In this document: positions 1 to 64,000 of the stretch, piece by piece
How the letters are laid out: every line of letters begins with the position of its first letter
Numbering within the stretch: the stretch's first letter is position 1
Origin: Octopus vulgaris
Taxonomy: Eukaryota
Length of the DNA: 64,000 bases
Direction: 5' to 3'
Assembly: GCA_951406725.2 (NCBI GenBank)
Contig: OX597836.1
Location: 2,852,001 to 2,916,000, forward strand
Notes under the pieces: generated by a model
The model's input: the letters and a program-made list of their open reading frames with translations, nothing else
What the model was told of the DNA's origin: nothing
Databases searched by the model: none
Position numbers and translations under genes: made by a program

Positions 1-336
1 TGCACGATAGCACCTATATTGCTAGAAAGAAGAGGTAAGAATCCTTAGAGCCGCAGGAAAGCACATTTTCGCATACTGAGAGGGTAGATATCCCACCCAA
101 AGCAAAACTAATTCACTAGACAAGACGAGATTAACCTCATGAGTTCAAGCTCATCAATTGTGACAGGGTTTTAACTCTTACTTCCAGCAACATGGATGCT
201 ACCCGGCACACCTAAGTATCACTTCAGTTTGTCTTGTACTTGGATATAGCTACCCTCGTTATCTCATATATATATACTTGGAGAGAGAGATAAAGATTAT
301 GCATATGTACACAAACATCTCTTTCCCTCTCTTGTT

Positions 337-394
<58 letters not shown>

Positions 395-397
<3 letters not shown>

Positions 398-593
398 GTA
401 ATTGACCACTAGTTCCAAAAGTTGTTTTTTTCTTTCTCTCTCTGTCTCTGTTTATTTTCTCTTGTTCCCTCCTGTTGAAGAGCGTAGGCTGGAAACGTAA
501 ACGACTTTCTCACTTTCCCAAGCGTCAAACTTACACACCTGCTTGTTGTTCATACATCTGTCTTCGTCTTTTATTTTTCTGTAAATTTCAACT
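395..593 (+). mobile_element. Short hammerhead-bearing repeat, family H2 (putative PLE pLTR remnant)
   Basis: Shares GAAGAGCGTAGGCTnGAAACGTA...tgtcttcgtctttt...tcaac with copies at 28.5, 41.7, 46.7, 46.9 and 63.8 kb. The 3' end abuts (CA)n/(TA)n. Confidence 0.7.
468..503 (+). ncRNA. Minimal hammerhead-like motif, H2 variant (degenerate)
   Basis: cctc CTGTTGA A GAGC gtag GCTG GAAAC GTA aacg. Stem I and the closing pair of stem II are mutated. Confidence 0.5.
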
Positions 594-608
594 ATACACA
601 CACACACA

Positions 609-656
<48 letters not shown>

Positions 657-1091
657 CACACATTTATACATACACTCCTGACTGCATGCGCACGCAGACA
701 TATTCAAGCACATTAAGACATACACAGTGTATTTAAAGTTTGAGAAATCCTTGGTTCTACGTCACCACGTTAAGACTACACAAACAATAAGCACAACTTT
801 GTAAGAGCTACGTGTGAAAAATGTTCCGTGGTTGCATATATATCATTAATAATCTGGTGAATCGTAATCTACGGCGTGTTACGTTTCCTCTTCTATCATT
901 GAGATAAAATATACGAAATGAAAAAAAAAAGAAGAGAAAGAAAACAGTAAGAAGATTAGTAAGAATTTATTGAAAGCTTTAGGGATTAACTCTGTAGGTT
1001 GGCTAGATTGAATTCCTCGGCTTTAGATTGTCGTCGTGTTTATTTATATGTGTGTTCACATGTGCCTGTTAGTGTGTCTGCTATATCTATG

Positions 1092-1127
<36 letters not shown>

Positions 1128-1315
1128 AGTATACATACATAGGTATAGATGTATATACTTATGAACATGTATATTGATAAATGTTCGTGTTTGTGCGTGA
1201 GTAAATGAAGATTCATATATGCATATATGCATTTATGCATATAATTCCCTATATATATGTATATATAAATGTATATATATGTATATATGTATATATATAC
1301 ACATATATACATACA

Positions 1316-1366
<51 letters not shown>

Positions 1367-3051
1367 GTATGTTTGGTTAGATAAATATCGATATATATTA
1401 AGTATACATGCATATATGTATTGATTTGTTTGCTTATAATATATAAATGAATATGGGTATATAGAATTGTATATACATGGTATCTATCGACATATGCATG
1501 GATATACATATACACACACATATAAACGGTCATAGATTTTTAGGAACATAAACTCACATGCTGAAGGTGCTGCTGTATTAATTATAATTTCTCATAATTA
1601 ATTACATTCTATTTTTTTGTGTCTCCTTCAAAAGAGTTAGATCAAAGTCAAACTAAGTAAGAAAATGGACTCAGTTCCTGCTCATAGTCTTAGAATATTG
1701 CAACGGCAGAGTAAGATTGCTTGCATGGAATAATTTCATTTCTTGCCGAATGAAAATCTTTCATTGTCACGAAGATTTTATAGATTGCCATGTGTATACA
1801 ATAGACAATGTTCCAGATGTCTGATATACACTGAAGAGATTGGTTTTTACATCAACCCAGCTAAGAATGGTTTACGAGGGAAGTGAATTACTTTCCAGAG
1901 TTCTTAGTATGGAATTAACGAGTTATTATCTACCGACCATTATCATAGGCACTCGAATCCGTTCACAATATTTGATTCTAATCAACGCCGATCTTACTTT
2001 GTTCAGCATGGGCGATGACTATTCCTGGATTATAGTTTTCTTTCTCTTGAATAACTAAATCCCAAATAAAGAAGAGGTACGACACATGAAGATTAATGTG
2101 TCCACAAAAAAAAAGTAGCATTGTTTCCTCTCACCCGTATATAGATTTGGAGAAAAATATTTTTTTCAGTATACTTGTACCTTGAACAGTATAGACTTCT
2201 CTGATGTATTTCATCAGTGGATTCTTGGCTATTATTTCTAGCTCAGTGGGAGACTGTGACTGGTGACAAAGAAGGTTACGAATAAGTGATATTCCTCTTT
2301 TTTTTTTACTCTGAATTTTCTCCCAGCTTCTTTGCTTCCGCATTCTCCCGAATTACGTCATTAAAATCTTCAGAGAAGGTGATTGAACTTACTGGATAAT
2401 CAATTAATTAGTGCAAAGGGAGCCTGTAGAAACATTATGAATCCCACGTTCGTTAGATCAATCATTTCATTTTTATTCCATTTCATCAATAATTACACAC
2501 TTGCTTGACAATTGTCAGAATTTATCTTTAACCGTTTAAGGATGCGTTTCACCAAAATCTCAGATGCTGTGTATTAATAGTGTCAATTGTCATGGAGTTA
2601 AAGCTGCATACGATTCTGTTTTTATGGAATTAAATATATTGCAATCAAAGAATACAAATATAAAATGAAAAAATATGCATAAAATTAAAACAAATTAAAT
2701 ATATTTGAATGAATTTAAAATTTGAAATGAAGTCTCTCAAACCTCATTATTTAACGCTCTCTTCTTCAAATAGTTTAAAATAACTGTTCTCATTCAATAT
2801 CAATCTATACCTGCGTATCATCTGGCCAGATGCAGATATGCAGAAACAGTTCGAGTGAAGTTACAAAGTTCTTGGATGACTCATGTTTCGTGAAGCTCAG
2901 CTTTAACTCTGTATTGATTTCTAATCGGAAGCTATAAATTGATTTAGTTTTCGGATAGGGTTAGAAGAAGATATTTAGTACATCATACATACATATACAA
3001 TATATACATATATATTGTCACAAAAACATAATTCACATTCGGATGAACGTA

Positions 3052-3134
<83 letters not shown>

Positions 3135-3250
3135 ATATATATATATATATGTTTTATATATATATGTATGTATCTATCTATCTAATTATATATATAACTG
3201 TCTGTCTATCTTTCTATGTGTCTGTCTATCTTACTATCTAGCTATCTGTC

Positions 3251-3301
<51 letters not shown>

Positions 3302-3365
3302 CAGCTATACTAAACTGGCTTTTATGCCCATTTCCTTCATCCACCCATCTATTATTATTATTATT

Positions 3366-3403
<38 letters not shown>

Positions 3404-4099
3404 ATATACAGATAGATAGAGAGATACCTATGCAGTAATATCTATATTATTTATACCGCGCTATGTATATATATATATGTGTTTGTGTGTGTGTATGTGA
3501 GTGTGTGAGAGAGTGTGTGTGTGCGTGTGCGTGGGTGTACACAAATAAATTCATTTCATAAATATAAACATAAACGTAACGTACATACAACGATTTGTAT
3601 ACATACTTTTTTAGAGGATCATGTGTAGTAATTTATTGAATCGCGCTTATGTACTTGTTTGTATATCTAACCAGGTTGATGTGAGTCTCCACATTGTATG
3701 ATATAATTTATACACGATATCATAATATCACTTCCGGCTTTCTTTACAGCATGAAACAGGAAGTCTCTAGCATACAGTTCCAACACAATGTTAATTACGT
3801 GAGTATTTCTATGAAATCCATTCACACATGTTATTCAATAGTGTTCGAATAATTTGCGCTGTGACTTTCCCATTGAATTTAACTGCGGCTACATAGAATA
3901 TTGTGTGAGGCAAAGAGAGAGAGAGAGAGGAAAAGGAAGGAAGAAAGAAAGAAAGAGAGACAGAGAAAGAGGCGGTGTGATAAACAGTCAGACAGACAGA
4001 CAGACAGACAGTGAGAGTTTGTTCTTGAAGATGCCAGTTGCATGGAAGTAAAGTTTGTAGATTCAAGGTGATTTAGTACCACGTTATAGAATGTATGTG

Positions 4100-4265
4100 C
4101 GGCGTTGGTGTGGCTGTGTGGTCAGAAGCTTGCTTCCCCACGACATGGTTACGGGTTCAGTCCCACTGCGTGGCATTTGGGGCAAGTTTCATCTACTATA
4201 GCTTCGGGTCGACCAAAGACTTTTGAGTGGATGTGGAAAACAAAAGAGAAAGAACCCCGTCGCAT
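4100..4265 (+). mobile_element. tRNA-derived CORE-type SINE (family B, octopus OR-like), 5' half
   Basis: A box tggctgtgtgg, B box ggttcagtccc and CORE-like ttggggcaagt. Matches the full copies at 8.7 and 29.9 kb. Confidence 0.8.
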
Positions 4266-4627
4266 ATGTGTGAGTGTGTGTGTGTGTGGGGGGTTAAATA
4301 CATATTTTCAGATAGAGAGAGTGACATTGAGATATTGATAAATATATCGATACATAGCTAGACGTAGACTGACATACAGATTGAAAGATAGCGAGAGAGA
4401 AAGCGGGGTGGAAAGTAAAAGAGAGAGAGAGAGATGGGGGGGAAGAGAGAGAGAGGTGGCAGAAAGAGAGAAAAAGAAAGATTAAAATGTAAATATGAAC
4501 AGAAGCATAGTTAGAGAAACGTCAGGTAGTTAGATCTCTAGCTTGATAGACAGACAACTCATATTGAGGCGGTAAACATATTGTTGGAACCCTGAATGAA
4601 GATGTATCACCTATCTCACCCCGCCCC

Positions 4628-4659
<32 letters not shown>

Positions 4660-4782
4660 TTCTTTAAACTCTGTTTATCGAAGAGCGGGTTTCGAAACGT
4701 GGAACACCCTTTCATTTTTCCTAAGATTTAATTTAAAATTTTACATCTACCTATTATTATCCCACTTAACTCTCTCTTTCGT
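4628..4782 (+). repeat. Left arm of a ~150-bp inverted repeat containing a decayed H2-like hammerhead (4673-4705)
   Basis: Reverse complement of 5416-5568, including the flanking (CT)n(TA)n. Contains gaagagcgggtttcgaaacgtggaac. Confidence 0.85.
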
Positions 4783-4795
4783 TTGGTCTACATTT

Positions 4796-4834
<39 letters not shown>

Positions 4835-4860
4835 GAAGCATGACTGTCAACACTACTACA

Positions 4861-4905
4861 TGAACCCGAAGATTGCAGAATTCAATGCATGAAAGTACTA
4901 GTTCA
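4861..4905 (+). ncRNA. Minimal hammerhead ribozyme motif, family H4 (U4C)
   Basis: TGAAC CCGAAGA tTGCA gaattcaa TGCAt GAAAG TA CTA GTTCA: 5-bp stem I, stem II, palindromic stem III AGTACT and a CUA site. Confidence 0.75.
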
Positions 4906-5079
4906 ATCAGAATGAATATTTAACATTCTACTATTTCATTTTATTTTATTCAATTATAATATATTATCTTATAATATATCATTATAAGATAAATAAAACG
5001 TGAAAATCAGACAAGGTTGGAATTCTTTTTATTAATATATTCTTCTATACACAATCACACACACCCATATATATATATA

Positions 5080-5114
<35 letters not shown>

Positions 5115-5122
5115 GGACTGAA

Positions 5123-5347
5123 GGCGGCGAGCTGGCAGAAACGTTAGAACGCCGGGCGAAATGCGTTGCCGTATTTCGTCTGCCATTACGTTCCGAGTTC
5201 AAATTCCGCCGAGGTCGACTTTGCCTTTCATCCTTCCGGGGTCGATAAATTAAGTACCAGTTACGCACTGGGGCGATGTAATCGACTTAATCCCTTTGTC
5301 TGTCCTTGTTTGACTCCTCTGTGTTTAGCCCCTTGTGGGTAGTAAAG

Positions 5348-5350
<3 letters not shown>
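5123..5350 (+). mobile_element. tRNA-derived SINE family A (Meta/MESC-like central domain), full length
   Basis: ggcggcgagctggcagaa head, gagttcaaattcc B box, gcctttcatccttccggggtcgataaattaagtacc central domain; ends in (TA)n. Near-identical to 23295 and 32483. Confidence 0.88.
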
Positions 5351-5406
<56 letters not shown>

Positions 5407-5415
5407 CATATATAT

Positions 5416-5568
5416 ACGAAAGACAGAGTTAAGTGGGATAATAATAGGTAGATGTAAAATTTTAAATTAAAGCTCAGGAAAAAAAGAAAGGGCGTTCCAC
5501 GTATCGAAACCCGCTCTTCGATAAACAGAGTTTAAAGAAATATATATATATATATAGAGAGAGAGAGA
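5416..5568 (-). repeat. Right arm of the ~150-bp inverted repeat (decayed hammerhead 5494-5526)
   Basis: Reverse complement of 4628-4782 with a few substitutions and indels. Confidence 0.85.
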
Positions 5569-5932
5569 AAGAGAGATAGATAGATAGATAGATAGATGCA
5601 TAGATAGACAGATAGATAGATACATTTGAGACAGACTTAAGGTTTGGCTGCAGCACCTTGCAAGAGAATAAGTTCTCAGCTTTTGGTTTAGAATAGAGAA
5701 CCGCAGGTTTTGCATGTCCAACAAGATTCCAACTCAGGAAATAGTATCAGACTCTATGGAACGTATAAGAAAAGAACTGTGGACACGTTTAACTGAAAAA
5801 TTAAAAACGTATAACATCTGACAAAAGAATAATATGTACAGAACGAATACACAGAAAAAGAAATGTTGGAACTCATATAAAAGCCTTGCAACCATACACA
5901 AATACACATGTGCACGCATATATACATATATG

Positions 5933-6048
<116 letters not shown>

Positions 6049-6051
6049 TAT

Positions 6052-6092
<41 letters not shown>

Positions 6093-6093
6093 T

Positions 6094-6456
6094 AATAATA
6101 AATATTAGGGAATAAATCCAAATTTACAGGGAAAAAATCATTTTTAGGATTAAATCCAATTTTATAGTAAAATATTATAAAATATTATTAGAGACAAAAC
6201 CACTATTTTGCAAAACAAACAAAGAAAGACTTAATCAATACATAAAATTTTAATAAATAGTCAAAAAACCGCCACTACAATTGTTTCTTGTCTTGATCGA
6301 CAATCTTCAGGTGGACTTCCAATAAGTCAGTTTCAAATTATGTCGATCAAGACAAGAAACAATTGTAGTGGCTTTTTTGACTATTTATTAAAATTTTATG
6401 TATTGATTAAGTCTTTCTTTGTTTGTTTTGCAAAATAGTGGTTTTGTCTCTAATAA

Positions 6457-6459
<3 letters not shown>
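6094..6459 (-). mobile_element. Fold-back (palindromic) hammerhead element, family H1; putative PLE pLTR plus inverted pLTR
   Basis: Arms ~6185-6303 and 6341-6456 are reverse complements. The left arm has ~90 extra bp. Flanked by (TA)n on both sides; homologous to 58927-59376. Confidence 0.85.
6272..6314 (-). ncRNA. Minimal type-I hammerhead ribozyme, family H1
   Basis: Minus strand reads CCAC CTGAAGA TTGTC gatcaa GACAA GAAAC aatt GTA GTGG: perfect core, stems I and II, palindromic stem III ACAATTGT, GUA site. Confidence 0.9.
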
Positions 6460-6520
<61 letters not shown>

Positions 6521-6593
6521 TGTATATACATCATGTATTATATATATAAGCAAATGTACATGTCAACATACATGTGTAGATATTGTTGAATAA

Positions 6594-6633
<40 letters not shown>

Positions 6634-7070
6634 ATACGAATTACTGAATGTGGGCGTGTGTGTATGTCATTTCATTCATGGCGTAGGGAAAAGATGTCTG
6701 CAAATTTCCTCAAGTAATCCAAACTGAAGGAATAGAGATAAATATATAAGTTTATTTGCAGTTTGCTGATAAGTATTCAACTACGATTATAAGTAAAAGA
6801 AGAGAATTATTAATAATATACGCATACATACATACAAAAATACGACCATACGTAAGATCATATGGATTTGTGTACACATAGCTTTGTAGTTTGCTGAAAT
6901 GTGTTTATGTACATATATATATATGTGTGTGTGTGTGTGTAAATATATACATATATATACATATATATAACTATATATATATACATACATATATGTATAT
7001 GTATACATACACACACACATATATATACATATGTATGTATTAGTATATATGTATGCATGTATATGCATCA

Positions 7071-7103
<33 letters not shown>

Positions 7104-8040
7104 CAGACACCGTATATGTAAGTGTATGTGCGTTTATGTTTCCCAACATTTCCTGGAAGCCCAATAGACCACGTTAGACTTGTGGTCTGCTCTAGAAATC
7201 TGATTGATATGTCGGCAAAATCTTTAAAAATTCAGTTCTTATAGAAATAAATTCTCGGGGATAAAAGCTCTGATCCCTTGATGACGCATTTCTCTAAGAA
7301 ATAGCCGATCGATAAACATCAACGTTGAATTAAATCATTGAAAATTACTCCTGACATGTTGCCTTGATAAGCAAATAGAAATGAACAGAAATCAATTGAA
7401 GATATATTGCCGCAACTTGTATGAATTCCTAGTAGGGTATTTACACAAAAGTCATGTTTAATATATAAAAATATATTGAAGTTGGTTTTAGTATGAAAGA
7501 AAACACGAACTTTATAACATCTGGAATGTTACAAATGCATATAAATGCAGATACTGACAAATAGTGACAGCTTAAATATTATAAACATGTAAACGGCTAT
7601 GTGTACACGAGAATTAGATTGTTCATGCTTTTATATACGAATATTTTTCCCTAGCAATATATGTCCGTGTCCAGGGAAAATTTAAATAATATATTTATAT
7701 TTCTTTTAGCGCCCTATGTGTTTTATATAATTTTCTCTACGTTATATTCTTTAATTTCCTTCCATCTCTCTAGTGTTATATAATATAGATAGATACATAA
7801 ATAGATAGATCGATAATTGTATGGAGGAATACACAGACGTATATAAATCCATATGTCTACATGCATATTCATCTTACACATACGTGTGTTTGTGTGTGTG
7901 TGTGTGTGTTATTGCATGAAATCTTTGGAGAATTTTTTTTAGAGAAAATCGGTGGGTTATATTGAAGCGGTAATGCATGCATTTCAATTAGTATACTCAC
8001 GAGCAGATATGATTTTAAGCATTTCGATTCCTAAATGTCT

Positions 8041-8215
8041 GCGAGCTGGTAGAATCGTTAGCATGCCGAACGAAGATGTCTACTAGCATTCCGTCCGTCT
8101 TCACATTCTGGGTTCAAATTCCGCCAAGGCCAAATATGCTCTCATATATATCGAGAGTCGATAAAATAAGTACCATTTTAATACTGGGTCCGATATCATC
8201 GGTTCTCTTCCTCCC
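8041..8215 (+). mobile_element. SINE family A, degraded
   Basis: gcgagctggtagaatcgttagc, gggttcaaattccgcc, gtcgataaaataagtacc. Confidence 0.75.
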
Positions 8216-8317
8216 CAGGTCACTTGTCTGAGACAAGTTGTTGTTAATAAGAATATAAGTTTTCAGTCACGCTGGACATGTGCCAATATTTGAATTCAAA
8301 ATTACAATTCATACAAA

Positions 8318-8540
8318 GGCGGTCATTTGTCTGAATCGTTGTCGAGCTCGAGGGACAAAATGTCCAACCACATTTCGTTCGCCTTCATGCTCTGAGCTCA
8401 AATGTTACCAGGGTCGACTTAGCCTTTCATCATTTCAGGATTGATACAATAAAATACCAGTTGATGCCTTTCTGGTTGATGTAATCGATTTACCGCGCGA
8501 CCCACAATTGCCCTGTCCCCTTCATGTCAATATATGAAAC
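8318..8540 (+). mobile_element. SINE family A, degraded
   Basis: gggtcgacttagcctttcatcatttcagga...gatgtaatcgatt. Confidence 0.7.
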
Positions 8541-8732
8541 CCTTCTCACAATTCAGACATGTGATGCAGTCGATTCATAGATAAACACAACAGGGCAGTA
8601 AATCAGGATTTAAAGACTCATCGCCCACTCTATGTTTAAGAGTCAGCGTAATCTTGCATCGAACAGTTTCTCGCAACTGATGACAGAATTATGTTTGGGA
8701 ATTGTAAACCCACTTATCCTCCATATACATAT

Positions 8733-9148
8733 ACTCTTTTACTCTTTTACTTGTTTCAGTCATTTGACTGCGGCCATGCTGGAGCACCGCCTTTAATCGA
8801 GCAACTCGACCCCGGAGCTTATTCTTTTGTAAGCCCAGTACTTATTCTATCGGTCTCTTTTGCCAAACCGCTAAGTGACGGGGACATAAATACACCATCA
8901 TCGGTTATCAAGCAATGCTAGGGGACAAACACAGACACACAAACACACACACGCATATATATATATATATATATATACATATATACGACGGACTTCTTTC
9001 AGTTTCCGTCTACCAAATCCACTCACAAGGCTTTGGTTGGCCCGAGGCTATAGTAGAAGACACTTGCCCAAGGTGCCACGCAGTGGGACTGAAACAGGAA
9101 CCATGCGGTTGGTAGACAAGCTACTAACCACACAGCCACTCCTGTACC
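8733..9148 (-). mobile_element. SINE family B (CORE-type), full length
   Basis: Minus-strand tRNA head, ccttgggcaagtgtc core, internal (TA)/(TG) tract, tail ctccagcatggccgcagtcaaatgactgaaacaagtaaaagagtaaaagag. Confidence 0.9.
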
Positions 9149-9826
9149 TGGGCAAAATATATGTCGAGATATGCTTCTAATTTTCCCAATTTCATTTTCT
9201 TTTATTTTATTTCATTCTTTTTCAAGTCTTCCAGGATCTGATTCCTGTTTCTAATTTCTTCCTCTTTCACAAACCTAAAAACAACCATATGTTATTACCT
9301 TGAGCGTATTTTCATTGCTTTGTATTAAGTCGTTCGTATTCGCTTTTAGAAACGAACCTGTCTCTGCAACTGTCATTTATTCCTACATCTTCCATTTAGT
9401 AAATCTCTCCAAACCTCAAGAGAGAACATGAAATTAATCGTACATAATTTTTCCAGAAATATTTAAAACTTTCGGACCAAAGAGAAGACTTGTTGGTCCG
9501 GTCGTTTGTTTGCCTATCTTCGCTGTTACATTTGAAATGTTGAATGGATCTGTCTACAAATTTATCTGTTTGATACAACTGCTAATTCCGTTTACTATTT
9601 TTCTGTTTCATTTTATATTTGTTTTGTTAAAATAAGAATTTTTTGCAGTTTTATTTAAAGCTTTTTAAATTATTTCCTCGTTTTTTTTTTTTTACTTCTT
9701 TGGAGTGCACCTGCTGCCAAAGCATTTGTATCACGTTAAGATTCTCATTCATCAATTAAACGAGCTTCCTTACAACAAGAAAAATCACCACTGATGCTGC
9801 TATTGTTGCTGCTGTTGCTATTAATA

Positions 9827-10010
9827 TTGGTTTCAGATATTGCCACAAGGACAATCTCGGAGGAAGGGGGGGGGGGGACAAGTCGATTACATCAACACCA
9901 ATGGTTAGCTGGTACTTATTCTATCGACTTCGAAAGGATGAAAGGCAAAACTGACCTCGTCGTAATATCAACGAATTGCCGCTAAGCTTTTTGCTCGGCG
10001 CCGTACCGAT
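9827..10010 (-). mobile_element. SINE family A, degraded
   Basis: ctggtacttattctatcgacttcgaaaggatgaaaggcaaa is the reverse complement of the central domain. Confidence 0.75.
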
Positions 10011-10399
10011 TCAGTGGGGGTAATCCTCCCTAATTAAATAAACCATACCTTTATTTCTTACAGTTCGTCAAAGGATGTTGGCATCATACACGAGAAAACG
10101 ATGAGCGCTTACAATCGAGTAAGAGGAAGCAAGTATAAATTTGAATATTGAAAAAGAAAGGGAGGAGGAAACTATCAATAGGAATCAGCCCTGTAAGATG
10201 AAAGAAGGGACACCTAATATTTGAGTACCGTTGCGGTAATGGTCAGGTGCCTTGTGTCATTATTGGGCACTAGCCTATGGTTGCAAGCTAGGACCTCATC
10301 CATCGGTCATGCTCTTCGCTCCACTCACCTCCACATTTCAGCAAATTTAATAAAAGACGCCAATTTCCTTCTTTTCAGACTTAGCATTCTTCCTTTGCT

Positions 10400-10700
10400 C
10401 CATCGCCTCTCCTCTTTTATTTCGCTTTTTACTCTCACATTTCCAACCAAGTGGAACTTGGAGAAGTTCTGGAGAGATTGAAGGAAGGAATATGTCTATC
10501 ATTAGGCCTTTTTCCGGACGGTCAGGTATAAAACCTCATCCACAATACAAAAGATTTGTCGCATGACACCACTGATCAGAAATGTCAGGACTTTGAACGA
10601 TGAAAAGCAAACTAAATTCATTGTTATGTGGTGTCCATCCGTGAGAGGCCCGAGTAGTGGCACCTCGGTGCCAGTGGAATTTATCACGAGCCTCAATGAC
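10400..10700 (-). pseudogene. Decayed L1/Tx1-like LINE ORF2 C-terminal fragment
   Basis: Frameshifted minus-strand peptides ARDKFHWHRGATTRAS...VQSPDISDQW and QSLQNFSKFHLVGNVRV resemble, from recall, the zinc-knuckle (zf-RVT) and C-terminal region of Tx1-type ORF2. The cysteines are lost. Confidence 0.45.
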
Positions 10701-11124
10701 AATAATAAAATCAATGGCGATACAGATTAGTAAATAACTCGAACTGAAAGGCGATAGGCACAATAGATAACTATCTTAGGACGAAATCAGAAAATATAAT
10801 AAAGAATTAGGAACAGCAATTAAAGAAAATTATATCTGAAATGCGGGATAATAATAACACAAAATATAAGCAAGTAAATTAAATATTCAAAGAGAATTAT
10901 CCATGTAATATTTTTTTTCTAGTTGAAAAGAGATAGAAAGGTTTATCAAAAAGAGTGATTGGGCGAGGTGGGTTGGGTGTGGAAGGGGCTTCTAACTGAT
11001 AAACTGAAAGAAGTTGATGAGGCTGCAACAGAATAATTGGTTCAATTTGACAAATATTCATTAAAATCGATATGCACATTAGTTTAAAATATAAAATAGG
11101 GTAATGCATACATGTGTACATATT

Positions 11125-11173
<49 letters not shown>

Positions 11174-11338
11174 ATGTGTGTGAGAGAGAGAGAGAGAGAG
11201 TATGTATGTGTATATGTGTGTGTGTATGTGTGTGTGTGACTACACCAGAAAATTCTTCCCTCATTCAAGTATTTCACACTCGTAAAGTGGAAAATTGACA
11301 TATCATCGGTATACATACACACACACTCACACACACAT

Positions 11339-11396
<58 letters not shown>

Positions 11397-11399
11397 ATG

Positions 11400-11432
<33 letters not shown>

Positions 11433-11523
11433 ATGAATATATGCATACATATGTATGTGTATTCGTGTATGTGTATACTTATATCTGTGTATGTTTGCAT
11501 GTGTGTATATATATACATATGCA

Positions 11524-11661
<138 letters not shown>

Positions 11662-11989
11662 CATACATACATACATACATACATACATACATACATACAT
11701 ACATACATACATACACACATACACGGCGTTTCTGCTATGAAAAATAATAGCAGATTTTGAACATAGAAATGCTTTCAAACAAACACGGTTTATTTTGTTC
11801 TGGAGGGCTTCGAAAACCGAAAATTCTCTTCATATGTGTTAACATTTCGTCTTTTATATTTGATTTCTTTTCGCTTTTCTGTTTCCTCTTTATTTATTTA
11901 TTTTTTTCATTTGTTTATTCACATGTTGCTTGTTGATAAACGGGAATGTTCGTTGGTGGCGAACAATCGTGATGGCTTCTTGCTCTTCT

Positions 11990-14900
11990 TGTTTGTTGTG
12001 ACAGTATTAATTAAGGTAGTAGCGGTTTTTTCCCCCATTGATTTCTTGATTGTGGCGGCTCCTGTGATGTTATTAATGGTGGTGGTCTGTTCTCATTATA
12101 TATATTTTTCTGATCCGTATTGGTGGCCGTGTTTCGCTTATTTCCTTGCTTTCATTATTACATGTGGCGGTGCTGGCGGTGCTGGCGGGTGTCATGGTGG
12201 TTGTGCTTTTAGTAACGGCGGTATATACCACGTCACTATTTTATGCTGTTGTCGGCTGCTACTTGTGCGGATGATGGCGCTGTTTAAATTTGTACCATCT
12301 TCTAAACAATTATTTCGGCTGTTCTTATCCCTTGATTTAACCCCAGGTCATTCTTGACTTAGCCGAACTATGATCATCGCAAAACAATTAAACAAATGTA
12401 TTGTGGTAATCTTGAACATCAGCGGCTTTTTTTCTCCAGGTGGCCTCTAATACAATTCCGAATTACTTAGCTATTTTTTTTGTGAGAGTATAGAACGAGT
12501 GTCTGATGTTGATGAATGTTTGTTGCTGGCCCTGGGGGTCACATGACCAAACTAACTCTACACGGTTGCATCAGTTTGACATGAAGATAAAGTTGCTGTT
12601 GTTGTTGTTATTGCTGCTCCTGCTGTTTTTCGTGGTGGTGATGACGGTTTTCTTCATTGTCGAGGTGGTGGTGGTGGTGGTGGTGGTGGTTGTGCGGGTG
12701 CTGGTATTGCTGGAGCTGGTTGTGCTGGTGCTGATAGTGGTGGTTGCTACCTTTGTTGGTAATGATGTTGTTGTTAGTGGTGGTGGTGGTGGAGGTGGTG
12801 CGGCGATTGGGGGTGATTCCGTCTCTTTTATTAAGTCTAACTGTGATAGTTTTGGTAGTGTTGTTATTTTTTGTTTTTATTCTTTGTGGTGGGTGTGGCG
12901 GTGGTGGTGGTGGTGGTGGTGTGGTGGTGGTGGTGGTGGTGGTGGTGGTGGTGGTGGTGGTGTTGGATGCGGTGGCGATGGCATTTTGAAAACTGTCTTC
13001 TGCTCTAGCCTCTGGCCGACCAGATACCTCTATGTGGATTTGGTTGACGGAAAGTGAAAGAAGAACGCGTGTCTATGTGTGTGCGCACGCGTGTGTGTAT
13101 ACGTATGTGTGTAAATTTGTGTGTGTCTTTGTGCGTATATGTGTGTGCGTCTTTATATATGTGCGTGTGTGTGTCTTTGTGTCTTAGTTCATTCACTTCT
13201 TTATTCACCGAACTTGCTATGATTAAAGGCATTGTAACTCTCCCGTTCTGCCTGAGAGAACGATGGAATAAATAACAGGATTTATAGCCTAATAAGCATT
13301 GGAGTGGATTCATTGCCCTAAAATTCTTCAAGATGACGATCTAGTATGGCCGCAGTCTAATGCCTTGAACACGTAAATAAAGATAAAATGTCAATCATAC
13401 TCGAAAAAAGCAATAGTCAAATTATTTTCCAGGCTTAACCAACCCGTCATTTTGTAAGTGTGATTGGCCAAAGCCTGGTTCCTTGTTTAATAACTTAAAT
13501 TGCTTGAAAAAAAGGGTGTTTTGACTCCCATATGTATCAGTTCAAAGACTGCTTGGAAGCGCCATCATTAGTTCATAACAGTGCTATTAATGTTGTGGTT
13601 CTTTAACACCAAGTTACTTTTATTGAATGTGACTTAAGATTGTGTGCATTCTAGCTGTGAGCATCGTGTATTTTCCCTCCATATAAGACAATATTATATA
13701 ATGTATCTTTCTTTTGTAAAATACACAAGTAGTGTGCATAACCTAGGGACTGTGTTGGTGCACACACGATGGGGAGATCGTGTTTTCTATTCTTGCGGCA
13801 GGTAATTTTAAGTAAATCTCACATCGTTCTCCGATCTCTATCACACCTGACGTGTGGTACGCGGTGTACCTGTTCAGGTAAAATCGGTTTGATGAACGGA
13901 ATGAGTTAATCCACAGCGTATACATTCGATTACTAGAACCAAATCTCTTGTGCAGATTGTTTAACAAGAAAACGCCATGCCGTCATTCTCGGAATACAAG
14001 AGGCCACCTTCACTAAAAAATGTCTTGAATGTTATGTGGCTGGTATTTCTCGCAAGTCAAGCAACTGCATTGACTTTCCATCGCTCTTACATCAACTAGT
14101 TTTTGTTAATGTTGTTGAATTTGTTGGTGGTGGTCATGAAAGTGATATTAGTAGTGATAATTATGCCGGTGGACGTGGTGGCTACGGGTGGATTGGTAGG
14201 GATAGTTGTAGTAGAGTTTCTTATAGAAGTGGTCATGGCTTTGCTTATGTTTCTGATTGCAGTAAAGCAATGGCAGCTGCGGTAGTGCCGTTAATTGTTG
14301 AAGTTATGTTACTAGCGTTAAAGGTGGTGGTGGTAGTGCTGGTGGTGGTGATGGTGGTGGTGATCCTGGTGCTGGTGGTGATGGTGATGTGGTAGTGGTG
14401 GTGTTAGCGTTGGTGGTAGTAATAAGGGGTGTCTGTCATGGTGGTGTAAGTGGTAGAAGTAGTGATGTTGATGGTGAGGCCAAGGGTGTTTGTGATGGTG
14501 GATGTGTCGATGATGGGTTATAATAATGATAATATTCGAGACGGTGGTAGTGGTGATGGTGGTGGTGTTGGGATGATGATAATGGTAGTGTGGAGAAGGT
14601 GTTGATGGTAGCAATGATGTCGATGGTTACGATGGTAGCGATGATGGCGGTAGTCGTCATGGCGAATATGGTTTTGGCAGTCGTGATGTTGGTGTGGATG
14701 GTGATGATGGTGATGATGGTGATGATGGTGATGATGGTGTTAATGGTGTTGGCTGTCCTGGTGGTGGTGGTGTTAGTGGTGATGGTGGTGGCCATATTGG
14801 AATTCACGATACTTAGAGGTGGTTGTAGCGGCGGCGGTTCTGTGGTCGCAATAGGAATGTATCGTTTACAGGTGAGGGTGTAGACGTGTTTACGATGATT

Positions 14901-15500
14901 GCTATCATTGATATCAAGGTAGAACTCAGCCACAATAAAAACAAAAACAAAACAAAAAACAAATATAAAAAACATTAAAAAAAGAGGGAAGTTGATTGTC
15001 GATGACAAGTGAGAAAAATCGATAGAATCGAGTAACGCTAGGTGGCGTTAACAGCGGCAGAGACGGTGGAGTTTGCAATTGGCGGTGGTAGCTGTGGTAA
15101 TGGGGTGGTGGAGGTGGTTGTGGTGGTGGTGGTGATGGTGGTGGTGGTGGTGGAGGTGGTGGTAGTAGTGGTTGTGGTGGCGGTAGTGGTGGTAGTGGTG
15201 ATGGTGGTGGTGGTAGTGGTCGTCGTCGTCATAGTGGTGGTGGTGGTGGTGTCTGTGGCGGTGGCGGTCGTGGTGATAGTGGTGGTGGTGCTGGTGGTGC
15301 TGGTGGTGCTGGTGATGGAGGGGAGGTAGTGGTTGTGGTGGTGGTGTCTGTGGCGGTGGCGGTCGTGGTGATAGAGGTGGTGGCGATGGTGGTGGTGATA
15401 TTAGTGCCGGTGGGGGTGTTGCCGCTTATGACACTGGTGGTGTTGGGCCGAATGGCTGCTGCGGTATGGATGACGGTGATGGTCCTGTAATGATTTGTAT
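11990..15500 (+). repeat. G/T-skewed low-complexity region rich in (GGT)n/(GAT)n
   Basis: Long GGT/GTG/GAT runs at 12660-12960, 14320-14790 and 15100-15420. Exact 39-bp direct repeat at 15241-15279 and 15336-15374. Confidence 0.85.
12990..13388 (+). mobile_element. SINE family B, old degraded copy
   Basis: tagcctctggccgacc...ggatttggttgacggaaag, a TG tract, and tail agtatggccgcagtctaatg. Confidence 0.65.
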
Positions 15501-15852
15501 TCGTTTCGTTTATTTTGCACGAAATTATACGTTGTTTATTTTTCATAAAATGCTGTGGTTCTTCATTTTTTTTGGTCGTCGTTATTGTTATTATTTTTGC
15601 TGTTGTTGTTGTTGCGCATGTGTTTGAATAATGTTTGATGATACACCGATGTTTTGTTTGTTATTGTTTTTTGTTATTGTTATTTTTGCGTGATGCTGGT
15701 GTCGTAATGCTGTTTGGTTTCCTTGTTTTTTGTATTTGTTTATTCAAGTCGATTTACATGTTATGCTTCTTCTTGTTGTTACATTTCGTTTTTACACATG
15801 GCCACAGTTAATTGATTATGCAGTAGTTAGGCTCTCGTCGCAAATGAAGGAT

Positions 15853-15937
15853 TCATCATCATCGTGGTTGCCATCATCATCATCACCATCATCATCGCCA
15901 CCACCACCATCATCATCATCATCATCATCAGTCGTCG

Positions 15938-16016
<79 letters not shown>

Positions 16017-16057
16017 TATTATCATCACCATCATCATCACCACCACCGTCATCATCA
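15853..16057. repeat. (CAT)n/(CAC)n microsatellite
   Basis: Directly visible. Confidence 0.95.
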
Positions 16058-16089
16058 GAAGCAGCAGCAGATAGAGGCCCATGTAGGTG

Positions 16090-16345
16090 ATGGTCTAGGG
16101 CTTAGGGGCGGGAGACGCCAGATCTTGGGGAAAAAAATAACATTGGTCGTCTTGTTATAGTCGAAGGCTCTTCGTTGACGCCCGACACCACTGGGATGTG
16201 GCCCTCGAAGTCGCTGGAAATGTAGATCTCCAGGTCCAAATTATTGTCCCTCTTGTTGCTCCTCGGATCTGGGAAAAGTGGACTTCCGCTCCCAACCTGC
16301 CAGACGTCTCCCAACCCACAGAGCGGACGCAGTGAAATCACCCAT
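16090..16345 (-). pseudogene. Possible decayed L1/Tx1-like LINE AP-endonuclease fragment
   Basis: GC-rich island. Minus ORF ISLRPLCGL...NLDLEIYISSDFEGHIPVVSGVN resembles the SLNVRGL and D-x-EGR-x-VVLDV motifs; weak. Confidence 0.35.
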
Positions 16346-16961
16346 ACCCGTCTTGTTGCTTAGCAACAACAACAAAAATCATCAGCAGCAGTAGGAGGGT
16401 CAGGGTCGGCGAAAGTGATGGACACATCGAATTTTACAAGTGACACTTTCGATGGGTATGTACAGGGGTGCTGTCTCCAAGCGAATTTATTGAAGGGTTA
16501 GTGAAACTGATATAAATTGCTACAATGAATGGTACCACACTACGTATTGACCTCAGAAGAGAAATTGCAGGGGCTCTTATCCTCCCTAGCGATCATCTCT
16601 CTTGTTCAGAGACATACCATATGGTGGGGTACTTCTAATAGTCCTAGAGATTCTCTTGTAACACGGAGTTCATATCGTTTTCACGTTTTTTAATGATATT
16701 ATGTTAACGGCTTTGTTGTTACTCTACAACGTGTATACCATTTATAATTTTTATAAATCATATTATTCTATGTAAAACGCAACACTGTTCTCCTCATCGT
16801 TCCCTTGCGGCAAAGCATAGGTATCATCATCCCCATCATCATCGTTATTATCATCGTTAATATTACTATTGTTATTATTATTATGTTTTTTCCTTCTTTC
16901 TTCATATTTTCTTCCGTTTCCCGCCGAGTGTTTTCCATACACCTAGGAAGATAAGAAGGGC

Positions 16962-16962
16962 A

Positions 16963-17055
<93 letters not shown>

Positions 17056-17185
17056 TAATTAATATTATTATTATTATTATTATTTTTATTTTTATTATTA
17101 CTATTACTATTACTATTATTATTATTATTATTATTATTACTATTACTATTACTATTACTATTATTATTATCATTATTGTCATTGC

Positions 17186-17260
<75 letters not shown>

Positions 17261-17264
17261 TATT
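16962..17264. repeat. (ATT)n microsatellite
   Basis: Directly visible. Confidence 0.95.
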
Positions 17265-17302
17265 GCAGCGGTGCGCTGGCAGTATTCTTTACACGCCAGT
17301 GT

Positions 17303-17712
17303 CAATGCTTTGCGACATTTCTGCCGGTTTTACGTTCTGAGATCCAACTCTGCAGTCGTCGACTTTGCTTATTTCGGGTCGATGGAATAAGTCCCAGCTG
17401 AGTACTTGAGTCAATGCTGTCCATTAACTTCCTCTCCAACAATTTCAGGCTTTGTCCTTCTCGTATTCTGTGACTTAGGTGTCGGTGTGGGATTATGGAC
17501 GTTGTTGCATGCGGTGGGGGTGATATAATTGTGTGGAGTGGTGTTGGTGATGGTTTGGTGGTGCTTTTATCGGTGCTGGTTTTGCTAGACGAAGTTGTGG
17601 AGATTGAAATGGTGTTACATTTCGATTTTTGTTGCTGATGAGGTTGAGGGCGTTGTTGTATGGTGAGTTTGTTGAGCTTGGTGGTTGTGATGTGTTGCAG
17701 GTTGTTGTCTAG
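17303..17712 (+). repeat. ~410-bp direct duplication, copy 1 (degraded SINE A plus GT-rich flank)
   Basis: Colinear with 20813-21226, e.g. gcgacatttctgccggttttacgttctga and gaagttgtggagattgaaatggt. Confidence 0.85.
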
Positions 17713-18699
17713 GCTTAGTATGAATATTAATCGTCGTTGTTGTTTGTGCGTGTCATCAAGTTTGCGGTGGTTTCGGCGACGAAGGCAGTGTTATGTTTTT
17801 TTTGCTGTTATGTGTTGGTTGTGATGGTTGAGGTTATGCTAATTGTGGTACTTGTAACGTCTGACTTGCTGGCGTTGGTGAAGTTGATATTGTGTTCAAG
17901 TTTTGTAGTGGATAACGAACGTAAATTGTAACAAGAATATCTCAGCACAACTTTGTGATGCTGGCAATGTCGGGGAATATTTTAATTCCATTTCAATTTG
18001 AGAATTAAACATTTAAAAATTTGGAGATTAACCGTGATGAAAGTAGGAGGAAAAACAACGTAAATTGTAAAAGCATTATCTGAAGATTTTATTTTCAGAT
18101 AATGGTATTAAAACTACTTAATAAGCTTTCTTTAATGTTGGCTAAAATGTAATGTGTATGTATATGTATCTTCATACTTAAATGTGAATAAAGATCTTTA
18201 GGAATATCTGTATGTAAATTCATAATGTGTGTGCGAGCTTTTAATGGTATTTTTTTATTGACAGTCCTCAATGGATAATGCATACAAAATTTGAGATCCA
18301 TTTAAAGAAACCCGTTAGCATTAAATTCTACGAATTTGATTATTCCCCTCGTAATGATATTTTGTTTTTAATTATTTCAAGCCATCACTTCGGTCATTGA
18401 AGTGTAGAGCGACGATGCAGTGCATAAGATTCGTCTGTTCCCTAGACGTCATCTTGTCTGGTCATGTTCAACGTTTCGGCTGCAACACAACACTTGCATA
18501 TACAAACGATTAAGGAGGTTAATATTTGTATTTACAACGATAACGTGCTCTTACATCTTATAAACGACTCAACATTAAGTTGGTCAACAAAATTCTCTGA
18601 ATGTTTGGTTAGTCAAAAGCTGTGCAAACGAAAACCGGCGGAATCTAATTACACATACAAAGACAGGGTAATTATCTCATTTTATACATTCTTTTAATA

Positions 18700-19121
18700 T
18701 TTTTACTAGTTTCAGTCATGTGACTGTGACCATGCTGGAGCACAGACTTTAATCGAAAAGATCGACCCCAGGACTTATTCTTCGTAAAGCCTAGTTCTTA
18801 TTCTGTAGGTAAACTTTTGCCGAACCGCTAGTTAACGGGGACGTAAGCACACCAACATCGGCTGCCGAGCGAGTGTAGGGGGGGGGAAACACAGATACAC
18901 ATGCACACACACATGCACACACACACACACACACACAAACACACACAAACACACACACATATATATGATGTGCTTCTTTCTGTTTCCGTCTACCAAACCA
19001 CATCAGAAGGCTTTGGTGGGACCGATGCTATAGAAAAAGACAGTTGCCCAAGGTGCCACGCAGCAGGACTGAACTCGGGACCATATGAGTGGGAAGCTAG
19101 CTTCTCACCACACAGCCACGC
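18700..19121 (-). mobile_element. SINE family B, full length
   Basis: Same head, core and tail as 8733-9148. Confidence 0.85.
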
Positions 19122-19585
19122 TATATAAGATATATATATATATATCTTTTTATATTTTCCGCTTTCCTTGTTCCAGTCATTTGTGTACGGCCATGCAAGG
19201 GCAACACCAAAAACTTTTAGTGAAATGACCCTTTGCAGCAGAATTTTTTACAGCGGGGTATTTATTCTGCGTGTATGTGCAGAATATTTCTTAATATATC
19301 TCGCAATATACCACGCAGTATCATAGACACACAATTCAATATCCTCCCTAATGCAAATATAGCAGCAATATGTACACAAATCCTACTCGATACACAAATA
19401 TTGATACGATAACATATAATACTGGTATTTTGCCGATCTTATAAGTTTCAGCCATGCTTTCTTCAGCGACGAGCGCTTTAGTCTCTTTAATAAGTGCTTC
19501 AAAAGTTTGGCACATGGAGGTGATATATATATCTTAGTCCTCCTACACACACACACATATTTATTGATATATTTATATATAGAGG

Positions 19586-19649
<64 letters not shown>

Positions 19650-19654
<5 letters not shown>

Positions 19655-19865
19655 TATATAGTAAATCTCTAAAAAGGACAACAGGCACAAAACATAACGA
19701 CAATGCGAGGCACGTGGTACATGTAAAGTATTAGCAGACGGTCAGGGAAGGAAAATAAAGATGGTTTAACGTTTCGAGCAACGCTCTGCTTCAGAAACAG
19801 AGGAAAGTCCAATAGAAACGTAGACGGAAGAAAAAATCGCCAACGATTCATATGTGGCTACATTT
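19650..19865 (-). mobile_element. Hammerhead-bearing short repeat, H2-related subfamily
   Basis: Island between (TA)n tracts carrying the hammerhead at 19764-19798. Its 3' end (minus strand) runs into (TA)n. Confidence 0.65.
19764..19798 (-). ncRNA. Minimal hammerhead motif (H2-related)
   Basis: GTTT CTGAAGC A GAGC gtt GCTC GAAAC GTT AAAC: stem I GTTT/AAAC, loopless stem III ACGT, A9 mutated to C. Confidence 0.7.
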
Positions 19866-19874
19866 TGAAATATG

Positions 19875-19961
<87 letters not shown>

Positions 19962-20118
19962 TTCTTTATCTTTCTATCTATCAGTATATCAGGTTACTTT
20001 TGTATCAATCTATAAATGCATTCCTCTGTGTGCCTGTCTGCCTATCAATCTCTTTCTCTGTCACTCAATCAGTCAATCTATCTATCTATTTATCTATCTA
20101 TCAATCTATCTATCTATC

Positions 20119-20156
<38 letters not shown>

Positions 20157-20812
20157 ACTTGTGTGTTGGATTATGTTTCCGTGTGCATATAAATCATAAT
20201 ATTAATCAAATAGAGATTATTAGTTATTACACGCTGAGCCTCTGATATATTATATATAGCAGCTTTCTATTTCCTCAGTTCTTCAAACAAATCGAAGCCA
20301 CCCCTATCCATTTCTTTCCAATCATTTCCTTCATATATGCTATGACTCATCATATATTAATTTAGCCGAATCGTTTGCAAATCTAATAACTGTAAATATT
20401 GATATACAAAAGCACATATCACCTAAATATAACCAGAAGTAAACACACGCTCGGGGAAACATATAAGGCAAAAGTTTACACACACGAATACATGCATACA
20501 AGTCGTTGTATACTATTCCTTACAAATGTAGTCACGTGTGTAGGGAAAATAATTTACTCATTCAGATATTTTCCGTTTTTAAGATTTCCGCCATTGATCC
20601 TACGATTCGCGTTAAAATATTTCCTGTATTATACAGCGAATAATTAGCAAGACTTCAATCAGAGCTGATATGAAATAACCTTAGTTTTAACGGTGAATTG
20701 CGGTAAACAAATGAAAGGGAAGCAACTGAAACATGTTAACAGCACGTTGTGTTAGATGTGAGTCTCTTCGTGGAAGTGGAATGAAAAATATTGCGATGTC
20801 AGCACGCGGTGC

Positions 20813-21226
20813 TCAGCGCTTAGCGACATTTCTGCCGGTTTTACGTTCTGAAAGCCAAACTGAGCCGTCATCGATTTTGATTATTTGATTATTAAGTCCC
20901 AGTTGTGTACTGGAGTCATTGCTGTCGATTAACCTCCTCTACTACAATTTTAAGCCTTGCCCGACTCGTATTCTGTGATTAAGGTGTCAGTGTGGGATTA
21001 CGGACGTTGTTGCTTCCGGTGGTGGTGATATGATTGTCTTTGCATTTGCAGTGGTGTTGATGATGGTTTAGTGGTGTTTTTCTCGGTGCCGGTTTTGCTA
21101 ATCGAAGTTGTGGAGATTGAAATGGTTTTACATTTCGGCTCTTTTTGCTGGTGTTGTTGAGAGCGTTGTTGTATGGTGAAGTTGTTGATCATGGTGGTTG
21201 TGATTAGTTGCAGTTTGTTGTCTAAG
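20813..21226 (+). repeat. ~410-bp direct duplication, copy 2
   Basis: Colinear with 17303-17712. Confidence 0.85.
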
Positions 21227-21974
21227 CGATGTTATTGATAATAAGGTTGCCCACACCGGAAGCGATGCGGTAGCTTCCGCATCACTTTCATTCTCAGCAG
21301 CAAAATTTTCATGGTAAAAATCGGCGGGTGCTTTATTTAATATAATCTTAGATAAATATATTGAGCACAATTGCCACTGGAACTGTTTGTGTTGGTGCTA
21401 ACCTACAAACAAACAATTACTACAAGTTAAGTATCAAATCAAGTTATGTGATATGAAAATAATACGGCAACCATACTTGATATCTACGGCTGGTTTTACA
21501 ACCTGATATTAAGCAGCATTAATCCACCTGCAAGGTGTTACTATGGAGGGAAAATATAATTGCCACTAAATGCTACAAATAGGAGCATAAATGATTTAAT
21601 GCTGGTAATACCTTGCGCATAATTGTTTATATTAATTTTTTGAAAAATATTAGCGATTCGCTAAATCAGCCATTATTTTTTATTGAAAATACATATATGC
21701 TGACTGTCGACTGAACCCGCAAATGGCCGAAAGAGCAGTCTTTACTGACGAGGCCATGGTAATAGCCAAAACTGAACGTTCAGCATTCGGAATACTCAAA
21801 TAGGTGTTTTGGGCGATTACAGTCCCATGAGCATATATGCATATAATTATGTGCTTTTACTACAGCAGTAAAGCATTTTAGCTCTTATTTCTAGCAATGT
21901 ATGTGCCTAGATGCACTTAGTCGCATATAATAAGAATTATATTTTCCGTTTAGAGTAACACATTGCACATTTAC

Positions 21975-22016
<42 letters not shown>

Positions 22017-23294
22017 ATACATACATATACACATACATATATATACACATGAATATATACATATATGTTGTGTGGGGGTTGCGTGTGTGTGTGTGTTAGA
22101 AATTTATTCCTCTTCGTAACCAAAATGTGGGCTTTTTCCCCATAATGATAGGATGGATGCTTCAATGATATTGAAAAACCATCAACTAAAAATATTTCTA
22201 GTATTTTCATCTCGCAGACACATTCCTAGATTCAATAATCTGCACATAGCGGTTCCTTTGAAATTCTACTTTGATAGTTATTTAAGCTCTACGCAGAGAT
22301 AAACATTCTATTATGCAATGTAATTTAAAATTGTTTTCTATTCCTATCAATTTTATATCACCGCATTTGTACGTAGTTGTTGTTTTAGCTTTGTTATTTG
22401 TTTTAGTACGTATGGTTAATGTTTTTCGTAATAAACGTACGACATTAGTTTGTTTTTTGTTTCAGAAGCGTGGTATATTATTTCGAGATATCATTAACTT
22501 TTATGGAACTTTCGTGTGTATCGCAGTCATATCGAGTGTGTTATGAAAACGTTTGGGAAACCAGCGATATTTTGCCATCATGCCATTCTATTTTAGCTAA
22601 ACAGGTATTTTACAGTATTTCGCACGATATAGAAATAGTCTTTTAAAATTTCAAGATTGACTGCTGTACCATAATCCAAACACATTGATTTGTTATTAGA
22701 TATAATTTCCGCTTAGAGAATCACAGCTCTAACATCTTCATGCAACAAACATTTATTCCTTCTACGACACCTGTAGCGAAAGCGACAGGAACATATTAAG
22801 ATTTCACTTCTTTCTTTAAATTAAGTTTATTTATTTTCATTATTAATGTTAATATACTTCTTTTAATTTATATATTCTCTTCGAACTGCACTTAATTTCA
22901 CATTATTCAATAATTTATTTGGGAAACTATATCTGCAATGCCATCAATCTATCATTCGTTTATTATGAAAAGTTTATATAGATTTTGCCGAATGAAATTA
23001 TTAAGCGTTTTGTGAACATTTTCAAAATATTTTTAACATTCTCATTGCAAAGAGTGGAGCACAGTTAAATGTCGGCGATTTCATGAATATCTCAAGTAAG
23101 TTGCTCGTGGAACTTCCAAATTTTAAGACGAAAAAAGAAAATGAGGGGCGGATTTCATTGCAAACGCTGGTATGATAAAACCATTGCACATATTGAAACG
23201 ATGAATCTATAAGTATGCACATGTGAATTAGTTGCTTGCTTTTCGTGATGCGAAGTGTTTGTGGAGTGGGAGGGCGATATATATTTCTGTTAAA

Positions 23295-23526
23295 GCGGCG
23301 AGCTGGCAGAATCGTTAGCACGCCGGGCGAAATGCTTAGCAGTATTTCGTCTGCCGCTACGTTCTGAGTTCAAATTCCGCCGAGGTCAACTTTGCCTTTC
23401 ATCCTTTCGGGGTCGATTAAATATGTACATGTTACGCACTGGGGTCAATATAATCTACTTAATCCGTTTGTCTCTCCTTGTTTGTCCCCTCTGTGCTTAG
23501 CCCCTTCGGGGTAGTAAAGAAATAGG
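23295..23526 (+). mobile_element. SINE family A, full length
   Basis: Near-identical to 5123-5350. Confidence 0.88.
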
Positions 23527-23909
23527 TATTTATTTTTGTATGCTTCATTTTAGATATGTAGCGAAAGAAAAGATGCACAAGTTCTCCTTATAATCTGTGT
23601 TTCAGGTTCTCAGATTCTGATTAGTGCTTAACTATCGTACGTATAGAATACACTGAAAATAGGTAGAGAGGAACACAGTGATGTACAATAAATTGTATAC
23701 ACAGATGGGTAACGCGTATACAATACGCGTTGGTCGCGCTGGGGCTATGGTAGAAAAAACTGAACACAGATGCCGTATAGTGGAACTGTACCCAGCCCAG
23801 AACTTGAGAAAAAATGTCTTCTAGCATACCACGCCTGCTCCTATACACACACAAGCACACCCACACAACAAATATGTATTGTGTGAGTTCGTGTATCTGT
23901 GTGCGTATG

Positions 23910-23993
<84 letters not shown>

Positions 23994-24192
23994 TTTCGGT
24001 AAGTATGTAAAAATGTACCCGTGGTTATGTCTTCGTTTTGAAATATAAAATATTCTTTGCATTCAATTCATGAGATTTTCTTTACCAAGAGCTTTCCACC
24101 TGCCGGTAATATGTGTAAACGAAAGCGTTGCAACATATACGTAATAGTATGAGGTGAATACACACACACACACACACACACATACACACTTG

Positions 24193-24308
<116 letters not shown>

Positions 24309-24472
24309 TGTGTGTGTGTGTGCTTTTTGTATGTGTGAGAAAAGACGCATACATATGTAAATATATATAATACACGTGTATACATACATATACATATATA
24401 CATATATATGTATACATATCTACCTATCTATATATGTATATAGATACATATATATATATATGCGTATATACA

Positions 24473-24522
<50 letters not shown>

Positions 24523-25088
24523 CATATATATATATATGCATGTATGTATATGTGCATAGATCTTACATGCATACATGTGAGATATATTGTTTACGGCTCT
24601 AGCTTTACTCCTGTAGCTTTATTATTGTGTATTTAGAAAATATATAGGTGACCATATAGAACAGCAAGCTGCATTGATCTAATAGATATAAACGTTATTT
24701 CTATGCCGTGAATGTATTTGTGGTTAAATGTGAAAAGTAAAAAAAAAATAAAAAATAAAAAAAAATTAAAATGTTGCAGGTTTATTTTGTTGTGTTATCT
24801 TTGGTATTTGTGAGCATTTTTTTTTTTCATTTTCCATTCTTGATTTTTTTAGTTTTTTTTTCAGTTTTTTTTTTTTCATTTTCCTTGATGTTGGTATATG
24901 AAAGTTGGTGTTTGCATTGGCGCATGATTATATGTTTGTATGTTATGTACTGCTCTATCTGTTCTGTGTTGTACTACGTATATCTTTGCTAATTTTTTTT
25001 GCCCTTCCCCCAGCATCCCCCAACACCTTCTATCTTATTTTAAATCAATCTCACCTGTCTCTCTCTCGTAGCATACAAACTTATACAT

Positions 25089-25126
<38 letters not shown>

Positions 25127-25223
25127 TCATATATGTTTATATACACATACATAAATATATGCATGTGTGTGTTTGTGTGCATGCATTTATAGGTACATAT
25201 AATATATAGATAGCTTTTATAAA

Positions 25224-25265
<42 letters not shown>

Positions 25266-25388
25266 CATGTGTATATGTATGTACATGTTCAGAGACATAT
25301 GCACTATTCATATGTACCTGTAAATTTATATATATATATATATGTATATATACATAGATATATACTTACACACATATATATGCACATG

Positions 25389-25420
<32 letters not shown>

Positions 25421-26214
25421 TTGATATATATATATATATATTTAAGTACATATATATGTAGGTAAGTATATATACATATGTGTGTGCGCGCGCGCGTATG
25501 TGTATAAAGACACAGATGTGTACTGGTGTGAATATATATGTAAACGACTGAATCAGTGTGGTTTTGCTAAACTTACAATAAATGATTGTATGGGACGATT
25601 TAATTACGCTTGCTTGTACATAAAACGTGAATATATACACACATACTTACATACGCACGTACCACCAATTCGGAACACTTATACGTACATACATAAGCGT
25701 GTGTGCGTCAAGTATGATGTTGCGTATATCTCTAAGTATTTCTGTCAGCTTTCAATGCTTGATGCGTGTGAATATATTCGCTTGTTTGCAGTTTATATTA
25801 TGTGCAAAAGAGGACTCTCGTGTCAGTTTAATGGGGGAACTTCTTTCATCTTTCGTTTCAGGGTTCCATCGTAATTTTACACTTTTTTTTTTATGTTGCA
25901 AACGTTCCGTTTACCTTTTGTATGCCTTTTCTTTAATGTTAGATATTGTTAGTTTTTAATATATTTCGTTATTTCCTGTTGATCGTACTTTTCTGTGTAT
26001 ATTCCCAATAGTAATATTGGTTATACGTAAGAAAATATAAACACTGGGGCACATCTATTCACATAATAAAACGCATACGCCCATTAGATATACACATGTG
26101 TATACTGATATATATACATATGTGTGTGTGTGTCATTGTTTACACACACTCATATATATATATATATCTTTTATGTAGATTTACATATGCAAATGATTTC
26201 ATTAATATAGAGTA

Positions 26215-26260
<46 letters not shown>

Positions 26261-26470
26261 GTATGTATGTATATGTCTATATATATATATATATATGTAT
26301 ATATATACGCATGTGGGTGTGTATGTTTTTATGTAATGATAATAATATTCGGAGTGCAATTTTATTTATATATAACAGAAATTTATTTAATTCATTTTAT
26401 TATACTTGAGTGCATACATAAGTGTGTGTTGTTATGTGTGTGTATTTACCGTAATATGCTCAAACATATG

Positions 26471-26514
<44 letters not shown>

Positions 26515-55370: not shown

Positions 55371-56713
55371 GCAGAACATACGCGTAGATGTAAAGGAATG
55401 CATGAGCAGTGTAAATCTTGATGTTAGTTACATTGTCTCAAAGCAATTTAATTTAAAATTCTTTGTGTGTGTGTGTGTCAGATAATTCTGGAAATAGTAA
55501 ACAGATTTCCCTGTGTTTCCACTTTATGAATTCATTTGGTTCAATTTACTGAATCGTTTCGGTACTATTTTAGTGCAAATGTATCACAGCTACCGGCCTG
55601 TTTTTGTCTCTCGAATTCTACTCCCAGGGCTTTTCTCTAACTTAACAATAGCAAAATACATTTCTCCCGGACGCTAAGTCGGGGGATGGTATGTGGAATA
55701 TCGAAACTAAGAAGCAAACGTTTTAACCCCTTAGCACTAAAATATTCACGGTGACCATTTGGCCATAGTCTTCATTTATATTAATGCTTCCAAATCATGT
55801 TCTCTCTCCACAATTTCATTCGATTTGTTGATTTTTTTCTGAGATGTTGGACCGTCTACAATTACAAACGTATAAAAGAGCATATCCAATTTTCATTTCT
55901 ACGTTTATGTTACCTATGCATCTATAACTAGTCAGGACAGTATTTCTGTTGTCTATGTTCCCGTATCTGCACGAAATGGAAAATAAGAACGGATTACAGA
56001 CAGGAAGGTCATCGTAATATTTATGGGTCGTATGATGTATAGGGAGGTTTATACAAGATACAACGTCCGTTTGGAACGATTGTCGTTAGATACAGAAGTG
56101 TTTCGTTTGTTATTTCCCAATTTAGTTGAGTGAAAATGCAGAAAGACACAACAATAATTCTTCCGAATAAACCAAACAATCATAGAAAGAGAAAGCCCGA
56201 AATTTCGTTATGGTTCGCATATATTTCATCATATTTATGCTAGATCGAAATCTATCTGTGGCTAAATCATTGTTTATGTTCTTGTACCACTGTCGATAAT
56301 ATGTCTAAGAACAAAAGGAAACCGGCAACATGAACAACAACAACAACAACAACAACAACAGCTACGACAGTAGCTATGGCTTGAACCGAATTAAATATTT
56401 CCACCACCCACACCTATTATAACAAAACAACCATTATCATCAATTCTGTCACTTTTTTTTTTATAGATATAAACGGACATTTGTATGTATCACTGTCTGA
56501 TATACATTCAGACACACATGCATACACACACACATGCACACACACACACACACGCACATGCATACACACACACAAACCACAAAACACACATTCAGACACA
56601 AACACATATATGTACATAAATATATATATATATAGAGAGAGAGAGGGGGAGAGGGAGAGTAAATATATACATAAAATTTCTCGTATATATAATATGTTAT
56701 ACGCATACATATG

Positions 56714-56747
<34 letters not shown>

Positions 56748-57310
56748 CATGTATATGTATATATGTATGTGTTCGAGTTAGTCTATAAAAAAGAAGCAAA
56801 TGTTTACAGTCACATACACAAAAAACACACCCACGCACAAATATATATAGACACACACATATAAATTCCTGTATATATGTTATACGCGTATATATACATA
56901 TATAGGTGAAAATATATTTCTTTTTCTCTTTCTCTCTCTCTCATTTTTTTTCTCTCTCTCTCTCTCTTTCTCTCACTACACATATATGTTAGTATGTATT
57001 TATACGTCTATGTATATAAAATTAGTAATCTAAATCGTGTAACGAACTTTCAAAACAGGAAAGAAAAAGTAAAATCGGAATAAAACTAAATCACTTTGAA
57101 GTGATCAGAAAATATTCAATATAAATTTCTAAGAGTGATATAAAAATTTTGTCAGCACAATTTATGACAGAAATGTTTGTGGTTTTATTAACCCGTTTTT
57201 AATTATCTTTGCAACTATTTATCGTCTGTTTTTTCTAATGTTCACTATGCATTTATCTCCTAATGGAAACTAATATGGACATACATATTATACTATATAC
57301 ATATATACAT

Positions 57311-57342
<32 letters not shown>

Positions 57343-57351
57343 CTTCCATAC

Positions 57352-57415
<64 letters not shown>

Positions 57416-57448
57416 TTGATATATACATAAGTATATATATATATATAA

Positions 57449-57500
<52 letters not shown>

Positions 57501-57527
57501 TTTTTGATATGTATATATGTATATATA

Positions 57528-57593
<66 letters not shown>

Positions 57594-58379
57594 TAAGTGT
57601 GAATGTGTGTATTTATGTGTAGCCGCTTTGTATTCATACACATGCGAAAACAAACGCACAGACACACATACATATATAAAACACAGTCTAACTTTAATTA
57701 CGTAAAGATATTCATTAGCTCGCAGCTGTTTTGGCTACAAATAGGAATTTCTTCACCCAGAATTGAGTGTTAATGTGTCACCTTAAAGAATCAGCAGAGA
57801 TTTCATGAAGTATTATGAACAGCCACCACTTTTATTTACTAGATATTGGTCCTGGTATGCCAAAACACCAATGTGTATGTGTGTCTGTACTTTTATGCGT
57901 GTGCGTGTTTGTGTTTGTCCGTGTGTGCATACATGTGTGTTTGTGTACATGCGTGGTGTGTGTACTCACTGTTATTAGACAAAAGAACACATTCTACTTT
58001 GAGCGGTTTTAGGAATACTGTCATAGATGTGACTACAAGAGAAAAAGAAATTTGGTTCTTATGTAAAAAATAAAAGAGAAAACCTAGAACGACTCTGAGA
58101 TAATTTAAGGAAACTAAAACGTCTCCATACTCGATTAGATTTCCTGTTTAATAGCGACAATATTATAGAAATGGCCTCAACAGTATCATACATGTTTCAC
58201 ACTTATTAAGTCTTATCTATTGTTTTCACAGTCGTGTAGTAAGCAAGAGAATATTGTTTTACAAATAGAAACAGTTAAAACAAGATTGATATAATTAAAT
58301 TGTATAAGTCATTAATTAATAATTTCTGTTACTATTAAACCTCTTACGTATGCGAAGACTATGCAGAATTTTCACTGCA

Positions 58380-58560
58380 GCAGATAAAATGTTTAGCGGC
58401 ATTTCGTTGGTCTGTATGTTCTGATTCAATGCTGCCGAGATCGACTTTGCCTTACATCCTTTTGAAATCGATAATATATGTAACGTTTGAATAATAGGAT
58501 CAATATAATCGAATTAAGCTCTCCCATAAAATTGATAACCTTGTGACAAAATTTGAAAGC
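58380..58560 (+). mobile_element. SINE family A, degraded
   Basis: gccgagatcgactttgccttacatccttttgaaatcgataa. Confidence 0.7.
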
Positions 58561-58804
58561 ATTAAAACTTTATATTCTTTTATTCATTTATTTGTTTCAG
58601 CCATTTGACTGCAGCCATGCTGGAGAACCGCATTCAGTCGAACAAATCGACACCAGGAATTATTTTTTGTAAGCCTAGTACTTATTGTATCGGGTGTTTT
58701 GCTGAACCGCTGAGTTATGTGGACGTAAGCACGCCAACATCGGTTGTCAAACGATGGTGGCAGGACAAACACAGACACACAAACATATACAAACACATCT
58801 ATAT

Positions 58805-58836
<32 letters not shown>

Positions 58837-58855
58837 ATATATGTATATATATAAA

Positions 58856-58941
<86 letters not shown>

Positions 58942-59120
58942 AATAAACATTAGGGAATAAAACCAAAATTACAGGGAAAAAAATCAGATTTAGGATGAAA
59001 TCCAATTTTATAGTAAAATATTATATAATATTAATTCGAGACAAAACCACTATTTTGCAAATCAAACAAGGAAAGACTTAATCAATACATAAAAAATTTT
59101 AATATAAAGTAAATAAATCG

Positions 59121-59164
59121 CCACTACAATTGTTTCATGTCTTCAAATGACATTCATCAGGTGG
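59121..59164 (-). ncRNA. Minimal type-I hammerhead ribozyme, H1 (minus copy)
   Basis: CCAC CTGATGA ATGTC atttgaa GACAT GAAAC aatt GTA GTGG. Confidence 0.9.
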
Positions 59165-59239
59165 ATTTCCGATCATCTAGTCAGTTTTAATTTATGAATT
59201 AAAACTTCATAAATTAAAACTGACTAGAAGATCGGAAAT

Positions 59240-59283
59240 CCACCTGATGAATGTCATTTGAAGACATGAAACAATTGTAGTGG
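59240..59283 (+). ncRNA. Minimal type-I hammerhead ribozyme, H1 (plus copy)
   Basis: Same motif on the plus strand; predicted cleavage after GUA at 59279. Confidence 0.9.
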
Positions 59284-59369
59284 CGATTTATTTACTTTAT
59301 ATTAAAATTTTTTATGTATTGATTAAGTCTTTCCTTGTTTGATTTGCAAAATAGTGGTTTTGTCTCGAA

Positions 59370-59434
<65 letters not shown>

Positions 59435-60385
59435 GAAGGGATTCTTTCACACACCGTCGACCAAATCCACTCACAAAGCATTGGTCGGCCCGAGGGTATA
59501 GTAGAAAACACTTGCCCAAGGTGCCACACCGTGGGACTGAACCCGCAACCATATGCAGTGAGATTGATTCAGCAATCGTGTGTGCTAGAAGCAAAGTTCT
59601 TTTCATGCATCTACTGCTGCGCCTGCACTTCATACTTTCCACCATCGTAACTCTTCAAACATTGTACAGCTAAACCGAAAACTCTTGTACACTCGAAAAA
59701 AAACCCTACTTGTTATATTGTAGAACCGTACATCATTAACCCCAATATATTCGCATCGCTGAAAGCGCAGCTGAGACGACTTTTATATGAGCACAAACAC
59801 ATGAGACACAATGTATCCGGGATTACATGCTATGTTTTTTTTAATAATAATAATAATGTTTGTGTATGCAAATGGTTACTGCTTGCATTATTCGGTGCGA
59901 AGATTAGATGAATTTAGATTTATTTTATTTTATTAACTTCTGTATCTAGTAAATAAATAGTAATTGGAACTTAAATTCAAAGTATGCTTTAATCCCCTAG
60001 CTTTATCAACCGTAGGAGTACTCCCTATGTACACACAACATGTGGAAAACTGTTTATATTGCATATGTGAGATGCACTGATCGGAATATGATACAGTTTA
60101 CGAATGCCTCGCGGACTTGCTGCGTTAACAACTGTACTACGTCGCAGATATAGCATGTATTTAAAAAGACTTACTTCCTCCTTTGATAAGACGGATACAG
60201 CTTTCAAATCGGAGTAACATATCTCATGTAAATTGAAATTCATTATAAATATTAATCTTACTTTCAAAGGTATTTTGCTTCCAAATCCATATAAGGGATT
60301 AATTTCTTTTATCTCTGTTTTAGGATACTGAGCTCTGTGCACCGTCTATAATACATAATCATGTATAGAAAGACACATTAAGGAT

Positions 60386-60472
<87 letters not shown>

Positions 60473-60574
60473 GTATGTATATGTCTCTATACATACATAA
60501 ATATATATACACATACACACATATATATATGTACATATATGAAATATAAATATATATTCCTCCATATTCGTATA

Positions 60575-60628
<54 letters not shown>

Positions 60629-61459
60629 TGATATATCTATCTATCAATATATACATATATATTCACATATATATATGTATATACATGTATGTGTGTGTAT
60701 GTGTGACGGTACCTGCGTGCATGCATGTGTGTTGTCTAATTATGATTACATTATGATTATGATAAGAAATAAATTTAATTATGATGAATAAAGAAAATAT
60801 ATAAGTCGGAACTCAGATGGAGAGACAAAATAAAATGAAAGAGAGATAGAAAGAGAGTAGATTTAATTGGTGAAACTGTCCATGGTTTTCACTCTTTCAT
60901 TACCTGATAATAAATGCAAGTTTTAATTAGAATTCTGGAATAATTCTAATCTATGCTGTAAAACCTCATTATAAATGCTGTTGTATTTCCTAATATCTAG
61001 ATTTGCCGTTTCTGTACATGTTGTCGTATTTCGTAATATGTTGTTGGATGTTCAGATATTTGTTTAAACCTAAACCGAAATCAATCAAAAGGATATAAGA
61101 TCAAAGGTTGTGTAACAGTGACTATTCTCTATCTTGTTCTCTTTCTTAATGTTGCTAGTTAAACGTTGGTGGTCAAACCTGCCTGTTCATAGCAATCATA
61201 GAAATACTGCTCTTACCTTCACTCCCTTGTAGTTGCTTCAACCAGTTTAAATAAACAAATTTAAATAAACATACCTATACACTATGCCATTCCAGCCATG
61301 AATGTCCTTTATTACTATCAGATATCTGGGGTCTAACTTTATATGCTGTATTGTTCCTCATTTAAACGGATGTGTGCGAGTTTAAAAAGACATCGGTCCA
61401 ATGTTCAGCCAATCATGTGGCCATATAGAACACTTCTCGATTTATTAGGCCTATAACTC

Positions 61460-61990
61460 TATAAATTTGCTAGCGATATTCGCTCTACAGACTGGTCTTG
61501 TTGGTGATCCTGCTGCAGGGTCTTTGGTTACTTTATGATCGTTGCGAAGTCCATACAGTGCCGGAATATCATTGTTCAAGGCTTGGAAATTGTTAGCTGT
61601 GCGTTCTTGGGTCCCAAAACAATTGTCCACATCATCTTGTGGGCGTTGAGAACCTTTTCTCTCTCCTCATGCGCCTGTAAAGTTGTTACTTTCGTTTTGG
61701 CGATAGGATGTTGCATTGCTTGGATCTAGTTCGGTAAGCTGTCTATTGACATCCTGTCGGACATATCTGTGAAAAGGCTACCACCTCTCCGTTCCTCGTG
61801 CGCTGAATGAGCTTACGTAAGCCACATGCAGGTTTAATCCCAAGTTTTTGGGCCTCTGTCTTATTCTGTCTCTGTCTCTTAGTGTATAGTTCTAAAATCT
61901 GTCTAAGTCTGGTCCTAGCTATAGTGAACTGTGCTTCGATAGTATGTCTTGGAATGCAGACCCTTATGTTAAAGGGTAATGTTGTCGGGT
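61460..61990 (-). pseudogene. Penelope-like element ORF fragment: N-terminal domain and RT motifs 1-2
   Basis: Frameshifted minus strand: NKTEAQKLGI...RKLIQRTRNGEVVAF/TDMSDRMSID (cf. DKG/TDKSG motif)...DIPALYGLRNDHK (61532-61567; cf. P-x-LYGL-x-K-x-HK)...GSPTRPVC (cf. P-x-RPIV). Confidence 0.8.
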
Positions 61991-62402
61991 AAATCCGGCT
62001 CATGTTGTAAGATTTGTTAGATATGTTGAGGAATTGAGTGTCAAATATAAACAAAACTGAAAACATAATAAAATAAAAATACACAGATAAATAAACAAAT
62101 CGAAGTAAATAACTATATACATTAAAATCTTTTTTATTATTATTATTATACATACATACATAAATAAGTGGGTGTAAACACATGAGCAAAATAAGAATAA
62201 ACAAACAAAAACAAATTACACGAACGTATATAAAGAGGAGATACAAATATTACAGGCATTTCCCCCCAAAACACACACTAACTAAACATAGGCGCACATA
62301 GAGATATACGCATGCGCAAATGAAGACACGTACAATAGAAATACAAAATGCCTGACGATTAGTAAGGAGAGACACACAAATAAGAAAGAAGAAAGCAAAG
62401 GA

Positions 62403-62442
62403 CCACTGATGAGGTCACAGGAGTGTTACGAAAGAACTCTGG
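62403..62442 (+). ncRNA. Minimal hammerhead motif, family H6
   Basis: CCA CTGATGA GgtCAC agga GTGttaC GAAAG aa CTC TGG: perfect core, stem I CCA/TGG, CUC site. Confidence 0.72.
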
Positions 62443-63549
62443 CGGAAATAAGATTAAGATTAATGTAAAAACTAAATAACGCTGAAGCAAAGTAACACCA
62501 AATATATAGTGCGTGTGTTTTTATTGGCTAAACTGGCAAAATGACCATTCCTAAATACAAGAATAACTGGTTTATTGCTTGCATCTAAGCTTTTTTAAAA
62601 TTCCATTTAACCAAATGGTTCCACTTCATCCCATTTCGTTGTTTCATTGCACCTGCTTAGACAAAGACAATGAATGTGTGGAGAGCGTCCGTTTGTCATA
62701 CACTGGCAAGCATATTGTTATTTCAAGCGATCTATCACACAGCAGAAAGAAACACTTTTTCCATAATGTTAAGTATTTGTAGCGATGGCAGCGAAAGTCG
62801 GACATTTCAAATTGTTCTTTTTATGACTGTTAGCTAACCATCCGGTCATATTAGTTTATCTGTTTCTTTCTTCGTTAATTTCTTTGTCTTTGGTGTATTT
62901 CTTTTTTCTTCTTTTTGTATTCGTTCTCTTTTCCTCATTTTTTAAACATTTCAGTTTATCATAGTCACCAGGGAAACCAAAACAAAAAAAAAAATGATAA
63001 AAGAAAAACAAAAAAAAAACACTAATAACTCATGAAATTCATTAACTTCTTTATATATTATACAGAAATGTTACTAATTTTTCTAAGAGGGAAAAATTAC
63101 GCACAAATACAATAAACGTTAATCAATAACTAAAACGGAACAAAAATATCGGTATTAATTATAATTTTTCTCTCTTCCAATTTTCTAAATACTTTTTTTT
63201 TTCAGCATTGCGTTAATTCTTCGAAAAAATCTTATTTATTTATTCATCCATTCAGTTATTTATTCATTTATTTAGTAAGTTAGTTACGTGACTGGTGGAT
63301 TGGAAGCAGAAACTCAAAAATATCTGAAACTAGTTTCAATATAGTTTTGAAGACTCTCTAACAATGAATAAGGATGTTTCCTTTGCACACCGTCTGTCTT
63401 TATTCATTAAGAAGATACAGCGTCATGGCTGTAAATATACAGAAATACGATATAAATAAACATACACACACACACACAAACATATGCGTGTATATGTGAT
63501 CAGTGATTCTCACTTCGTTAGTGTATAGTCGAGATATTAGATGTTTGAG

Positions 63550-63580
<31 letters not shown>

Positions 63581-63584
63581 CACC

Positions 63585-63702
63585 GTCATCAACGTGACCG
63601 ACCAGGCTATCAGATGTTGCTACACATCGCTGGTCACAATGCACTTCGCATTGTTTTAGCCTTCAAATGACGCCACCCCTCTGGCTAAGTGAGCAGGCCA
63701 AT
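63585..63702 (+). mobile_element. Short GC-balanced island in (TA)n, probable retroelement 3' tail
   Basis: Non-repetitive 120-bp insert between (TA)n tracts. The assignment is from recall of octopus repeats only. Confidence 0.3.
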
Positions 63703-63726
63703 ATATATTTATATATACATATATAT

Positions 63727-63925
63727 AGGGAGAGTTTACGAAAAAAACAAAAGACAAAGACAGGTGGTGTACAAAACAAACAGATGTATTAGTATAATGC
63801 TCAGGAATAGAAAAAGTATTTTACGTTTCGAGCCTACGCTCTTCTACAGAAAGGGACACAGAGAAAAAGAAGGAGAGAAACAAGGAGAGAAAAAAGAGAG
63901 AAAGAAGGAGAGAAAAATATGAGTC
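63727..63925 (-). mobile_element. H2 repeat
   Basis: Near-identical to the reverse complement of 28500-28668; ends ctccc-(TA)n. Confidence 0.8.
63818..63853 (-). ncRNA. Minimal hammerhead motif, H2 (A6U)
   Basis: CTTT CTGTAGA A GAGC gtag GCTC GAAAC GTA AAAT. Confidence 0.7.
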
Positions 63926-64000
63926 TAGTGGCTAACGATATATCATATATATATGTAGATGTGTATTTGTGATTATAAATGCATGTTTACATACGTGACT

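Follow-up and report, generated by a model that had tools for sequence, protein, structure and literature searches.

The window analysed here is a 64,000-nt stretch of the Octopus vulgaris genome (GenBank assembly GCA_951406725.2, contig OX597836.1, positions 2,852,001 to 2,916,000 of the forward strand) that contains two fold-back copies of a short hammerhead-bearing sequence, both sitting in (TA)n, as well as a micro-stub that constitutes a third insertion of the same family, whose members we term stubs (Table 1). Copies 1 and 2 are 86% identical across 258 nt and have unequal arms, the left arm being ~82 nt longer at its outer end in both cases. On the minus strand, copy 1 reads from 6314 to 6272 CCAC CTGAAGA TTGTC GATCAA GACAA GAAAC AATT GTA GTGG, with the GUA at 6276-6278 as placed by an earlier sequence-only reading of this locus. 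Each arm of copy 2 carries a complete hammerhead, reading CCAC CTGATGA ATGTC ATTTGAA GACAT GAAAC AATT GTA GTGG (59164-59121 on the minus strand, 59240-59283 on the plus strand). The same reading had correctly stated that the hammerheads of the two copies, compared from CCAC to GTGG, differ only at N7, at stem II's first position on both sides and in loop II, and that the second ribozyme of copy 1 starts at 6341 and lacks CUGAAGA: the plus arm does begin there, within stem II, and shares 2 nt (TG/CA) with the minus arm. Target-site duplications were not discernible in the (TA)n flanks of the copies, ARAGORN detected no tRNA, and a repeat search of the window was dominated by microsatellites. 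Elsewhere in the window, dispersed repeats at 58560-58790, 59430-59560, 28504-28712, 63701-63895, 5067-5362 and 32342-32711 also flank many loci of the stub family, and a long trinucleotide-repeat run with strong GC and AT skew, without a convincing ORF, occupies 12000-17500.

Table 1. Features of the window, numbered from the first nucleotide of the 64,000-nt stretch.
Feature	Position	Strand	Description
(TA)n target microsatellite, left flank	5920..6093	.	From sequence
Copy 1 long arm	6094..6342	-	PLE 5' UTR lacking the intron; spans leader position 5 through the long (tail) end
Copy 1 tail, ~82 nt	6094..6175	-	Long arm only; between two putative reverse-transcription start sites
Copy 1 minimal type I hammerhead	6272..6314	-	From sequence; predicted cut between 6276 and 6275
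Stem III palindrome ACAATTGT	6277..6284	.	Predicted dimer interface; palindromic or wobble-compatible in 26/28 variants
Copy 1 exon 1 remnant, 19/23 nt	6324..6342	-	Junction 6324/6323, CTGACTT/ATTGG
Copy 1 short inverted arm	6341..6459	+	From within stem II to the short site; 2-nt microhomology; self-alignment
(TA)n target microsatellite, right flank	6460..6520	.	From sequence
Micro-stub of the same PLE family, ~21 nt	41254..41274	-	Short end only, in (TA)n; BLAST E 1e-6
Copy 2 long arm, subfamily 2	58935..59198	-	Hammerhead 59121-59164
Copy 2 long-arm exon 1	59174-59198	-	Junction 59174/59173; genomic donor TAGAAG/GTA in L321, L322
Copy 2 central filler, 5 nt	59199..59203	.	Matches leader-internal sequence; possibly templated
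Copy 2 short arm	59204..59376	+	Hammerhead 59240-59283
Copy 2 short-arm exon 1, complete 27 nt	59204-59230	+	Junction 59230/59231

The origin of this sequence became apparent from 14 sampled copies that extend upstream for more than 1 kb into other sequence ending in AG right before the hammerhead, and from one chimeric arm that yielded a GIY-YIG fragment. Searching with this fragment returned 151 matches, many of them in open frames of 820-860 aa, which belong to a Penelope-like element (PLE) of ~6-7 kb. In the parent copy L199, an initiator-like TTTC/ACTTC lies at 2886, exon 1 runs to 2912 and is followed by a 1,125-nt intron (2913-4037), the hammerhead core lies at 4051, the sites corresponding to the short and long ends of the stubs lie at ~4185 and ~4266, and the ATG is found at 4325. 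The general parental layout is an exon 1 of 23-27 nt, a GT-AG intron, an exon 2 carrying the hammerhead, the short end and the long end, and ~60 nt further on the ATG. BLAST alignments of the parent against the window stop at 6323 in copy 1 and at 59174 in copy 2, the long arm of copy 1 is identical to exon 2 of the ORF-linked copy L192 at 227 of 230 aligned bases, and the junction of copy 1 corresponds in parent copies to a donor CTGACTT/GTAAGT with an AG acceptor ~1.1 kb or more downstream. The stubs are the parental 5' UTR from which the ~1.1-kb intron has been precisely removed. This point was missed by the sequence-only reading: the fold-back is not a ribozyme element in its own right but the spliced 5' UTR of an autonomous PLE.

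The parent ORF of 840 aa comprises an RT plus a GIY-YIG endonuclease at its C-terminal end, with YRDD and VVYKC...YIG present, DKT at 128, a CxCX5C linker (CTCRDKSNC) at 691, CYLC at 797 and CRH near 826, and is devoid of CCHH and of GxKF/Y. The DKT in place of DKG, the CxCX5C linker, the lack of CCHH and of GxKF/Y, and CxxC and CxH motifs flanking E and N are features described for the Hydra clade (PMC8557442). By these motifs and by alignment by eye to the clade blocks, we assign the predicted protein to a Hydra-clade EN+ PLE. At position 41 it has RIKWK where the profile of 23 relatives has RWK. Pfam returned no match on the parent ORF, a PDB sequence search likewise did not identify it, and Pfam RVT_1 and GIY-YIG each match only one of the 23 aligned relatives; the profile of these relatives nevertheless matched a Pfam-positive PLE RT with a probability of 88% (E 2.8e-6). 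Named homologues of the protein come from Argonauta and Octopus. A hammerhead was detected upstream in 7 of 14 ORF loci and downstream in 32 of 38, the pLTR being present on both sides in partial tandems.

Several further observations were made on parent copies and their neighbours. In L192 (4410-6929), the RT and the endonuclease are separated by an insert rich in Asn (40% N) at residues 491-620; such inserts have been described in Adineta PLEs (PMC3846280). L269, L270, L278, L284, L285 and L290 carry two tandem leader-intron units spaced by ~1.2 kb, as do many parent copies. At L152 (2208-2700), one arm fuses endonuclease coding sequence to the intron end, a template jump that is absent from the other arm. 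Other PLE families lie directly beside copies at L157 (392-4097), L152 and L160, namely an RT and GIY-YIG ORF with a CxxxxCxxC-type linker and a second Hydra-like ORF, and they probably share the (TA)n targets. The different-linker ORFs beside L152 and L157 were considered as partners and rejected, their tail-to-tail orientation indicating separate insertions.

We then determined the size and architecture of the family in the genome (2.8 Gb, 227 contigs). Exact matches to a 28-mer taken from the long end number 2,843, against none for its reversed control, so that the family counts at least 2,843 copies. First-look candidates numbered 960 and 2,525 in two DNA searches; among the 40 scored in each, long arms were 97-100% and 93-100% identical, respectively. 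Architecture was examined in a tail-anchored sample that was not selected by the ribozyme: 90 loci, corresponding to 91 of the first 100 listed 28-mer places (one previously fetched place and the last eight being omitted), from which L070 was dropped as a segmental duplicate to leave 89 copies. L069 and L070 (G000:C1:8.39 and 8.77 Mb) share at least 9.8 kb at 99.5% identity and lie 373 kb apart, reflecting a segmental duplication or an assembly artefact. A TA-type repeat directly follows the long end in all 89 copies. An inverted arm was present within 620 nt in 60 of them, the remaining 29 including long unspliced copies. Of the 60 inverted arms, 57 stopped 75-87 nt before the long end, two extended to the long end and one terminated elsewhere. 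Similarly, 61 of 63 head-to-head pairs combine one long and one short end (two rows of that set join separate insertions). The two outer ends are thus fixed sites ~81 nt apart. By contrast to these ends, the inner breakpoints of the 60 copies scatter from -75 to +159 (long arm) and from -73 to +102 (short arm) relative to the predicted cut site. Since the outer ends are fixed and the centres variable, each fold-back originates with its own insertion, which rules out that the unit is a MITE; this breakpoint tabulation also upholds the earlier proposal that the two fold-backs of the window formed independently.

Breakpoints cluster between +5 and +27 past the cut site, an excess that could reflect some cleaved templates and is confounded by AT-rich microhomology. 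The junctions show short hairpin-like microhomologies, and some central junctions recur (e.g. five identical ones among 30 loci), so that stubs may be re-amplified; the same central junction is also found on different hammerhead haplotypes. Two unusual loci were encountered. L339-L350 (G000:C9:50,396,555-50,399,368) consists of twelve 250-nt head-to-tail units of pLTR end plus the first 28 codons, without hammerhead, three in one orientation and nine in the other; they share one novel junction, end at the short and long sites, and look like the product of both primers copying one small circular template. L306 (600-1060) is a spliced stub with leader and hammerhead present three times at 107-109 nt spacing, which could represent a retrozyme-like array in the making; among the inspected loci, head-to-tail hammerhead units were found only in this short triplet.

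The removal of the intron was then followed across the family. In 129 arms, a complete leader is fused directly to exon 2. For each of the junction types CTT, CTTGTAA, CTTGAAA, TTTGAAA, TTAGAAG and TAT, a corresponding genomic donor exists with GT directly after it, two of these donors being only 4 nt apart in one parent type; the rare variant TTT has no matching GT. In L208 and L307, a second, upstream intron has been removed as well, and alternative acceptors are used. In the 89-copy sample, the long arm is spliced in 22 cases, unspliced in 14, truncated before the junction in 49 and unclear in four, of which three look spliced by eye. The first 100 arms of a position-ordered list divide into 49 spliced and 51 unspliced; because the pattern behind this list fits arms in both states, its 1,082 total matches, of which only these 100 were classified, are no count of spliced copies. 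A pattern for the unspliced acceptor matches 386 arms genome-wide.

Most spliced arms stop at the initiator or just inside it. Within the range common to two of the searches, the upstream TTC was counted by eye in 4 of 39 complete-leader arms, at three loci, in one case supplied by the inverted arm. Spliced copies also extend ~25-40 nt beyond the initiator in L212 and L213, and ~280 nt or more in L305, indicating that splicing is not strictly tied to a cap-proximal exon. For the base preceding the leader, 16 TA-flank matches were reduced to 12 solo copies by removing two presumed duplicates on C29 and two fold-back junctions; these have G in five, T in three, A in two and C in two, the parent having C. 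An extra G is expected when the cap is copied, and this small count fits cap copying.

The outcome was different for copies linked to the ORF. Downstream pLTRs were sought within 6.5 kb past 40 endonuclease matches (29 of the top 30, the chimeric one being left aside, plus 11 others), 38 of which could be oriented; a hammerhead was detectable in 32 of these downstream pLTRs, and all 32 retain the intron, as read from its acceptor. For upstream pLTRs, the tail-to-ORF junction gave 35 matches; 30 were fetched, 12 of them forming one tandem array, which left 18 independent loci, with 12 unspliced, five truncated and one spliced. This single spliced match ends ~35 nt past the tail and does not contain the ORF. 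All 44 informative ORF-linked pLTRs (32 downstream and 12 upstream) therefore keep the intron. Among contigs of four contig-only sequence runs presumed to be RNA, one joins leader to exon 2 and could derive from a genomic stub; a comparison of exon 2 and the ORF start in these contigs gave no leader-to-ORF link. The significance of intron retention was called unknown in PMC8557442, and in PMC2377424 most Penelope transcripts were spliced and selection against intron-less copies was suggested. Intron-less ORF copies might indeed be made and then lost by selection, although dead ones should stay visible.

By sequence, the hammerhead of the stubs is of the minimal type I, with a CUGANGA, GAAA and NUH core, stems I and II and a palindromic stem III. 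A motif search requiring an intact core returned 263 hammerheads in 64 variants, and core invariance is for that reason not evidence. The alignment comprised 28 variants, 19 seen at least twice and nine singletons of diverged subfamilies. Stem I and four stem II pairs are invariant in it and 94.8% of the cells are paired; N7 is C, not U, in most subfamily-2 copies. In stem III, the inner pair is A-U for 18 of the 28 variants, G-C for six and G-U for four, AAUU having become GAUC with the palindrome kept, probably in a single event, and 3-4 of 500 shuffles reach two of the covariation measures, a comparison that does not control for the relatedness of the variants. At the G10.1-C11.1 closing pair, G-C occurs in 0 of 28, the position being U-A, A-U or mismatched. 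The stem II pair that the sequence-only reading had called compensatory is a standard pair in 11 of the 28 variants and unpaired in 17, and is thus a freely varying position; covariation is better supported for the stem III palindrome. Rfam at the gathering threshold found no match. Stems I and II of copy 1 are present in the centroid fold, and the hammerhead folds with an energy no different from that of shuffles (z -0.10 to 0.32), so that it is evidence neither way.

Private substitutions in the stubs are no rarer in core and stems than downstream: in a set of 112 arms they number 6/3341 versus 14/7018 (P 1.0), and in a set of 76 arms 25/2247 versus 34/4811 (P 0.09), many of the loci having been found with ribozyme-containing queries. 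Stubs show no selection on the ribozyme: the motif is conserved in the parent lineage and passively carried by the stubs. The conservation behind the earlier claim of a selected ribozyme belongs to the parent PLE lineage, and the claim fails for the stubs, whose private changes are not depleted in it. Most stub templates also appear to have been uncleaved, judging from arms crossing the site as a genomic proxy. Of 71 arms that keep the first bases past the cut, 63 cross the whole GAAAC...GUA and one starts exactly at the cut, the others being one false match and six arms that break or differ within 7 nt upstream of it; we looked for 5' ends clustering sharply at the cut site and saw no such cluster. 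L325 is a single case, just upstream of a tail, of an ORF-bearing copy whose 5' end lies within 1 nt of the cut site. If a fold-back were transcribed by read-through, its arms would likely base-pair with each other. Minimal PLE hammerheads have been described as cutting poorly as monomers or needing protein (PMC4209133, PMC11167929), and absence of in vitro cleavage would consequently not refute the ribozyme.

Whether the two arms of an insertion share a common origin was assessed from their splicing state. Head-to-head pairs in the position-ordered list comprise nine spliced/spliced, 13 intron/intron and no mixed pairs among 22, whereas shuffled pairs contain on average 10.9 mixed ones and reached zero in none of 200,000 trials. 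A biased pair set gave the same picture, with 39 spliced/spliced, seven intron/intron and no mixed pairs (46 classified of 63). This concordance indicates that a single RNA, or a single class of RNA, is usually the source of both arms.

The best explanation, to which we assign a probability of about 0.8, is that a stub consists of two head-to-head copies of the PLE 5' UTR, without intron or ORF, generated when both cut ends of the (TA)n target prime on spliced mRNA. Transcription would start at the initiator and give a capped and spliced RNA; the PLE protein would cut both strands of (TA)n, and synthesis would be primed from each DNA 3' end at one or the other of two positions, which are separated by 81 nt and precede the AUG, in most cases with a single uncleaved RNA as the shared template. 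Both cDNAs would extend toward the cap and then join by microhomology. With priming upstream of the AUG, a spliced mRNA can yield only ~250 nt and no ORF. ORF-bearing copies would require a longer RNA, reaching through the ORF into the downstream pLTR, and such templates would be unspliced; the hammerhead would be a passenger of the stub. An anole PLE protein has been reported to cut and extend both strands in vitro, with two internal starts and use of uncleaved RNA (PMC11167929). We lean slightly towards a more detailed version of this scheme, in which capped, spliced mRNA is reverse-transcribed about as often as unspliced RNA but is made into ORF-less palindromic stubs by two-site priming within the 5' UTR, the ORF being carried by unspliced read-through RNA only and intron retention not being an avoidance of splicing. 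One RNA would be copied twice by a dimeric enzyme with one start site per strand, giving the inverted pLTR and the one-sided tail in one step, and the covarying hammerhead palindrome may pair RNAs in the particle instead of acting chiefly in cleavage.

Arm concordance does not by itself favour priming by both cut ends, for it is equally expected from snap-back copying and from two RNAs of one source locus. Snap-back, in which a single priming on a spliced template gives a first cDNA that folds back and copies itself before later deletions skew the centre, is the strongest competitor of two-ended priming, although we regard it as improbable. Self-priming has been proposed in PMC3846280, the hairpin-like microhomologies at the junctions suit it, and the arms of a pair share variants, differing by a mean of 1.25 substitutions versus 2.49 for the median arm of the same subfamily. 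However, the short arm lacks the tail and cannot have templated the long one, and either arm can be the longer at its 5' side (by more than 10 nt the short arm in 18 of 60 and the long arm in 15 of 60, by eye), an argument that later deletions at palindrome centres could blur. ORF-bearing arms likewise end at either site (17 short and 13 long, with two of the 32 unassigned by eye), and at C4:22.48 Mb a short-ended arm of 6.2 kb with the ORF faces a long-ended arm of 3.6 kb, in which 2.6 kb of it are absent. Furthermore, the two arms of L005 have different junctions, the only such case among 39 spliced pairs, which requires two RNAs or two isoforms.

A second possibility, close to the sequence-only reading and in our judgement still less probable than snap-back, is that stubs form a self-sustaining non-autonomous element of SINE- or retrozyme-like nature, copied from stubs and endowed with its own selected ribozyme. 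High copy number and recurring junctions would be in line with this proposal, and non-autonomous PLE derivatives are known (PMC8557442; bioRxiv 10.64898/2026.07.22.740005). Yet each stub junction and hammerhead haplotype has an intron-bearing parental match, copy 1 of the window is nearly identical to an ORF-linked pLTR, the recurring central junction occurs on different haplotypes, private changes spare the stub ribozyme no more than its surroundings, and the copies are inverted pairs or singles rather than tandem arrays, with starts that do not fall at the cut site. The hypothesis of PMC3846280, by which antisense RNA primes itself to give head-to-head repeats with their introns kept, predicts the observed layout and could still hold for intron-bearing copies. 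It is contradicted for stubs by exact sense-spliced copies, as an antisense RNA is not spliced at sense GT-AG sites and 49 of the first 100 listed arms are sense-spliced; spliced and unspliced insertions moreover have one architecture and one pair of outer ends in common, and we give this hypothesis very little credence. Finally, a MITE or foldback DNA transposon moving as a unit would account for an inverted repeat with fixed outer ends, but is practically dismissed by the widely varying inner breakpoints, the 81-nt difference between outer ends, the 29 of 89 copies without a nearby inverted arm and a sequence that is intron-less relative to an RT-encoding parent.

Hundreds of precisely spliced copies in the genome show sense, spliced RNA to be a normal template, and the copying of stubs from it would likely explain why PLEs appear never to lose introns. 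The split between spliced stubs and unspliced ORF copies, the concordant arms and the two fixed ends make the model testable in the existing in vitro PLE assay, and, considered together, stubs, intron retention and arm concordance open both the intron and the inversion puzzles of PLEs to experiment. Such stubs are also easily mistaken for MITEs or for selected ribozyme elements.

In L1 twin priming, two primers also act on one RNA to give an inversion with a microhomology junction, as in the stubs, but the two L1 cDNAs cover adjacent, non-overlapping parts of the RNA, whereas stub cDNAs cover the same stretch and produce a palindrome. The parent resembles the Hydra-clade PLEs of PMC8557442 in its DKT, CxCX5C linker, absence of CCHH, CxxC/CxH motifs, (TA)n target and hammerhead; it differs from them in length (~6-7 kb versus <3 kb), in its 1.1-kb and sometimes duplicated 5' UTR intron, in the Asn-rich insert and in having RIKWK rather than RWK. 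A Hydra family from Octopus bimaculoides, Hydra-1_Obim, is already reported there; compared by eye, the parent belongs to a different family, with a differing protein and hammerhead, and three short motifs of its ORF are absent from the supplement text of that paper. Inverted pLTR and tail insertions (Pen2a_Av, PMC3846280; PMC8557442, Fig. 2 legend) have in common with the stubs a head-to-head inverted partial copy, a tail at one end, an Inr-like TCACT and solo pLTRs. Stubs are distinguished from them by a tail of 81 nt instead of 30-40, by the inverted pair making up the whole insertion and by being spliced; solo pLTRs have been ascribed to recombination or deletion in this literature (PMC3846280, PMC8557442). 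PAc Poseidon (PMC11167929) shares two internal start sites that define a tail, an AT-rich target, cutting and extension of both strands and the use of uncleaved RNA, but its start sites lie 111-118 nt inside the ORF, whereas both putative stub sites are upstream of the AUG; in the main text covered here, that study addresses neither inverted arms nor splicing.

Minimal type I hammerheads of metazoan PLEs (PMC4209133) likewise have an intact core, a 4-bp stem I, a palindromic stem III and a position just after the intron end, and opposite-strand pairs 100-700 bp apart were noted in Schistosoma in the same work. The stub hammerhead departs from this type in lacking G10.1-C11.1 and in having a stem II of four invariant pairs with a variable first position. 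Non-LTR retrozymes (PMC7229834; bioRxiv 10.64898/2026.07.22.740005) are similarly ORF-less, PLE-related units of 150-400 nt with a type I hammerhead, but they form head-to-tail arrays and pass through a circular RNA stage, whereas stubs occur singly or as inverted pairs and seem to be newly produced from parent mRNA each time. The covered part of PMC13282606 makes no mention of hammerhead, palindrome or foldback, and in the literature within our scope, which took in few subscription papers, we came across neither spliced genomic PLE copies nor twin priming in PLEs. Hammerheads in pLTRs, opposite-strand pairs, inverted pLTRs, tails and (TA)n targeting were all known already (PMC4209133, PMC8557442, PMC3846280). 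We conclude that the hammerhead is a known PLE feature, and that the value of this family lies in its stubs being spliced, its ORF copies strictly keeping the intron and its paired arms being concordant.

Follow-up and report, generated by a model that had tools for sequence, protein, structure and literature searches.

A young hammerhead-bearing fold-back in the TA tract of an octopus SINE, probably a Penelope-like integration product

Several described systems resemble the repeat analysed here. The layout of Penelope-like elements (PLEs) is given in PMC8557442 as an inverted, 5'-truncated copy at the 5' end with a tail at one end only, the origin of the inverted copies and tails being named there as an open question; the same paper reports a microsatellite bias for Neptune and, in the form of (TA)n, for Naiad. 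Head-to-head palindromic junctions have been described in PMC3846280, and published PLE tails measure 30-40 nt. A PLE of the anole nicks and extends both strands, is a predicted dimer and uses uncleaved RNA as template, starting in vitro at two internal positions of the RNA, one at either end of the tail (PMC11167929). PLE hammerheads carry a small palindromic helix III and have been seen in pairs on opposite strands, with 100-700 bp between the two (PMC4209133).

In a 64,000-nt stretch of the Octopus vulgaris genome (the window hereafter), we analysed a fold-back of ~450 bases at 59 kb, belonging to a family that we term H1. We regard it, at a probability of about 0.88 that refers to PLE origin and not to the mode of priming, as the single recent integration product of an EN+ PLE, or else of a short non-autonomous RNA that such an element mobilised. 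Like the EN+ PLEs with hammerheads (Penelope/Poseidon, Neptune, Nematis), H1 joins an inverted truncated copy head-to-head with a tailed copy, carries its hammerhead in the pLTR and has a microsatellite bias; unlike them, the H1 copy is without an ORF, and tails in the H1 layout are 70-100 nt vs. 30-40. Neptune is the likeliest clade of H1 among these. PAc (Poseidon of Anolis carolinensis, PMC11167929) shares with H1 two fixed 3' ends bounding the tail, an AT-rich target and an uncleaved RNA template, but the PAc ORF starts at stem II and its start sites are AC-rich, whereas the three frames of H1 contain stops and both of its ends are AT-only. The inverted pLTRs of Pen2/Pen2a in Adineta vaga (PMC3846280) are similar in their head-to-head palindromic junction, pLTR of ~200 bp and optional tail, but these elements keep the ORF and make target duplications of 8-10 bp, none being readable at H1 inside (TA)n. 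Naiad PLEs share (TA)n targets, inverted copies and a tail, but, according to PMC8557442, are without the canonical hammerhead and are old remnants in cephalopods, in contrast to H1, which has the motif and is young. Finally, the non-LTR retrozymes (PMC7229834; bioRxiv 10.64898/2026.07.22.740005) are, like H1, short, non-coding, PLE-related and endowed with a type I hammerhead; they form head-to-tail tandem arrays, whereas the window holds no tandem H1 copy.

A search by title and abstract (octopus, Penelope and hammerhead together) yielded no published description of the family, although Repbase, Dfam or the supplements of PMC13282606 may already contain it. This last paper, a 2026 repeat annotation of O. 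vulgaris, lists 31 recently active PLE families, with 0 occurrences of 'ribozyme' in the part of its text available. The H1 layout is one already described for PLEs, and its departures from print are the tails of 70-100 nt and a hint of a common inner end.

Anatomy of the fold-back and its host SINE

58575-58785, minus strand: 3' half of the host SINE, which reads right to left; aligned to copies at 8.7, 29.9 and 18.7 kb at 76-82%
58786-58927: left microsatellite, the enlarged internal tract of the SINE; CA-rich with (TATC)n at first, followed by a run of pure (TA)n of 68 nt (58860-58927)
58930-59027, minus strand: tail of ~98 nt, on the long arm only, with the same end in the 6.1-kb copy
59028-59198, minus strand: long inverted-repeat arm, a pLTR-like end with its sense on the minus strand
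59121-59164, minus strand: type I hammerhead motif with palindromic helix III from the strict scan, predicted cut at 59125
59183-59206, plus strand: 10-bp mini-hairpin at the junction containing the 7-nt loop (59199-59205), the footprint of a template switch
59206-59376, plus strand: short arm, the inverted copy without a tail; its AT-only terminal patch merges into (TA)n
59240-59283, plus strand: type I hammerhead motif from the strict scan, predicted cut after 59279
59373-59433: right tract of pure (TA)n, 61 nt
59433-59630, minus strand: 5' half of the host SINE; decayed head with a 27-nt insertion, and a B-box-like motif near 59533-59544, its identity as a box being our assumption

The two arms, each of 171 nt, are 99% complementary with 7 nt between them, and the single mismatch that a preliminary description had counted lies at 59175 (170/171 identical). 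In the sense orientation, each outer end is a 3' end attached to (TA)n, and the 5' ends of the two arms face each other at the centre. The asymmetry claimed for the tail was borne out, the left arm being longer by ~98 nt and ending in a (TAT)n patch that merges into (TA)n, with no such tail on the right arm. One mismatch in 171 amounts to ~0.3% per arm; on the octopus scale, on which JC 0.09 equals 25 My (PMC13282606), the insertion would be about 1 My old with a wide range (under 5 My), assuming that this scale applies and that no arm-to-arm conversion took place. The element may thus be called young, as had been proposed. The A at 59175 is absent from the depth of all four DNA runs that we compared, and represents either a private change or an assembly error. 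Neither this base nor the exact junction was present among the best 32 of ~4500 contig pieces, which covered the flanks only in part (share 0.44-0.66).

The repeat on either side of H1, which we take to be a tRNA-derived octopus SINE with A- and B-box motifs, had been described as the two halves of a single insertion. The halves are collinear with all three intact copies in the window and meet at the internal CA/TA tract of these copies; identity to the copies at 8.7, 29.9 and 18.7 kb is 82/81/76% for the left half and 85/84/72% for the right, while the two youngest copies are 92/92% identical to each other over the left and right halves. Being collinear and similarly diverged from the intact copies, the halves behave as one older insertion, as claimed, and not as separate insertions. 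No target duplication of the SINE was readable, and ARAGORN returned 0 tRNAs. The decayed head at 59555-59630, with its 27-nt insertion, may be a second, older head. A further assertion, that the TA/CA tract pre-dated the insertion, is supported with a qualification: intact copies carry TA in their internal tract, up to 23 nt pure, which indicates that the microsatellite was present before H1, but the pure TA flanks of H1 (68 and 61 nt) are longer than the tracts of the three intact copies, so that some of their length may have grown with or after the insertion.

The inner junction bears the marks of a template switch, as the preliminary description had surmised from its loop. The 7-nt loop is the reverse complement of 59184-59190 and lies inside a perfect 10-bp mini-hairpin (59183-59192 with 59197-59206, 4-nt loop), for which P = 5e-4 when all 4^7 loops are weighted by the composition of the arms. 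On the plus strand the junction reads as a snap-back with a 2-nt primer and on the minus strand as a slip of 15 nt, likewise with a 2-nt primer; both readings amount to templated synthesis at a nascent end. Contigs with loose ends at 59190 agree with the window up to 59198 and then differ from the loop (best 24 of 169 loose-end rows), and this departure argues that the loop is not parental. One 1009-nt contig, found in the runs X1 and X2, leaves the stretch at 59190 and continues upstream of the inner end of H1; in its first 30 letters a TA run lies ~23 nt before an initiator-like motif, an arrangement that may represent a promoter such as rotifer pLTRs have, or just a flanking microsatellite.

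These features also bear on a fold-back of another making, i.e. two independent insertions into the same TA tract that were later fused by deletion, or an artefact of assembly. H1 is abundant and favours (TA)n, the exact junction occurs in no contig among the matches listed and 59175 A in 0 runs, all of which would suit such an event; however, the arms are 170/171 identical vs. ~9% divergence between family members, no TA lies between them, the flanks are not mirrored, with the other SINE half resuming beyond H1, and the same layout recurs at 6.1 kb. We consider fusion or artefact very improbable.

The hammerhead motifs

A strict scan identified three hammerhead cores in the window (plus strand 59240-59283, minus strand 59121-59164, and 6272-6314), vs. 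0 in each of 30 Markov resamples. Each arm at 59 kb combines a helix I of 4 bp and a helix II of 5 bp with a palindromic helix III that terminates in a GUA site. From the 59-kb to the 6-kb copy, the closing pair of helix II switches from A-U to U-A without loss of pairing. Judged by its sequence, the motif belongs with the dimer-dependent hammerheads that PMC4209133 reports from PLEs. The arms had been said to hold perfect hammerheads. An intact type I core is indeed present in both, but "perfect" is too strong a word, since the 10.1-11.1 pair is A-U and not the usual G-C, helix I has just 4 contiguous bp, and the Rfam hammerhead models gave no match to a single H1 arm at E<=10 (four chance matches were to other models). 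The usual bulged base is likewise absent, and the minimum-energy fold of the isolated hammerhead was not better than that of shuffles (z 0.24).

In both read-through transcripts the antisense arm precedes the ribozyme, and folding yields a hairpin of about -275 kcal/mol in which the probability of helices I and II is 0.0; the ribozymes are therefore predicted to be masked in read-through RNA. Lying on opposite strands, the two hammerheads are unable to form a dimer in cis. Cleavage after 59279 is not expected from this locus, given that the ribozyme would be buried in the long hairpin and that the copies lie on opposite strands, and an RNA-end test directed at 59279, as had been proposed, is poorly aimed. 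In the long arm, stops interrupt each of the three sense frames, and the copy holds no ORF; with its ribozymes masked as well, the 59-kb copy is most likely inert.

Other H1 copies and their target sites

Two further H1 copies were recognized in the window:

6092-6461: second H1 fold-back with the same two outer ends, an asymmetric inner junction with a 2-nt overlap, flanked by (TA)n
41246-41274, minus strand: stub of 29 nt found by family match, holding only the outer end of a short arm, inside (TA)n

The long arm at 6.1 kb is 91% identical to that at 59 kb over aligned columns (family divergence ~9%), the short arm begins inside helix II with the 2-nt overlap, and the tail is ~90 nt, such that the long end extends ~90-98 nt beyond the short end in both fold-backs, 2-3 times the published tail length. 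The 6-kb arms differ from each other by one 2-nt indel only, which suggests that two H1 subfamilies were recently active. An extra 70-100 bp on one arm had been noted at 6.1 and 41.4 kb; the extra lengths are there (~90 nt and ~69 nt), but the 41.4-kb fold-back is of a different family. This second family (41360-41553) also lies in (TA)n and has an H1-like layout with 62-nt arms and a ~69-nt tail, gives no BLAST match to H1, and in its hammerhead-like core has lost the 5' strand of helix I at a near-symmetric junction.

A near-perfect inverted repeat without an ORF in a TA-rich target would also suit a DNA transposon of the MITE type, bearing long terminal inverted repeats and inserting at TA. 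In contrast to what such an element predicts, the termini are unequal by ~98 nt, the inner junction is different in 3/3 cases seen (two from the window and one from X2), the stub has one end only, and the arms contain a covarying hammerhead. Both long copies have both outer ends in common with different interiors, and these common ends, together with the variable junction and the 41.2-kb stub, argue against an element of fixed terminal repeats, the structure which would have overturned the earlier interpretation. The MITE explanation is largely refuted and highly unlikely.

Targeting of (TA)n, as proposed earlier, is consistent with all sites in the window: 3/3 adjoin pure (TA)n, vs. a background of 8.9% of window positions that lie within or close to such a tract (~7e-4 if independent). 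Among the contigs of the DNA runs, 15 from X1 and 16 from X7 have a loose end at 59022 that passes into (TA)n (best 24 of 169 loose-end rows). The tracts adjoining H1 have a median length of 52 nt vs. 29.5 (p=0.014), with a length-weighted expectation of 42.

H1 is abundant in the four DNA runs, which bear three organism labels: contig records on 58928-59236 number 1170, 408, 1218 and 1708, and those with at least 99% identity number 108-256 per run, summed contig depth not being equal to copy number. One X2 contig is a further fold-back with another junction. Being the only joint among the matches listed in the four runs (an X7 contig that crosses the centre with just 12 nt on the far side was left out of the count), it does not establish that fold-backs are common genome-wide. 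One arm stops within ~3 nt of the same place in 3/3 junctions seen. Contig depth passes the ribozyme cut without a step (ratio 0.83-0.88). A depth fall toward 59198 was considered as gradual 5' truncation and rejected, the same shape at the fixed tail end marking it as an edge effect, and a 20-fold drop near 59080-59095 was left unused as confounded by subfamily divergence. Direct partial-tandem, pLTR-forming copies of H1 were absent from the window, where copies are inverted or single.

Penelope-like origin and mode of priming

H1 combines a hammerhead with palindromic helix III, an inverted, truncated head-to-head copy with variable junction, and a tail at one end in 2/2 fold-backs, all of them PLE features. 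The preliminary description had likewise read the locus as the PLE pattern of an inverted tail-less copy head-to-head with a tailed one, the ORF reduced to nothing, and every test that could be run agreed with it. Membership rests on RNA motif and architecture, as no RT or GIY-YIG ORF linked to H1 was found: 100 of the 217 filtered ORFs of the window gave 0 Pfam matches. Pattern scans for H1 gave 0 matches in viral contigs, metagenome contigs and bacterial/archaeal genomes.

We postulate the following series of events. A PLE protein would nick (TA)n on both strands inside the old SINE, and each nicked end would prime reverse transcription on uncleaved element RNA, one start being distal and producing the tail, the other proximal, ~98 nt upstream; the two start sites consist of A and U only, and pairing with TA primers would be possible there. 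The two cDNAs would each stop ~35 nt 5' of the hammerhead, a nascent end would fold or slip back and thereby add the 7-nt loop, and the two cDNA ends would be joined via an overlap of 1-2 nt to leave a palindrome, head-to-head and with a tail on one side. That the template was uncleaved is suggested by the 73 nt retained 5' of the cut in both arms and by the absence of a depth step there. Given a PLE origin, we lean slightly toward this two-strand priming followed by end joining, since its activities have been shown in vitro and it accounts for the solo stub. It does require both cDNAs to have stopped at the same base at 59 kb, where folding back of one cDNA is the simpler explanation.

In that competing explanation, also of PLE origin, there is a single cDNA, begun at the end with the tail; its 3' end folds back two times, first as the 10-bp mini-hairpin and then along the long arm, and the cDNA copies itself, the short arm being ended by endonuclease cleavage or by a switch to the target at the pLTR/tail border. 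Several observations speak for it: 1) the arms end at the same base at 59 kb and within a few bases at 41.4 kb; 2) they have minority alleles in common, e.g. 59037 C at ~22% of X1 depth; 3) the geometry of the mini-hairpin is correct; 4) identical arms and a symmetric junction are explained more simply; 5) self-priming has been proposed in PMC3846280 and EN resolution of the tail in PMC8557442. However, the 41.2-kb stub has the proximal end without a long arm to copy, both tail ends are RT start sites in vitro (PMC11167929), and other AT-only patches of the arm went unused as ends in 2/2 fold-backs. We regard self-copying of one cDNA as a possibility of real but lesser weight, and sequence alone cannot separate it from two-strand priming.

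More speculatively, and with rather low odds, H1 may be a ~270-nt non-autonomous hammerhead RNA of which the fold-back is the normal product: a dimeric PLE would prime both strands on one RNA at two sites ~98 nt apart, synthesis of both cDNAs would finish by run-off where the RNA has its fixed 5' end, ~35 nt ahead of the ribozyme, and the templated loop would be left by end joining. Such a fixed 5' end is hinted at by the common stop of one arm in the three junctions. If this proposal were true, the many young copies would be a natural record from which the origin of PLE inversions and tails could be decided, and (TA)n tracts might become longer with each insertion.

Although the 59-kb locus is probably inert repeat DNA, it has value as a clean example, in that its nesting in the internal tract of a SINE indicates that the microsatellite came first and its junction preserves a readable footprint of a template switch. 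An abundant, young, long-tailed family allows a genome-wide count that would separate models of PLE inversion and tail formation. Such fold-backs are easily mis-annotated as MITEs or as microRNA hairpins; among the best 150 of 371 Rfam rows, nothing but sub-threshold hairpin-type miRNA matches appeared at H1.

Other repeats of the window were also recorded. A third short family has five single-arm copies (430-585, 28504-28693, 41607-41775, 46635-46802 and 63701-63888), mostly beside TA runs, with a variant hammerhead-like core, of which the 63.8-kb copy alone passes a relaxed scan (null mean 0.2 per window). At 62400-62450 a hammerhead-like motif seen by eye passes neither scan, and a nearby minus-strand frame of 168 aa (61743-62249) has no Pfam match. 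A low-complexity palindrome of ~170 nt (54065-54232, 85% complementary) has a short unique core per arm, with no hammerhead found. SINE copies lie in close inverted pairs at 30213-30571 and 30687-30909. An old inverted duplication of 1.3 kb (37547-38805 and 39115-40368) is 78% identical, and an inverted pair of ~200 nt (4628-4831 and 5362-5571), 90% identical and with TA-run edges, encloses another short repeat.
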